A stretch of DNA of 62,877 nucleotides. Origin: a candidate division WOR-3 bacterium (lineage in GTDB: Bacteria; Hydrothermota; Hydrothermia; B15-G9; WFZT01). Position 1 is the stretch's first letter. Every line of letters begins with the position of its first letter. Made by a program: the position numbers and the translations under genes. The notes beneath the pieces are model-generated. The model ran no database searches and had not been told where the DNA came from. It was given only the letters and a program-made list of their open reading frames with translations. Shown here piece after piece: positions 1-62,877 of this stretch. Where the stretch lies: positions 1-62,877 of the forward strand of contig JALUEE010000004.1 in the NCBI GenBank assembly GCA_027053075.1. The letters are read 5' to 3'.

Positions 1-17
1 TGTATTGTTTTTTTCAT
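1..17 (-). CDS. 5' fragment of an ORF running off the window (MKKTI...), possibly an IS110 transposase start
   Basis: ATG at 17-15 on the minus strand, preceded by SD-like GAGGGGG; only 5 codons visible; identity inferred from context. Confidence 0.35.
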
Positions 18-330
18 TCCAGGGCCCCCTCTGAGTTTTACCCAGTGCGTTTCGTCGTCAGCCTCTTATGTGTTTTTTAGACAGCTCACTTCCCCTTCGG
101 GCCGCCGCCCCTTTTTCTTCCTTTCAGGGTTTTTATATCCCAGTGTATAGCAGTATTCGATCCAGAAACCTCTCTCAGTCTCTGCCCGCAAGATTTGTCG
201 TGGTTCTCTTAAAAAGTCTTTAAAAAACTCACTTCTTACAAAGGATTAATTCGAGGGTATAAACTATCCTCATACCGGAGGCTCCTGCCAAACGACTGGT
301 CACAGGGACATTTATGAACATTATTCCTTC
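18..330 (-). other. Non-coding region with short hairpins; candidate IS110 left end / bridge-RNA region
   Basis: No ORF; hairpins CCCGAAGGG and CTGGGT-AAA-ACTCAG on the minus strand; C/T-rich plus strand like the IS110 at the right edge. Confidence 0.35.
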
Positions 331-1069
331 AGGATTTATTTAATTGATCCACCCACTCTGAAATAATCCTGTTGACCTCCTGAAATTTTTCGATCATCAC
401 CATGTGGCCAGCCCGGGGTATTACCCTTAATTCTGAATTTGCAAGGCTTTCTGCTGTTTGTTTTACTCTTTCCAGACTTACAAGCTGTTCCTCCCTGCCT
501 AAAACAAGGAGAATCGGAATATTTATCACTTGAATCTCATAGCACAGATCTTCCTTTCCAGCGGCCTTGAGGTCATATTCCACAACCCCTTTTGCCCTCT
601 TGAGGATTGTATCAGCAGTTTTCAGGCACCGTTTTATGCTTTCTTTAGAGTAGAATAAATTTTTGCAAAATTCCTCTGGATTTCTTGGTGGCTCCCTTCG
701 TGAGAGATTACAGGCCGAGCCCACAAGTATGGCACCATTGGCCTTATCGTGTTTTAAAAGATAGTCCAGCACCACAAGACCACCCATGGAATGCCCTGCG
801 AGGATGAGCTTGCCTTCTGGATTAAATTTCTCAATAAACCCACTTAAAAATTCGCTGTAACATGAGATTTCATCACATGGCTGTCCAATGCTATTTCCGT
901 GCCCGGGAAGGTCAAGAGCGATAAGGGTTAGAGGTATGTCTAAAAATTCAAGCTGGTAATACCAGTTGAGATGGTTACCTCCTGCTCCGTGAACAAAAAC
1001 TATTGCATCATTCCCACGCGCCCTCGCTGAATAATAAAGCTTTACCCCGTGGACGGTGAGATAGGGCAT
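329..1069 (-). CDS. Alpha/beta fold hydrolase
   Basis: FVHGAGG, DLPGHG, GHSMGG nucleophile elbow, C-terminal AGH catalytic His. Confidence 0.9.
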   Translation of the reverse strand: MPYLTVHGVKLYYSARARGNDAIVFVHGAGGNHLNWYYQLEFLDIPLTLIALDLPGHGNSIGQPCDEISCYSEFLSGFIEKFNPEGKLILAGHSMGGLVVLDYLLKHDKANGAILVGSACNLSRREPPRNPEEFCKNLFYSKESIKRCLKTADTILKRAKGVVEYDLKAAGKEDLCYEIQVINIPILLVLGREEQLVSLERVKQTAESLANSELRVIPRAGHMVMIEKFQEVNRIISEWVDQLNKS

Positions 1070-1257
1070 TATTCCATTTCTTCTTCCAGCTTTTCTATCT
1101 CTTTTTTGATCTTGGAAATCTTTTTGTCGATACTTTCTTCCTTTAAACGTGTTCTTTCCATAAACTCCTCACCTGTCCATGGGGTAACAAAAAGGGCGAT
1201 AAGTCCCCCGAAAACAAGACCTAATAAGAACCAAACGACCCCATCTTTTAATCTCAT
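1069..1257 (-). CDS. YtxH-like small membrane-anchored coiled-coil protein
   Basis: FLLGLVFGGLIALFVTPWTGEE followed by a coiled coil; start moved to ATG 1257 behind AAAGGAG. Confidence 0.7.
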   Translation of the reverse strand: MRLKDGVVWFLLGLVFGGLIALFVTPWTGEEFMERTRLKEESIDKKISKIKKEIEKLEEEME

Positions 1258-1261
1258 AATT

Positions 1262-1630
1262 TCACTCCTTTCTAATGGCGTTTTCGATGTGATTAAATTC
1301 AACTCCGTTTCGGTTAAATTTTACACCAATTGCGTCAAATCTCAAATCGTATCCCTGAAATTCGGGATGTGTCTCAACAAAGACCATGGCAGTTTTAAGG
1401 AGTTTTTTAACCTTTGAAGGCCCGATAGTCTCGATAGGTTCTATTCCCATGCTATCTCCTGTAAAGCTTCGCACTTCAACAAAAATCAGGGTCTTTTTCC
1501 TCACAAAAATGAGGTCTATCTCTCCACCACGCCAGCGGAAGTTCCGAGTAATGAGTTTATACCCTTTCTTTTTCAGGAATTCAGCCGCAGCATCCTCTCC
1601 CTTCCTGCCTTTACCGGTTCTTGATATCAT
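1262..1630 (-). CDS. yraN: YraN (UPF0102) family putative endonuclease
   Basis: GEDAAAEFL..GY....RNFR...GEIDLI....LIFVEV and RFDAIGV motifs. Confidence 0.9.
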   Translation of the reverse strand: MISRTGKGRKGEDAAAEFLKKKGYKLITRNFRWRGGEIDLIFVRKKTLIFVEVRSFTGDSMGIEPIETIGPSKVKKLLKTAMVFVETHPEFQGYDLRFDAIGVKFNRNGVEFNHIENAIRKE

Positions 1631-2919
1631 TGATGGAAATTTGAAGTTTCTTCCTCAGGAATATATTTTTTCCAATCTGGCAAACTGGGTTCTTCTCTGT
1701 TACTGGAGTAAACGAGTATATAGTTTCCGTTGTTCTGAATATCAACGAAAATGAATTTCCAGTTTTGAGAGTAATAATACCACTCCTCCCTGTCAGGCGT
1801 TTTACCTTCAAGGGAAATCCTCTTGATTTGATCCGGCTCTCCGTATTTTATTAATATCCTTCCTCGATCCGTGTATCTGCCCTTTGTTTTGCCTATAGAG
1901 TACTTTCTGTCAGCTTCTCTTACACGCATTATAAATTCTTCGAGGAATTCATTTTCTGGCGTCTTTGGATTTGGGTCCCTCTTTGCCCAGAATTTCTTGA
2001 GAAATAGATAGCGGCCACGCTCATCCTTGATTTTTTTGTATTCCTTCAGCTCCTGCGGAGTCGCAATGTAGTCTATAAAAGAAATGTAGTCCATAAGCTG
2101 TGGAGGTATCTGCTTTTCACCAAACGTGTAATAGAACGGGATGCTTTTCTTAAGGTGCCTGTTGTGTGTGATATCTGCAAAATCGAGTACAAGATTATAG
2201 CTCCCCTCGTCTTTCAGTCCTTCAAGCAGGATGGCCCCGATTCCCACATGCTTTCCCCTGAATTTGATTATCTCAGGTTTGTTCCTTAAAAGGGGCTTGC
2301 CATCCTCGGAGAAAATCAGGCTGTTGAGAACAACGGTTGCACTCTCCGGCGAGTATATCTCATAGGTGTAAAGAAGTGTGTCCTTCTCTGGACTGTAGGT
2401 TCTTACCGGGTTTGGTATGAACGATAGTCCGTATTTGAAAAAGTTAGGAATTGTATCTTTCTTAACATCCCAAAGGAATTCCACATCGGACACGGCAAGG
2501 GACGTATCCGGTACGGCTTTGATAACAACCGTGGTGTCAACTTCTCCCTTATTGTTGTTATTCAAATCAGTGATGGTGAATTTTAGATGGTATGTTCCAG
2601 GAGCAAGCAGAATGCTTATCTGGTCAATCAGATAATTTCTGCCTCTTCTCTTTCCAAGTTCCTGTGTCCATTTCTGCTTTACAGGTTTCTTTCCCTTTGT
2701 TTCGAGCCTGAAGTCGTAGGAGAGTTTTTTAACAGCACTCGTGTCGAGAGTGGATAGGTCGATTAGATAGTAGAGCTCAAAACGTTCGATCTCGGGCGTG
2801 ATTTTAAAAGTTGCCGTATCGAGATAGAATTTCACAGGCCCCTTACTGGTAATAACCGAGGGTGAGTGTGGAAAGCTAATCAATCCTGTCAAAAAGATCA
2901 GCTGGGTAATAAAGTTCAT
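1627..2919 (-). CDS. GWxTD domain protein
   Basis: FWAKRDPNPKTPENEF...GRYTDRGRILIKYGEPD...WYY; signal peptide; start moved to ATG 2919 behind GGAG. Confidence 0.85.
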   Translation of the reverse strand: MNFITQLIFLTGLISFPHSPSVITSKGPVKFYLDTATFKITPEIERFELYYLIDLSTLDTSAVKKLSYDFRLETKGKKPVKQKWTQELGKRRGRNYLIDQISILLAPGTYHLKFTITDLNNNNKGEVDTTVVIKAVPDTSLAVSDVEFLWDVKKDTIPNFFKYGLSFIPNPVRTYSPEKDTLLYTYEIYSPESATVVLNSLIFSEDGKPLLRNKPEIIKFRGKHVGIGAILLEGLKDEGSYNLVLDFADITHNRHLKKSIPFYYTFGEKQIPPQLMDYISFIDYIATPQELKEYKKIKDERGRYLFLKKFWAKRDPNPKTPENEFLEEFIMRVREADRKYSIGKTKGRYTDRGRILIKYGEPDQIKRISLEGKTPDREEWYYYSQNWKFIFVDIQNNGNYILVYSSNREEPSLPDWKKYIPEEETSNFHQ

Positions 2920-4015
2920 AGTCTCCAAAGCCTCCTCTATCAACAAAAATTACCACGAGGTTTTGGTCATAATAATACCATACCTGGTATGGAACTGCAT
3001 TAAGTTCAAAGGGATGTGTATCTATTTCATCGGGTGGCCCTAATTTAATATAAACATGCCCCCTATCGGTGAGGCTGCCAAGCATTTTCCCGACAGAGAA
3101 ATGTTTATTCGCATATGTCACTCTTTCCACAAATTCTTCCTCAAGCTCGTTTTCCGGAGTTCCAGGCGTGGGATCGTGTTTCTTCCAGAACTCCTTCCAC
3201 AACTTCATCTTCTCAGAAGGAGGGGCATTCTCCAGCTTTTTGACCTCACTGTATGGGGCAATGTAGGTCAGGGCGGGGATGTAATCGTCGAGATTGCCCA
3301 CGAGAACACTTCCCCCTTTTCTATAAATGAAAATCGCACGGCGTTTAAAAGATTTCTGGTTGTCAAATTTTACCTCAAATCCTGCCACATACTCTCCTCT
3401 GCTCAGCGTATCTGGCATTATAAAAGATATGATGAATGCACCATCCTCTACCCTTCTGATTTCAGGAGTGAGCACCACTCCCTTTACCTTCACGTCAAAT
3501 CCTTTCTCTTCCTGATAGAGTTTTACAACTGCATCAATGCGGCTAATTTCCGGGATGGTCTTAAACTTAAACGAGATGGTGTCCGAAGAATAAATAGGGC
3601 TGGAGAGTTTATTTCCGTGAACTGGTATAGGGTCACTCAAGCACAAGCCACCTTCGCAATAATCTTTTAGATTTTTCTTAAACTCTTCCTCTATGACATC
3701 CTCACCTGTGCGGGGGTTGTCTATTTTTACCTTGACTTTCCAGTTTTTGAATTTTCGCACGGTGAAGCTATCAACCTTGATCAATGGCGATGGGGTGGAT
3801 GTGTCCACTTTAACATACCAGAAATTACCGTAAATGACATTTCTCTTTGCCTTAACCTCCACTGCGATTTCTGCTGTTCCATGCCCTTTCAGGGTTATAA
3901 ATTTTGAAGGTCGCAGGTATGTGATGAGATAAACGTTGAAATTCGCCGTATCTCTGGGAGACATGTAAAGATACACGTGGGGCTTTAAGAGGGAAATTAA
4001 TAAGAGAAATAGCAA
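2876..4015 (-). CDS. GWxTD domain protein (paralog)
   Basis: FWKKHDPTPGTPENE...GSLTDRGHVYIKLGPPD...WYY. Confidence 0.85.
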   Translation of the reverse strand: MLFLLLISLLKPHVYLYMSPRDTANFNVYLITYLRPSKFITLKGHGTAEIAVEVKAKRNVIYGNFWYVKVDTSTPSPLIKVDSFTVRKFKNWKVKVKIDNPRTGEDVIEEEFKKNLKDYCEGGLCLSDPIPVHGNKLSSPIYSSDTISFKFKTIPEISRIDAVVKLYQEEKGFDVKVKGVVLTPEIRRVEDGAFIISFIMPDTLSRGEYVAGFEVKFDNQKSFKRRAIFIYRKGGSVLVGNLDDYIPALTYIAPYSEVKKLENAPPSEKMKLWKEFWKKHDPTPGTPENELEEEFVERVTYANKHFSVGKMLGSLTDRGHVYIKLGPPDEIDTHPFELNAVPYQVWYYYDQNLVVIFVDRGGFGDYELYYPADLFDRID

Positions 4016-4876
4016 CTAAACCACCCCCATCTGCCGTGCCATTTCTTCGAGCCTTCTAATGCGGTCCTCTATTGGTGGATGCGTTGAAAAGAGTGCTGCA
4101 AGGCCACCACCTTTGAAAGGATTTACTATGAAGAGATGGGCCGTTGCAGGGTTGGCCGACTGCAAAGGTATCCTTGATGCTCCATAAGCGAGCTTTTTGA
4201 GTGCACTTGCGAGGGCAAGAGGGTCTCTCGAAATTTTGGCTCCTGTGGCATCAGCAAGGTACTCCCTTGACCTTGAGATGGCAAGCTGAATGATCATGGC
4301 TGCTATGGGGGCGAGGATAGAAATGAGCAGGGCAACAAGAATGTTCCCTCCTCTATCGTCATCATCTCCGAAACCACCAAGGAATGCAGCCCATCTTGCC
4401 ATGTATGCAAGATAGGTTATTGCTCCAGCAATAGTAGCCGTTACGGACATAATGAGAATGTCCCTGTTTTTAATATGGGACAGCTCGTGCGATAGTACAC
4501 CTCTAAGCTCACGCTCATCAAGTAATTTGAGAATGCCCGTTGTCACAGCCACGGCTGCATGACCGGGCCCTCTACCAGTGGCAAAAGCGTTTGGGTGGTC
4601 GGTGGGGATTATGTAGACTCTGGGTTTTGGGATTCCTGCCGCGTGTGCGAGCTCTTCTACAATGGCGTGCAGCCTCGGTGCCTCTCTTGGACTGACCTCC
4701 TTTGCCCTGTACATGGCAAGCACGATTTTGTCACTCCACCAGTACGACGCAAAATTCATTACCCCGGCAAAAATCAGGGCAATAAGCATTCCACTCCTTC
4801 CACCCAGCAGGTCACCAAGCCAGATAAAGAGGATTGTTAAAAGCGTCAGCAAAATGTAAGTTTTCAGCTTTGACAT
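4016..4876 (-). CDS. htpX: Zinc metalloprotease HtpX
   Basis: [21 protein letters not shown] and FSTHPP motifs; GGAGG RBS. Confidence 0.95.
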
Positions 4877-4976
4877 GGAAACACCTCCATTGATTTTCTG
4901 TAATTAATATGAGGGCTCAATGCGGTTGTCAAGACCTGAAATTTGGTAAATAATTTGCCAAAAAGGAGGACCTTCT

Positions 4977-6095
4977 ATGGCCAAGTACAGGATTGCACTA
5001 TTACCTGGAGATGGAATTGGTAAAGATGTCATGGATGCAGCAGAAATTGTGCTTCAAAAAATAAATCTTGATGCCGAGTACGTTTACGGAGATATTGGCT
5101 GGGAATTCTGGAAAAAAGAGGGAAATCCTTTACCTGATAGAACCCTTGAGCTTTTGAGAAACTCCACATGTGCACTCTTTGGAGCTATCACTTCCAAACC
5201 CAAAGAGGAGGCACAGAAGGAGCTTGCCCCTGAGCTACAGGGAAAGGGGTACGAATATTTCAGTCCTATTGTTAGACTCAGACAGGAGTTTGACCTTTAT
5301 GTAAATTTGAGACCTGCAAGGGCGTTCAAAGGTAATCCGCTAAACTACAGGGACGATATTGACCTTGTAATTTTCCGTGAAAATACAGAAGGAATGTACG
5401 CTGGTGTAGAATTCTATCCACTTCCTCAGGAGGTAAAGGATGTCCTTTTAAAATACAGCCCCAAGATGAAGAGATTTGCCGACGTTCCAAATGACGAAAT
5501 TGCCATATCCACGAGGATAATGACAAAGAAGGGTTGCTACAGAATTGTAAAAGCAGCCTTTGAGTACGCGAAAAAGCACAACCGTAAGTCTGTTACTCTT
5601 GTAGAGAAACCCAACGTTTTAAGGGAAACCGGTGGCCTTATGCTGAGAATTGCCCGTGAGATCGCTAAGGAGTACCCGGAGATTGAATACAGAGAGGCCA
5701 ATGTGGATGCCATGGCGATGTGGCTTGTAAAGAATCCGCAGGATTATGATGTGCTTGTTGCCGAAAATCTCTTTGGTGACATCATTTCAGACCTTGCGGC
5801 ACAGCTTGTGGGTGGACTTGGCTTTGCATCCAGTGGGAATATTGGAGATAATTTTGCCGTTTTTGAGCCAACCCACGGCTCTGCACCCAAATATGCAGGC
5901 CAATATAAGGTCAACCCCATGGCCATGCTTCTTGCTGTAAAACTTATGCTCGACTGGCTTGGCGAGCACGGGAAGGCAAAGAGATTGGAGAACGCGATAG
6001 CTGAAGTTATAGCGGAAGGAAAAGTAAAAACTTACGACATGGGAGGGAACTCCTCGACCCTCGATGTGGCGAGGGCTGTGGCGGAGAGAATCTGA
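4977..6095 (+). CDS. Isocitrate/isopropylmalate dehydrogenase family protein
   Basis: LPGDGIG, RENTEG, NLFGDIISD, FEPTHGSAP, TYDMGG; substrate not resolvable by eye. Confidence 0.9.
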   Translation: MAKYRIALLPGDGIGKDVMDAAEIVLQKINLDAEYVYGDIGWEFWKKEGNPLPDRTLELLRNSTCALFGAITSKPKEEAQKELAPELQGKGYEYFSPIVRLRQEFDLYVNLRPARAFKGNPLNYRDDIDLVIFRENTEGMYAGVEFYPLPQEVKDVLLKYSPKMKRFADVPNDEIAISTRIMTKKGCYRIVKAAFEYAKKHNRKSVTLVEKPNVLRETGGLMLRIAREIAKEYPEIEYREANVDAMAMWLVKNPQDYDVLVAENLFGDIISDLAAQLVGGLGFASSGNIGDNFAVFEPTHGSAPKYAGQYKVNPMAMLLAVKLMLDWLGEHGKAKRLENAIAEVIAEGKVKTYDMGGNSSTLDVARAVAERI

Positions 6096-6103
6096 ATCCT
6101 TGA

Positions 6104-7306
6104 ATGCGAAAACTGCCTAAAAATATCGTCTATCTCGGTTGGGTGAGTTTCTTTACGGACTTCTCCACCGAGATGATTTATCCCCTGATACCGGCCTTCC
6201 TCACCGCTGTTTTGGGTGTAGGAGCAGAAGTTCTGGGAATAATTGAAGGGATAGCTGAAGCGACAGCAAGCATCCTGAAAGCCCTTTCAGGTGCCCTCTC
6301 CGATAGATATTCAAAGCGTAAGCCCCTTGTTATAGCTGGCTACTCACTTTCAGCCATTGCCAAGCCCTTTATCGGCATTGCAAGTGTCTGGCAGCATGTT
6401 CTGGTCGCACGATTTGCGGATAGAATGGGGAAGGGGATAAGGACCTCACCACGAGATGCTTTGATTTCCGAGTCAGTCCCAGATGACCAGAGAGGGCAGG
6501 CCTTCGGTTTTCATAGGACAATGGATACCCTCGGAGCGGTTGCAGGCCCGCTCACCGCATTCCTGCTTCTAAGTCTACTTGTTCCTCACTGGGGGATAAA
6601 GCTTACCTACCGCTTCATTTTCCTCTTCTCCATTGTACCCGGTGCACTTGCAGTGCTCGTTCTCCTCAAAGTGAGAGAGAAACCTCGAGTGGTGAAATCT
6701 GTGCGGCAAAATATATTAAAAAACTACTCAATGCTGCCGCTTTCCTTCTGGCTTTTCCTTCTTGTTATGGTGATTTTCTCGCTTGGCAACTCCTCAGACA
6801 CATTTATACTTTTGATGGTGAAGGAGAGAGGCATTTCCGTGCGTTCAATCATGCTCCTCTACATGCTTTTTAACATCGTTTACGCTTCGATCTCAACCCC
6901 GGTGGGCATTGTCTCGGATAAAATTGGCAGAAGGATTACTCTTCTCATTGCGTTCCTCCTCTACTCTATCACCTATTTCGGGATCACGAGGATATCCACC
7001 ACCCTTCACGTGATTCTCATTTTTATCCTTTACGGCATCTTTTACGGATTCTTCGAGGGCAGTTCAAGGGCATTTGTAACCGACCTTTTAGGTGACTCTG
7101 AGCTCAAGGGCACAGCCTACGGTGTTTACCACATGGCAATTGGACTCACCCTGCTACCGGCGAATTTCATAGCCGGTATCCTCTGGAAAACCATTTCCCC
7201 GGCAGCTACTTTTTATTTCGGCGGTTCTTTTGCTATACTTTCATTTATCCTGCTACTGGGAGGTGCACCATGGATAAACCCGAGGAGAAACTTAAAGAAG
7301 AGCTAA
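6104..7306 (+). CDS. MFS transporter
   Basis: About 12 hydrophobic segments; GALSDRYSKRK motif A; DRMGKGIRTSPRDA. Confidence 0.9.
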   Translation: MRKLPKNIVYLGWVSFFTDFSTEMIYPLIPAFLTAVLGVGAEVLGIIEGIAEATASILKALSGALSDRYSKRKPLVIAGYSLSAIAKPFIGIASVWQHVLVARFADRMGKGIRTSPRDALISESVPDDQRGQAFGFHRTMDTLGAVAGPLTAFLLLSLLVPHWGIKLTYRFIFLFSIVPGALAVLVLLKVREKPRVVKSVRQNILKNYSMLPLSFWLFLLVMVIFSLGNSSDTFILLMVKERGISVRSIMLLYMLFNIVYASISTPVGIVSDKIGRRITLLIAFLLYSITYFGITRISTTLHVILIFILYGIFYGFFEGSSRAFVTDLLGDSELKGTAYGVYHMAIGLTLLPANFIAGILWKTISPAATFYFGGSFAILSFILLLGGAPWINPRRNLKKS

Positions 7307-7557
7307 AAGTTGAAGAATTACTTTCTTTAACCCTTGTCCAGCTTATTGCCAAGGCCTGGTCCTATCTTGGCTTGGTCTCCCATCCAGAGACCGGCAAAAT
7401 AAAAGCCGACCTTGATCAGGCAAAACTGGCAATAGATTCCATTGAAGCGATTTATCCGCTTATAAAGGACAAACTTCCTGAAGAGGACAGAAAAGGAGTG
7501 GAGCTTGAGCTGACCAATCTCAGGCTTAATTACGTTAAACAAAGGAGTGGAAAATGA
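7270..7557 (+). CDS. DUF1844 domain protein
   Basis: LGLVSHPETG...DLDQAKLAID...LTNLRLNYV; GGAGG RBS. Confidence 0.75.
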   Translation: MDKPEEKLKEELKVEELLSLTLVQLIAKAWSYLGLVSHPETGKIKADLDQAKLAIDSIEAIYPLIKDKLPEEDRKGVELELTNLRLNYVKQRSGK

Positions 7558-9080
7558 AACGTGCCCTCATTTCAGTTAGCAAAAAAACGAAGAAGGTCCT
7601 CGAGCTTGCCCAGACTCTGGAGAATCTGGGATGGGAAATACTCTCCACGGGCGGAACTGCAAACTTCCTGAAATCTCAAGGAGTTAACGTGAAATTGGTT
7701 GAGGAAGTTACAGGTTTCCCCTCCATCATGGATGGCCGCGTAAAAACCCTTCACCCGGCAATTTTTGCAGGCATTTTGTATGACAGGGAAAATGAAACCC
7801 ACAGAGAAGACCTCTCAAAGGTCAACGCGATCCCCATTGACCTTGTATTCGTGAATTTTTACCCCTTTGAGGAGGTAGTGAAACGGGAGGATGCGGGAAT
7901 AGATGAAATAGTCGAAAATATTGATATCGGTGGTCCCTCCTTAATTCGCGCATCTGCTAAAAATTTTAAATTTGTAACCGTGTTAGTGGATGAAGAGGAT
8001 ATTCCATTAGTGCTCGAAGAGTTAAAAGAGCTTGGAGAAACGACGATTGATACAAGACGTAAGCTTGCAGTAAAGGCCTTTGCCAGGACGTCTATCTATG
8101 ACAGCGTGGTTTACAATACATTCCTGGGCCTTTTCATGGACAACGAGCTTCCGGAATTTTTCATTAATGCTGGCAAACTGGAGCAACCCCTGAGATACGG
8201 AGAGAACCCTCACCAGAGGGCTGCTCTCTATAAAAATGTTCAGACCGGGTATATTTTAAATAAAATTGAAAAACTCTGGGGTAAAGAGCTTTCTTACAAC
8301 AATTTTGTGGACTTTTTCGCAGGTTTTGAGCTAATACAGGAGTTCAATAAACCCACCGCTGTGATTCTGAAGCACACAAATCCCTGTGGAGTTGCCACAA
8401 GAGAGGATATTTACGAGGCCTATGTTGAAGCCCTCAGTGCTGACCCGGTATCGGCCTTTGGCGGTATTGTCTTATTAAACAGAGAGGTGAGGGAAGAGCT
8501 TGCTTTTAAGCTGAATGAGCATTTCCTTGAGATTGTTGCTGCCCCTTCTTTTAGTGAGAAGGCACTGGAAATCCTCAAGAAGAAAAAGAACAGACGCATC
8601 ATAAAGTATTTAGAAGTTGATACTGAAAACATTGAGTTTAAATCCATTCCGGGTGGCATTCTCCTTCAGGAGAAGGATAAAATTTTGATGGAAAGGGAGA
8701 AGCTGGAAGTTGTGTCAGGTGAGCTCACCCAGGATGTCCTTGAGGAGCTTCTTTTTGCCTTCAAGGTGGTGAAGCACGTAAAATCCAATGCCATTGTTGT
8801 GAGCAAAAATCATAAAACCATTGGAATTGGCGCTGGACAGATGAACAGGGTGCAGGCGGCAGAAATAGCCCTCAAAGCTGCCGGAGATGAGGCAAAGGGT
8901 GCGGTTCTTGCGTCCGATGCCTTCTTCCCCTTCAGGGATTCGGTGGACCTTGCGGCAGAGCACGGGATAAAGGCCATTATCCAGCCCGGAGGGTCTGTGA
9001 GAGACAGAGAAGTTATAGAGGCTGCAAGGGAACATGGGATAATCATGGTCTTCACCCACATGAGACACTTCAGGCACTGA
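7554..9080 (+). CDS. purH: Bifunctional AICAR transformylase/IMP cyclohydrolase
   Basis: RALISVS, GRVKTLHP, IDIGGP, LRYGENPHQ, SDAFFPF, RHFRH end. Confidence 0.97.
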   Translation: MKRALISVSKKTKKVLELAQTLENLGWEILSTGGTANFLKSQGVNVKLVEEVTGFPSIMDGRVKTLHPAIFAGILYDRENETHREDLSKVNAIPIDLVFVNFYPFEEVVKREDAGIDEIVENIDIGGPSLIRASAKNFKFVTVLVDEEDIPLVLEELKELGETTIDTRRKLAVKAFARTSIYDSVVYNTFLGLFMDNELPEFFINAGKLEQPLRYGENPHQRAALYKNVQTGYILNKIEKLWGKELSYNNFVDFFAGFELIQEFNKPTAVILKHTNPCGVATREDIYEAYVEALSADPVSAFGGIVLLNREVREELAFKLNEHFLEIVAAPSFSEKALEILKKKKNRRIIKYLEVDTENIEFKSIPGGILLQEKDKILMEREKLEVVSGELTQDVLEELLFAFKVVKHVKSNAIVVSKNHKTIGIGAGQMNRVQAAEIALKAAGDEAKGAVLASDAFFPFRDSVDLAAEHGIKAIIQPGGSVRDREVIEAAREHGIIMVFTHMRHFRH

Positions 9081-10111
9081 TGCTTGAAATTGACGGTTCA
9101 TTTGGAGAGGGCGGTGGGCAGATTCTCAGGACGGCTCTGTTTCTTTCCTTAATTACGAAAACACCGTTTAAGATCAAAAACATCAGGAAAACCCGGAAAA
9201 AGCCCGGGCTGAAAAGGCAGCATCTGAGCATTATAGAGGCACTTGGTAAAATTACCCGATCAAAAACGGTGGGAGATAGTCTCGGCAGCACAGAACTCCT
9301 ATTTTATCCCGGTGAGATAGTTGGTGGAAACCTTGAAATCGATATAAAGACTGCAGGCAGTATTTCACTTTTTCTTCAAACCATATTGCCGGTGCTTGCC
9401 TTCGCAAAAGGACCGTCTAAAATCACAATTATTGGTGGAACAGATGTGCCGGGTGGTATGACCATTGATTACTTGCGATACGTTTATCTTGAATTTTTCC
9501 GAAGATTTACCCGCAGAGTCTATATTGAAGTGAAAAGACGGGGCTATTATCCTGCTGGAGGTGGAATAGTTGAAGTTGGGGTGGAGCCGGGATTTAAAAA
9601 TCTTGAAAAGGCGAAAGAGAAAGTTGAGAGCTACCGGCTTGGCTCGCGAGGGACTCTTAAGAGGATGAGAATAATCTCGGTTGCTTCAGGTAAGCTGAAG
9701 AGGCGAAAGGTTGCAGAAAGGCAGGTCAGTGGGGTACTTTCGGCTATTGGAAGCCTTGAGAAACCTGAAATTGAGATAAGATACGAAGACAGCCTTACTC
9801 CGGGAACATCTGTTTTAATCCTGGCTGAATTCACGAAAACTGTTCTTGGTGCTGATAACATCGGGAAGCTTGGTGTCCCTGCTGAAAAGATTGGTAAAAT
9901 GGCAGCAGAGGAGTTTCTTAAAGATTTGAACTCCGGTGCCACTGTGGATATTCACATGCAGGATAATCTGATCCCCTTCCTTGGTATTGCAGGAGGTGAA
10001 TTCAGGGTTTCGACTCTGACAAAGCACACTGAGACAAATATCTGGGTCACAGAGAAGTTCCTCCCGGTTAAATTCTCAGTGAGGGGTTCTCTTGTAAGAG
10101 CACACGTTTAA
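9080..10111 (+). CDS. rtcA: RNA 3'-terminal phosphate cyclase
   Basis: IDGSFGEGGGQILR, PGLKRQH, GYYPAGGG, VDIHMQDNL active-site His. Confidence 0.92.
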   Translation: MLEIDGSFGEGGGQILRTALFLSLITKTPFKIKNIRKTRKKPGLKRQHLSIIEALGKITRSKTVGDSLGSTELLFYPGEIVGGNLEIDIKTAGSISLFLQTILPVLAFAKGPSKITIIGGTDVPGGMTIDYLRYVYLEFFRRFTRRVYIEVKRRGYYPAGGGIVEVGVEPGFKNLEKAKEKVESYRLGSRGTLKRMRIISVASGKLKRRKVAERQVSGVLSAIGSLEKPEIEIRYEDSLTPGTSVLILAEFTKTVLGADNIGKLGVPAEKIGKMAAEEFLKDLNSGATVDIHMQDNLIPFLGIAGGEFRVSTLTKHTETNIWVTEKFLPVKFSVRGSLVRAHV

Positions 10112-10153
10112 GCTTACGGGTTTTTCCATTATGATATTAAAACGGAGGAAGAG

Positions 10154-11437
10154 ATGTTTGAGGAAAAACTTTTTAAAACAGATAGGGAAGTTTTCGAGGC
10201 AATTCTAAATGAAACGAAGAGGCAGAGTGAGGGGCTTGAGCTCATTGCTTCTGAAAACTTCACATCTGACGCTGTTCTTGCTGCCCTCGGGAGCGTTCTT
10301 ACCAACAAATATGCCGAGGGATATCCCGGGAAAAGGTACTATGGAGGATGTGAGTTCGTTGATGTTGTTGAAACTCTTGCTATAGAGCGGGCAAAGGCAC
10401 TTTTTGGAGCGGAGCATGCGAATGTGCAGCCCCATTCCGGGTCTCAGGCGAATATGGCCGTATATTTCGCTGTTTTGAAGCCCGGGGACACCATTATGTC
10501 CATGGAGCTTACGTCCGGCGGACACCTATCCCACGGAAGCCGCGTGTCATTTTCGGGAAAGCTCTACAACGTGGTCTATTATGGCGTTGATAGAAAAACC
10601 GAAACTATAGACTTTGACACTCTTTATAAACTTGCGAAGGAACACAACCCCAGGCTCATTATCACCGGTTATTCGGCCTATCCGAGAAAAATTGATTTTG
10701 CAAAATTCAGGGAGATAGCGGATAGTGTTGGTGCATATCTGATGGCAGACATAGCCCATATTGCCGGTCTTGTTGTGGGGAAAGTTCACCCTGACCCCGT
10801 ACCTTATGCGCATTTTGTTACTTCAACCACCCATAAGACCCTCAGAGGTCCACGCGGTGGCCTTATCTTGACAACGAAGGAATTTGCAAGAGCCATAGAC
10901 AAGGCTGTTTTCCCGGGTATGCAGGGTGGGCCTCTTGAGCACGTTATCGCGGCAAAGGCAGTGGCCTTCAAAGAGGCCATGAAGCCTGAATTTGTCGAAT
11001 ATCAAAAAAGAATCGTGGAGAATGCCAAAACACTTGCAGAGACCCTGAAGGCTGAAGGCTTAAGGCTCGTTTCCGGTGGTACAGACAATCATTTGATGCT
11101 GGTGGATACGAAAAGCGTGGGAATGACAGGAAAAGTTGCAGAGGAGCTGCTGGCAGAGGTAAATATTACGGTCAATAAAAATACCATCCCCTATGACCCG
11201 GAAAAGCCCACTGTAACAAGTGGTATTCGTATTGGAGTGCCCGCTATCACCACAAGGGGCATGGGGAAGGATGAAATGGTCAGAATAGGTAGAATTATCG
11301 CATCTGTTCTTAAAAATCCCGATGATGAGGCTGTAAAAGAGAGGGCGCGCGACACGGTAAAAGAGCTTGTCGAAGCATTTCCCCTCTACCGTGAAAGAAT
11401 TGAGGTAATGGAGAAACTAATGGAGATGCAGGGTTGA
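10154..11437 (+). CDS. glyA: Serine hydroxymethyltransferase
   Basis: [33 protein letters not shown]. Confidence 0.98.
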
Positions 11438-12114
11438 GCTTATCTGAGGACCTTATCAAAGAAAATCAAATAACCTGGAAGAGCCTTTTCACTCATCCCT
11501 TCGTGAGAGAGTTAGGCGAGGGGAGTCTGCCTGTAGAAAAGTACCTGTTTTTCATGAAAGAGGATTACTTTTACCTGAAGGAGTACTCGAGGGTGCTTGC
11601 CATTGCCTCAGCCAAGGCACCGGATAAGGATTTGCAGACGTTTTTTGCAGAATTCCTGCATTCAACCCTGACCTTTGAAATGGAGCTACACCGCAGAACA
11701 TGCGAGTCCCTCGGCATCTCAAGAAATGAGCTTGAGATGCATCAGCCCACGGTGCTGACACTCTCCTACACGAATTTTCTCATTAAAACTGCCTACGAAG
11801 GTGATATTGTGGAAATACTCGCTTCGCTTTTTCCCTGTGAATACAGCTACTGGGAGATCGCAAAAAAGCTGAAGCAATCAGGGCTTCCAGAAAAAGAGAT
11901 TTACAGAGATTGGATTCTTACTTACTCCTCAGAGGAGTTTGGTGGCCTTGCCCGGAAGCTTAAGAGTTTTCTTGACCGCTTTAGTGACTCGGTTAGTGGT
12001 AAGAAGTTTTCCAGATTGAATAAGGTCTTCAGGGAGAGTTTAAGGTTTGAACTTTATTTCTGGGAGAATGCCTACAGAGAGGGATTGATAAAGGACCTGT
12101 TTGAGAAGAGATGA
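11434..12114 (+). CDS. tenA: Thiaminase II (TenA)
   Basis: [25 protein letters not shown] with catalytic Cys, ELYFWE; TTG start. Confidence 0.88.
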
Positions 12115-13052
12115 AAATCGTTATCATCGGCGGCGGAATCGCTGGAATAACCCTCGCTTATCTTTTACGCAACCATGATGTTACCGTGATTGAAAAGGAC
12201 TTTGTGGGTAGTGGAGAGACAGGCTACTCCACAGGAGTTTTCCCTATTGAAGAGGGTATCGAAGTGACCGACGATGGTGCCCACCTCCACTCTTCCCAAA
12301 AGTCGAAGACTTTCCAAGAGGCTAACCAGCCCCTCGAATTTTACCGTGCAGTGGAAGAATTTACTTTGAATTATTTCAAACCCGTGATTTTCGACCATAG
12401 AGATCTCTTAAATGGCTCGAGTGGCAAAAGTGTCTATGTGGATGGCTATAACTTTTGTTACTACACATCCATTGTTCTCGAGAAAAATGGGATGAATTTT
12501 GAGGTTATGAATGAGGCATTGAAGTTGATCGAGGAAAACGGCAGGGTGGTGAAGGTTGTGAGTAAGAGGGGTGAGTTTGCAGGTGATGTATTCATTGTAG
12601 CAGCCGGTGCATCAACACCTTTCATTACCAGGGCAGATGGGACCAGATTTTCCTGGATCAGGTCACTTTTATTGAAGCCCCACAGGCCTTTTGAGCCCCT
12701 GGTTCTCTACGATGAGGATTTTACCATAAAGCCAGAGGGTGAGAATAGAATTATCATCAGAGAAAACAGAGGCATTGAGGTTAATTTGAATGGAGATATT
12801 ACCAATAAAACCCGGGGTGTGGATGAGGGATTTTACGAAAAGGTTTTTGAGTATCTTGAGAGAAGAGAAAGTTCATTTCTGGATTCGGATGTAGAAAGGG
12901 GATGGGCAACTATTTGCACGGAAACCACGGAGCCTGTAAAAAGACTAAAGTACAATCTTTACGCATTTTTTGGTTTTGGCTGCAGAGGCTTTGGACTTAT
13001 TCCCATGCTGGCAAAAAATTTAAAGGAGGAGATAGAAAATGATAGACGATAA
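12111..13052 (+). CDS. FAD-dependent oxidoreductase (DAO-like, divergent)
   Basis: IIGGGIAG Rossmann motif, IVAAGA, GFGCRGFGLIP C-terminal motif. Confidence 0.75.
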   Translation: MKIVIIGGGIAGITLAYLLRNHDVTVIEKDFVGSGETGYSTGVFPIEEGIEVTDDGAHLHSSQKSKTFQEANQPLEFYRAVEEFTLNYFKPVIFDHRDLLNGSSGKSVYVDGYNFCYYTSIVLEKNGMNFEVMNEALKLIEENGRVVKVVSKRGEFAGDVFIVAAGASTPFITRADGTRFSWIRSLLLKPHRPFEPLVLYDEDFTIKPEGENRIIIRENRGIEVNLNGDITNKTRGVDEGFYEKVFEYLERRESSFLDSDVERGWATICTETTEPVKRLKYNLYAFFGFGCRGFGLIPMLAKNLKEEIENDRR

Positions 13053-13485
13053 GTTCTTTGACCTTGAGCTCTACGGGATTTATAAAGCAGTCAACGAGAA
13101 AATAGGTGAGGAAACATGGGGAATCGTCTGGAGATCAGGTGAAATCGTGCTTGATGAAATCTGGAACGAGATAAACCCCGATAATTCAACCGATGTTTTC
13201 GAGGTTCTCAAGAATCTCGGTGATTATTTAGGAAGAGTCGGTTACGTTGACTACATAAAGGTGGAAAAATTATCTGACACCCGTGTGAAATACACCATGG
13301 GCAAACCCGTAATACTCCCGGGTGCCGAGAGGTTGATAAAAGAAGGCATGGTTCCTCCTCATATCTCAACCTCTCTAATGTTTGCTGCTTTAAAAAAGTT
13401 AGGATACAGGGCAGAAATGGTGGGAGAGCCCGAATTTTTACCGGGCGATATTGCGGTTGAAATCTGGGAAATCAAGCCTATTTAA
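13039..13485 (+). CDS. Hypothetical protein (possibly V4R-like)
   Basis: 148-aa ORF with AGGAGG RBS overlapping the upstream stop; fold guess only. Confidence 0.6.
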   Translation: MIDDKFFDLELYGIYKAVNEKIGEETWGIVWRSGEIVLDEIWNEINPDNSTDVFEVLKNLGDYLGRVGYVDYIKVEKLSDTRVKYTMGKPVILPGAERLIKEGMVPPHISTSLMFAALKKLGYRAEMVGEPEFLPGDIAVEIWEIKPI

Positions 13486-13590
13486 GATTGAATGGAATAG
13501 AATGTAGAAGAAGTTATATACTTGACAATTCATAATTTAACAGCCAAGTTTAAATTGAAATGGGAAATATAAGTTTGGGGAGGGATAAAA

Positions 13591-14895
13591 ATGACAGCTG
13601 AAATTGCAATAATGAATAAAGAAGCGGTTGCATTGGCAGCAGATAGTGCAGTAACAATGGTAGGTCCAAGTGGTGAAAAAGTATTTACGTCTGCAAATAA
13701 ACTTTTTACCCTCAGTAAATTTCATCCTGTAGGTATAATGATTTACGGAAATGCATTATTTATGAACATGCCATGGGAAACGTTGATTAAAATTTATAGG
13801 GATAATTTGGGATCTAAATCTTTTGCTACAGTGAAGGAGTACGCTGATGATTTTTTAGATTTTTTATGTTCCGATGAAATTCATTCTGAAGAAGCCCAAA
13901 GCATTTATGTAGAAAGGACTATATATTCATATCTTAATTTTTTAAAAGGCCTTATTAAGAAAACAGTAGCGGATGAGTTGGAAAAGAAAGAAAAAATGTC
14001 TGAGGATGAAATTAAAAAAATATTAAAAGATATATTGCAGAGACAATATAAAATATGGGAAAATGCTGAGAATTCACCAAATATAGACAATACTGAAGAA
14101 TTTCATAAGGATGTATTAGACAAACATAAAAAGTATATGGACTTGGCTATAAGTAATGTTTTGGAAAAACTACCTTTTTCCAATACTGATAGAAAGAAAT
14201 TGCGGAATATTTTAGCTTTCTTATTTTATAAAATTCCAAGGGATATGAGATATTCTGGTGCTTCTGGAATAGTAATTGCTGGTTTCGGAGAAAAAGAAAT
14301 TTTTCCTTCAATAGTTTCTTATGAATTGTATGGTGTATGGGGAAGAGTTTTGAAGTATAAGGTTGAATTAGAAACAAAAATAGATTTTAATACTGAGGCT
14401 GTTATTATCCCCTTTGCTCAGAAAGATATGGTGTATTTATTTATGGAGGGAGTTCATAAAGATTATTTATTAATAGAAGAGAGTTATCTTCGTGGATTTT
14501 TGGAGAGGTTTTTAGACTCAATTGTTGGAAGCATCAATGAAGAAATAAGAGTATTTAGTAAGATGAAAAGAATGAAAACAAAAATAATTGATTCCATATT
14601 GGAGGAATTCGGAAAGAATTTAATAGAGTACAGAAAAAGAAATTTTAGTGATCCTATCATGAATATTGTTGCAATTCTACCAAAATTGGAATTAGCTATG
14701 ATGGCCGAAGCATTAATTAATTTAACTTCACTGAAAAGGAAGTGGAGCACAGAACGTGAAACAGTTGGAGGTCCCATTGATGTCGCTTTGATTAGTAAAG
14801 GCGATGGCTTTGTATGGATAAAGCGGAAGCACTACTTTAAACCAGAGTTAAATCCTCATTTTTTTAAAAAATATTTTAAGGAGGAGAAACAATGA
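13591..14895 (+). CDS. Proteasome-beta/Ntn-hydrolase-like protein with large insertions
   Basis: After Met removal Thr1, AAD17S and Lys36; C-terminal ETVGGPIDVALISK; AT-rich codon usage. Confidence 0.7.
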   Translation: MTAEIAIMNKEAVALAADSAVTMVGPSGEKVFTSANKLFTLSKFHPVGIMIYGNALFMNMPWETLIKIYRDNLGSKSFATVKEYADDFLDFLCSDEIHSEEAQSIYVERTIYSYLNFLKGLIKKTVADELEKKEKMSEDEIKKILKDILQRQYKIWENAENSPNIDNTEEFHKDVLDKHKKYMDLAISNVLEKLPFSNTDRKKLRNILAFLFYKIPRDMRYSGASGIVIAGFGEKEIFPSIVSYELYGVWGRVLKYKVELETKIDFNTEAVIIPFAQKDMVYLFMEGVHKDYLLIEESYLRGFLERFLDSIVGSINEEIRVFSKMKRMKTKIIDSILEEFGKNLIEYRKRNFSDPIMNIVAILPKLELAMMAEALINLTSLKRKWSTERETVGGPIDVALISKGDGFVWIKRKHYFKPELNPHFFKKYFKEEKQ

Positions 14896-15059
14896 AGAAA
14901 CGATATATTAAAACATTAAGAGATTTTGAAAAACAATACCTACCAAAATCTTTCAGTGAAAATGAGAGGAAACACACTAATCCCAAGGAGATAGGGAGTC
15001 TATGGGCAAAAGACACTATGGATAAGTTGAGGAAAACCCTAAAAATTTTTAAAAGTTAA
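14892..15059 (+). CDS. 55-aa hypothetical protein (not in ORF track)
   Basis: ATGA overlap with upstream stop, AAGGAGGAG RBS; MKKRYIKTLRDFEKQYLPKSFSENERKHTNPKEIGSLWAKDTMDKLRKTLKIFKS. Confidence 0.75.
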   Translation: MKKRYIKTLRDFEKQYLPKSFSENERKHTNPKEIGSLWAKDTMDKLRKTLKIFKS

Positions 15060-15074
15060 ATGAATTAGTATTTT

Positions 15075-16163
15075 TTAGGCATCACCTACTTTTTTTAAAA
15101 ATTTTAATAATCTCTTTGTATTTTTATCGCAATCGAAATCTTGAGACCATGTTAGGGCGTTATTGGATAGAGTTTCTCGTAATTTCTCATCTGTTAAAAC
15201 ACGAATGATTTCTTCTGCCAGTCTCTCTATATTCCCGTATGGATAAAGAATGCCAGTTCCTCCATTCTGTACAGAATCCCGGAGCCCTGGAGAATTTGCC
15301 GCTATCACTGGTGTTCCACAGGCATTTGCCTCAATTACTGTAAGCCCCCATCCTTCCTTTACTGATGGATTCACAACCACCCAGCTTTTATTTAGAATCT
15401 CAACTTTCTCCTCTTCTGAGACGAATCCGGTAAACTTGACTTCCAGCCCTTTTGCCAATTCCATTAGCTTCTTCCTGTAGGGTCCTTCACCAACTATCAT
15501 AAGCCTCGCCTCAGGTACCCTTTGCTTTACTATTTTGAAGGCCTCAATCAGGTGGTCAATGGATTTGTATTTTGTGATCCTTCCGAGGTATGTTACAAGT
15601 GGATAGGGAGTTTTTGGAATACCGAGCAGGCGGTACTTATTTCTGTCAACACAGTTATAGATAATCTCGACCTGTTTTACTCCTCGTTTTCTGAGCTCAT
15701 TTGCTGTGCTGGGTGAAACTGCGATAAAGGGAAGATTCCTTGCAATCTTAAAAAAGAGCGTTTCTGTGAGATAAACATAAAGGGCCATGGGGACTGGTAC
15801 TTCGAGGAAGATGGATTTACCAAAAAGGTGATGGGCGATACCCACAAGTGGCTTTTTCTCAAGGAGGAGTGAGAAGAAGGGTATCTTGTTTATATCAAGG
15901 ACAACCACGTCGAATTTTTCTCGATGAAATTTTCTCCAATAGACAAAGGGGAGGACAAAGTTGAAATAGTTTCTTCCACCCATCCTGTAAATTTTGATGC
16001 CGTCTATTGTTTCCTCTCGAGGGGCGTTTTTAAATCCAGAAGTGAGGAGTGTGACATCGTGCCCCATTTTAGCAATTCGACCAAAGAAATCATGTAGATG
16101 GACCTCCGCTCCACCTGCTCTAGGATTTTTTATATCCTGCCAGTTTATTACCAGAATTTTCAT
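15075..16163 (-). CDS. Glycosyltransferase family 4
   Basis: NPRAGGAEVH, EGWGLTVIEANACG; start moved to MKILVIN at 16163. Confidence 0.92.
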   Translation of the reverse strand: MKILVINWQDIKNPRAGGAEVHLHDFFGRIAKMGHDVTLLTSGFKNAPREETIDGIKIYRMGGRNYFNFVLPFVYWRKFHREKFDVVVLDINKIPFFSLLLEKKPLVGIAHHLFGKSIFLEVPVPMALYVYLTETLFFKIARNLPFIAVSPSTANELRKRGVKQVEIIYNCVDRNKYRLLGIPKTPYPLVTYLGRITKYKSIDHLIEAFKIVKQRVPEARLMIVGEGPYRKKLMELAKGLEVKFTGFVSEEEKVEILNKSWVVVNPSVKEGWGLTVIEANACGTPVIAANSPGLRDSVQNGGTGILYPYGNIERLAEEIIRVLTDEKLRETLSNNALTWSQDFDCDKNTKRLLKFLKKVGDA

Positions 16164-16237
16164 GGGCTTGAATTTTAATCTCACAAAGATTCGTGTGTCT
16201 ATCCTTATCATATAAAAATTCTTCGGGAGGTTTTGAA

Positions 16238-17809
16238 ATGCTTTTAACTCTGGTGATTTTAGCCGTGTTTAGTCCCACAAAACCCCTTGCCATTATGGGA
16301 ACGGGAAGTGTTGCCAATGTGCTTTCGCCTACAGATACTGTTACAACTGATTATCTCAACATTCGCATAAACAGTGTGACGACCAATATTCAGAATGAAG
16401 AGCAGATTGTGATTAATCCAAGAGACTCGCTCAATATGGTCGCTGTGTGGCGAGATTTCCGACTTGGTTACAGACAGGTAGGTGTGGGATATACGCTGGA
16501 TGGAGGGAACACCTGGCACGATACACTTTTTGCGGGAACACCTTATGCTTGGGACAGTGACCCTGCAATCACGGTAGATGACTCCGGGAATTTTTATGCA
16601 GTGGTGCTTTCCCTGCCATCGGATGCATCAACATCAGGAATTTTTGTCTTTAAATCTTCAGATGGCGGTGTCTCCTGGCAGGGACCATATACAGTGGTTG
16701 ATGCTCATACTTCGGCTTTTGAAGACAAGGAGTGGATAACCTGTGATGCATCTCCATATTCACCATATCGAGGGAATCTGTACGTAGCGTGGACAAGATT
16801 TTACGACTATACAAATGGAGGAATTGATTTCACACGCTCCACAGATGGAGGTGAAACCTGGAGCCAGTTTGTCAGGTTAAGTTCTGAAACTTATGGAGTT
16901 CAGTGGCCAGTCCTGACCGTAGATGATTCCGGTGTGGTGTATGTGGCGTGGATGAATTACTACATGAGTAGACTTGAGATGACAAAGTCAACCGACGGTG
17001 GAGTTACTTTCTCTGTCCCAAGAACTATAATTGACCTCTTTGACGGAGGATGGTACACGATAAATCCTGACCTGGTGGTGATAAGCTATCCTGCCATCAA
17101 GGCAGATGTGAACCCGCAAAGTCCATATATTGGCAATCTCTATGTGGTATTTATGGATTCTACCGCTCACAATGGAACTGATATCTTCTTTATGAAATCG
17201 ACCGATGGTGGGAATAGCTGGAGTATCCCAACGAGGCTTAATGATGACATTCAAGGGGTCGTCAGGGATCAGTTTCACCCATGGATAGATGTGGATCAGA
17301 ACGGAGTGATCACGGTGATTTTCTATGACAGGAGAAATGACCCGCATAATCGTTTGATGGATTTGTATCTAACCCAGTCCTTTGATGGGGGCGAAACATG
17401 GACTCCCAATGTGCGTGTAACGTCTGTCTCAAGTGACCCCGCAGCAGGGAGTAAGTCTGGATTGATCGGTGAGTACATAGGTCTCGATACATGGAACGGG
17501 AAGCCGTTTATGGTATGGACAGATACCCGTGAAGGCACTCAGGATGTCTATTTTGGTAAAGATACAGTGACCACGAATGTGGTCGAAAATCCGGTTCGTG
17601 GCATGAAAATTGGATTAAAATCGAACGTGGTGAAAAATTCTATTACATTGAACGAGATACCGCAGCACCCACCTGTGCTTTACAGTTTTGATGGCCGAAA
17701 GGTCAGGGTGTTCCATGCAAGGAGAATGAATTACCGCGTCACAGATTTACCCCCGGGGGTCTATTTCATCAAAATAGATGACACCTTCACGAGGTTTTTG
17801 AAGATTTGA
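16238..17809 (+). CDS. Secreted sialidase-family/BNR-repeat beta-propeller with T9SS-like C-terminal domain
   Basis: Repeated Asp-box SxDGGxTW; C-terminal YSFDGRKV...LPPGVYFIK; GGGAGG RBS before ATG 16238. Confidence 0.85.
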   Translation: MLLTLVILAVFSPTKPLAIMGTGSVANVLSPTDTVTTDYLNIRINSVTTNIQNEEQIVINPRDSLNMVAVWRDFRLGYRQVGVGYTLDGGNTWHDTLFAGTPYAWDSDPAITVDDSGNFYAVVLSLPSDASTSGIFVFKSSDGGVSWQGPYTVVDAHTSAFEDKEWITCDASPYSPYRGNLYVAWTRFYDYTNGGIDFTRSTDGGETWSQFVRLSSETYGVQWPVLTVDDSGVVYVAWMNYYMSRLEMTKSTDGGVTFSVPRTIIDLFDGGWYTINPDLVVISYPAIKADVNPQSPYIGNLYVVFMDSTAHNGTDIFFMKSTDGGNSWSIPTRLNDDIQGVVRDQFHPWIDVDQNGVITVIFYDRRNDPHNRLMDLYLTQSFDGGETWTPNVRVTSVSSDPAAGSKSGLIGEYIGLDTWNGKPFMVWTDTREGTQDVYFGKDTVTTNVVENPVRGMKIGLKSNVVKNSITLNEIPQHPPVLYSFDGRKVRVFHARRMNYRVTDLPPGVYFIKIDDTFTRFLKI

Positions 17810-17853
17810 ATTCTGATTGAATTGGCATAAAATTTAAAAAACAGGAGGAGATT

Positions 17854-18741
17854 ATGGAAGAGATTTTGAAAGTTATTGAGAAAGTGAAGGAAAGAGCTGA
17901 GAAATTCAGGGATACACTTTCTCACAATGAGTTTGCAACCAGATATGCGCTTATTGATCCATTATTAAGAGCACTTGGATGGGATACTGAAGACCCTTCA
18001 AAGGTGGTGCCAGAGCTGTCAACTAATCAGGGAACCCCAGATTATGCCCTTTATTGGGAAGGTAAACCTATTGCAATGCTCGAGGCAAAATCACTGGGTA
18101 CAAATCTCGAAAAGTTTATAGACATTGGTTTTAAATATTGCTGGAAAAATAGAGTGGGTTATTTTGTGATAACCAATGGAGATAGGTGGGCACTGTTTGA
18201 TATTAGCAAGATGGGAGGAGAAAAGGTTTTTGACGTTTCAATATTGAGTGACCCACCGGGTAGGGTTGCAAGGAGACTGCTTGCTCTATGGTATCCCGCA
18301 GTTCCAGAAATTGAGGGAATGCCGGAACCGTTAATAAAAACTAACGAAACCCAATCGGATAAAAGAATCGAGGAAATAAAATCTAAAGAGAAGTTTACGG
18401 ATTTGTTGAAACAAAATCTAAAATATAAGTCACCGCCTATAAAAATTATTTTACCTAACGGAGAAGTTATAGAGAATCCCCATCATTGGATAAAAATAAT
18501 CAAGTATTTTGCTGAAAAATTAGACAAAAGATTTTTACCTCTGTTTTATCCTGGAAGTACAAGTAACTACGTAATAAATTTTAAGCCAGTACATCCAGAT
18601 GGAGGTAAATTCTATAATCCTGAAAAAGTAGGGGATGTGTGGATAGAAAAATCATGGAATAGTAACCAAATAGTGAAAATTAGCGCTCATATTTTCAAAC
18701 TTCTTGGCTTCAGTCCCGATGACGTGCTGATTGAGTGGTAA
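17854..18741 (+). CDS. Type I restriction HsdR N-terminal-like nuclease domain protein
   Basis: NEFATRYALIDPLLRALGWD, PDYAL, LEAK, ITNGDRW. Confidence 0.75.
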   Translation: MEEILKVIEKVKERAEKFRDTLSHNEFATRYALIDPLLRALGWDTEDPSKVVPELSTNQGTPDYALYWEGKPIAMLEAKSLGTNLEKFIDIGFKYCWKNRVGYFVITNGDRWALFDISKMGGEKVFDVSILSDPPGRVARRLLALWYPAVPEIEGMPEPLIKTNETQSDKRIEEIKSKEKFTDLLKQNLKYKSPPIKIILPNGEVIENPHHWIKIIKYFAEKLDKRFLPLFYPGSTSNYVINFKPVHPDGGKFYNPEKVGDVWIEKSWNSNQIVKISAHIFKLLGFSPDDVLIEW

Positions 18742-19185
18742 TTAGTGGGTTGATTCGTATTCTTTGATCTTGTTTACACGTCTTTCGTGGCGGCCACCTT
18801 CAAATTCGGTTGTGAGAAAGACCTCGACGAATTTCTTTGCATCCTCAGGGTCAACATATCCCCCCTGAAGACAGATAACGTTGGCGTCATTGTGCCTGCG
18901 GGAGAGTTCAGCAAATTCAAGACCTGTGACCAGCGCGGCCCTCACACCCTTAACCTTATTGGCCGCAATGGACATACCAATTCCGGTCATACAAATCAGA
19001 ATACCTTTATCAGCCTTTCCATTAGCTACCGCCTCACCTACAGGGATGGCAGCGTCAGGATAGTCAAAGGACTCTTCACTGTGGGTGCCAAAGTCAATGA
19101 CTTCGTACCCCTTTTCTTTGAGAAATTCCTTCAGGACCTCTTTAAGCCTGAATCCTCTATGGTCGGCACCAATTGCTATTTTCAT
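18742..19185 (-). CDS. rpiB: Ribose-5-phosphate isomerase B
   Basis: IAIGADHRG, CMTGIGMSIAANK, RRHNDAN, FEGGRHERR; start at MKIAIG 19185. Confidence 0.95.
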   Translation of the reverse strand: MKIAIGADHRGFRLKEVLKEFLKEKGYEVIDFGTHSEESFDYPDAAIPVGEAVANGKADKGILICMTGIGMSIAANKVKGVRAALVTGLEFAELSRRHNDANVICLQGGYVDPEDAKKFVEVFLTTEFEGGRHERRVNKIKEYESTH

Positions 19186-19209
19186 GATATTTTTAAATTG
19201 GGGGGCGGG

Positions 19210-19225
19210 TGTTTCACGTGAAACA
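19210..19225. promoter_or_regulatory. parS: parS centromere-like site
   Basis: Exact TGTTTCACGTGAAACA, inside a perfect 38-bp palindrome at 19199-19236. Confidence 0.85.
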
Positions 19226-19245
19226 CCCGCCCCCCACAATTCCAT

Positions 19246-20154
19246 TCATTCAAACAATTTCAAAAACAATGCCTTTTCCGTATGTAACCTATTTTCTGCC
19301 TGCTGGAAAACCACAGAATGTTCTGATTCGATAACGTCATCTGTTATCTCTTCTCCACGATGGGCCGGCAGGCAATGCATTACCTTAACATCTGGGGATG
19401 CGTAGGAAAGGAGCTCCCGATTAACCTGATAGCCCTGAAAGTCACGGAGTCTTTTCTCCCTCTCGGCTTCCTGGCCCATTGAAGTCCATACGTCCGTGTA
19501 GATGAAGTCAGCATTTTTTGCGGCCTCGATGGGGTCGGTTGTAATCTTTATCAGTGCTCCACTTTCCCGTGCAAGCTCAAAGGCCTTCTCCACGACTTTC
19601 GTATCGGGTTCGTACCCTGCAGGATGTGCAAGGGTGAAGTTGGTCCCCAACATGGCAGAAAGAAGCATCAGGGAATTGGCGACGTTGTTGCTGTCTCCAA
19701 TAAAGCTCAGATTCACCTTAAATGTGCCTGCGTTTTCGAAAATAGTCATAAAGTCGGCCAGTGCCTGGCATGGGTGCTCGTAGTCAGAAAGTGCGTTTAT
19801 CACCGGTATTTTCCCATACTTTCCAAGTTCCTCAAGTGTGGATTGGGCGAATACCCTTGCGACAATTCCATCAACCCATTTATCAAGATTGCGTGCCACA
19901 TCTTTTACGGGCTCGCGCACTCCAAGCTTTATATCTCCCGGGGCAAGATAAATGGGATATCCACCAAGATGGTAAATGGCAACCTCAAAGGTGGTTCGGG
20001 TTCTCAAAGAGGGCTTTTCGAATATGAGGGCAAAGGTCTTACCCTCTAACTCCCTGCCCCTGTAAGATTCTTTTTTAAGTTCAATGGCCCTCATTATGAG
20101 GGCCATTGTCTCATCTTTCGTTAAATCTGTTACCGAAAGGTAGTCCCTTTTCAT
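19246..20154 (-). CDS. argF: Ornithine carbamoyltransferase
   Basis: SLRTR, HPCQALAD, TDVWTSMGQE, HCLPAHRG. Confidence 0.95.
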   Translation of the reverse strand: MKRDYLSVTDLTKDETMALIMRAIELKKESYRGRELEGKTFALIFEKPSLRTRTTFEVAIYHLGGYPIYLAPGDIKLGVREPVKDVARNLDKWVDGIVARVFAQSTLEELGKYGKIPVINALSDYEHPCQALADFMTIFENAGTFKVNLSFIGDSNNVANSLMLLSAMLGTNFTLAHPAGYEPDTKVVEKAFELARESGALIKITTDPIEAAKNADFIYTDVWTSMGQEAEREKRLRDFQGYQVNRELLSYASPDVKVMHCLPAHRGEEITDDVIESEHSVVFQQAENRLHTEKALFLKLFE

Positions 20155-21221
20155 TTTCCGCCCTTCCTCAGCTCCTGCTCCTTTTTAAACATCTCGATGG
20201 CCTTTTGTTTGTAGATCTTCCTCTGACCGGGGTCTTTGTCTATTTCGCCCAGGATTTTGTATGTATTCCCGAGGAAGAAATAGATGTCGGGATTGTTGGG
20301 GTCAAGGGTTTTGGCCTCGTTAAAGGCATCGATGGCCTTTTTGAGGTACTCTTCGTTAATATTGTTTGTATCCTTTACTGCCTCCTCAAAGTATGCCTCT
20401 CCAAGGCTGATCCAGGCGGTTTTATCGTTAGGCTTGTAGGATATGTATTTGTTGAACGCATAAATAGCCTGCTTATATTTCTTGAGATTGAGGGCAGCTA
20501 CACCGGCATTGAGCCAGGCGTTAGCGTTTGTAGTGTCTAATTTTGCTGCTTTTAGGAAGTTTTCAAAGGCCTTTTCGTAATTATTTTCTTTGAAGTAAAT
20601 AACACCGAGCTCAAAGTAAGCTTTTGCGTAGGTGGTATCAAGTGAAACGAGTTTCTCGAGGTGTTTTTTGGCTTCCTCTGTGTTGCCTGAGACCTCTTCC
20701 ATCAGGCCAAGGTAATAGAGGGCCTGCTTATTGTTGGGGTCAAGCTCAAGAACTTTCTTGAGGGCCTCTCTTGCCTTGTCACTCTTTCCGGCTTTCTGAT
20801 AGATGCTGGAAAGTGATAGATAGGCCTTGGGGTCCTTTGGATTAATTTTTATAGCATAGTGCAGGTACTCGATGGCCTTATCGTAATTTCCTTCTTTGTA
20901 AGCTTTGATTCCTGCGTTGAAGAATGTGAGGTACTCTGTCTGGCCGAATTTTGACACATACTTTTTCTGCGTGTCGAGTTTGAAGACCTTTTCAAAGTTT
21001 TCGGCGGCCTTAGTATAATCTCTAACTCCAATATAGGCTCTACCGAGCCAGAGATAGGCCTCTGGATTCTGGGGTTCATCTTTAACCCAGAGTTGACCTT
21101 CTTTTACGGCCTTTTTGTAGTTGTTTTGCTGTATATAAATCTTTACGCTTGATTTATGTGGGGATGTAGCGCATGAGGCTAAAAATATTATGGCTACCAC
21201 CGGCAGAAGATACTTTTTCAT
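20151..21221 (-). CDS. TPR-repeat lipoprotein
   Basis: Lipobox LASC; multiple TPR repeats; AAAGGAGG RBS before ATG 21221. Confidence 0.88.
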   Translation of the reverse strand: MKKYLLPVVAIIFLASCATSPHKSSVKIYIQQNNYKKAVKEGQLWVKDEPQNPEAYLWLGRAYIGVRDYTKAAENFEKVFKLDTQKKYVSKFGQTEYLTFFNAGIKAYKEGNYDKAIEYLHYAIKINPKDPKAYLSLSSIYQKAGKSDKAREALKKVLELDPNNKQALYYLGLMEEVSGNTEEAKKHLEKLVSLDTTYAKAYFELGVIYFKENNYEKAFENFLKAAKLDTTNANAWLNAGVAALNLKKYKQAIYAFNKYISYKPNDKTAWISLGEAYFEEAVKDTNNINEEYLKKAIDAFNEAKTLDPNNPDIYFFLGNTYKILGEIDKDPGQRKIYKQKAIEMFKKEQELRKGGK

Positions 21222-21350
21222 GTCTGATATTCCTCCTTTCAAGTTTGGGATTTGTGATGATTATAATCTCGGAAAAGTGATAGAACAACGTGTATTTGGA
21301 GTGAGGTGAGGGATGGGGTTTTGTATAAACCCGGGAATATACAGTTTTTG

Positions 21351-21394
21351 GGAGTGGGGGGTGGGGCGCGCGAAGCGCGCCCCACCATCACTCC
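21351..21394. terminator. GC-rich hairpin downstream of the multicopper oxidase
   Basis: GGTGGGGCGCGC-GAA-GCGCGCCCCACC; no U-tract on the minus strand. Confidence 0.5.
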
Positions 21395-21395
21395 T

Positions 21396-23030
21396 CTACC
21401 CTTTTATCAAAAAGTTCCTCATCATTCCCATGTCTTCATGCTCAAGATTGTGGCAGTGGTACAGGTAGAGACCGGTGTAATCCTTAAAGCTCATTATCAC
21501 CTTCGCCTCCATCCCTGGCATTAGAAGAACGGTATCCTTCCATCCATTGTCCACGAATCCATCTTTGATGGAGTCCCATCCAATATCAGAAGGTGTTCTC
21601 TCTACTATCTGAAACTGGACATCGTGCACGTGAACGGGATGAGGCATTTGCATACCCGTTCTTGAATTGACAAATTTCCACATTTCGGTGGTGTTTAGCT
21701 TGACAACCTCATCTGGTGTCACCTTTGTCATCTGGAAAGTACGACCGTTGATGGTGGGTTGCATGTGCATCATGGCAAAAACAAATGTACGAGGATTACG
21801 ATAATTTATGGCATCTTCCGGTTTGTAAAATTTTATAGTCGATAAGCTTCGGGGCAGGGTATATTTCGACTCATCTTTATGGGTGATTTTTATTCTCATT
21901 ATCTCGAACTCAGTTTCGCCCGAAAATGAGCCAACCATACCTCCACCCATTGCACCGCCCATCATGCCACCCCGTCCACCACCCATGCCACCTCGATTAC
22001 CCATCATGCCACCCCATCTGCCTCCCATCATGCCTCCACCCATCATGCCACCTCTTCCGCCCATCATTCCCATGCCTGCACCTTCGAATTGAAGGCTTTT
22101 TAAGACCAATTCGTCGCCGACCTTCCTGCCGGAAAGATCGAGCCAGAGTTCAACTCTTTCTGCCGGCCCAAGCATCAGGTAGTTTTTGGTAACGGGTTTC
22201 TCCAATAAGCCTCCGTCTGTAGCGATCACGGTGAGCGGTGTCCCATCTGACCAGGCAAGCTTATAAATTCGGGAGTTTGAGCCGTTAAGGAGTCGAAGCC
22301 TGTAGATAGCCGTTCCCAGTTCGAGGGTATAGTTTGGCCTGCCATTGACCATTATCTGGTCTCCAAGAAATCCCCACATTTTCTGCATCCTGTTTGTCAG
22401 GTAAACAAGCTGGTTTTTGGAATCAAAACTTCTGTCCTGTATCACAATGGGTATGTCGTATTTCCCTGATGGTAGATTTAGGTTCTTTTCTTCTTCGTCG
22501 CTGATGATGAATAGGCCTGCAAGTCCATAGTAAACCTGAGGACCTGTTTTTCCATGAGGATGCGGGTGAAACCAGTATGTGCCGGCCCTGTTATTGATCT
22601 CGAATTCATAGACGTATTTTTCACCCTTATTTATGACAAAACGTGGGTGACCGTCGTCCTTTTCGGGAACGTGAAGACCGTGCCAGTGAACTATGGTTTT
22701 ATCAGGAATATCGTTGTGGAAAATAACCCTCACCTTCTGCCCCCTTCCCAATCTCAAGATAGGACCAAGATAGGTATCAGAGAGGTTTTTGACGGCATTT
22801 TCTGGCCCTTTTAGAGGTTTAACCCAGTATCTCCATACCTTTGTTGAGGGGCCACTAAAGATTTGAATCCTGTCTTGCATGGCCCGGAGTTCTAATTCAA
22901 CATCCGGTTTGAAGTTAGGGTTTATCTCGGTTCGTGCTGATTTTCCTTTGAGAATACCGGGGAACACAAAGTCTCCCAATGCAGCAGCTGAGCCCAATGC
23001 TGCCAGTTTGATGAAATCTCTTCTCTTCAT
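21396..23030 (-). CDS. Tat-exported multicopper oxidase (CueO/McoA-like)
   Basis: KRRDFIK Tat motif; HWHG, WFHPH, HPVHVH, HCHNLEHEDMGM; Met/Gly-rich loop. Confidence 0.93.
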   Translation of the reverse strand: MKRRDFIKLAALGSAAALGDFVFPGILKGKSARTEINPNFKPDVELELRAMQDRIQIFSGPSTKVWRYWVKPLKGPENAVKNLSDTYLGPILRLGRGQKVRVIFHNDIPDKTIVHWHGLHVPEKDDGHPRFVINKGEKYVYEFEINNRAGTYWFHPHPHGKTGPQVYYGLAGLFIISDEEEKNLNLPSGKYDIPIVIQDRSFDSKNQLVYLTNRMQKMWGFLGDQIMVNGRPNYTLELGTAIYRLRLLNGSNSRIYKLAWSDGTPLTVIATDGGLLEKPVTKNYLMLGPAERVELWLDLSGRKVGDELVLKSLQFEGAGMGMMGGRGGMMGGGMMGGRWGGMMGNRGGMGGGRGGMMGGAMGGGMVGSFSGETEFEIMRIKITHKDESKYTLPRSLSTIKFYKPEDAINYRNPRTFVFAMMHMQPTINGRTFQMTKVTPDEVVKLNTTEMWKFVNSRTGMQMPHPVHVHDVQFQIVERTPSDIGWDSIKDGFVDNGWKDTVLLMPGMEAKVIMSFKDYTGLYLYHCHNLEHEDMGMMRNFLIKG

Positions 23031-24994
23031 GATTTCCTCCTTAAAGTTTGACTGTTTATTGCCACTATGACTGTACTTAGTGACATTAGGGCCGCTCCGA
23101 TTGCGGGATTAACCAGGATGCCAGCCCAGTAAAGTACGCCTGCTGCAAGTGGTATGGTTACTATGTTGTAACCTGCTGCCCACCATAGATTTTGCAGCAT
23201 CTTTGAATAAGTTTTGCGGGAGATATTGATGAGGTCGGGTATGGCAAGTGGATCGTTTTTCACAAGAATAATATCCGCACTTTCAATAGCGACGTCGGTT
23301 CCCGCACCTATGGCTATACCCACGTCAGCAGATACGAGTGCGGGAGCATCATTTATCCCATCTCCCACCATCGCTACAATATATCCCCTGCTCTTTAGCT
23401 CATTGATTTTTTCAGATTTTTCGTGAGGCAAAACTTCGGCAAAGTACTCATCAATACCAAGTTCCTCTGCGACCCATCGTGCTACTTCCCTGTTGTCCCC
23501 TGTAAGCATAAATACCCTGATACCCATCATTTTGAGAGTTTTTACTGCTTTCCTGGAAGATTCCCTTATTCGGTCTTCGAGTCGTATAACCCCAACGAGT
23601 TTCCCATTAACGATAACAGATACTACTGTTCCCCCTCTTCTGAAAAATTCTTCAAATTTACCTGAGGGTTTGATTTTCAAATCCTTTAGCAAATTGGGAC
23701 CGCCCAAATAGACATTTTTATTCTCGACCTCAGCATACACTCCTTTTCCTGAGATTCCTTTGAAATTTTTAAACTGGAGAGCAATTGCCCCCTGTTTTTG
23801 AGCGTAATCACTTATGCTTTTTGCGATAACATGTTCGGAGTTTCTTTCTATGGAAAAGACTATGGAGAGAAATTCCTTTTCATCCATGGTAGTGAGGATT
23901 TCACTGACACCAAACTTTCCTTCTGTCAGCGTTCCTGTTTTATCAAAAACAATTGCGTTGATTTTGCGGACCATTTCAAAGGCACGGCGGTTCCTGATGA
24001 GAATTCCACTTTTTGCGGTTATCGCAGTGGAAATCGCGACAACCAGTGGAATGGCCAGCCCAAGGGCATGGGGACAGGCTATAACGAGGACTGTTACAGC
24101 TCTCTCAAGGGCGAAGGAGGGGGTTTTAATGGGTAACCAGACGCCGAAGGTGATTATTCCTGCCACCATGGCCACGTAAAATAGGAGCGCTGCAGCTCTG
24201 TTTGCCAGGTCCTGGGTTTTTGAGCGGGATTCCTGCGCCTGTTTTACGATTTTGATCACCTGAGAGAGGTAAGTTTCATCCCCTACCCTCTCAATTTTTA
24301 TCTTGAGCACACCACTTTCGTTGATAGAGCCTCCAATTACCCTGCTACCTGGTTTTTTGTCTATTGGTTTTGACTCGCCGGTTAGAAGAGATTCGTTTAC
24401 GGCTGAAGTTCCTTCGGCAACTATTCCATCTGAAGGTATCTTCTCTCCAGGTTTGACAAGAACGATATCGTTGACTTTCAGGTTTTTTACCGGGATATCG
24501 ACAATTTCTCCGCTGGATTTTACGAGGTGTGCTTCTGAAGGCATAATTTTTACGAGTTCTTCAAGGGCCCGAGAAGCTCCAAGTACACTCCGCATTTCGA
24601 TCCAGTGCCCAAGAAGCATTACGTCAATAAGAGTGGCGAGTTCCCAGAAGAAATCCTTGCCATTGGTAAACAGTGAGGCATAGACAGAATAGAAAAAAGC
24701 CACAGTTATTGCAGTTCCGATAAGGGTCATCATCCCGGGCTGTCTTTTCTTTATCTCACCAACCATGCCTTTTAGGAAAGGGTAGCCGCCATAGGCGTAA
24801 ATCACTGTGGATAGGACGATTAAAATGTAGAGCTGGTAAGGGATATTTGTGCTGTATCCAAGAAGTGATTGAACCGCGCCTGATAGAAAAAGTACAGGCA
24901 GGGTTAGTATAGAAGAGATGATGAATCTTTTCTTAAAGTCCTCTTTATGATGGGCATGGTTATGGGTGTGTGTATTATGGTGCCCTTTGTTCAT
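23027..24994 (-). CDS. copB: Copper-translocating P1B-type ATPase (CopB-like)
   Basis: His-rich N-terminus, CPH, DKTGT, TGES, GDGINDAP. Confidence 0.9.
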   Translation of the reverse strand: MNKGHHNTHTHNHAHHKEDFKKRFIISSILTLPVLFLSGAVQSLLGYSTNIPYQLYILIVLSTVIYAYGGYPFLKGMVGEIKKRQPGMMTLIGTAITVAFFYSVYASLFTNGKDFFWELATLIDVMLLGHWIEMRSVLGASRALEELVKIMPSEAHLVKSSGEIVDIPVKNLKVNDIVLVKPGEKIPSDGIVAEGTSAVNESLLTGESKPIDKKPGSRVIGGSINESGVLKIKIERVGDETYLSQVIKIVKQAQESRSKTQDLANRAAALLFYVAMVAGIITFGVWLPIKTPSFALERAVTVLVIACPHALGLAIPLVVAISTAITAKSGILIRNRRAFEMVRKINAIVFDKTGTLTEGKFGVSEILTTMDEKEFLSIVFSIERNSEHVIAKSISDYAQKQGAIALQFKNFKGISGKGVYAEVENKNVYLGGPNLLKDLKIKPSGKFEEFFRRGGTVVSVIVNGKLVGVIRLEDRIRESSRKAVKTLKMMGIRVFMLTGDNREVARWVAEELGIDEYFAEVLPHEKSEKINELKSRGYIVAMVGDGINDAPALVSADVGIAIGAGTDVAIESADIILVKNDPLAIPDLINISRKTYSKMLQNLWWAAGYNIVTIPLAAGVLYWAGILVNPAIGAALMSLSTVIVAINSQTLRRKS

Positions 24995-25056
24995 AATTTC
25001 CTCCTTAATTCAAGCCATGGGGGGCACCGGGTGAAGGGGTTTTTAGCATCCCATTT

Positions 25057-25455
25057 TTAAACTCGCTCCTCTTTCACGTCTTTTAGGGTGGTGTTTTCAA
25101 GGAGTTCCTCAATACACCCTTTCAATTTCATCCAGAGTTTTCTTGTTTTGCATTTATCTGAAAAGGGGCAATAATCTGGATTTTCAAGGCATGGAACGAG
25201 GTTTAGGTTTTCATAAAGTTGAGCGATCTGAAGCATGGTGATTTCTTCAGGAGAGCGTGCGAGTTTATAGCCACCCCGTGCGCCGCGATAGCTTTTTATT
25301 ATTCCATTTTTTTCAAGCTCAATGGCTATAGGCCTGAGATACAGGGGAGATATCTTCAGGTTTTCACCTAATTCTGAGGTTCTAACAATTCCCTCATGCT
25401 CGGCGAGGTAGAGAAGCAATCTCGATGAGTATCTGAACTTCGTTGAAATTTTCAT
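25057..25455 (-). CDS. Rrf2 family transcriptional regulator
   Basis: SYRGARGGYKLARSPEEIT; Cys motif C-x6-C-x5-C; start MKISTK at 25455. Confidence 0.9.
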   Translation of the reverse strand: MKISTKFRYSSRLLLYLAEHEGIVRTSELGENLKISPLYLRPIAIELEKNGIIKSYRGARGGYKLARSPEEITMLQIAQLYENLNLVPCLENPDYCPFSDKCKTRKLWMKLKGCIEELLENTTLKDVKEERV

Positions 25456-25462
25456 AATTGTA

Positions 25463-25491
25463 ATTATAATGGTAACAATTCTTGTGTGCAA
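25463..25491 (-). promoter_or_regulatory. Sigma-70 promoter of the Rrf2 gene (leaderless)
   Basis: TTGCAC-N17-TATAAT-N7-ATG, no SD. Confidence 0.65.
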
Positions 25492-25548
25492 GTAAGATCG
25501 GGCTGCAACAGGGAGGATCGATGTTAGGTGGAATATTGGTGGGCAAAG

Positions 25549-25918
25549 GAGCAGGTTCGAAGATGTGACCCTTGCCATCGTCCCCCTTCCCCGCAGGCTT
25601 TGCCTGTGGGGGAGGAAGATACTTTTTGAGGTTGCGAGGAAAGGTCAAGCGAGGGGGTACCTCAAAAATCTCTCCGGAGAAAATTATAAATCTCCTTCTC
25701 CCACGAAGCGGGAGAGGGTGGGGGTGAGGGTTTTCATTTTGAATTTTTAAAAAATTTCAAGGGGTAAGTCCCCTCCCCGCACTTCGTGCGGGGACGCCTC
25801 CTTTAGAATTAACTCCTGACGGAATGCATAGAGAAGTAACCTCTCTCTTGAGAAGATTGAGCATAATAGAAATGCTCTACTTTATTCTGCCACACACAAA
25901 AATTATGGGAATAGGCTT
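25549..25918. mobile_element. Putative MITE with internal palindromes
   Basis: Ends GAGCAGGTTC / GAATAGGCTT (degenerate TIR); three internal hairpins. Confidence 0.35.
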
Positions 25919-26024
25919 AAAAATCCGTAAATTTCAGGTTTCACAATTTTAAGAAGGGAACCGGTGGCATTTTCGCTTGTATTTGACTTGATGGTCCTTT
26001 ATGGTATGCAAAATAGGAGGAGTT

Positions 26025-26576
26025 ATGAGACATCCCTTTGGATGGATTAATGAATCGAGCTGGAAGTATGTTTTCTGGTTGCTATTTGTTTTGACTTTGG
26101 TGGTTATGTTTGCCATCAAAGTAACGGGCAGACCACTGATAACTGATTCTGCGCCCGGTGGCATTGTTTCTTTTGAACTTGCAGGGAGACTTCCAATTGA
26201 AAAGACAATCCTGGAATCATGGGGCATGACAGCAAAGATTTACGCAGGTTTAAATCTTGGATTGGACTACCTCTTTCTCTTCCTCTATGCCATCACAATA
26301 GGACTCGGAGTCGTTATGATAGCAGATAGACTAAAGAAAATCAGGTTTGCATATTTTGCTGGTATTGTGATTTCCTGGCTTGTGCTTTTAGGTGGCCTAC
26401 TTGATGCTGTTGAAAACTTTGCTCTCATCAAACTTTTACTGGGCTCTATGAATGAGGCATTGCCTGTACTGGCAAGGTGGTGTGCCATCTTTAAATTCCT
26501 ATTCGTGGCAATGGGACTGATTTATCTAATCCTCGGAGGTCTGGCCAGTCTATCCCTTAAAAGAGAACCCCAATAG
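26025..26576 (+). CDS. Hypothetical membrane protein
   Basis: About 4 TM segments; GIVSFELA, LDYLF, LDAVEN; AGGAGG RBS before ATG 26025. Confidence 0.8.
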   Translation: MRHPFGWINESSWKYVFWLLFVLTLVVMFAIKVTGRPLITDSAPGGIVSFELAGRLPIEKTILESWGMTAKIYAGLNLGLDYLFLFLYAITIGLGVVMIADRLKKIRFAYFAGIVISWLVLLGGLLDAVENFALIKLLLGSMNEALPVLARWCAIFKFLFVAMGLIYLILGGLASLSLKREPQ

Positions 26577-26783
26577 CTTTTTCGTTGCAGTTTTAGCCTG
26601 ATTCCTTACTGTGGAAAAGTCCAGAAAGGTTTATCTCTCCCGGTTCATATCACAAATTTTTGGATGATTGAAATTATCTCGAAGGTGATATTCTTAAAAC
26701 TTATAGTTTTAAAGGACTCTTCTTTTTGATTTTTCAAGCGATGTTTTAAACCGCGTTTACCACCATTTCAAGCACAAACTGTT

Positions 26784-27065
26784 GAGTGTGTTCAATATTT
26801 TCACAAAAAATACTCCTCTCCCCGCATAAATACACGCGGGGAGAGGAGCAAGGAGAGGGGCTACATATTTCGAATTTTCACATAAAATGAATGATAAACT
26901 CGCTTTTCCACTCATCGACAGAATGCCTTCATCTAAAATTTTAATTTTCAAGCGGAATGCCCCCACCCCGAACCCTCCCCCACTTGCAAAGCAAGTGGGG
27001 GAGGGGAACTTAGGTCCAGTTATTTGACAAATTTAGATACAGAGAAAGATTTTTCGAACGTGCTC
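26784..27065. mobile_element. Putative MITE
   Basis: Ends GAGTGTGTTCAA / TTCGAACGTGCTC; internal palindromes; shares AAAATACTCCTCTC and ACATATTTC with 39636-39794. Confidence 0.5.
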
Positions 27066-27073
27066 CAAATTAT

Positions 27074-27121
27074 TTGACAAAATTTTATTTTGGTCTTATT
27101 ATGTGTTTATAACAATTCTAA
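27074..27121 (+). promoter_or_regulatory. dps promoter with PerR-like box
   Basis: TTGACA-N17-TATTAT at 27074-27102; TTATAACAATTCTAA at 27107-27121 versus Per box TTATAATNATTATAA. Confidence 0.65.
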
Positions 27122-27141
27122 AATAAGGGAGGTTAAAAATC

Positions 27142-27693
27142 ATGGCAAAAGTAGCAAGAGAAATGGTAGAAAATGCAGGAGTCAATGTTGATGAACTCCT
27201 GGAGCTTCTCGTAAAAAACGCAGCAGCAGAGCTCACAACCTACTATTATTACACAATCCTCAGAGCAAATCTAATTGGATTAGAAGGTGAGGGATTGAAG
27301 GAGATTGCAGAGGCAGCGAGAATTGAGGATAGAAATCACTTTGAGGCCCTGGTTCCGAGAATCTATGAGTTAGGTGGCCAGCTACCTAAAGACATGAAGG
27401 AGTTTCATGACATGTCGGCATGTCCACCGGCTTACCTGCCAGAGGATCCAACAGATGTGAAAGCAATCCTGAAGGTGCTGGTTGAGGCAGAAAGGTGTGC
27501 AGTAAGAGGGTACACACAGATCTGTAATATGACCTATGGGAAAGACCACAGAACTTATGATCTGGCGCTTTCTATCCTCCACGAGGAAATTGAGCACGAG
27601 TCCTGGTTCTCTGAGTTCCTCGGCGAGGGTCCATCCGGTCATTTCATGAGGACAGGCGAGACGTCACCCTTTGTGAAGAAGTTTTTGAAGTAA
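27142..27693 (+). CDS. dps: DNA protection during starvation protein, DpsL type
   Basis: [50 protein letters not shown]. Confidence 0.92.
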
Positions 27694-27695
27694 AT

Positions 27696-27736
27696 AAAAA
27701 GGGGCGGGCCGACCGAAGGTCGGCCCGCCCAAAAAA
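27696..27736. terminator. Hairpin after dps
   Basis: GGGCGGGCCGACC-GAA-GGTCGGCCCGCCC flanked by A-tracts; U-tract only on the minus strand. Confidence 0.55.
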
Positions 27737-27743
27737 CATCAAA

Positions 27744-27980
27744 ATGATAAAACTAACCCTAAAACAATTAGCAGATTTTGACGGAAAGAACGGCAACAAG
27801 GCCTACATTGCCTACAAAGGCCGTATCTATGATGTGACGGATAGCTTTCTCTGGAAGGGTGGCAAGCACTTTGTCAGGCATTATGCAGGACGCGACCTGA
27901 CAGAAGAGCTAAAGGACGCACCACACGGAGATGACATGCTTCAGCGGGTACCAGAGATCGGTATACTTGTTGACGAATAG
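27744..27980 (+). CDS. Cytochrome b5-like heme/steroid-binding protein
   Basis: FDGKNG..AYIAYKG.IYDVT, HYAGRDLT, APHG. Confidence 0.88.
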   Translation: MIKLTLKQLADFDGKNGNKAYIAYKGRIYDVTDSFLWKGGKHFVRHYAGRDLTEELKDAPHGDDMLQRVPEIGILVDE

Positions 27981-28110
27981 ACCTGATATAAGACCAAAGA
28001 CTGATGTCTCCTCTGGGGTGTCGCACAGACGGATGTGAGAAAAGCATAAAATTTGCCGACGCTTTTTGATACATACAGGTTTACTACCAAATGGACGAGT
28101 AGATCCTGTT

Positions 28111-28165
28111 TTAAATTAAGAACCCTCACCCCACCCCTCTCCCACGTAGTGGGAGAGGGAGATTT
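28111..28165. repeat. REP/BoxC-like palindromic unit; inverted copy at about 25688-25743
   Basis: AACCCTCACCCCACCCCTCTCCCAC-GTA-GTGGGAGAGGGAGATTT. Confidence 0.7.
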
Positions 28166-28169
28166 AGAG

Positions 28170-28290
28170 GAGCTCGTTCGAAAATTCCCCCTCCTATCCT
28201 CCCCCACGCACTTTGTGCGTGGGGGAGGAATAAGGAGGGGGCAAATTTTTTATTAAAAATCAAAGGTTTTGAGATTTTTCGAACGGGCTT
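28170..28290. mobile_element. Putative MITE
   Basis: Ends GAGCTCGTTCGAAAA / TTTTCGAACGGGCTT; long internal palindrome. Confidence 0.55.
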
Positions 28291-28403
28291 AGATTTCAAG
28301 TGACTCATCAATTTGTAAAGCCTGTTTAGTCTCCATTATTTTCCAGCACTTCACTCCCAAATCCGGTTGTTAATTTGCTAAAGCCTGATTATCCTTTGAT
28401 TCT

Positions 28404-29330
28404 ATGGCTATCCATGAAATCATAATGACTGTTGCCTTTTTTCTCATCATTGGAGGGCTCATTTACGTTGACCTTGAGGTGTTAAATAGAAGGTCTCACG
28501 TGATCTCCACCCGTGAGGCCCTCCTTTACAGCTTGATGTGGATCAGTGTTGCCCTTCTTTTCAATGTGGGGGTCTATTTTTACGTTGGTAAGGAGAAGGC
28601 CATCGAATTCCTGACGGCATATCTTGTGGAGGAATCCCTTAGTGTGGACAACCTGTTTGTCTTTGTTGTCATCCTCTCAAAATTTGATATTCATCCAAAA
28701 TACCAGCCGCGTGTCCTAAAGTGGGGAATCCTTGGTGCAATAGTTTTCAGGGGAATTTTTATAGTGGCAGGGATTGAGCTTATTAAGATGTTTGAATGGA
28801 TGACTTATGTCTTTGGATTGATACTCATTTATACAGGTGGGAAGCTTTTCTTTGAGAAGGATAAAACCATTGACCCCTCAGAGAGCAAGATACTGAAGTT
28901 TATAAGAAGCAAATTCCCGGTTACATTCAGGGCTCATCAGGGTAAGTTCTTTATCAAAAAGATGGGGAAAACCTTCATTACAACCATGTTGCTGGCTCTG
29001 ATTCTGATAGAAACCTCAGATATAATCTTTGCATTTGATTCCATTCCAGCAGTGATTGCCATAACGAGAGACCCGTTTATTGCCTATACATCCAACATTT
29101 TTGCCGTTCTGGGTCTACGGTCCCTCTACTTCCTTGTGAGTAACCTTGTTATGCTTTTCAGATTTCTGAAGTATGGGGTGGCTATTATCCTTGTTTTTGT
29201 TGGCGTAAAAATGCTCATTTCGAGAATAGTTGAAATACACAACCTTATTTCACTTGCAGTTATAGTTTCAATCCTTGCTATTTCCGTAATTCTTTCTATT
29301 CTCATTCCTGCTGAGAAAAGTTCAGCGTAA
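28404..29330 (+). CDS. TerC/Alx family metal homeostasis membrane protein
   Basis: EESLSVDNLFVF, DIIFAFDSIPAV, SNIFAVLGLRSLYF. Confidence 0.92.
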   Translation: MAIHEIIMTVAFFLIIGGLIYVDLEVLNRRSHVISTREALLYSLMWISVALLFNVGVYFYVGKEKAIEFLTAYLVEESLSVDNLFVFVVILSKFDIHPKYQPRVLKWGILGAIVFRGIFIVAGIELIKMFEWMTYVFGLILIYTGGKLFFEKDKTIDPSESKILKFIRSKFPVTFRAHQGKFFIKKMGKTFITTMLLALILIETSDIIFAFDSIPAVIAITRDPFIAYTSNIFAVLGLRSLYFLVSNLVMLFRFLKYGVAIILVFVGVKMLISRIVEIHNLISLAVIVSILAISVILSILIPAEKSSA

Positions 29331-29384
29331 TTCCATTATAATCTTGCACCAGGGGCTACCTGGAATAAATTCAGGTGAGGTGAA

Positions 29385-30593
29385 ATGGAACTCTTAGTTG
29401 TTCTCACCCTTGTTATAGGGTTTTTCATGGCGTGGGGTATAGGTGCAAACGATACAGCCAACTCCATGAGTACGGCAGTTGGTGCGAAAGCCATCACTCC
29501 TCTACAGGCTGTTTTCATCGCGGCTATCCTTGAATTTACCGGCTCGTACTTCTTTGGCAAACACGTTACAGAGACTGTGAGAAAGGGCATAATCAATCCC
29601 ATGGTCATAAACAACGTAGATGTGGTTATCTATGGCTCGCTTTCTGCTCTTCTTGCTGCTGGTGTCTGGCTTTTGATTGCCAGTTACTACGGTCTCCCTG
29701 TATCTACCACACATTCTATCATAGGTGGAATTGTAGGTTACGGATTACTCTATGCGGGCCCGAAAATTGTCAACTGGACAAAGCTTACCTATGTAGTTTT
29801 GAGCTGGATAATTTCGCCCATTCTCGGGGGACTTGTGGGCTTCGCCGTTTTCTGGCTTATAAGGCTGAGTATCTTGAATACAAAGAAGCCCTATGAAAAT
29901 GCGAAGAAGTGGGCACCGATCTGGATAGGTCTCGCCTTTTTTATCGTTGGGATGACCTTCTATATTAAAACGGTTCACGGAAAGGACCTCGTGAAGGCAG
30001 CGCTTGTGGGGCTGGGCTTTGCTCTTGTGGCCTTCCTGGCCTCGAAAATCTGGGTTCACTTCAGGAGGGATGCTGCGGATGAGTATCAGGCTGTTGAAAA
30101 TATATTCAAGAGCGTTCAGGTGATAACGTCCTGTTACGTGGCACTTGCTCACGGAGCCAATGATGTTGCCAACGCGATAGGACCTGTTGCGGCTGTGTAT
30201 AGTGCAATAAAAGGGGGATTGCAGGGGTTTATGGTGCCGGTACCAAAGTGGATTCTGGCCTACGGTGGTATTGGAATTGCAATTGGGGTGACCACCTACG
30301 GATACAGGGTAATGAAAACTGTGGGGACAAGGATTACGGAGCTTACAAATACTCGCGGCTTCAGTATCGATTTTTCAGCTGCAACTGTTGTGCTTGTTGC
30401 TTCCCGAATGGGACTCCCCATTTCAACCACCCATACAGTGGTGGGAGCTGTGGTGGGTGTGGGGCTCGCCCGCGGTCTCAGTGCTATCAATAAAGGGGTT
30501 TTGAGGGATATTGTGGTTTCATGGTTTGTTACAATACCGGTGGCTGCTGTTTTGGCGGCAGTTTTCTTTAAAATATTCATGTACATCTTTTAG
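29385..30593 (+). CDS. pit: PiT family inorganic phosphate transporter
   Basis: GANDTANS and HGANDVAN signature motifs, PVSTTH. Confidence 0.93.
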   Translation: MELLVVLTLVIGFFMAWGIGANDTANSMSTAVGAKAITPLQAVFIAAILEFTGSYFFGKHVTETVRKGIINPMVINNVDVVIYGSLSALLAAGVWLLIASYYGLPVSTTHSIIGGIVGYGLLYAGPKIVNWTKLTYVVLSWIISPILGGLVGFAVFWLIRLSILNTKKPYENAKKWAPIWIGLAFFIVGMTFYIKTVHGKDLVKAALVGLGFALVAFLASKIWVHFRRDAADEYQAVENIFKSVQVITSCYVALAHGANDVANAIGPVAAVYSAIKGGLQGFMVPVPKWILAYGGIGIAIGVTTYGYRVMKTVGTRITELTNTRGFSIDFSAATVVLVASRMGLPISTTHTVVGAVVGVGLARGLSAINKGVLRDIVVSWFVTIPVAAVLAAVFFKIFMYIF

Positions 30594-30604
30594 GAGGTGA
30601 AATT

Positions 30605-31285
30605 ATGCCTTTCTGGCTTAAGATATTTTCAAAAAGTCCATTCAAACCAATGATTGAGCATGGCAAGGTTGTAAAAGATACAGTGGAAACCCTCGAGCTG
30701 GCGGTTACAGAATGGTACAAGCAGAATTACGATGAGATGGAGAGACTCTGTGGAAAAGTGGATCAGCTTGAAAAAGAGGCGGACAGGCTCAAGGAATCCA
30801 TCAGAGATTCATTGAGCCACAGGATAATGATGCCCGTGAGCAGAAACGATGTGCTCCTCTATCTCTACTATCAGGATAAGATTGCAGACAGGGCGCAGGA
30901 TGTGGCAAAGTGGTTACCTCTGAGGAAAAACAAAGACCTTTTGCCCGAGGAGCTGAGAAGAATAGTGCTTGAAATGGCCAAGGAGAGCATTGATGCGGTG
31001 AGGGGCGTTTACGAAGCTATCACACAGCTTGATGTTGTTCTTGAGAGTGGATTCAACGAAGAGGAGATAAAGAAGGAGTACGAAATAATCAAAAAGGTTG
31101 AGACAGTTGAGAGTAAGATTGATAAATATGTGAGCTATATCCTAAACTACGTTTTTCAGCACGATGATGACATGAAGTACTCTGAGGCGCTTTACATCTT
31201 GAATTTATCGAGACTCTTGAGCTCAATATCGGATAAGGCAAAGGATTCTGTGGAAAGAATCAGGCAGATGTTAGCACGTTCCTGA
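30605..31285 (+). CDS. DUF47 / TIGR00153 phosphate transport regulator
   Basis: SPFKPM.EH, LEKEAD, QDKIAD; adjacent to pit. Confidence 0.88.
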   Translation: MPFWLKIFSKSPFKPMIEHGKVVKDTVETLELAVTEWYKQNYDEMERLCGKVDQLEKEADRLKESIRDSLSHRIMMPVSRNDVLLYLYYQDKIADRAQDVAKWLPLRKNKDLLPEELRRIVLEMAKESIDAVRGVYEAITQLDVVLESGFNEEEIKKEYEIIKKVETVESKIDKYVSYILNYVFQHDDDMKYSEALYILNLSRLLSSISDKAKDSVERIRQMLARS

Positions 31286-33167
31286 GCAGGAGGATAAGGA
31301 GTACAAAGATATTTGCGATAATTAGGTAGAGTTTAAGATGCGTGTTTTTCCAGTTTCCGGCAAGTCTGAATTTCTTTACAGGTTCAATGTACTTGACGCC
31401 AGAGTCGCTAAAATTCACTCTCTGCCCGGAAAGAGCAGAGACTCCCTCGAGTGTTTGGAACAGGTCTGAGAGTTTCTCTATCTGGTCCTCATCAACACAG
31501 TGAAGCACGAGGAAGGTTCTAAATGTTTTCCCCTGTGGATAAATTAGCTCTTCTACATAAAGACTTGAATCAGCAGGGCTGAGGATATCAAAATCATGGC
31601 CAATGAGAACAAGATTTCGCCCCTTTGCATATTTTTTAGTGCTATCTGCCGTGGAAAGTACAAGAGTTGAATTTATAGTGCCACTCAGGCCGATAAATCT
31701 TGAGAAGTTAACTGCAAGCTTGAGTTTCTCTGGTGTGTAGTGGTCCATGACTATGGCCGTTTTAAGGTTCTTATAGGTAGCGCCCACAGGAAATGCCATA
31801 TATTTCAGGTATTTCAAGTCTGGAAGAGAAACACTCCAGGTTCTTTTTATATCAAAAGCTGATTTATTGCTCAGGAAAACATGCGGCTCGATGTCATGAG
31901 CCACACTTCTCAATTCAACATAAATTTTGAGAGTATTCCTTAGCTGAATAAACTCACCGGGAGCTTTTAAATCGAGTCCATTTTTGACCTGAGAAAAGTA
32001 ATTGGTTCCAAGTGGATGTCCATTGAAAAATATACTGAATTTTGACGTAAAGGGATCAAGGATTTTGTCCGTGACGAATGAGAGTTTAACGTGGCCACTT
32101 TGAGGATAAAATTTAGTCCCGGGCAAGAAATTTATCCTAATTGTTGTATCAGTCCTTTCTCCCTTCAGTAAAATGTCATTCCATTTCAGGTCGGAGAGTT
32201 TGAACTTTCCTTCAGGCGGTGCGACCCATCTTTGATTCAAAAAAGAGCTTTCTGCCCCAGAGATAATTGCGTGCCCATTTTGGACCTCGTAGGAGTTGTC
32301 AAGGAGCGCCGAGAGGCCCTTTCTAATTCCATCAGGAGTAGCAGAAGATATGATCAAGACAGGCACTCCAAGATTGTTTGTGATAAATATGAGTACTCCC
32401 GCCTTTTTGCTGATTTTTTTACCTCCAATTGTTTGCCAGATGAATTTCCCCTTGTAACCACGAGCAATGTTCATCCCCGCATCCTGGCGGATTTTCCCCA
32501 GGATTTCTGAAATGTACGGCTGCTCTTCAGGTGTACCGATTACAACTATCCCTCCACTTTTAACACCCGCTGGGTTGGTTTCAAGAACAACATAAACCGA
32601 GTCACCGTAAAGGAAGCCTATGGCCTGAGAGAATAGGGAAAGCGCTGAAAGTGTTTTAACACTGGCCTTTTCTGGAGCCACAAGATAGAGTTTCCCTGAT
32701 GAGAGTTCTATGAATTTTGAGAGAGAAGAAAACTGTATGTTTCTTCTCTCAACGTCAGCACCGATGGCGATGGAGTCAATTTCAACGATGTTTTTTACCC
32801 CATAATCAATGGGGCCATCGAGGAAGAATTCAAGTCTATTATATTTGCCGAGCCAGGTGGTTGGGAAAGTTAGATTCAAATAGTTTGATGTATCGCTAAT
32901 AAGTGAACTGTGAAGGGTGTGGTAGTTTAATGAAACTTTCAGGAAAAATCTCCTCGCAATGGTGTCAAGAATCTGGTAATGGATTTTTAGAACGGATTCT
33001 CCCGGCTTGAGATAGTCAGCGAATGGGATTTTGAAAATCTGATCGCTGTAATCGCTGGGACTTCTTAAGACCACGGGGACTTTTATGCCTATCTCTGCAG
33101 CCCTGATCCAGCGAAACTTTGCTGATAGTGGCAGGATAAGAAGCAGAAAAAATAGTAGCCTTTTCAT
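31260..33167 (-). CDS. BcsB-like periplasmic protein with C-terminal TM anchor
   Basis: Signal peptide; FNGHPLG and LPDLKYLKYMAFP motifs; alternating beta-sandwich and flavodoxin-like segments; C-terminal helix. Confidence 0.55.
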   Translation of the reverse strand: MKRLLFFLLLILPLSAKFRWIRAAEIGIKVPVVLRSPSDYSDQIFKIPFADYLKPGESVLKIHYQILDTIARRFFLKVSLNYHTLHSSLISDTSNYLNLTFPTTWLGKYNRLEFFLDGPIDYGVKNIVEIDSIAIGADVERRNIQFSSLSKFIELSSGKLYLVAPEKASVKTLSALSLFSQAIGFLYGDSVYVVLETNPAGVKSGGIVVIGTPEEQPYISEILGKIRQDAGMNIARGYKGKFIWQTIGGKKISKKAGVLIFITNNLGVPVLIISSATPDGIRKGLSALLDNSYEVQNGHAIISGAESSFLNQRWVAPPEGKFKLSDLKWNDILLKGERTDTTIRINFLPGTKFYPQSGHVKLSFVTDKILDPFTSKFSIFFNGHPLGTNYFSQVKNGLDLKAPGEFIQLRNTLKIYVELRSVAHDIEPHVFLSNKSAFDIKRTWSVSLPDLKYLKYMAFPVGATYKNLKTAIVMDHYTPEKLKLAVNFSRFIGLSGTINSTLVLSTADSTKKYAKGRNLVLIGHDFDILSPADSSLYVEELIYPQGKTFRTFLVLHCVDEDQIEKLSDLFQTLEGVSALSGQRVNFSDSGVKYIEPVKKFRLAGNWKNTHLKLYLIIANIFVLLILLLRNVLTSA

Positions 33168-33213
33168 ACGTGTTTAGTTTACACAATATTTACAACTGAC
33201 ACAAATCGGTGGC

Positions 33214-33714
33214 CTATTTCACACTCTCTATAATGAATTTCAGGTATTTTGGCATTGCCTTTGGGCCCTGAGCAGTAAAGAGGTTCCCGTCTCTCTCAAA
33301 AGGTTCACCGGTGTAATTACCACCAGCGTTAATGATGTCATCCTTTATTGCAAAGTAGCCTGTTACCTTCTTGCCTTTAATTATTCCCGCTGAGATAAGT
33401 ACCCATGGGCCGTGGCAGATGGTGCAAACAGGTTTGCCCGCTTCATACATTCTTCGCACAAATTCAAGGATTTTTCCATTTCTTCTCAATCTATCCGGGG
33501 CATAGCCACCGGGGATAAAAACAAGGTCGAATTCTTTCTCCATGCCATCCTCAATTGACCGATCGGACTTGAATTTAAGGCCATTTTTGCCTTTGTATTC
33601 CCTCACCTCCGGGGCTACAACAACCACATCCCATCCTTCCTCTTTAAACCTGTAAAAGGGGTACATAAACTCAGATTCCTCCACGAAATCTTCTAAAAGT
33701 AAAGCGACCTTCAT
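33214..33714 (-). CDS. pfpI: PfpI/DJ-1 family protein
   Basis: EESE..YP, IPGGYAPDRLR, ICHGPW; GGAGGTGA RBS before ATG 33714. Confidence 0.9.
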   Translation of the reverse strand: MKVALLLEDFVEESEFMYPFYRFKEEGWDVVVVAPEVREYKGKNGLKFKSDRSIEDGMEKEFDLVFIPGGYAPDRLRRNGKILEFVRRMYEAGKPVCTICHGPWVLISAGIIKGKKVTGYFAIKDDIINAGGNYTGEPFERDGNLFTAQGPKAMPKYLKFIIESVK

Positions 33715-33727
33715 GGCTTCACCTCCT

Positions 33728-35767
33728 CTAAAAGATGTAGTTTTTCTTTCTTCTCCGTTTAATCCTGTGTCTCTCTTTTTTGTGTCCTTTTGCCTCAAAG
33801 AGGGCATCACGGTAGAGGGCAGCTTTTTCAAAATCAAGGAGCGATGCTGCAATTTTCATGCGTCTTTCAAGCTCTTCAATGAGCTCATATTTGTCCAGGG
33901 ACCGCTTCAACTCCTCAATTTCCTCTGCCACTTCGTTTTCCTCTTTCGTCAAAATTCTCTCATCTGCAACTTTGGTGGTTTTTAAAACCTGCTCTACGGA
34001 TTTTTTAATGGTTTTGGGCACTATTCCGTGCTTTTTGTTGTATTCTATCTGGAGTTTCCTCCTCCTCTCTGTTTCCTCGATGGCCTTTTTCATAGCCGGT
34101 GTGATGGTGTCAGCGTACATGATAACCTCACCGGCAGAATTTCTCGCTGCCCTGCCAGCAATCTGTATCAATGATGTCTCCGAGCGTAGAAAGCCGGTTT
34201 TATCTGCATCTGTGATGATGACAAGTGAAACTTCAGGTAGGTCGAGCCCCTCACGGAGCAGGTTTACCCCAACAAGAACATCAAATTCCCCGAGCCTGAG
34301 CTCTCGAAGTATCTCCACTCGCTCAATAGCGTCAATCTCCGAGTGGAGATATTTTACCCTGAATCCCATTTTAAAAAGGTAATCGGCCAGGTCTTCGGCC
34401 ATCCGCTTTGTGAGCGTTGTAATTAAAACTCTCTCCTTCTTTTCCACCCTTTTGCTGATCTCGTTGATTATGTCGTCTATCTGATTCTTTGTTGGTTTCA
34501 CGGTGATTTTGGGGTCAACGAGTCCCGTGGGTCTGATAATCTGCTCAACCACAATGCCACCGGATTTTTTGAGTTCGTAGGGACCAGGGGTGGCAGACAT
34601 AAAGATCACCTTATCCCACATTTCTTCAAGTTCACTGAATTTTAAGGGTCTATTGTCCAGTGCAGAGGGGAGTCTGAAGCCGTACTCAACCAATGTCAGC
34701 TTCCTCGAGCGGTCCCCGTTGTACATGCCCATCAACTGGGGGATGGTTACATGGGATTCGTCAATAACCATGAGGAAATCGTCGGGGAAGTAGTCGATCA
34801 ATGTCCAGGGTCGCTGTCCGGGTGCACGTCCTGAAAGGTGCCTCGAGTAATTTTCCACACCCTGGCAGTAGCCGATTTCACGGAGCATTTCGAGGTCAAA
34901 TCTCGTCCGCTGTTCCAGCCTCTGTGCTTCTAAGAATTTGCCCTGAATTCGGAGCTCTTTGAGCCTTTCCTCAAGCTCCTTCTCAATGGATTCGATGGCA
35001 CTTTCAATCTTATCCCTTGTGGTTACCCAGTGCCCTGCGGGATAGATAGCGATTTTCTCCTTTTCCTCAAGTACTTCGTCTGTCAATGGGTGAATGATTT
35101 CGATGGAGTCCACTTCGTCACCAAAGAATTCGATTCTCACGATATTTTCCTCATAAGCCGGGATGAGTTCCACGACGTCTCCCCTTACCCTGAAAGTTCC
35201 CCTCTGGAGGTCGTAATCGTTTCTTGTGTACTGAATTTCTACAAGTCTCCTTAAAAGGGTGTCTCTGTCGAGTTCTTCTCCTCTTTCAATAAGGATGAAG
35301 AGCTTTTTAACGTCCTCTGGGTCACCCAGTCCATAGATTGCTGAAACTGAGGCAACAATGATTACGTCCTCCCTCTCCATGAGGGAGGCAGTTGCCCTGA
35401 GTCTCATTCGCTCGATGTCATCGTTTATTGAGGATTCTTTCTCAATATAAGTATCTGTTTCCGGAATGTAGGCCTCAGGCTGATAGTAATCGTAGTAGGA
35501 AATGAAGTATTCAACTGCATTTTCGGGAAATAACTGTTTGAACTCACCGTAGAGCTGGGCGGCGAGGGTTTTATTGTGGGAAATAACAAGTGTGGGCTTA
35601 CCCAACTCGGCTATAACATTGGCAATGGTAAAGGTTTTTCCGCTGCCAGTTACCCCCAGGAGTACCTGGAATTTATGGCCTTTTTTAAAATTTTCCACAA
35701 GCTCGCGAATCGCTTTCGGCTGGTCTCCTGTAGGCTTATACGGGGAGACGAGTTTGAACTTAGCCAT
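33728..35767 (-). CDS. uvrB: Excinuclease ABC subunit B
   Basis: [29 protein letters not shown]-terminal UVR domain. Confidence 0.98.
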
Positions 35768-35775
35768 GGTAGTAA

Positions 35776-35804
35776 AAGGTATCTTTCAGGGGTTCTAATG
35801 TCAA
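35776..35804 (-). promoter_or_regulatory. uvrB promoter (leaderless-like)
   Basis: TTGACA-N17-TACCTT-N8-ATG, no SD. Confidence 0.6.
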
Positions 35805-35828
35805 TGAGGGGCTGTTTGGGAGAGTTGT

Positions 35829-35869
35829 CATCGGCTTCCCCACGCACGAAGTGCGTGGGGAAGCCGATG
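35829..35869. repeat. Perfect 19-bp-arm palindrome with GAA loop
   Basis: CATCGGCTTCCCCACGCAC-GAA-GTGCGTGGGGAAGCCGATG. Confidence 0.8.
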
Positions 35870-35887
35870 GCTATTTTCAAAACAAAT

Positions 35888-38050
35888 TCAATTCGAAATT
35901 ATCAATCTTTTGGTATAAGTAGCAACCCTGTTAAAATACCTGACTTTTGAGTAAATGAAATAGGTTCCGGTAGGTAAGGAAATTGAGACGTGGTGTCTTC
36001 CTGCATTGTAGGATCCTTTCCAGACCTGTCTTCCTGCTACATCATAAAGTTTAAGCTCAGCCCTCGCACCACGCTTAACCTCAAGAGATATGTCAAATCT
36101 ACTCACCGAATTCACTTTTATTTTTAAGGGGTTAGTAACAGAGTGTGTGCCATCCTCTTCAACCCAGACACCGTAAAACTGATGAATCTGAAGCCCAGCC
36201 CATTCATCAGCCACATAAGCATATCCACCTGTAACATATACTCCAGACGCATATCCAGGGGTATCGTAATAACCCACCTCATGAGGATTGGCTGGATTAC
36301 TTACATCTATCACCCTCAATCCACCCCCACCATCAGCCACATAAGCATATCCACCTGTCACATATACTCCCATTGCCCATCCAGGAGTATCGTAATAACC
36401 CACCTCATGAGGATTGGCTGGATTACTTACATCTATCACCCTCAATCCAAGACCACCATCAGCCACATAAGCATATCCACCTGTAAGATATACTCCCCAC
36501 GTATATCCAGGGGTATTGTAATAACCCACCTCATGAGGATTGTAAGGATTACTTACATCTATTACCCTCAATCCAGCCGTATCATCAGCCACATAAGCAT
36601 ATTCTCCTGTTACATATACTTCTATCGCGTATCCAGGGGTACTGTAATAACCCACTTCATGAGGATTGGCTGGATTACTCACATCTATCACCCTCAATCC
36701 ACCCCCACCATCAGCCACATAAGCATATCCACCTGTCACATATACTCCCATTGCCCATCCAGGAGTATCGTAATAACCCACTTCCTGAGGATTGGCCGGA
36801 TTACTCACATCTATCACTCTCAATCCAGCCCCATAATCAGCCACATAAGCGTATTCATCTATCACATATACTCCCATTGCCCATCCAGGAGTATCGTAAT
36901 AACCCACTTCATGAGGATTGGCTGGATTACTCACATCTATCACCCTCAATCCAGCATAACCATCAGCCACATAAGCGTATCCACCTATCACATATATACC
37001 CCATGCACGTCCAGGAGTATTGTAATAACCCACCTCATGAGGTTTGTAAGGATTACTCACATCTATTACCCTCAATCCAGCCCAATAATCAGCTACATAA
37101 GTGTATCCACCTATCACATATACTCCTATTGCCCATCCAGGAGTATCGTAATAACCCACTTCATGAGGATTGGCTGGATTACTTACATCTATTACCCTCA
37201 ATCCAGCTAAATCAGTCACATAAGCGTATCCACCTGTCACATGTACTCCATACGCGTATCCAGGAGTATCGTAATAACCCACTTCATGAGGATTGGCTGG
37301 ATTACTTACATCTATTACCCTCAATCCAGCCTCATCATCAGCCACATAGGCATATCCTCCTGTTACATATACTTCTACCGCCCATCCAGGGGTATCGTAA
37401 TAACCCACCTCATGAGGATTGGAGGGATTACTCACATCTATCACCCTCAATCCAGCATAACTTGCAGCCACATAGGCATATCCTCCTGTCACATATACCC
37501 CTCCTGCCAATCCAGGGGTATCGTAATAACCCACCTCATGAGGATTGGAGGGATTACTCACATCTATCACCCTTAATCCAGAACCCCCTTCAGTCACGTA
37601 AGCATATCCACCTGTAACATATACTCCAGACGCAAATCCAGGGGTAAAATATGAGCTCAACTTCTGAGGTGAAGTAGGGTCACTCACATCCCATATCTCA
37701 AGCCCTCCGTTTACATCCGCTATGTATAATTTCCCACTGGAATAATACAGGTCGAATACTAAACCCCTTGTCACTATTTCGCTTATTTTCTGAGGATTCG
37801 CTTGATTACTCATATCAAGTATGTATACACCACCACCTGAACCAAGGAATACTGTATTGCCATTTATTGAGATAGTATAGGAAGGTCCAAAAGGCCATGC
37901 ACCGATAAATCTCACATTCAGCGAATCAAACCCGGATTCAAGCCCCGCTCCTGCTCTATCCGGCAGGCTAAACCTGCGCATCAAATGATTCACCTCATAA
38001 CCACTCCCCTGGCCAAAGGCCAGCACCATTACAATAACTAATTTTACCAT
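35888..38050 (-). CDS. LVIVD-repeat beta-propeller protein with T9SS-like C-terminal domain
   Basis: 11 near-identical 42-aa repeats, one partial repeat and two divergent repeats; LYDVAGRQV...LPTGTYF C-terminus; AGGAGG RBS. Confidence 0.9.
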   Translation of the reverse strand: MVKLVIVMVLAFGQGSGYEVNHLMRRFSLPDRAGAGLESGFDSLNVRFIGAWPFGPSYTISINGNTVFLGSGGGVYILDMSNQANPQKISEIVTRGLVFDLYYSSGKLYIADVNGGLEIWDVSDPTSPQKLSSYFTPGFASGVYVTGGYAYVTEGGSGLRVIDVSNPSNPHEVGYYDTPGLAGGVYVTGGYAYVAASYAGLRVIDVSNPSNPHEVGYYDTPGWAVEVYVTGGYAYVADDEAGLRVIDVSNPANPHEVGYYDTPGYAYGVHVTGGYAYVTDLAGLRVIDVSNPANPHEVGYYDTPGWAIGVYVIGGYTYVADYWAGLRVIDVSNPYKPHEVGYYNTPGRAWGIYVIGGYAYVADGYAGLRVIDVSNPANPHEVGYYDTPGWAMGVYVIDEYAYVADYGAGLRVIDVSNPANPQEVGYYDTPGWAMGVYVTGGYAYVADGGGGLRVIDVSNPANPHEVGYYSTPGYAIEVYVTGEYAYVADDTAGLRVIDVSNPYNPHEVGYYNTPGYTWGVYLTGGYAYVADGGLGLRVIDVSNPANPHEVGYYDTPGWAMGVYVTGGYAYVADGGGGLRVIDVSNPANPHEVGYYDTPGYASGVYVTGGYAYVADEWAGLQIHQFYGVWVEEDGTHSVTNPLKIKVNSVSRFDISLEVKRGARAELKLYDVAGRQVWKGSYNAGRHHVSISLPTGTYFIYSKVRYFNRVATYTKRLIISN
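36190..37650 (-). repeat. Coding tandem repeat, 126-bp unit (one unit 123 bp)
   Basis: Recurrent TCGTAATAACCCAC(C/T)TCATGAGGATTGG on the plus strand; boundaries approximate. Confidence 0.9.
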
Positions 38051-38347
38051 TCCCCTTACCTCCTTTCATAAATTTTACACTTTTATATTAGTGAATTCCA
38101 GAATATAATGAACCTGTTCAAATCCTATTTCGCATATGTAAGTATGAGATGAGGAATTCTGCAGGACATGTAAAAAGTCAATCTTTATTATGACGTTCAG
38201 TGAAGCTCGCAGACAGTTAATGAAAAAACCACTCTATGTAAGAGTAGTTTCTAAGTTCATGGCTGACATAATTTAAATATCTGCAATTTTTGAAAAATAA
38301 ATTCGCAGTTTCTGATCCCGATTAATACTACCATCTCATTTGCATTC

Positions 38348-38785
38348 TCAGGAGGTGCCATTCCTCAATCGGAAAATTACAGGAATTTTGACCCATTTTG
38401 GCACAGCTTTGCCTGTGGAATCTTTTCCGGGCTCAAAGGTGTATTTTCTTACTGCCTTGACTGCAGCACTATCGAGAATGGGATATCCAGAGGATTTCAA
38501 CACTAAAGCCTTTTTCACAAGGCCGTCTGTCCCTACAAGCGTGTTGATAATCACCGTGCCTTCCCATCCATTTTTACGTGCCTCCTCTGGATACTCGGGA
38601 GTCACTGCATTCTTAACCCTCGGAAATTCTCCGTTTAAATTTGATGTGGTTTGCATTACTCTGAGTTCAGATGTAGATGACATTAAAGGGCTGTTCCTGA
38701 GTCCGGTGTAAATCAAAAAGAGCAAAATTGTATTGATGGCAAGGAGTCCTACAATGATTCCATCTAAAATTTCTGACCTTCTCAT
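38348..38785 (-). CDS. Short TonB C-terminal domain protein
   Basis: N-terminal TM; PEYPEEARKNGWEGTV...LDSAAVKAVRKYTFEP...IPVIFRL. Confidence 0.88.
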   Translation of the reverse strand: MRRSEILDGIIVGLLAINTILLFLIYTGLRNSPLMSSTSELRVMQTTSNLNGEFPRVKNAVTPEYPEEARKNGWEGTVIINTLVGTDGLVKKALVLKSSGYPILDSAAVKAVRKYTFEPGKDSTGKAVPKWVKIPVIFRLRNGTS

Positions 38786-38788
38786 GAT

Positions 38789-39112
38789 TTACCTCCCGTT
38801 TATTAAAACCTTTACAACTGCGTTTTTCTGCTCCGAGATGATAAGCTCATGAAACTGAGCCTTGTGGGGTTTGAACGTCAGAAGCAGTGTGAGGAGGGTG
38901 GCCATCACTGCGAATGCAGTGATGGCCACCCTCCTCACCCTTAACTTCCTCTCAACCCTTACCATCCGCAGAGTTTCCCTCAATTTCTTTTCCTCTCTGT
39001 AGAACCTTCTACATTCCTCACAAACTTTTATGTGCTCAAGTACGAGTTTCCTCTCTTTTTCGTCTAATTCCTCAAAGAGCGCAATTTTTTCTTGAATTTC
39101 CCTGCAATTCAT
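38789..39112 (-). CDS. zf-HC2 anti-sigma factor
   Basis: MNC...EHIKVCEEC followed by a TM helix; overlaps the ECF sigma stop. Confidence 0.85.
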   Translation of the reverse strand: MNCREIQEKIALFEELDEKERKLVLEHIKVCEECRRFYREEKKLRETLRMVRVERKLRVRRVAITAFAVMATLLTLLLTFKPHKAQFHELIISEQKNAVVKVLINGR

Positions 39113-39549
39113 AAATATCCCTCCAGACAGTTTCTAAGTTTTTCTCTTGCCCTGAAAAGGTGGGTTTTCACCGTTCCCTGAGATATTCCAATCTCCCCGG
39201 CAATTTCGGACGTTTTGTATCCCTCCATATAAAACAGAACGACCACGACCCGCTGAATCCTTGTTAGTTTATCGAGACAATTCTGAACATGGATAATTTT
39301 TGTGTTGTCAGGAATGGTAACTTCAGGAAGCTCCCGGATATTCAGGGGTATGATTTTCTTCCGTCTTTCATCTATGAAAAGGTTTACCATGGTTTTCCTT
39401 ATGTATGCAGTGGGATTCGAAACAGAATCCCGCTTTCTCAGGAGCCTGAAAATGGCTTCCTGAACCAGATCACGCGCATCATCCAGATTTCCACACAGTC
39501 TGAAGCCAAAGTTCAGAAGCATTTCCAGTTGGTCCTCACTGAATTTCAT
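39109..39549 (-). CDS. ECF sigma factor
   Basis: DARDLVQEA (region 2), EIAGEIGISQGTVKTHLFRAR (region 4); start uncertain (39549, 39558 or 39576). Confidence 0.9.
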   Translation of the reverse strand: MKFSEDQLEMLLNFGFRLCGNLDDARDLVQEAIFRLLRKRDSVSNPTAYIRKTMVNLFIDERRKKIIPLNIRELPEVTIPDNTKIIHVQNCLDKLTRIQRVVVVLFYMEGYKTSEIAGEIGISQGTVKTHLFRAREKLRNCLEGYL

Positions 39550-39561
39550 CTCATTCATAAT

Positions 39562-39589
39562 GACGAACTTCCCCATGAATTGGTTTACA
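39562..39589 (-). promoter_or_regulatory. Putative ECF autoregulatory promoter
   Basis: TGTAAAC-N17-CGTC fits the AAC...CGT ECF pattern. Confidence 0.55.
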
Positions 39590-39635
39590 TGATAAGTAAA
39601 TTCTACAACCTTTGACAGAAATTAATCGTGAGGAT

Positions 39636-39794
39636 GAGTCTGTTCAAATATTCACAGATTCAAAATACTCCTCTCATCGCTTAGATACTTGCGACAACAT
39701 ATTTCACGCACAAAATGAGCAATCTCCCGGTGTGGAAGGTAAACTTGGATAAAGTTGCCTCTCAAATGTGAAAAATGAATTTCCGAACAGGCTC
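39636..39794. mobile_element. Putative MITE
   Basis: Ends GAGTCTGTTC / GAACAGGCTC (9/10 inverted match). Confidence 0.55.
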
Positions 39795-39979
39795 GGTTGT
39801 AAGTACCTGTATCACGCGTAAAAATATATCTGTAAGCTGACAGCGGCCTTCCAAACCTTTCATAAATGACAATATTTTCAATCTTTTTAATTTTAGATTT
39901 AAGTCAATTGTGATAGTTGATGATTTTGCAAAGTGTCAATAAAATTAAATTAACAACGTCTTTTACAAGGAGGTAAAAA

Positions 39980-41296
39980 ATGAAACTCAAGGAAAAATTG
40001 GCTGAGCTTGTCCCTCAATGGAGGGCCGAGATCACCGAGATCAGGAAAAAGTACGGTAACAAGAAATTAATGGATGACACTGTAGGCCATGCCTACGGTG
40101 GAATGAGAGGTCTCAAGGCTCTGGTTTGCGACACCTCCGAAGTTTTCCCCATGGAGGGAGTGAAGTTCAGAGGTTACACAATTCCAGAGGTGAGGAAGCT
40201 CCTCCCTAAGGCAAAACCTGATGGTGAACCTCTTCCAGAGGGTATCTGGTATCTCCTTCTTACCGGTGAAATTCCGACAGAAGAAGATGTGAAGGAGATC
40301 ACAGAAGAATTTCACAAAAGGGCAGAAGTGCCCGATTACGTTTTCAAAGTAATTGATTCCCTTCCAAAAGAAACACACCCGATGGTCCAGTTTTCCATGG
40401 CTATTCTCGCCAACGAGAATGACTCTGTCTTCCGCAAGAGATACGAAGAGGGAATGAAAAAGACAGAATACTGGGATGCCACCTTTGAGGATGGAATAAC
40501 TCTTCTTTCAAGGCTCCCGGTTATTGCTTCCTACATTTATAGGAGAACTTACAAGGGAGACACAAAGCTTGATTACAGAAAGGACCTTGACTGGGCGGCC
40601 AACTTTGGTCACATGCTCGGGATTGATAATGAAGAGTTTTACGAGCTCATGAGGCTTTATCTTGTGCTTCATGCCGATCATGAAGGTGGAAATGTCAGTG
40701 CTCACACCAATTTGGTGGTAAATTCAGCACTTTCAGACCTTTATTACTCAGTCTCTGCTGCAATGAACGGTCTTGCAGGACCACTTCACGGTCTTGCAAA
40801 TCAGGAGACACTCCGCTGGATACAGGCTTTAAGAGCCAAATTTGGTGGCCTTCCAACAAAAGAGCAGCTTGAGCAGTTTGTCTGGGATACACTGAACAGT
40901 GGGCAGGTGATTCCGGGCTACGGTCACGCAGTCCTTAGAGTCACAGACCCAAGATACACTGCAGAAAGAGAGTTTGCTCTCAAGTACATGCCGGATGATG
41001 AGCTCTTTAAGATCGTGAGCCTGCTTTATGAGGTAGTGCCTCCGATCTTGAAGCAGCTCGGTAAGGTTAAGGATCCATGGCCGAACGTAGATGCACATTC
41101 CGGTGTGCTGCTCTGGCACTATGGCGTCAAAGAGTACGACTTCTACACCGTATTCTTTGGTGTATCGAGGTCACTCGGTCTGACAGCCCAGGCGATTATC
41201 ACAAGGGCTTACGGATTACCAATCGAAAGGCCCAAGTCCATTACAACGAGGTGGCTCAAGGAGAATCTGGACAAGCTACCTGACGCTGAAGCATAA
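39980..41296 (+). CDS. Citrate synthase, eukaryote-like type
   Basis: YGGMRG, HADHEGGNVSAH, GLAGPLHGLANQE, PGYGHAVLR, PWPNVDAHSG, ERPKS. Confidence 0.93.
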   Translation: MKLKEKLAELVPQWRAEITEIRKKYGNKKLMDDTVGHAYGGMRGLKALVCDTSEVFPMEGVKFRGYTIPEVRKLLPKAKPDGEPLPEGIWYLLLTGEIPTEEDVKEITEEFHKRAEVPDYVFKVIDSLPKETHPMVQFSMAILANENDSVFRKRYEEGMKKTEYWDATFEDGITLLSRLPVIASYIYRRTYKGDTKLDYRKDLDWAANFGHMLGIDNEEFYELMRLYLVLHADHEGGNVSAHTNLVVNSALSDLYYSVSAAMNGLAGPLHGLANQETLRWIQALRAKFGGLPTKEQLEQFVWDTLNSGQVIPGYGHAVLRVTDPRYTAEREFALKYMPDDELFKIVSLLYEVVPPILKQLGKVKDPWPNVDAHSGVLLWHYGVKEYDFYTVFFGVSRSLGLTAQAIITRAYGLPIERPKSITTRWLKENLDKLPDAEA

Positions 41297-41325
41297 GGTT
41301 GAAATTTTAGGTGTGTTAGAATTTA

Positions 41326-41360
41326 GGGGGAGGGGCGGCCCTTCGGGCCGCCCCTCCCTC
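41326..41360 (+). terminator. Hairpin after citrate synthase
   Basis: GGGAGGGGCGGCCC-TTC-GGGCCGCCCCTCCC; weak U-tract. Confidence 0.6.
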
Positions 41361-41502
41361 ATTAAAATAAAACCTCTCCACTAACAGTAGTATATAACAA
41401 AACTTTCTATCCGTTCAAATTTAGCCTCCCTAATATAAATGGGACCTTGTCATCTTTAACTTCATCATGTTTCCCGTGACGGATTAGCCCGATTTTAGAC
41501 CT

Positions 41503-41666
41503 ATGTAAACTCCTTAGTTTACATACGAAAACCCGCAGAAATACTTAGAAAAATCCAGAAATAGTACAAAAGTACTGTAAACTGGTAGTTGACACACGTA
41601 AGTCTTGTTATTACCAAGATTTTCGTGCGTTCGATAACAAATGAGTGTAAACTATCAGTTTACACT
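41503..41666. promoter_or_regulatory. Three palindromic sites TGTAAACT-N3/4-AGTTTACA (putative enhancer-binding sites)
   Basis: 41503-41524 ATGTAAACT-CCTT-AGTTTACAT; 41576-41594 TGTAAACT-GGT-AGTTGACA; 41644-41666 AGTGTAAACT-ATC-AGTTTACACT. Confidence 0.7.
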
Positions 41667-41741
41667 TTGCAAACTTCCTCATAATTCAAAAATCCCGAAA
41701 AACCGTTGAATCAAGCCATTTTTGAGAAATGTGTGATTTTG

Positions 41742-41757
41742 TGGCATAAAAATTGCA
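41742..41757 (+). promoter_or_regulatory. Sigma-54 (-24/-12) promoter
   Basis: TGGCATAAAAATTGCA with GG-N10-GC spacing, 29 nt before the ATG, which has an AAGGAGG RBS. Confidence 0.75.
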
Positions 41758-41786
41758 TATTGATATAATAAAAAGGAGGTCTTACA

Positions 41787-42758
41787 ATGAAAAAGTTAGT
41801 TCTAATATTGATGGTTATCATGATAAATGTATCATGCGATAAAGGTGGGAAATTCGTGAATGATAGCTATAAAGAGGATAAAACATACAGGATTGTTTAT
41901 TCTATGCTTGATTCAATAACTCGAGAGTTGTCAATTGCTACGATACGCAGTAAAGAAATTCGTAAGATGTTTTATCTTACTGATATAGGTACCGAAAGAA
42001 AGGTTTCTTTTGATAAAGTGAGAAATTATTTAATCCGTAATGGTGTGCCTGTTAATGATATTAAAACGGTCTTACCGAATGATTCTTTCATCCTCTTCAT
42101 TCGAAATGAATGGTTCACCATGTGGGAAAAAGACGAAGTGGAACCATATTTCACATTCGATCCTATGATTGATGAGGAAATGATAAAAGAAATCCCCTTA
42201 TACAAAAACGGAAAGGTAGTAAAAACTATTCCTGTAGATGATTTTAATAAGTACCCGATAGTGGTATTATCTCCAGAGTGGTGGGAAGGAGACACTGTAC
42301 CATTGATTTCTTTGGAGAAGATAGGGGATTCTCGAGACAGAGAGAATTTACAGAATTTCTGGTTAATTCCATTTATTGAAGGTCTATACATTGGCAGATG
42401 CTACGATCCAGTTCTGTTTTTTGGATGTAATGATATGGAGATTTATGTAAAAGTGAAAAATGTGGGTAGGCCTGAAGTAGATATAACCGATTTTACAGAA
42501 GTTAACCAACCTAACATATGGTATCCAAGTTGCTGCAATGATAATCACTGCAATTATTGGGAAGGATTTTATAGGAGAGTTTATTATCATTCCGTTGTTT
42601 CAGATACGTTTGAATACATTATCATGGAGGATGATGGTCCTTTCAGGGGTGGGGATGACTATGTGGGATATTTTAGAACTTGTTGTTTAGGATTATTTTA
42701 TACTTATCAATCCAATTTCAGGGCATGGGTGTATGTTGATATTCCTTTCGCTCGATAG
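41787..42758 (+). CDS. Hypothetical lipoprotein with Cys-rich, C2-like C-terminal domain
   Basis: Lipobox VSC (Cys17); DMEIYVKV...IMEDDGPFRGGDDYVG; 7 Cys in the C-terminal part. Confidence 0.75.
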   Translation: MKKLVLILMVIMINVSCDKGGKFVNDSYKEDKTYRIVYSMLDSITRELSIATIRSKEIRKMFYLTDIGTERKVSFDKVRNYLIRNGVPVNDIKTVLPNDSFILFIRNEWFTMWEKDEVEPYFTFDPMIDEEMIKEIPLYKNGKVVKTIPVDDFNKYPIVVLSPEWWEGDTVPLISLEKIGDSRDRENLQNFWLIPFIEGLYIGRCYDPVLFFGCNDMEIYVKVKNVGRPEVDITDFTEVNQPNIWYPSCCNDNHCNYWEGFYRRVYYHSVVSDTFEYIIMEDDGPFRGGDDYVGYFRTCCLGLFYTYQSNFRAWVYVDIPFAR

Positions 42759-42763
42759 CAATT

Positions 42764-44587
42764 ATGATAAGTAGCCTGCTGTTTCAATTTTTATTGACTT
42801 TTACCGTATGTTGTGCTGGAGTTAATAAAGGTATTGTGAAAATTGATGGGAAAGTGTACAGATTGGAAAATGATTCATGTATTCGCGTGAATATACCCTC
42901 TGGATGGCACCGAGTAGAGCTATTAGCGTATGGTTATCAGAAAGTGGACACTCTCTTTAAAGGTGACAGTATTTTACTTGTTCCAGAAATTTATCACGTT
43001 GATTCTGTGGTAACAGTATCGACGAGAGGGAGTGGAGGGGGTAATTTCGATTTGAGCCGCAAAAATTTATCGCTGACCCCTGTTCCAATGTTTCACGATC
43101 CGGTTCTGGTGGCCAAATATCTTCCTTTTGTCCTTGTGTCACCTTACGATGAAATTGAGAATAATGACCTTGATTATTCAGCGGCACTGGGGCATCCTGA
43201 TGAGAACGCTCTTTTAATAGATGGAATACCTTTGCTTGTATTTCCAGTTTATCCACGTCCTCTCGTTCCTTTGCCTCTTATCAGGGACATGGAGTTTTCA
43301 CTCCTTGACATTCCTCTTGAAAATGGGTGGTCAGTGTCCTCTCAAGTGAATGTCCAGTTACCAGGGAGTAAAAGAGAGAAGGTTCTTTATATTGATCCAT
43401 TTGGAACTTTTAGCTTAACAAACGGGAAATCCTACTACGCCTATGGTATTCAGGTGTATAGTCTTACTCCGGTCATTCTGCTACTTTCAAAAGGAAAAGG
43501 TAACGTAACTCATCTGGACCTCTTTTTGAAAAGATCGTATAAAAACGCTGTATTCTCAGGTTTTACTTTAGCAGAGGTTTCTTCCCTTAAAGGTATTCTT
43601 GAACCTGAAGCTACAAAAATTTTTGATGCGGGTGTAAAACTATCCAGGAATAACCTCACATATTATCTCGCTGTGGGTTTTTATAACCGTGATCAATATA
43701 TTTTAATCGAAAAAGCCTACAACTATGTTGCCGGTGTTCACTACAATTCGGGCTTGCTCTCTATCAGGACAAATTTTGTGGGTGAATTTTACAAACACAC
43801 TGAGCTTGTAGGCACTCCTTCAGGTGAGATTACTGAAACTGGTATGTACAAGAGAAATTCCGTGTTTTTAAGGGTATGGGAAAATGAAAAATTATGGAAT
43901 CTCTCAGTTAAGCCCTACATAGACGGCATTTTTTATAAAATGTCCTATCGAAGTGCATTTATGAAAAGAGATTCGACTATTGAGTTCGATTCCTTCTATC
44001 CCGGGATAAAATTGTCTCTTGATTTTTCATCTCCGATGAAAATTTACCTTTCATCTGGTATAACCAATCAATTCTTTGCACTCATAAAAGAATATGACCC
44101 CTTTCAGAGAAGATGTGACAAATTTTCCCGCATTGCGTATGGTATTCTAAATATGAAAACGAAAGACATGTCGCTCTATTTCTTTTATAGAAGAGACATT
44201 ACTGATTCCACAAGAGGTTTTGGAGTGTATCAGAAATTTAACTGGGGGTTAAGCAGGAGGACAAAACTTCAGGCTGGTATTTGGGGAATGTATTCGTATG
44301 TTCCGCCATGGAACTATGGCTTAAATGTTGATGCTTTTTTGTTACACCGGTGGAATAATAGTACACATTTGACCATGAGAATTACCAAAAGATTTCCGCT
44401 CCATCTATTTAAAGGAGGGAGTGAGGCCCCATACTTCAGGACTGATATAATGGTTACAAAAAACTTCCATTTGAAGGGGCATCCAGCGACGCTTTACATG
44501 GGTGTTTTTAACTTACTTTCTAAAAAACCCAATCCTGGCTCAATAAATTATCCCATTCCTATGTTGAGTCTGGAGGTTAAATTGTAG
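42764..44587 (+). CDS. Divergent TonB-dependent-receptor-like outer membrane protein
   Basis: N-terminal PEGA/Cna-like segment, plug-like DP....LPFV...DENALLIDGIP, amphipathic strands, YFRTDI...FNLL...LSLEVKL. Confidence 0.6.
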   Translation: MISSLLFQFLLTFTVCCAGVNKGIVKIDGKVYRLENDSCIRVNIPSGWHRVELLAYGYQKVDTLFKGDSILLVPEIYHVDSVVTVSTRGSGGGNFDLSRKNLSLTPVPMFHDPVLVAKYLPFVLVSPYDEIENNDLDYSAALGHPDENALLIDGIPLLVFPVYPRPLVPLPLIRDMEFSLLDIPLENGWSVSSQVNVQLPGSKREKVLYIDPFGTFSLTNGKSYYAYGIQVYSLTPVILLLSKGKGNVTHLDLFLKRSYKNAVFSGFTLAEVSSLKGILEPEATKIFDAGVKLSRNNLTYYLAVGFYNRDQYILIEKAYNYVAGVHYNSGLLSIRTNFVGEFYKHTELVGTPSGEITETGMYKRNSVFLRVWENEKLWNLSVKPYIDGIFYKMSYRSAFMKRDSTIEFDSFYPGIKLSLDFSSPMKIYLSSGITNQFFALIKEYDPFQRRCDKFSRIAYGILNMKTKDMSLYFFYRRDITDSTRGFGVYQKFNWGLSRRTKLQAGIWGMYSYVPPWNYGLNVDAFLLHRWNNSTHLTMRITKRFPLHLFKGGSEAPYFRTDIMVTKNFHLKGHPATLYMGVFNLLSKKPNPGSINYPIPMLSLEVKL

Positions 44588-44597
44588 ATATCTGCCG

Positions 44598-46406
44598 ATG
44601 TCACTAATTCACGTATTATTGGCATTGAAAATATGCTTTGGAACACCTGTCGATGGAATGATCAAGGTGGATTCAGTGGCCCATCTTTTAAGTGATCAGT
44701 CATGTGTGCCTGTAAAGCTTTTACCTGGGAGACATGAAATTTTAGTAAAAGGGTATGGATTCCCCGAGCTGGATACAACGGTTTATGTTGGCACGACTGA
44801 TACAATTATCTTGCTGCACCTTCCCTTATATCGGGTGGATTCAGTTATTTCAACTCCAAGAGTGGGCTCAAGGTCGTTTCTGACTTTCAGTCACACGGAA
44901 TATGCCCTTCAGCCCACCCCTCTATTCCACGATCCGTTACTAATGACAAGGTCACTTCCCTTTGTTGTATGTGACGAAATGGTGAAGTTTAATCTCAAGT
45001 ACTCTGCGGCTCTTGGACGTCCCGATGAAAATATAGTTTCTATCGAAGGTGTACCCGTACCGGTTTTTCAAGAATATCCTCATTCTCTTGTACCATTGCC
45101 ACTTGTTAAACAGATGTCCTTCTACTTATTGGATATTCCCCTTAATATCGGATGGACTTTATCTTCCCATCTTGATATTAGGCTACCTGCTGACACCAGG
45201 AATAAAAAGCTGTATTTTGATCCCTTTGGGTCAATTGCTTACTCAAATATTTCTCCAATGAAAGGATGGGGGATTGAATTCTATACTCTCTATCCTGCGC
45301 TGAAGCTTTTATCCAAAGGCGGCATGGATATCCATCATGTGGATATTTTCAGTAAAAATATCTCAACAAATAGAACTCTTACATTCTTTGGAATGGCAGA
45401 AATTATTTCAAAGAGAGGCAAAGACATTGTTCCATCCAATACTAAAATCTCAGATTTTGGATTCAAGATGAGTCACAGTAAATACACGGTTTACCTGGCT
45501 GGTGGATTTTACAGTCATAAGCAACCTGAGAAGTCAGACAACATTCGCGTAGTTTTACTGGGTATTAACACTCAATATAAACGTTTCCATCTCCGATTAA
45601 ACCTGGTTAATGAAATGCAAAAGTCTATAGCCACTATTTTTGGCACTGCCAATCCTTCCAAAGTGACTTTTGAATTCAGTAGAAATTCGCTTTTCTCTCG
45701 AGCATGGTTTGACATTGCTACGGGGTCAGTAATACTGCAGCCATACCTTGATTTCATCGTTTACAAGAGGATTCTAATTGATCCAATTAGCACGATAACT
45801 GACACAAGTGGACTGCTAAAAAACTCATCTCCTGGCATCAAACTTCGTTTAAATTACTTTTCCTATAAAATGTTCTACATTTCCACGGGCGTTACAAACC
45901 AGTTTTTTAAACTTGTCAAAAACAAGGATGCCTTGTCTTTAAATCCTGACACCACTGGACGCACATTTTACCTTGTGACAGGTTTTGGTAATATGAGGAT
46001 GTTTTTTAGACACAATATAGATGATAGTCTGGTTGGATTCGGATTCTATGGTAAATTTCAGAGAATGGTTGGAGAAAGATCAGGTCTGGCATTAAGCATC
46101 TGGGGCATGCACTCGTTTCGGCCAGATAAAGATTTTGGTCTAAATCTTGATCTTATGGTTTCAAAGAGGTGGAATGAAAAAACCTATTGGGTCATGAGAC
46201 TTGTTCAGAGGATGGAACTATTTTTCCTTAAGGGACAGAAGGAACCGGGTTTTTTCAGGCTGGATGTCTTACTAATGCGGAACCTTAGAATCCGCTCTCA
46301 TCAATCTTCGCTTTACATAGGGATTTATAACCTTCTTTCAAAGAATAGTAGCCCATCAGCCATTAATTTCCCCGTGCCCACCTTTGGCCTTTCGGTGAAA
46401 TTATGA
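44598..46406 (+). CDS. Paralogous divergent TonB-dependent-receptor-like protein
   Basis: FHDP...LPFV...YSAALGRPDEN; FFRLDV...YNLL...GLSVKL; collinear with 42764-44587. Confidence 0.6.
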   Translation: MSLIHVLLALKICFGTPVDGMIKVDSVAHLLSDQSCVPVKLLPGRHEILVKGYGFPELDTTVYVGTTDTIILLHLPLYRVDSVISTPRVGSRSFLTFSHTEYALQPTPLFHDPLLMTRSLPFVVCDEMVKFNLKYSAALGRPDENIVSIEGVPVPVFQEYPHSLVPLPLVKQMSFYLLDIPLNIGWTLSSHLDIRLPADTRNKKLYFDPFGSIAYSNISPMKGWGIEFYTLYPALKLLSKGGMDIHHVDIFSKNISTNRTLTFFGMAEIISKRGKDIVPSNTKISDFGFKMSHSKYTVYLAGGFYSHKQPEKSDNIRVVLLGINTQYKRFHLRLNLVNEMQKSIATIFGTANPSKVTFEFSRNSLFSRAWFDIATGSVILQPYLDFIVYKRILIDPISTITDTSGLLKNSSPGIKLRLNYFSYKMFYISTGVTNQFFKLVKNKDALSLNPDTTGRTFYLVTGFGNMRMFFRHNIDDSLVGFGFYGKFQRMVGERSGLALSIWGMHSFRPDKDFGLNLDLMVSKRWNEKTYWVMRLVQRMELFFLKGQKEPGFFRLDVLLMRNLRIRSHQSSLYIGIYNLLSKNSSPSAINFPVPTFGLSVKL

Positions 46407-46433
46407 AAGAGTTTATCGTATAATTATGCAACT

Positions 46434-49400
46434 GTGCCAAAGAGAGAGGATATAAAATCCGTTCTAATCATCGGGTCTGGCCCTATTATTATTGGCCAGG
46501 CCTCGGAATTTGATTATTCCGGCTCCCAGGCTGTTAAAAGCCTCAAAGAAGAAGGCATCAGAGTTATACTCATCAACTCCAATCCGGCCACGATTATGAC
46601 TGACCCCGACATGGCTGATTCCGTATATATTGAGCCCCTCACCGTTGAATTTGTTGAAAAAGTCATTAAAAAAGAGCGGCCCGATGCATTGCTTCCCACA
46701 CTCGGTGGACAGACAGGACTGAATCTTGCTGTTGCACTGCATGATGCGGGAATTCTTGAAAAATACGGGGTTCAGCTCATAGGTGCCTCCATTGACGCGA
46801 TAAAGAAGGCAGAGGATAGGGAGCTTTTTATCGAATCCATGACGAGAATCGGGCTCAAAGTCCCAGAGTCTGGCTATGCTGGAAGTGTCGAAGAGGCCTT
46901 TGAAATTGCGAGAAGACTTGGATTCCCTGTTGTGATTCGGCCCTCATTTACCCTGGGTGGAACCGGTGGAAACATTGCCAAGACAGAGGAGGATTTCAAA
47001 TCCCTTGTTGAGCTTGCTCTTCGGATGAGCCCTGTTGGTAAAGTTTTAATCGAGAAGTCTGTTGCAGGCTGGAAAGAGTTTGAGCTTGAGGTGATGAGGG
47101 ATAAGAATGACAATGTAGTCATCGTCTGTTCTATTGAGAACTTTGACCCCATGGGGGTTCATACAGGTGATTCCATAACAGTTGCACCACAGCAAACCCT
47201 GAGTGATAAGGAATACCAGAGAATGAGGGATGCGGCAATTGCAATAATTCGCGAGATCGGTGTTGATACGGGAGGCTCGAATATTCAGTTTGCCGTTAAT
47301 CCTTCCAATGGTGAGATGTACGTTATTGAAATGAATCCGCGGGTATCGCGCTCCTCTGCCCTTGCCTCCAAGGCCACGGGATTCCCCATTGCCAAAATAG
47401 CTGCAAAGCTTGCCATTGGCTATACACTTGATGAGCTTCCAAACGATATAACACGCGAAACTCCAGCGTCCTTTGAACCAGCCCTTGACTATGTGGTCGT
47501 GAAGATTCCAAGGTTTGCATTTGAAAAATTCCCTGAGGTTGATCCCACACTTACCACCCAGATGAAGTCTGTAGGTGAGGTTATGGCAATCGGAAGGAAT
47601 TTCAGAGAGGCTCTGTTGAAGGCCATATCCTCGCTTGAGATCAGCTCTTCGGGCTTGCGCTCCGTGGTGCAGCCCCTGATAAATAAGGGATTTTTCAAGG
47701 GGGACCTTTTAGAAGAAGTAAGGGCATACATAGCACGGAAGCTTGAGATGCCCAATTCGGAGAGGATTTTCGTCATTGCTGATGCCTTCAGGTTTGGATT
47801 TAGCGTTGATGATGTCCAGAGGCTAACTGGTGTTGATCCATTTTTTCTCTACCAGATAAAGGAAATTGTTGAGCTTGAAGACGAAATTCGTGGTAAGGGT
47901 ATAGGTGGTCTTACGGCAGAGACGGTGCGGAAGGCAAAGGAATGGGGATTCTCTGATAAAAGAATAGCAGAACTCACCGGCACCAATGAGGATTTTATAA
48001 GGTCTTTACGTGAAAAAGAGCATATAAAGCCAGTTTTTAAGGTCGTTGATACATGTGCAGCTGAGTTTGAGGCCTATACACCATACTTTTACTCCACCTA
48101 CGAAGAGGAAGATGAGGAGCCCCCTCTTTACGTAAAAACCAGCAAAAAAAGCGTTATTGTTCTCGGTAGCGGTCCCAATAGAATAGGGCAGGGGATTGAG
48201 TTTGATTACGCGTGTGTTCACAGTATTTTTGCCATAAAGGAGGAAGGGTATAATGGAATCATGGTCAATTCGAATCCGGAGACCGTTTCAACTGATTACG
48301 ATACCTCTGACAGACTTTACTTTGAACCCGTGGATTTTGAGCACGTGATGAATATTATCGAGAAGGAAAATCCGCTTGGAGTTATTGTTCAATTTGGAGG
48401 GCAGTCACCTTTAAACATGGCCCGTAAACTGGCCCGCTACGGGGTCAGAATACTTGGAACAGAGTTTGATGCCATAGACCGTGCCGAGGATAGAGAGAGA
48501 TTTAAGGAATTTTTGGACAAGCTGGGTCTTAAACGGCCGAGGAGTGGTATTGCGAGAACCCCTGTCGAGGCAGTTGAGGTTGCTGAGTTTATCGGCTATC
48601 CTGTACTTGTTCGTCCATCTTACGTGCTCGGCGGCAGGGCAATGGGCATCATTCACGACAGAAAAGAGCTTGAATTTTACCTTGAAAATGAAACTATCGG
48701 CTGGCCACTTCTTGTGGATGAATTTCTTATTGATGCCTATGAAATTGATGTTGATGCCATTTCCGACGGTGAAGATGTTTATATTGGCGGTATCCTTGAG
48801 CACATCCATGAAGCAGGTATCCATTCTGGTGACTCTGCGATGATTTTGCCTCCGTACATGCTCCCGGATGGGATAATCCAACAGGTGGAAGAGATTACTG
48901 TGGAAATTGCGAAGGAGTTGAAGATCAAAGGTATAATGAACGTCCAGTATGCGGTGATGGAAGGTGAGGTTTACGTAATAGAAGTTAATCCGAGGGCCTC
49001 GAGGACTGTGCCATTTATTTCAAAGGCAACTGGAGTACCTCTTGCAAAGGTTGCCACAAAGGTGATGTTAGGTCGAAGGCTCAGGGAGTTTGGTCTTGGA
49101 AGCAGAAATCACGGTTTTTATGCTGTCAAGGAAGCAGTTTTTTCATTCAACAAGTTCCCGGGAGTTGACCCGATCCTTGGCCCAGAGATGCGCTCAACCG
49201 GTGAGGTTATGGGGGTAGGGCGGACACCAGGAGAGGCATTTTACAAATCTCAAATTGCGGCAGGTTTCCAGTTGCCCGGTGATGGAAAAGGAAAGGTTTT
49301 TATCAGTGTCAGAGATTCTGCAAAGCCCAGGATATTGGATATTGCAGAGATGCTTAAAAAAGCAGGTCTTGAAATAATAGCCACTGAGGGAACTGCGAGG

Positions 49401-49676
49401 TATCTTGAGAAGCATGGCATAAAGGTCGAAAGTGTGGGCAAACTGAGCGAGGGGAGTGAGGGGATAGTGGGACGTATGAAAAAGGGTGAGGTGGTGATGG
49501 TTATCAATATACCTTCAGGCAAGAGTGCGTATATAGATTCTGTAAAGATCAGAAGAGCGGCGTTTTTATACAACATCCCATCATACACATCGGTAAATGC
49601 TGCGAGATTTGCCGCACGTTCAATCGTAAATGGTGTGAGGACCGATGTTTACTCCCTTGAAGAGATATCCGGATGA
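46434..49676 (+). CDS. carB: Carbamoyl-phosphate synthase large subunit
   Basis: [17 protein letters not shown], duplicated ATP-grasp domains, [13 protein letters not shown] domain; GTG start. Confidence 0.98.
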
Positions 49677-49686
49677 TTATACCGAC

Positions 49687-49831
49687 CCCATTCTCCCCTA
49701 ACCCCTCCTTCCCGAAGGGAAGGAGGGGAAATTTAAGGTTTTCCCGGGTAAATGGTCTAAGATTCGTGAAGGAGTGGTCTTCAGAAGCTCCCTCCCTTCC
49801 CTCTGGGAAGGAAGGGCTGGGGTGGAATGGG
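49687..49831. repeat. Inverted pair of REP/BoxC-like palindromes
   Basis: CCCCTCCTTCCC-GAA-GGGAAGGAGGGG and CCTTCCC-TCT-GGGAAGG, bounded by CCCATTC / GAATGGG. Confidence 0.7.
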
Positions 49832-49900
49832 TGAGCAATATTTCGGTCTTATACATCGTTTTGTATAAAGAGGAGATTTTAGGATGATTCCCAATTGGTA

Positions 49901-50782
49901 TTATTCGCTCTCGAGATATTCGAGAATATCCGCGATTTCCTTTTTCTGGGCTTCGTCAAGTGGTTTGAGAGGGGGAATTGGGTCTCCCACTGGAAATCCC
50001 TGAATTTCAAGAGCAGCTTTTATACATGGAGCAAGGCCATATTTTTGAAAGACCTCGTTGATTCTCCAGAGTCTTCTCTGAAGTTTTATAGCCTCGTCCC
50101 AGTTTTTTGCTTTTGCGAGGTTATAAAGTTTCACGGCCTGTCTTGGGATGACACATGCGGGCCCTGCCATCCAGCCCACACCACCAAACATCATCACAGA
50201 TAGAGGGATACTGGCTGAGGCACTGAAGATTTTTAATTTGTTACCAACCCTCGTCATTACTGTGAGTAGTTTCCCGGTATTGCCCGATGCATCCTTGAGG
50301 TACTCGATATTTGGAATTCTTGCGAGTTTATCAATAACTGAAACACTCAAGTCGGTGCGGGAAAATTTTGGATTGTTGTAAATCACAATGGGGAGATTCA
50401 CGGATTCGGCTATGGTTTTGAAATATTCCACTATCTGGTCCTCCTTCAGGGGAAAATATGTATCGAGAATGGCAAGGATGCCATCTACTCCCATTTTCTC
50501 AAACTCCTTTGCCTGTAACGCGGCTTCTACTGATGAGGCGTGTGAAACACCGGCAATGACAGGAACCCATCCACCGGCTGCCTCAATAGCAACCCTTACG
50601 ATTTCTTTTTTCTGCTCCCAGTTCAGGTATGCAAATTCACCTGTGCTGCCAAGTACAGTGATTCCATGAACACCTGACTCGATCAGGTGGTTTATGAGGT
50701 CTTTCATGACCTTTTCCTTTACTGTCCCGTCGTGATTGACGGGAGATACAAGATATGGGAATATGCCTTCGAAATCGCTCAT
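49901..50782 (-). CDS. Dihydrodipicolinate synthase family protein
   Basis: GSTGE, IYNNP, YLKDASG. Confidence 0.9.
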   Translation of the reverse strand: MSDFEGIFPYLVSPVNHDGTVKEKVMKDLINHLIESGVHGITVLGSTGEFAYLNWEQKKEIVRVAIEAAGGWVPVIAGVSHASSVEAALQAKEFEKMGVDGILAILDTYFPLKEDQIVEYFKTIAESVNLPIVIYNNPKFSRTDLSVSVIDKLARIPNIEYLKDASGNTGKLLTVMTRVGNKLKIFSASASIPLSVMMFGGVGWMAGPACVIPRQAVKLYNLAKAKNWDEAIKLQRRLWRINEVFQKYGLAPCIKAALEIQGFPVGDPIPPLKPLDEAQKKEIADILEYLESE

Positions 50783-51237
50783 CTCTTACTCCTCTTTTTG
50801 TGATAGATAAACTCTGTTATGCCTTTTACCACGTAGTCTTTGATTTCTCCAATTTTTACGAATCCAAGTTTTTCATAAAATTTCTGGGCCTCTTTGTTAA
50901 AATCTGAGACCAGTAAGAATATGTCGTCTGGATTAAATTCCTTTTCAACGAATTCCATAAGGGCTCTGCCAATGCCTCTACCCCGATATGTGTCCTTGAC
51001 ACCGATGAGCTCGATGTAACCGCTCCTGTCAAAGGCACCTCGGGGTACATACCATAGAAAACCCGCAATTTCCCCCTCAATTTCTGCTACGAATATATGG
51101 GCTTTTTCCTTAAGACCTCGCTCAAATCTTTTCCTTGCGGACTTGAAATCCACACCGTAGCGCTGCCAGAGCTCTGTGCTGGACATTATTCTTGCTACTT
51201 CATCGATGTCCGTTTCTCTCAACTGCCTGATTTTCAT
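50779..51237 (-). CDS. GNAT family N-acetyltransferase
   Basis: YRGRGIGRAL, N..AQKFYEKLGF; start MKIRQL at 51237. Confidence 0.9.
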   Translation of the reverse strand: MKIRQLRETDIDEVARIMSSTELWQRYGVDFKSARKRFERGLKEKAHIFVAEIEGEIAGFLWYVPRGAFDRSGYIELIGVKDTYRGRGIGRALMEFVEKEFNPDDIFLLVSDFNKEAQKFYEKLGFVKIGEIKDYVVKGITEFIYHKKRSKR

Positions 51238-51346
51238 CGTTGAAATTATAATGTCGGTGAGACGTCCAAAGGTATAAGCCGCATTCTTGGAGGAAAAACT
51301 ATTCCGGTCAATTACCTTATAATAACTCCCAAAAAGGAGGCAGAGC

Positions 51347-53239
51347 ATGAATCTTCTTATATCGTTAATTTTTCTTGCACAGGTCCCAAATTTTTCGAAC
51401 CACGCATTGTTGTGGAAAGGAAAGGCAAGGTTGTTTAATGCTTACAAATCCCTGGCCTATCAGGATACGCTTCATGATTTTGATATTCTGCACTACGATA
51501 TTCACGTGAGGCTAAATTTTGCAAGTTCCAGCATTGAGGCCTACAACGAGGTGCAGTTCAGGAGTAAGGTTGATAATCTGAGTAGCATATTCCTGCATCT
51601 TGTTGGATTTACGATTGACAGTGTCACAGGGGCTTCATCTTACAGCCGCTCAGATTCCATTTTAAATCTTGTACTGCCATCCCCATTGAATCAGTGGGAT
51701 ACCGGGGCGGTTACCATTTATTACTATGGCCGTCCTGGACAGGGTGGTGGTGTATTTGGCGGTGGACTGCATTTTGAAGCAGATGGACATCTTGCCTATG
51801 TGGATGACGAGCCCTTTGGAGCCAAAAGATGGGTTCCAATTTATGACCTTCCATCGGATAAGGCGCTTGCAGATCAGTATATTACCGTGCCTGTTGGATA
51901 TTCAGTTGTAGCCAATGGTGAGCTTGTGGACTCAACTTTCAATCAGGATAATACTGTGACTTTCCACTGGCGAGAGAATTATCCAATTGCCAACTATCTC
52001 ATTGTTTTTGCTGCATTTAATAACTATGCGGAAATCAGGGACTTTGCTGTTATCAACGGTGATACACTACCCGTTTTCCACTGGTTCCCTGTCAGCGATA
52101 CGGCAAGATTGCGACCTCTGTTTCAGAGAACCCCTGAAATGCTCGAGTTTCTATCGCAGATTTATGGCACATATCCTTTCATGGGAGAAAAATACTCACA
52201 TGTTTCGGCTCCAATTGGCGGGGCAATGGAAAATCAGACCAATACATTTATCAATACAGATGCGTGGTGGGGCAGTGATTGGGATTGGGTAATAGTTCAT
52301 GAAATGGGTCATCAGTGGTGGGGTGACTGGGTAACCCTCGGCACCTGGGCTGATATATGGCTCAACGAAGGGTTTGCCACATATACTGAGGCCCTGTGGT
52401 CAGAGCACAGGTACGGAGCATCCGGGCTCCAGTCCTACATGCATGGGATTTTCAACTATTATCTGCGGTATGAGCCGTATCCACCCTATCCTGTTTATGA
52501 TCCAGATTACATGTGGGGTGTGGTAGTATATCAGAAGGGGGCAAGTGTCCTGCACATGTTACGCTGGGTAGTTGGTGACTCCATATTCTTTCACATCCTG
52601 AGGGCCTATGGAGAGAAATATGCCTATGGTAATGCAATTACCACGGAGTTTATTGATGTTGCTGACTCCATATCCGGCCAGAATCTTGATTGGTTCTTCA
52701 ATGAATGGGTTTTTGCCCCTGGACACCCTGTGTATCAGTATTCTTACAGCTCAACACCTGTTTCAGGCGATACTTTTGCCATAAATATCACCATTGACCA
52801 GGTTCAGTCCCACGCTTATGGTGTTCCCACATACAAAATGCCCATACCATTTAGAATAACCACAACCTCCGGGGTATTCGATGTTACCCTGTGGGACAGC
52901 CTTGATCATCAGACTTTTACCGTGCTTTTACCGGGTTCCCCAACAAATATTGCATTTGACCCGGACGAATGGATTCTTGAAGAGCATACGCTGGTCGGGG
53001 TTTCAGAGGGCTCCCAGATGCCTCAGGTTAAGGTTTTAAATACAGTTACGGGTGATTTTCTCCTGTTTTCTGCACCTGTAAGGTCAGACAACCTGCTCCG
53101 CATTTATAATGCAGCGGGACGAATGATTAAGGAAATAAGGCTTCAAAGAGGTGTAAGAAAACTGTATGTCGGCTCACTGAAGCCCGGGGTCTATTATGCC
53201 ATAGGAAAAGGTCTCCAGTTTAAATTCTTGAAATATTAG
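51347..53239 (+). CDS. Secreted M1 aminopeptidase with T9SS-like C-terminal domain
   Basis: GAMEN, HEMGHQWWG...WLNEGFATY, VYQKGA; IYNAAGR...LKPGVYY. Confidence 0.92.
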   Translation: MNLLISLIFLAQVPNFSNHALLWKGKARLFNAYKSLAYQDTLHDFDILHYDIHVRLNFASSSIEAYNEVQFRSKVDNLSSIFLHLVGFTIDSVTGASSYSRSDSILNLVLPSPLNQWDTGAVTIYYYGRPGQGGGVFGGGLHFEADGHLAYVDDEPFGAKRWVPIYDLPSDKALADQYITVPVGYSVVANGELVDSTFNQDNTVTFHWRENYPIANYLIVFAAFNNYAEIRDFAVINGDTLPVFHWFPVSDTARLRPLFQRTPEMLEFLSQIYGTYPFMGEKYSHVSAPIGGAMENQTNTFINTDAWWGSDWDWVIVHEMGHQWWGDWVTLGTWADIWLNEGFATYTEALWSEHRYGASGLQSYMHGIFNYYLRYEPYPPYPVYDPDYMWGVVVYQKGASVLHMLRWVVGDSIFFHILRAYGEKYAYGNAITTEFIDVADSISGQNLDWFFNEWVFAPGHPVYQYSYSSTPVSGDTFAINITIDQVQSHAYGVPTYKMPIPFRITTTSGVFDVTLWDSLDHQTFTVLLPGSPTNIAFDPDEWILEEHTLVGVSEGSQMPQVKVLNTVTGDFLLFSAPVRSDNLLRIYNAAGRMIKEIRLQRGVRKLYVGSLKPGVYYAIGKGLQFKFLKY

Positions 53240-54024
53240 AGCACGAATTTTATTTCACCACCGTCAATCTGGAACGTGGCTCCGGTGATGAAGCTTGCCT
53301 GATTTGAGGCAAGAAAAGTAACAAGTGCTGCGAGCTCTTCTGGCTTGCCCATGCGTCCGAGTGGGATATTTGATGTCCATTCCTTTAGAGCCTCTTCGTA
53401 AGAAATACCGGCTTTTTCGGCTCTTTTCTCGGTGAGCTCCTTTATCCTGTCGGTTTCGAATACTCCCTGGGCGATGTTATTTACCGTTATATTGTACTTC
53501 GCAAGCTCAAAGGAGAGGCTTTTCGCAAGCCCGATCACAGCAGCCCTTATGGCATTGGACAGGATGAGCATGTCCTTTGGCTGTTTTACGGTCATGGAAG
53601 TAAGATTGACGATCCTTCCCCATCTTTTGCCCTGCATGTGGGGGACTACGTGGCGAACAAATCGCACAACGTGCATAAATGTGAGGTTAAACGTGCTCAT
53701 CCACTGTTTATCTGTCACGTCAAAAAAGTTTCCAGCAGGTGGTCCACCGGTGTTAGTAACGAGGATATCCACATCTCCAAACTTCTCTGAGGTTTTATCC
53801 ACAACCATCCGGATGTCACCGGGCATGGAGAAATCTGCTGGAACCGGGAGTGCTTCCCCACCAAAGGATTTAATTTCTTCGGCAACCTGCTCGAGTCTTT
53901 CTTTGCTCCTCGCGGCTATGGTGACTCTCACACCCTCTTTTGCCAGAGCTATGGCTACAGCTTTTCCAAGCCCTTTACTGGAACCTCCAACAATGGCGAC
54001 TTTTCCTTCAAGACCTAAATCCAT
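53236..54024 (-). CDS. SDR family oxidoreductase
   Basis: GGSSKGLG, NTGGP, PLGRMG.PEE, IDGG; AGGAGG RBS before ATG 54024. Confidence 0.9.
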   Translation of the reverse strand: MDLGLEGKVAIVGGSSKGLGKAVAIALAKEGVRVTIAARSKERLEQVAEEIKSFGGEALPVPADFSMPGDIRMVVDKTSEKFGDVDILVTNTGGPPAGNFFDVTDKQWMSTFNLTFMHVVRFVRHVVPHMQGKRWGRIVNLTSMTVKQPKDMLILSNAIRAAVIGLAKSLSFELAKYNITVNNIAQGVFETDRIKELTEKRAEKAGISYEEALKEWTSNIPLGRMGKPEELAALVTFLASNQASFITGATFQIDGGEIKFVL

Positions 54025-54136
54025 GTTTTTCCTCCTTTTTAAGATGATAAAATATTCAAGCCTCCAATTTCCAGCATCTTTGAGAATAACTGACCTATGA
54101 GGTATAATTTTAGTCCAATTAGCGCGAGGTAAAATT

Positions 54137-55393
54137 ATGGAGAAAGAGAAGATTTTTTCACCAGTTGAAGAAGCCATTGAAGATATAAAAAAAGGAAAGA
54201 TGGTCATCGTTGTGGATGACGAAGACCGCGAAAACGAAGGTGATTTTGTCGCAGCCGCTGAAAAGATAACACCGGAGATCATCAACTTTATGGCAACCCA
54301 CGGAAGAGGCCTGATCTGCCTTGCTCTTGATGAGAAGCGTTTCCACGAACTCGAGTTGGATATGCCCCTTACAAATACGTCAAAGCACGGAACAAACTTT
54401 GGGATACCGATTGATGCCAAAAGTGGCACCACCACTGGTTCTTCGGCATTTGATAGGGCAATTACCATCCTTCAAGCAGTTGATCCGTCCAAGGGACCTA
54501 ATGATTTCGCAAGGCCAGGTCATGTCTATACACTCATGGGCAAGGAGGGTGGGGTTTTACGTCGTGCTGGCCATACAGAGGCATCCATTGACCTTGCAAG
54601 GCTTGCTGGCCTGAAACCTGCAGGAGTCATCTGCGAGATTCTGGATGACGATGGCCACATGGCAAGATTACCCAAGCTGGTGGAACTTGCTAAAAAATTC
54701 AACATGAAGATCATCAGCATTCGGGACCTGATCCATTACCGCATCCAGAGAGAAAAACTTGTCAAAAAGGTGGCAGAGACCAACCTCCCCACAAAGTATG
54801 GCCATTTCAGACTGCATGCCTACCAGGATATTATCACCGGTGAGGTTCATGTGGCACTTGTAAAAGGAGACGTCAGGGGCAAGCAAAACGTGCTCGTCAG
54901 GGTTCATAGCGAATGCCTCACAGGAGACGTTTTTGGCTCCCTCAGATGTGACTGCGGAGACCAGCTTCACACTGCCATGCAGATGATTGATAAAGAAGGT
55001 CTTGGAGTGCTTCTTTACATGAGACAGGAAGGAAGGGGCATTGGGCTGGTTAACAAACTCAAGGCCTATGAGCTCCAGGATATGGGATACGACACTGTAG
55101 AGGCCAATGAAAAGCTTGGATTCCCACCGGACCTGAGAGACTATGGTATAGGTGCTCAGATTCTCGTAGATCTGGGTCTTTCGACAATCAGGTTGATTAC
55201 AAATAATCCAAGGAAAATCGTAGGGCTTGAAGGATACGGGCTAAAGGTTGTGGAGCGTGTTCCTCTCATAATTGAGCCCAACGACGTGAATTTGTTTTAC
55301 CTTAAGGTTAAAAGGGATAAACTGGGCCATCTGCTCGGAGAGATCGAAAAGAGGGGTGGCTTTAAGGTTGTAAAGGAGAAGAAAAATGGCTGA
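54137..55393 (+). CDS. ribBA: DHBP synthase / GTP cyclohydrolase II
   Basis: [42 protein letters not shown]. Confidence 0.97.
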
Positions 55394-55847
55394 ATACAAG
55401 GGGAAAATCAGTGCTGCCGGTAAGAGGATCGGCATTGTTGCCTCAAAGTTCAATGATTTCATAACCTCAAAACTCGTAGATGGTGCCCTTGATGCGGTTG
55501 AACAGTTGGGTGGTGACCTTGACCTTGTGGATATTTACTGGGTGCCGGGGGCGTTTGAGGTGCCTTTGGTTTTAAAGAAACTCGCAAAGTCCGGAAAATA
55601 CGATGGGCTTGTAGCACTTTCCGCTGTGATTCGTGGTGAAACCCCTCATTTCGATTACGTTGCGGCTGAGGTTACAAAGGGAATTGCCAGGGTGATGTTA
55701 GACGAAGATGTTCCCATAGCTTATGGTGTCATAACCGCTGATACGTTTGAGCAGGCAGAGGACAGAGCTGGCGGAAAAATGGGCAATAAGGGACGCGATG
55801 CCGTTATCTCCCTGCTCGAAACCCTTTCTGTGATCGAGAATATCTGA
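55386..55847 (+). CDS. ribH: 6,7-dimethyl-8-ribityllumazine synthase
   Basis: [27 protein letters not shown]. Confidence 0.97.
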
Positions 55848-55848
55848 A

Positions 55849-56601
55849 GTGGACAAAATACTTTTATACGGGGGCAAAAAGGCCGAATATCTTGTAAAAT
55901 TTGAGCCCGGTAGGAAAATACAGACCCATTTAGGGGTTCTTACCCTGCCTGAAAAAATAGAATTTGGCAAAAGGCTTGAAACACACCTCGGAAAATCTTT
56001 CTACGTTCTTTTCCCAACCACACGCGAAATTTCCATGAGGGTAAAAAGGACGACCACCATCATTTACCCAAAGGATGCCGGGTATATGATAGTTGAAACG
56101 GGTATCGGAGCAGGTTCAAAGGTGCTTGAGACCGGGACAGGCTCAGGAGCATTGACTATAATTCTTGCGACCATTGTGGGAGATGAAGGGAAGGTCTATA
56201 CCTTTGAAAGACGCGAAGAGTTTTTCAATAATGCCATAAAAAATGTAAAGGATGCTGGTCTTGACCATAGGGTCGAATTTCATCACAGGGACCCGGTGGT
56301 TGAGGGCTTCAACATTGAGCCTGTGGATGCTGCATTTATTGATGTTCCCGAGCCCTGGACGCTGGTTGAGCCAGTTTACAAGGTTTTGAAGCCCGGGCAT
56401 GTGTGGGTTTCACTTTCCCCAACCATTGAGCAGGTTCAGAAGACCCACGAGGCTTTGAAGGATGTGGGGTTTATAAGGCTCAAGTGTGTGGAAATCCTTG
56501 AGCGCGAGATGCTCGTAAGACCCGGCAAGACCCGTCCGAGGGAACGAATGGTTTCCCATACCGGGTATTTAACGTTTGCCTGGAATATCAAAAAGGAGTG
56601 A
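55849..56601 (+). CDS. trmI: tRNA (adenine-N1)-methyltransferase
   Basis: IIYPKD, ETGTGSG, DVPEPW, SPTIEQ, RMVSHTGYL. Confidence 0.9.
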   Translation: MDKILLYGGKKAEYLVKFEPGRKIQTHLGVLTLPEKIEFGKRLETHLGKSFYVLFPTTREISMRVKRTTTIIYPKDAGYMIVETGIGAGSKVLETGTGSGALTIILATIVGDEGKVYTFERREEFFNNAIKNVKDAGLDHRVEFHHRDPVVEGFNIEPVDAAFIDVPEPWTLVEPVYKVLKPGHVWVSLSPTIEQVQKTHEALKDVGFIRLKCVEILEREMLVRPGKTRPRERMVSHTGYLTFAWNIKKE

Positions 56602-58968
56602 ATGGGGAAAATTGTTTTTATCTTTATACTCTTGTGCCTTAATCATCCCCACCAGACTATAAAGATCAGGATCTTGGATCAAAGAGACAATCAAATTCCA
56701 CATTTAACTTTGAATATTCGATACGGGGATTCAGCATTTGAAGATACCACTAATTTTCAAGGAGAAATAGAATTAAAAAGGCGTAAAGTATGTGAGTGCC
56801 AGGAGTCTGCGTTCTCCGGGAAATATGAATTACGCCAGGTATTGGCATACTCATCCCATGGTGATTCCATTTCTATCTATGACATCACAGGTCGGGAGAT
56901 ACCCATAAAAGGCAGGGTTTTAGGGCCAGGCCCTGGTATTCTGAATTTTTCCTTATCACCGGGAGTTTATTTCCTTAAAATGGACGGGCATGTATATAAG
57001 TTTTTGCATCTTAAGGGTGTCAAATCCCCTTATCTGCTTCTAAAACCATCGGACAATTTGCCGTGTAAAGTTCACTTTAGGTTTGATTCGCATTCCGAGG
57101 TTTTTCTTGTTACGCCAGAAGAAACTACCTTAGTGGTTGGTTGTTTGGATAGCGTGATCACTGTTAAAGTCGTCAAATCAAACGTTGGCGTCCAGAAAGG
57201 AAGACCTGTCGATAAGGATTTTAAATCCAGGAAAATCGTATTCATTTATCCAACGCCACGGAACAATGCTTATATCCTTAGAAATACAGTTACAATTAGA
57301 TCAAGAATTAAGGACGAGCATCTTGACAACGTAGGGATTCTCTGGGATTCCATGAATATTCGGCTTGATAGGCAGGAAATTTTGAATTTCTATAGTGGGT
57401 CAAACTTTGTTGATAAAATAAACTGCGTTTTAGACGCCCAAAAGGCTATTTTATACACAAATCCATCTGACATGAACCTGTTACTCTCGTACAGCTTTGA
57501 GAACTGAAATTATCTCGGAGAAAATTACGGTGATAGATTTGATAAAATCGTTTTTGACTACTCGTCTTATCATAATAACGGGCACATTTGGGGGAGAGTC
57601 TATGAATGTAACGGAATTTTTGGAAAATCTTTAGAGTTTGACAGGGGATTTATAAAGATACCAGATTTGCAGAAAGGTCTATTCTCTTTTAAACAGGTTT
57701 CAGAATCTCCAGTTATTCATGCACACCAGGGTATTGCAACTGACGGAAATTATTTTTACGTGTTTCACAACAACGCAATACTGAAATATACTAAGGATTG
57801 GGAGCTTGTAGGAGCTGATTACAATGTAAACCAAGAATGCGGTGTTTCTCATCTGGGAGATGGGGATTATTATAACGGGTATCTTTACGTCGTCGCGGAT
57901 AATTTCCATAGTTGCAACTCATACCTTCCATCGAAGATATGTGTGTGGAAAGCAGCAAGTCTCGAATTTTTGGGTTGTCATGATGTGTCGAGATACAAAC
58001 ACGAAGTTTCATCCTTAACAGTCGTCCCAGATGAAGATGCTTTCTACGTTACGAGTTTTTGCGATTCCCGTCACATTTTTAAATACTCGATGAGAGATTT
58101 CCACTATATTGGAAGAATAAATCTTTCCAACGCAGTGAAATTTATTCAAGGAATTACGCACGATGGGCACTTCCTGTATCTGGTTTCCGGCTATGATAAT
58201 CTTGTATGGAAGGTGAAAAAGGATGGAACTGTTGTAGGAAGGGTGCAGGAGGGTCTGAATGAAGGTCTGGATTATGATGATATTCATAGAATTTTTTATA
58301 TATTAAATGACCCCGGTGGCTGTAACAGCAAAATCTATGGATTTAAGAATTTAAATCGCGAGGACCCATTTAAACAATTCACGGTTGCCTTCTGGATTTA
58401 CTTAAATTCTTTACCCGGTGAGCTTGATAGGGATTTTGCAGGAGTCATATATTCCAGTCTTCGTCCGTATAATTTTTATCTTAGTAAGGTTCAAAGGGCC
58501 CTTGTAATGGATGTGACAACCTATGATGCTGAAGCTCATGTGAAAATTCCGGAACGAATGCTATCCAGAAGGCATTGGTATTTTATTACCGGGACATACG
58601 ATGGTGAGTATGTCAGGTTATATTTGAACGGCACTCTGGTCGCAAGCCTTCCTTTACACGGATTCCCCAGATTTCCACACTCTCTCATGCTGGGATCAGA
58701 GATGCTAAACCGAAATCCCTGGTATTTTTATGACGGCAGGTTGGATGAGGTAAAAATCTACAATAGAGCCCTGAGTCAACATGATATAGAGATTCTCTAT
58801 CATAACGACCTTGAGAAATTGAACTACTGGTATTTCTCGGTGGACATCAGGGGATTGCGAAATGGTGTACATTCTTATCACATGTGGGAGGGATCAATTA
58901 CAGGTGATTCTGATACGACAGAAACAAGATGTCTAAGAGTCATGGGAGTCCCAACAAGGACGAATTAA
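56602..58968 (+). pseudogene. Secreted LamG-like / beta-propeller protein interrupted by one in-frame TGA (57505-57507)
   Basis: ORFs 56602-57507 and 57667-58968 share a frame and the gap is open (NYLGEN...VFDYSSYHNNG...GIFGKSLEFD...IKIPD), continuing the LamG motif. Confidence 0.7.
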
Positions 58969-59053
58969 TCTTCGCACGAGGTGGCTATCGAATACACTTA
59001 TTAAGTGTAGGTTCATTGGCGACATTTTGAGGGTTTTCAAATATAATAGTCCC

Positions 59054-61219
59054 ATGCAGGAAATTATTGAGGCTCACGGTTTCACCAAAGAAGAGTATCA
59101 AAAGATTCTGGAGTATTTGGGAAGAGAGCCCAATCTCTTAGAGCTCGGCATATTCTCCACCTCATGGTCAGAACATTGCTCGTATAAAAGCTCTAAGCCG
59201 GTTCTCAGAACTCTTCACACAAAAGGGGAAAGGATACTTCAGGGTCCCGGAGAAAATGCAGGTGTCCTATATCTCGATGATGAATTGGGTGTTGCCTTCA
59301 AAGTTGAAAGTCACAATCACCCATCGGCTGTGGAACCCTTTCACGGGGCAGCAACAGGGATTGGTGGAATTATTCGTGATGTGATATCCATGGGAGCACG
59401 TCCTATAGCCCTTCTCGACTCCTTGAGATTCGGCCCCCTTACATCTCCCCGCTCGAGGCAACTTTTTGAGGGTGTTGTAAGTGGTATAAGCTTTTATGGG
59501 AACTGCATAGGTGTGCCCACAGTGGGTGGTGAGGTCTATTTTGATGAGCCTTACGAGGACAATTGTCTTGTCAATGTCATGGCTGTGGGGCTTGTGAAGC
59601 TGGATAAGATCAAGATGAGCCGTGCAGGAGAGCCCGGGAACCTGCTGGTTTTGATTGGCAATAAAACAGGCAGGGACGGTATCCACGGGGCTACCTTTGC
59701 ATCAGAAGACCTCGTTGGTGAAGTTGAAAAGAAGGTTCCCAATGTTCAGGTGGGTGACCCCTTTATGGAAAAGCTTCTCATTGAAGCGACGATGGAGATA
59801 ATTGAAATACCCGAAGTGGATGGTATTCAGGACCTTGGAGCCGGTGGCCTTTCTACCACTCCACCTGAGATGGCATCAAAATCGGGAGTTGGTGTTGAAA
59901 TTGATGTAAATCAGGTTCCAACACGCTCACGGGATATGACCCCCTATGAGGTTCTTCTCTCTGAATCACAGGAGAGGATGGTCATCTCTGTGAAGCCTGA
60001 GGGGGTTGAGAAAGTCAGGAAAGTTGCAGAAAAATGGGACATAGATTTTGCCGTGATCGGAAGAGTTATTGAAGAAAGGGTATTTAGAATTGTCAAAGAT
60101 GGTGAAACAATCGCAGAAATCCCCATTGATGCCCTGACAGAAGGGGTTCCTGTCAAAAACCTGCCCGTTAAAAGGCCAGAGTATCTTGAAAAAATAAGGG
60201 AAATTCAAATTGTCCGCTCCTCGGACAATCTCGATGAGAAACTGCTCAAGCTCATATCACACCCGAGCATTGCGAGCAAGGAGTGGGTATATACCCAGTA
60301 TGACCACATGGTGGGCACCAACACCGTTCTTTTACCGGGTCACGGAGATGCAGCTGTTCTGAGGATTAAAGGGAAACCATTCGGTATTGCTGTAACCATT
60401 GATGGGAACGGGAAGTTAGTTTACCTTGATCCTTTCGAGGGTGGTAAAAATACGGTTTTGGAGGCAATGAGAAATCTCGTTGCTGTCGGAGCGAGGCCCA
60501 TTGGTATTACAGATGGCCTCAACTTTGCCAATCCCAATGATCCAGAGGTGTTCTGGACTTTCAAAGAAGCGGTTCGGGGGATGAATGAGGTGGCAAAATT
60601 CTTCAACGTGCCTTTTGTGTCAGGTAACGTGAGTTTTTACAATCAGTCCGAGACGAGAAAGATTTATCCCACTCCCATTGTAGGAATGGTGGGATTTCTT
60701 GAGGATATTGAAAAACGTATGGACATGCAGGTCAAGGCCCCGGGAGACCTTATTTTTGTTGTGGGGAAAGAGACGGGGAAGATAGGGGGAAGTATATTTC
60801 TTGATGTCTTCTATGGTGATTCAACAGGTAAAATCGATACCACGGATTTGGATTTTGAGGAAGAGTTGCAGGAAAGGGTATTGCTTGGCATAGAGAATGG
60901 AATTTTTACGGCAGTTCACGATGTGAGCGATGGGGGACTCCTTGTGGCAATTGCGGAGATGCTCATGTATGGTGAATTAGGTACCGAATTAACCTTCAGG
61001 TTTGATGAGGTCTCTGCCTTTGGAGAGTGGCAGTCCCGATTTGTGGTTACGGTCTCTCCTGTCAATTTAGATAAATTTAAAAAGATTATGGGAACTATGT
61101 CCTTTGAGCTTATCGGCAGGGTGACAGATGCGGGTGACCTTCGATTTAATGAGTATTCCATTCCTCTTGATGAAATTAAAAGCCGTTATTTTGGGGCAAT
61201 CCCTGATCTCATGAAATAG
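59054..61219 (+). CDS. purL: Phosphoribosylformylglycinamidine synthase subunit PurL
   Basis: WSEHCSYKSS, KVESHNHPS, DLGAGG, SESQERM, SGNVSFYN, HDVSDGG; start ATG 59054 after TATAAT-N6. Confidence 0.97.
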   Translation: MQEIIEAHGFTKEEYQKILEYLGREPNLLELGIFSTSWSEHCSYKSSKPVLRTLHTKGERILQGPGENAGVLYLDDELGVAFKVESHNHPSAVEPFHGAATGIGGIIRDVISMGARPIALLDSLRFGPLTSPRSRQLFEGVVSGISFYGNCIGVPTVGGEVYFDEPYEDNCLVNVMAVGLVKLDKIKMSRAGEPGNLLVLIGNKTGRDGIHGATFASEDLVGEVEKKVPNVQVGDPFMEKLLIEATMEIIEIPEVDGIQDLGAGGLSTTPPEMASKSGVGVEIDVNQVPTRSRDMTPYEVLLSESQERMVISVKPEGVEKVRKVAEKWDIDFAVIGRVIEERVFRIVKDGETIAEIPIDALTEGVPVKNLPVKRPEYLEKIREIQIVRSSDNLDEKLLKLISHPSIASKEWVYTQYDHMVGTNTVLLPGHGDAAVLRIKGKPFGIAVTIDGNGKLVYLDPFEGGKNTVLEAMRNLVAVGARPIGITDGLNFANPNDPEVFWTFKEAVRGMNEVAKFFNVPFVSGNVSFYNQSETRKIYPTPIVGMVGFLEDIEKRMDMQVKAPGDLIFVVGKETGKIGGSIFLDVFYGDSTGKIDTTDLDFEEELQERVLLGIENGIFTAVHDVSDGGLLVAIAEMLMYGELGTELTFRFDEVSAFGEWQSRFVVTVSPVNLDKFKKIMGTMSFELIGRVTDAGDLRFNEYSIPLDEIKSRYFGAIPDLMK

Positions 61220-61228
61220 GAGGTAAAA

Positions 61229-62068
61229 ATGCTCACAAGGTCTTTTATATTTGTTCCCACCCATAGTGAGAAGATGATGAGGAAGGCCCAGACTTTTCGT
61301 GCTGATGGGGTCATCCTCGACCTGGAGGATGCAGTTGCACCTGAGGAGAAAGATGCATCAAGAGAGAGACTCGAGAGGTTTTTGGGGGAGCTCGATTTTG
61401 GCTACAAATCTGTATTTGTGAGGATCAATGCATTTGAAACAATTTGGGGAAGGAGAGACGCCGAGGTTGTGAGGTCAATAAAACCCGATGCCGTTGTGGT
61501 ACCCAAGGTTAAAGATTTAAGGGATTTAGAGGTGGTGGCTGAGATAACTGGTGACATACCCCTTGTTTCCATGATAGAGACCCCGCAGGCTATTTTAAAC
61601 CTTAACAATATTTCGAGATGTCGGAGGCTAATTGGATTTTTCTTTGGGGCAGCAGACCTTACTGGTGAGCTCAATATGACACTCACAAGGTTCAGAAACG
61701 AAATGATTTATTTCATGTCCGCTGTTGTTACAGTTGCTCATGCCCGTAACCTCTTTGTTTTAGATACACCGGCCTTTGATCTCAGGGACGAGGAAGCCCT
61801 GAGGAAGCAGGCCGAATTTGCAAAGATTATGGGTTTTGATGGCAAGACGGCAATTCATCCTGCACAGCTTGATGTAATTAATGAGGTCTTCAGTCCTCGA
61901 GGGGAGGAAGTTGAATGGGCAAAGAGGGTGAAGGAGGTCTTTGAAAAGGCTCTGAAGCAGGGTAGGGGAGTGACCACCCTCGATGGTAAGATGATAGAGA
62001 GGATTCATTACAGGAGGGCACTGAAGATACTCGAATATTCTGCCGAAATCAACCAACGCGGATATTAA
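61229..62068 (+). CDS. CoA-ester lyase (CitE/HpcH family)
   Basis: RSFIFVP, DLEDAV, VRIN, IETP, GFDGKTAIHP.Q, DGKMIE. Confidence 0.9.
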   Translation: MLTRSFIFVPTHSEKMMRKAQTFRADGVILDLEDAVAPEEKDASRERLERFLGELDFGYKSVFVRINAFETIWGRRDAEVVRSIKPDAVVVPKVKDLRDLEVVAEITGDIPLVSMIETPQAILNLNNISRCRRLIGFFFGAADLTGELNMTLTRFRNEMIYFMSAVVTVAHARNLFVLDTPAFDLRDEEALRKQAEFAKIMGFDGKTAIHPAQLDVINEVFSPRGEEVEWAKRVKEVFEKALKQGRGVTTLDGKMIERIHYRRALKILEYSAEINQRGY

Positions 62069-62077
62069 GAGTCTTCT

Positions 62078-62121
62078 GAGCGTGTTCAATTATGTAAATT
62101 TCCCTCCTTCCCTCCGGGAAG
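62078..62121. repeat. Truncated MITE end and half palindrome (IS110 insertion target)
   Basis: GAGCGTGTTC TIR, then TAAATTTCCCTCCTTCCCTCCGGGAAG, nearly identical to the reverse complement of 49708-49735 but cut short. Confidence 0.65.
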
Positions 62122-62877
62122 ATAACAATAATATTTGTCAAGATTGATAATAACAGTGTCATAAAATCTGATATTACTGATATCGTAAAATATTTTTACC
62201 ACTGCTTTCCATTGCCTTTGTGATTTTTGACAATATTACCCCCCTTTTAAACTGCTAAACTGCTGGACAAAATCTGAATTTTTTCCTCTTTCTGCCTGCC
62301 TAAAATATGTTTACATCTGTTTCACTACTTTCCGTTGGACGCTGTGCCCTCTTCTCCACCCCCGCCATCTCCATCCTTCTCATCGCCATCTCTTCTCCCC
62401 TCCTTATACCTTCCATCGCTTTCTCCAAACTCCACTCCTCTCCGCTCACCGCTATCGCATACACTATCTCCGCTAATTTCCTTGCTACCGCCCCTCCCGC
62501 TGCCCTCTTGCTCTTACCACGCCTCAATAACCTCTGATAATACGCCCTTATCTGCGGATTCGTCCGCCTCGCACTCACACCCGCAAGTAAAAATGCCATC
62601 TTCAACATCCTGTTTCCCTTGTTCGTCATCTTCCCCCTCCTTCGCATATCTCCACTCTCCCACACCGTAGGATACAACCCACAATAACCCACAAATTTCT
62701 TCTTGTTCCTAAACCTACGCTTTATGTCCCCTGCCTCCGCTATTATCACTCCCGCTGTCACCCAGCCTATCCCCGGTATGCTCGTTATCTTGCACTCCGA
62801 ATAGTATTCCTCAACTATCTCCTTTACTTCCCTGTCTATCTCCTTTATCACCCCATCGATCTCCAATATCTGCCTCA
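62122..62877 (-). mobile_element. IS110-family element (right end and 3' part)
   Basis: Transposase plus about 180 bp of non-coding right end with outward-facing TTGACA (62141-62136) 14 nt from a CT core (62121-62120). Confidence 0.8.
62300..62875 (-). CDS. IS110 family recombinase/transposase, 5' partial
   Basis: SIPGIG..TA..IIAEAGDI.RF...YCGL.P...ESG...GN..LK...AVARKL; frame open to the window edge. Confidence 0.93.
   Translation of the reverse strand, partial: RQILEIDGVIKEIDREVKEIVEEYYSECKITSIPGIGWVTAGVIIAEAGDIKRRFRNKKKFVGYCGLYPTVWESGDMRRRGKMTNKGNRMLKMAFLLAGVSARRTNPQIRAYYQRLLRRGKSKRAAGGAVARKLAEIVYAIAVSGEEWSLEKAMEGIRRGEEMAMRRMEMAGVEKRAQRPTESSETDVNIF

Follow-up and report, generated by a model that had tools for sequence, protein, structure and literature searches.

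We describe a two-gene module, real and widespread, that consists of a proteasome-beta-type threonine enzyme and a small, translationally coupled partner, and that lies in an AT-rich island of the 62,877-nt stretch of DNA analysed here (the window). The enzyme matches a family of proteasome relatives catalogued earlier as PMI-4, and small ORFs comparable to the 55-aa partner follow nearly every copy of its gene. With a probability of about 45%, the mobile pair is a toxin-antitoxin-like phage-defence system in which a threonine protease is held by a small inhibitor.

An AT-rich insertion behind a housekeeping run

The features of the region are as follows.

13039 to 13485, + strand: 148-aa protein at the end of the housekeeping run, present in 6/6 genus genomes, without a Pfam or NCBIfam family
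13486 to 15074, no strand: AT-rich inserted segment, GC 0.307, site empty in congener G037
13578 to 13584, + strand: Shine-Dalgarno-like GGGAGGG of the enzyme gene, from the sequence
13591 to 14895, + strand: PMI-4-type proteasome-beta/Ntn enzyme, 434 aa, with Thr2, Asp18 and Lys37 (Met numbering), helical insertions at about 95-222 and 288-362, and a conserved C-terminal helix
14877 to 14884, + strand: strong ribosome-binding site TAAGGAGG of the partner, within the final codons of the upstream enzyme gene
14892 to 15059, + strand: basic 55-aa partner, predicted three-helix, with the motif S-x-x-EF-x3-[YF][FL]P ... G-x-x-LA-x3-L-x-x-I common to its conserved family

The GC content of 0.307 at 13486-15074 compares with 0.453 and 0.434 in the 5-kb flanks and 0.436 in the window. 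Only one of 613 same-length sliding windows is equally low and it covers the same island, which is the most AT-rich stretch of the window. TenA and DAO-family genes lie to the left, where the 148-aa orphan and genes that we take from their sequences to be purH-, rtcA- and glyA-like are also found; a convergent GT4 glycosyltransferase gene lies to the right. Thus, GC content, ORFs and flanks all agree with the first-pass annotation, which had described an AT-rich two-gene island between a housekeeping operon and a convergent glycosyltransferase. Neither terminal repeats nor a tRNA-type site or integrase were detected at the island, and a sigma-70 promoter search of the + strand gave no match.

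The enzyme-partner pair is a recent insertion. In congener G037, whose 148-aa protein is 99% identical, the 148-aa gene directly abuts the glycosyltransferase gene, and this empty site supports the horizontal acquisition proposed from the sequence. G038 has 77 bp between the two genes, G039 has a different gene order, and the contig of G035 stops there. At the same site, G036 (L189 649-1389) carries what we take from motifs to be a 115-aa nucleotidyltransferase and a HEPN-like gene broken into two pieces, so that the site is a cargo swap slot within the genus. Run X2, which belongs to a second study, has contigs that span both genes with an identity of about 97-98%; they also show a loose end at 13484 that looks like the empty site. 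The enzyme is found in none of the five congeners (82-96% complete). Among 272 genomes of the phylum, six have an enzyme match at E<=0.001, and the match is full-length and strong only in this genome and G094. A scan of genome contigs returned one locus.

The DAO-family gene (12111-13052, + strand) encodes 313 aa here, 319 aa in G037 and 286-294 aa in three other congeners. A possible second inserted defence gene lies 2.8 kb away from the island, at 17854-18741 (+ strand). It encodes 295 aa with a Pfam match to a restriction-type domain, HSDR_N (E 1.8e-10), has weak matches to type IIG in PADLOC, and is low in GC in its 3' part.

A predicted proteasome-beta core with two large insertions

The 434-aa protein starts with M-T, carries A15-A16-D17 and K36 after Met removal, and has ETVGGPIDVALI at 390-401, all as first noted. 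Its predicted structure (pLDDT 84) has the Ntn beta-sandwich core of proteasome beta, which is the best fold match of the model (Z 15.5, rmsd 3.5, 185 residues aligned), followed by Anbu (Z 14.8), HslV (11.8), BPH (11.6) and connectase (8.9); Foldseek agrees. A profile alignment places T1, D17 and K36 on T1, E17 and K33 of Thermoplasma beta, and V-G-G on S169-G-G. T2, D18 and K37 are present in all 101 full-length cluster representatives, selected by a filter that demanded T or S at position 2. Predicted fold and invariant Thr1/Asp17/Lys36 thus both bear out the proposed proteasome-beta/Ntn-like enzyme.

With 185 residues aligning to proteasome beta, about 200 residues of the protein are insertion, which agrees with the earlier estimate of about half. 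In the model, the first insertion follows helices 62-73 and 81-92 and forms four helices within residues 100-210, and the second comprises helices 290-313 and 319-362 between helices 279-286 and 365-385. At the S3/S4 position there is only a loop of 5-7 residues (25-31), and the protein ends with a short helix (418-428). Mean conservation among the 101 representatives reaches 0.66 and 0.74 in the two terminal parts of the core, versus 0.31-0.32 in the insertions.

By sequence register, the likely equivalent of the oxyanion-hole Gly47 is Gly53, present here and in 69/101 representatives. The same register puts Val392 (101/101) at the position of proteasome Ser169, probably Gln277 (97/101) at that of Ser129, and a variable residue beside E390 (96/101) at that of Asp166, so that the second triad of the proteasome looks altered. 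In the proteasome, Ser129 and Asp166 keep the Thr1 amino group protonated and D166N favours its nucleophilicity, according to the part of Huber et al. (PMC4792962) that treats this triad. Since these positions appear changed here, the chemistry of the enzyme may differ from plain proteolysis, and its efficient hydrolysis is not assured.

The enzyme matches a catalogued family, PMI-4

Neither the enzyme nor the 55-aa protein has a match in Pfam, NCBIfam or PADLOC (PADLOC 2.0: no family at E up to 1). Relatives of the enzyme make up 7956 of 7999 scored candidates, and 5991 clusters at 50% identity are related to it as well. Apart from one Proteasome cluster at 0.89, a search of the ESM Atlas with homologue P0033 returned unnamed clusters only, and the two BFVD matches at E<=0.001 include no characterised system. 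Among 7991 longer candidates there were no fusions, which is weak evidence; apparent fusions in L013, L067 and L082 are overlapping separate genes.

In their catalogue of 22 proteasome relatives, Fuchs, Alva and Lupas (2021, PMC8665760) named PMI as "Proteasome homolog with Multiple Insertions". In the passages of the paper that bear on this enzyme, PMI-3 and PMI-4 share insertions after H1/H2 and between H3/H4, a long S3/S4 insertion marks PMI-5/6, and PMI-4 is the largest of the 22 groups and, unlike PMI-3, a large, broad and phage-occurring family (their Table 1). To judge by these passages, our enzyme matches PMI-4: in both, the proteasome-like core carries Thr1/Asp17/Lys33 and has no propeptide, one long insertion follows H1/H2 and another separates H3 from H4, a long S3/S4 insertion is lacking, and the very many members are widely spread, phages included. 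The distinction from PMI-3 rests on these described features and not on the representatives HDY66466.1 (PMI-4) and OGZ26396.1 (PMI-3), which were absent from the 20 clusters looked up.

The same passages report neither a function nor genomic contexts suggestive of one, and in the absence of gene context the authors had no clue to function. In contrast to their account, which as cited here gives PMI-4 without gene context, co-occurrence or function, we find a near-universal coupled partner gene and sites of defence and prophage cargo. What is known is the enzyme family; the partner pairing and defence-type context are not in the cited parts of PMC8665760. The first-pass view that this is not a characterised system stands insofar as no characterised system matches, but the enzyme family had already been catalogued computationally. 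Searches of the openly accessible literature yielded no paper testing the family. The main texts of defence-discovery preprints contain none of the words proteasome, Ntn, protease and peptidase, although their supplements could list a member by accession.

With proteasome beta, HslV, Anbu and BPH the enzyme has the predicted Ntn fold and first catalytic triad in common, but it is twice their size, its second triad is apparently altered, and its insertions should interfere with the assembly of rings. Genes for an alpha subunit, for HslU or of the Anbu operon were not seen beside the enzyme in 26 loci. HslV is a compact subunit with hslU as neighbour, whereas this enzyme has 434 aa and no HslU-type match among 148 neighbours of the 26 loci. 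Anbu is a subunit of about 240 aa with a long C-terminal coiled coil in place of the short helix seen here. Its operon includes transglutaminase and ATP-grasp genes, neither of which occurs among the neighbours scanned in the 26 loci. In common with connectase (DUF2121; PMC7980362), it is a predicted Ntn enzyme that has no propeptide and may act on a single specific partner. However, connectase has no H1/H2 but a two-helix insertion at S3/S4, whereas our enzyme keeps H1/H2, lacks the two-helix S3/S4 lid and has its partner, without KDPGA, encoded next door.

A small coupled ORF follows nearly every copy of the enzyme gene

The 55-aa ORF at 14892-15059 overlaps the enzyme gene by ATGA and has TAAGGAGG 7 nt ahead of its ATG; coupled ORF, overlap and strong ribosome-binding site are all as first described. 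We compared 169 loci (128 clusters at 85% identity), comprising the best 80 of 571 metagenome matches, 80 of 92 viral matches and loci from earlier searches. As the best 80 of each list were taken, this sample leans to close relatives. In 117 of the 122 non-redundant loci with at least 250 nt downstream, our own locus excluded, an ORF of 30-85 aa starts at -35 to +80 behind the enzyme gene. An ORF of 45-80 aa with a ribosome-binding site was found in 101/122 loci, versus 26/272 control genes (other long ORFs of the same loci under the same rule). Among the five loci missed by the first rule, L013 and L067 have intact partners, L014 and L166 have partners with a frameshift and L072 has no clear partner; the small ORF was intact in 119/122 loci after manual check. 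Homologs thus keep the small downstream ORF, as expected, and the enzyme, which had been considered stand-alone, is instead one half of a near-obligate pair.

The partners have a median length of 59 aa and a median pI of 9.7. In 24 disjoint pairs, pN was 0.10 versus a pS of 0.36, with 161/144/339 changes by codon position; the pairs were picked at >=55% identity, a choice that lowers pN somewhat. Sequence comparison thus indicates that the partner gene is under purifying selection. A single cluster holds 74 of the 122 partners including that of this window, and the remainder form seven small clusters and 19 singletons. A profile built from 49 partners recovers 22/73 held-out partners at E<1e-7. 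Partners of distant clades have in common only position, size and a late helix, and those outside the main clade escape the profile, so that a role common to all is an assumption based on position and size. Strong profile matches occur in exactly two of the 272 phylum genomes, in both directly behind a full enzyme gene, and there is one weak match with an internal stop.

Only eight proteins were found with the partner profile in a collection of 5.8 billion (word-based search, 133 candidates), and in RefSeq the ORF is uncalled in both E. coli loci opened. Behind the E. coli prophage copy WP_000123148.1 lies an ORF of 49 aa that is not annotated. Missing gene calls may therefore explain why the partner was overlooked. 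The 49 partners share no Pfam family, and no solved relative was found. Modelled alone, the partner forms three helices (pTM 0.40). Pro18, after an aromatic pair, is invariant. An amphipathic helix exceeds shuffled sequences in 86% of one set of 74 partners and in 77% of another of 48, with a mean z of about 1, D-P is present at positions 30-31 in 13/49, and no conserved C-terminal tag motif was seen among the 49. Among broken copies we found four broken enzymes with an intact partner, one intact enzyme with a frameshifted partner (L166) and one locus with both broken, which shows no toxin-antitoxin asymmetry beyond gene length.

Direct binding of enzyme and partner is weakly predicted. The complex scores 0.51, compared with 0.00 for the best of three controls. 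The mark was attained by 116/157 solved and 2/215 mismatched pairs, with 18 solved pairs and both mismatches at 0.60 or under; unless there is prior support, passes of this kind are wrong more often than not. The runs agree in >=95% of contacts, with a partner pLDDT of >=64. Enzyme and partner distances correlate (rho 0.69, permutation maximum 0.38), which is expected from linkage and was set aside as evidence of binding.

Defence genes and prophage cargo sites

The enzyme gene has a lower GC content than its flanks in 71/73 loci. In 26 metagenome loci, 148 of 182 neighbouring ORFs were scanned without a background control, some of the loci being kin (L023/L035/L037), and 13 have a PADLOC match at E<=1e-15 beside the enzyme. 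Restriction-modification genes are found in seven loci and Hma in four, besides HEC-01, AriAB-like genes, RT UG21 and PDC-S32/S43/M11; in three of the 13 the pair lies inside or beside Hma. The other 13 loci have no PADLOC match, nor has the pair in this window a PADLOC neighbour.

In L035 (2924-9111), L023, L037 and L016, Hma loci enclose or adjoin the pair, together with HEC-01 or PDC-M11, and in L035 the pair sits on the opposite strand between HmaA and HmaB. Directly upstream of the pair in L047 (3882-5774) are two genes, one for a reverse transcriptase of the UG21 type and one for type IIG restriction.

The enzyme was also found in 13 of 50,697 phage records, seven of them Streptococcus satellites, in 10 of 72,556 plasmids and in 22 of 5426 E. 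coli genomes. In 44 viral loci (73 of 129 flanking ORFs scanned), it adjoins an endolysin in five, a CI-like repressor in five and an integrase in three (13/44). One E. coli allele (nine genomes) lies between Q and the lysis region of a prophage, and the other after the prophage repressor. In seven of 349 matched records opened for the same Q-lysis slot, KwaB (Kiwa) was present in one, and the cargo of the other six was unnamed or KAP-NTPase, STAS-like, MBL or nucleoid-associated.

Possible roles of the pair

Among the readings first offered (defence, toxin-antitoxin and protein conjugation), we infer that defence of the toxin-antitoxin type fits best. Met removal would expose Thr1 without a propeptide, so that the enzyme could act as soon as it is made, and the insertions would keep it from assembling into proteasome-like rings, by an argument found in the cited parts of Fuchs et al. 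(PMC8665760). A Thr1 enzyme without propeptide and probably without a closed ring would need another brake. This could be supplied by the partner, which would bind the enzyme and fits an inhibitor because it is coupled, strongly translated, selected, poorly folded and in predicted contact. Upon infection, the partner would be lost or displaced, and the released enzyme would cut a specific protein, likely picked by the insertions, and stop the phage. The sites occupied, i.e., defence neighbourhoods and prophage cargo slots, fit such a defence role.

Type II toxin-antitoxin systems with the toxin first likewise consist of two coupled genes with a small, poorly folded second protein, are mobile and occur in prophages and defence islands. 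This gene order is known from HigBA and HicAB. A conserved two-gene unit with a small partner is found here as well, and at this site the pair replaces the presumed nucleotidyltransferase/HEPN-like pair of G036; however, the enzyme has no known toxin domain of such systems. We know of no toxin-antitoxin or defence system with a proteasome-type threonine enzyme as effector. Still more tentatively, the pair could represent a widespread, previously undescribed toxin-antitoxin-like anti-phage class, a proteasome-beta-type threonine effector gated by a partner of ~60 residues missed by gene callers, and thereby the first PMI function and the first proteasome-fold effector in prokaryotic immunity. 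Should the pair prove defensive, bacterial immunity would count the proteasome fold among its effectors, and with it a natural peptide that inhibits a threonine protease. A hidden, selected partner behind nearly every copy opens PMI-4 function to direct experiment, with natural copies available in E. coli.

The same defence and prophage context would also suit an enzyme that senses infection and cuts or needs the partner as its dedicated substrate or activator, thereby setting free a basic, amphipathic helix that is toxic, or making the active enzyme complete. Invariant Pro18 behind the aromatic pair could be a recognition site, the amphipathic helix exceeds shuffles, and the broken copies do not favour an antitoxin; yet the amphipathy signal is modest, the size, charge and lack of an own fold suit antitoxins at least as well, and an intact partner beside a broken enzyme in four loci fits either role. 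We regard this version of defence as unlikely. It appears more improbable still that the enzyme is a connectase-like transpeptidase, which would take part of the partner as a tag and ligate it, via a Thr1-amide intermediate, to a protein of phage or host. In favour are the Thr1-N-protonating positions Ser129/Asp166 of the proteasome (PMC4792962), which look replaced here, and the D-P in 13/49 partners, given that connectase cleaves D-P and works through an amide intermediate (PMC7980362). However, D-P is a common helix cap and absent from 36/49 partners, a conserved C-terminal tag motif was not found among them, and connectase is the weakest proteasome-family match, its hallmarks being absent from the enzyme. 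If the enzyme does ligate, it would be a second connectase-like enzyme, with its own substrate encoded alongside.

Alternatively, the pair might have no part in defence and be a selfish addiction module, or an accessory peptidase with an assembly chaperone or structural subunit as partner, passively carried by mobile DNA. The flanks are ordinary in half of the 26 metagenome loci and in this window, low GC and patchy spread show mobility only, and PADLOC, Pfam and NCBIfam give no match. Against a role outside defence, the pair has arrived repeatedly and independently in cargo slots that lysogens express, in satellites, in restriction islands and at Hma loci, and exchanges with Kiwa at one E. 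coli slot; we consider such a role, too, improbable. The broken copies do not separate these readings from the inhibitor-held protease.

Divergent relatives

The relative encoded by L004 (1111-3128) is degenerate, with 386 aa and no GG-P-I-D motif at the C-terminus; a replication-initiator-like gene lies on one side of it and a 273-aa orphan on the other. L005 (859-2280) and L006 encode PMI-like relatives of 273 aa with a Cys-rich insertion early in the fold, each followed by a 69-aa ORF and then by a gene that, from its motif, is presumably Fic/Doc-like. Because of this next gene, the 69-aa ORFs were dropped as candidate partners and are more likely its antitoxin; the two relatives are probably another PMI subfamily beside a toxin-antitoxin pair.
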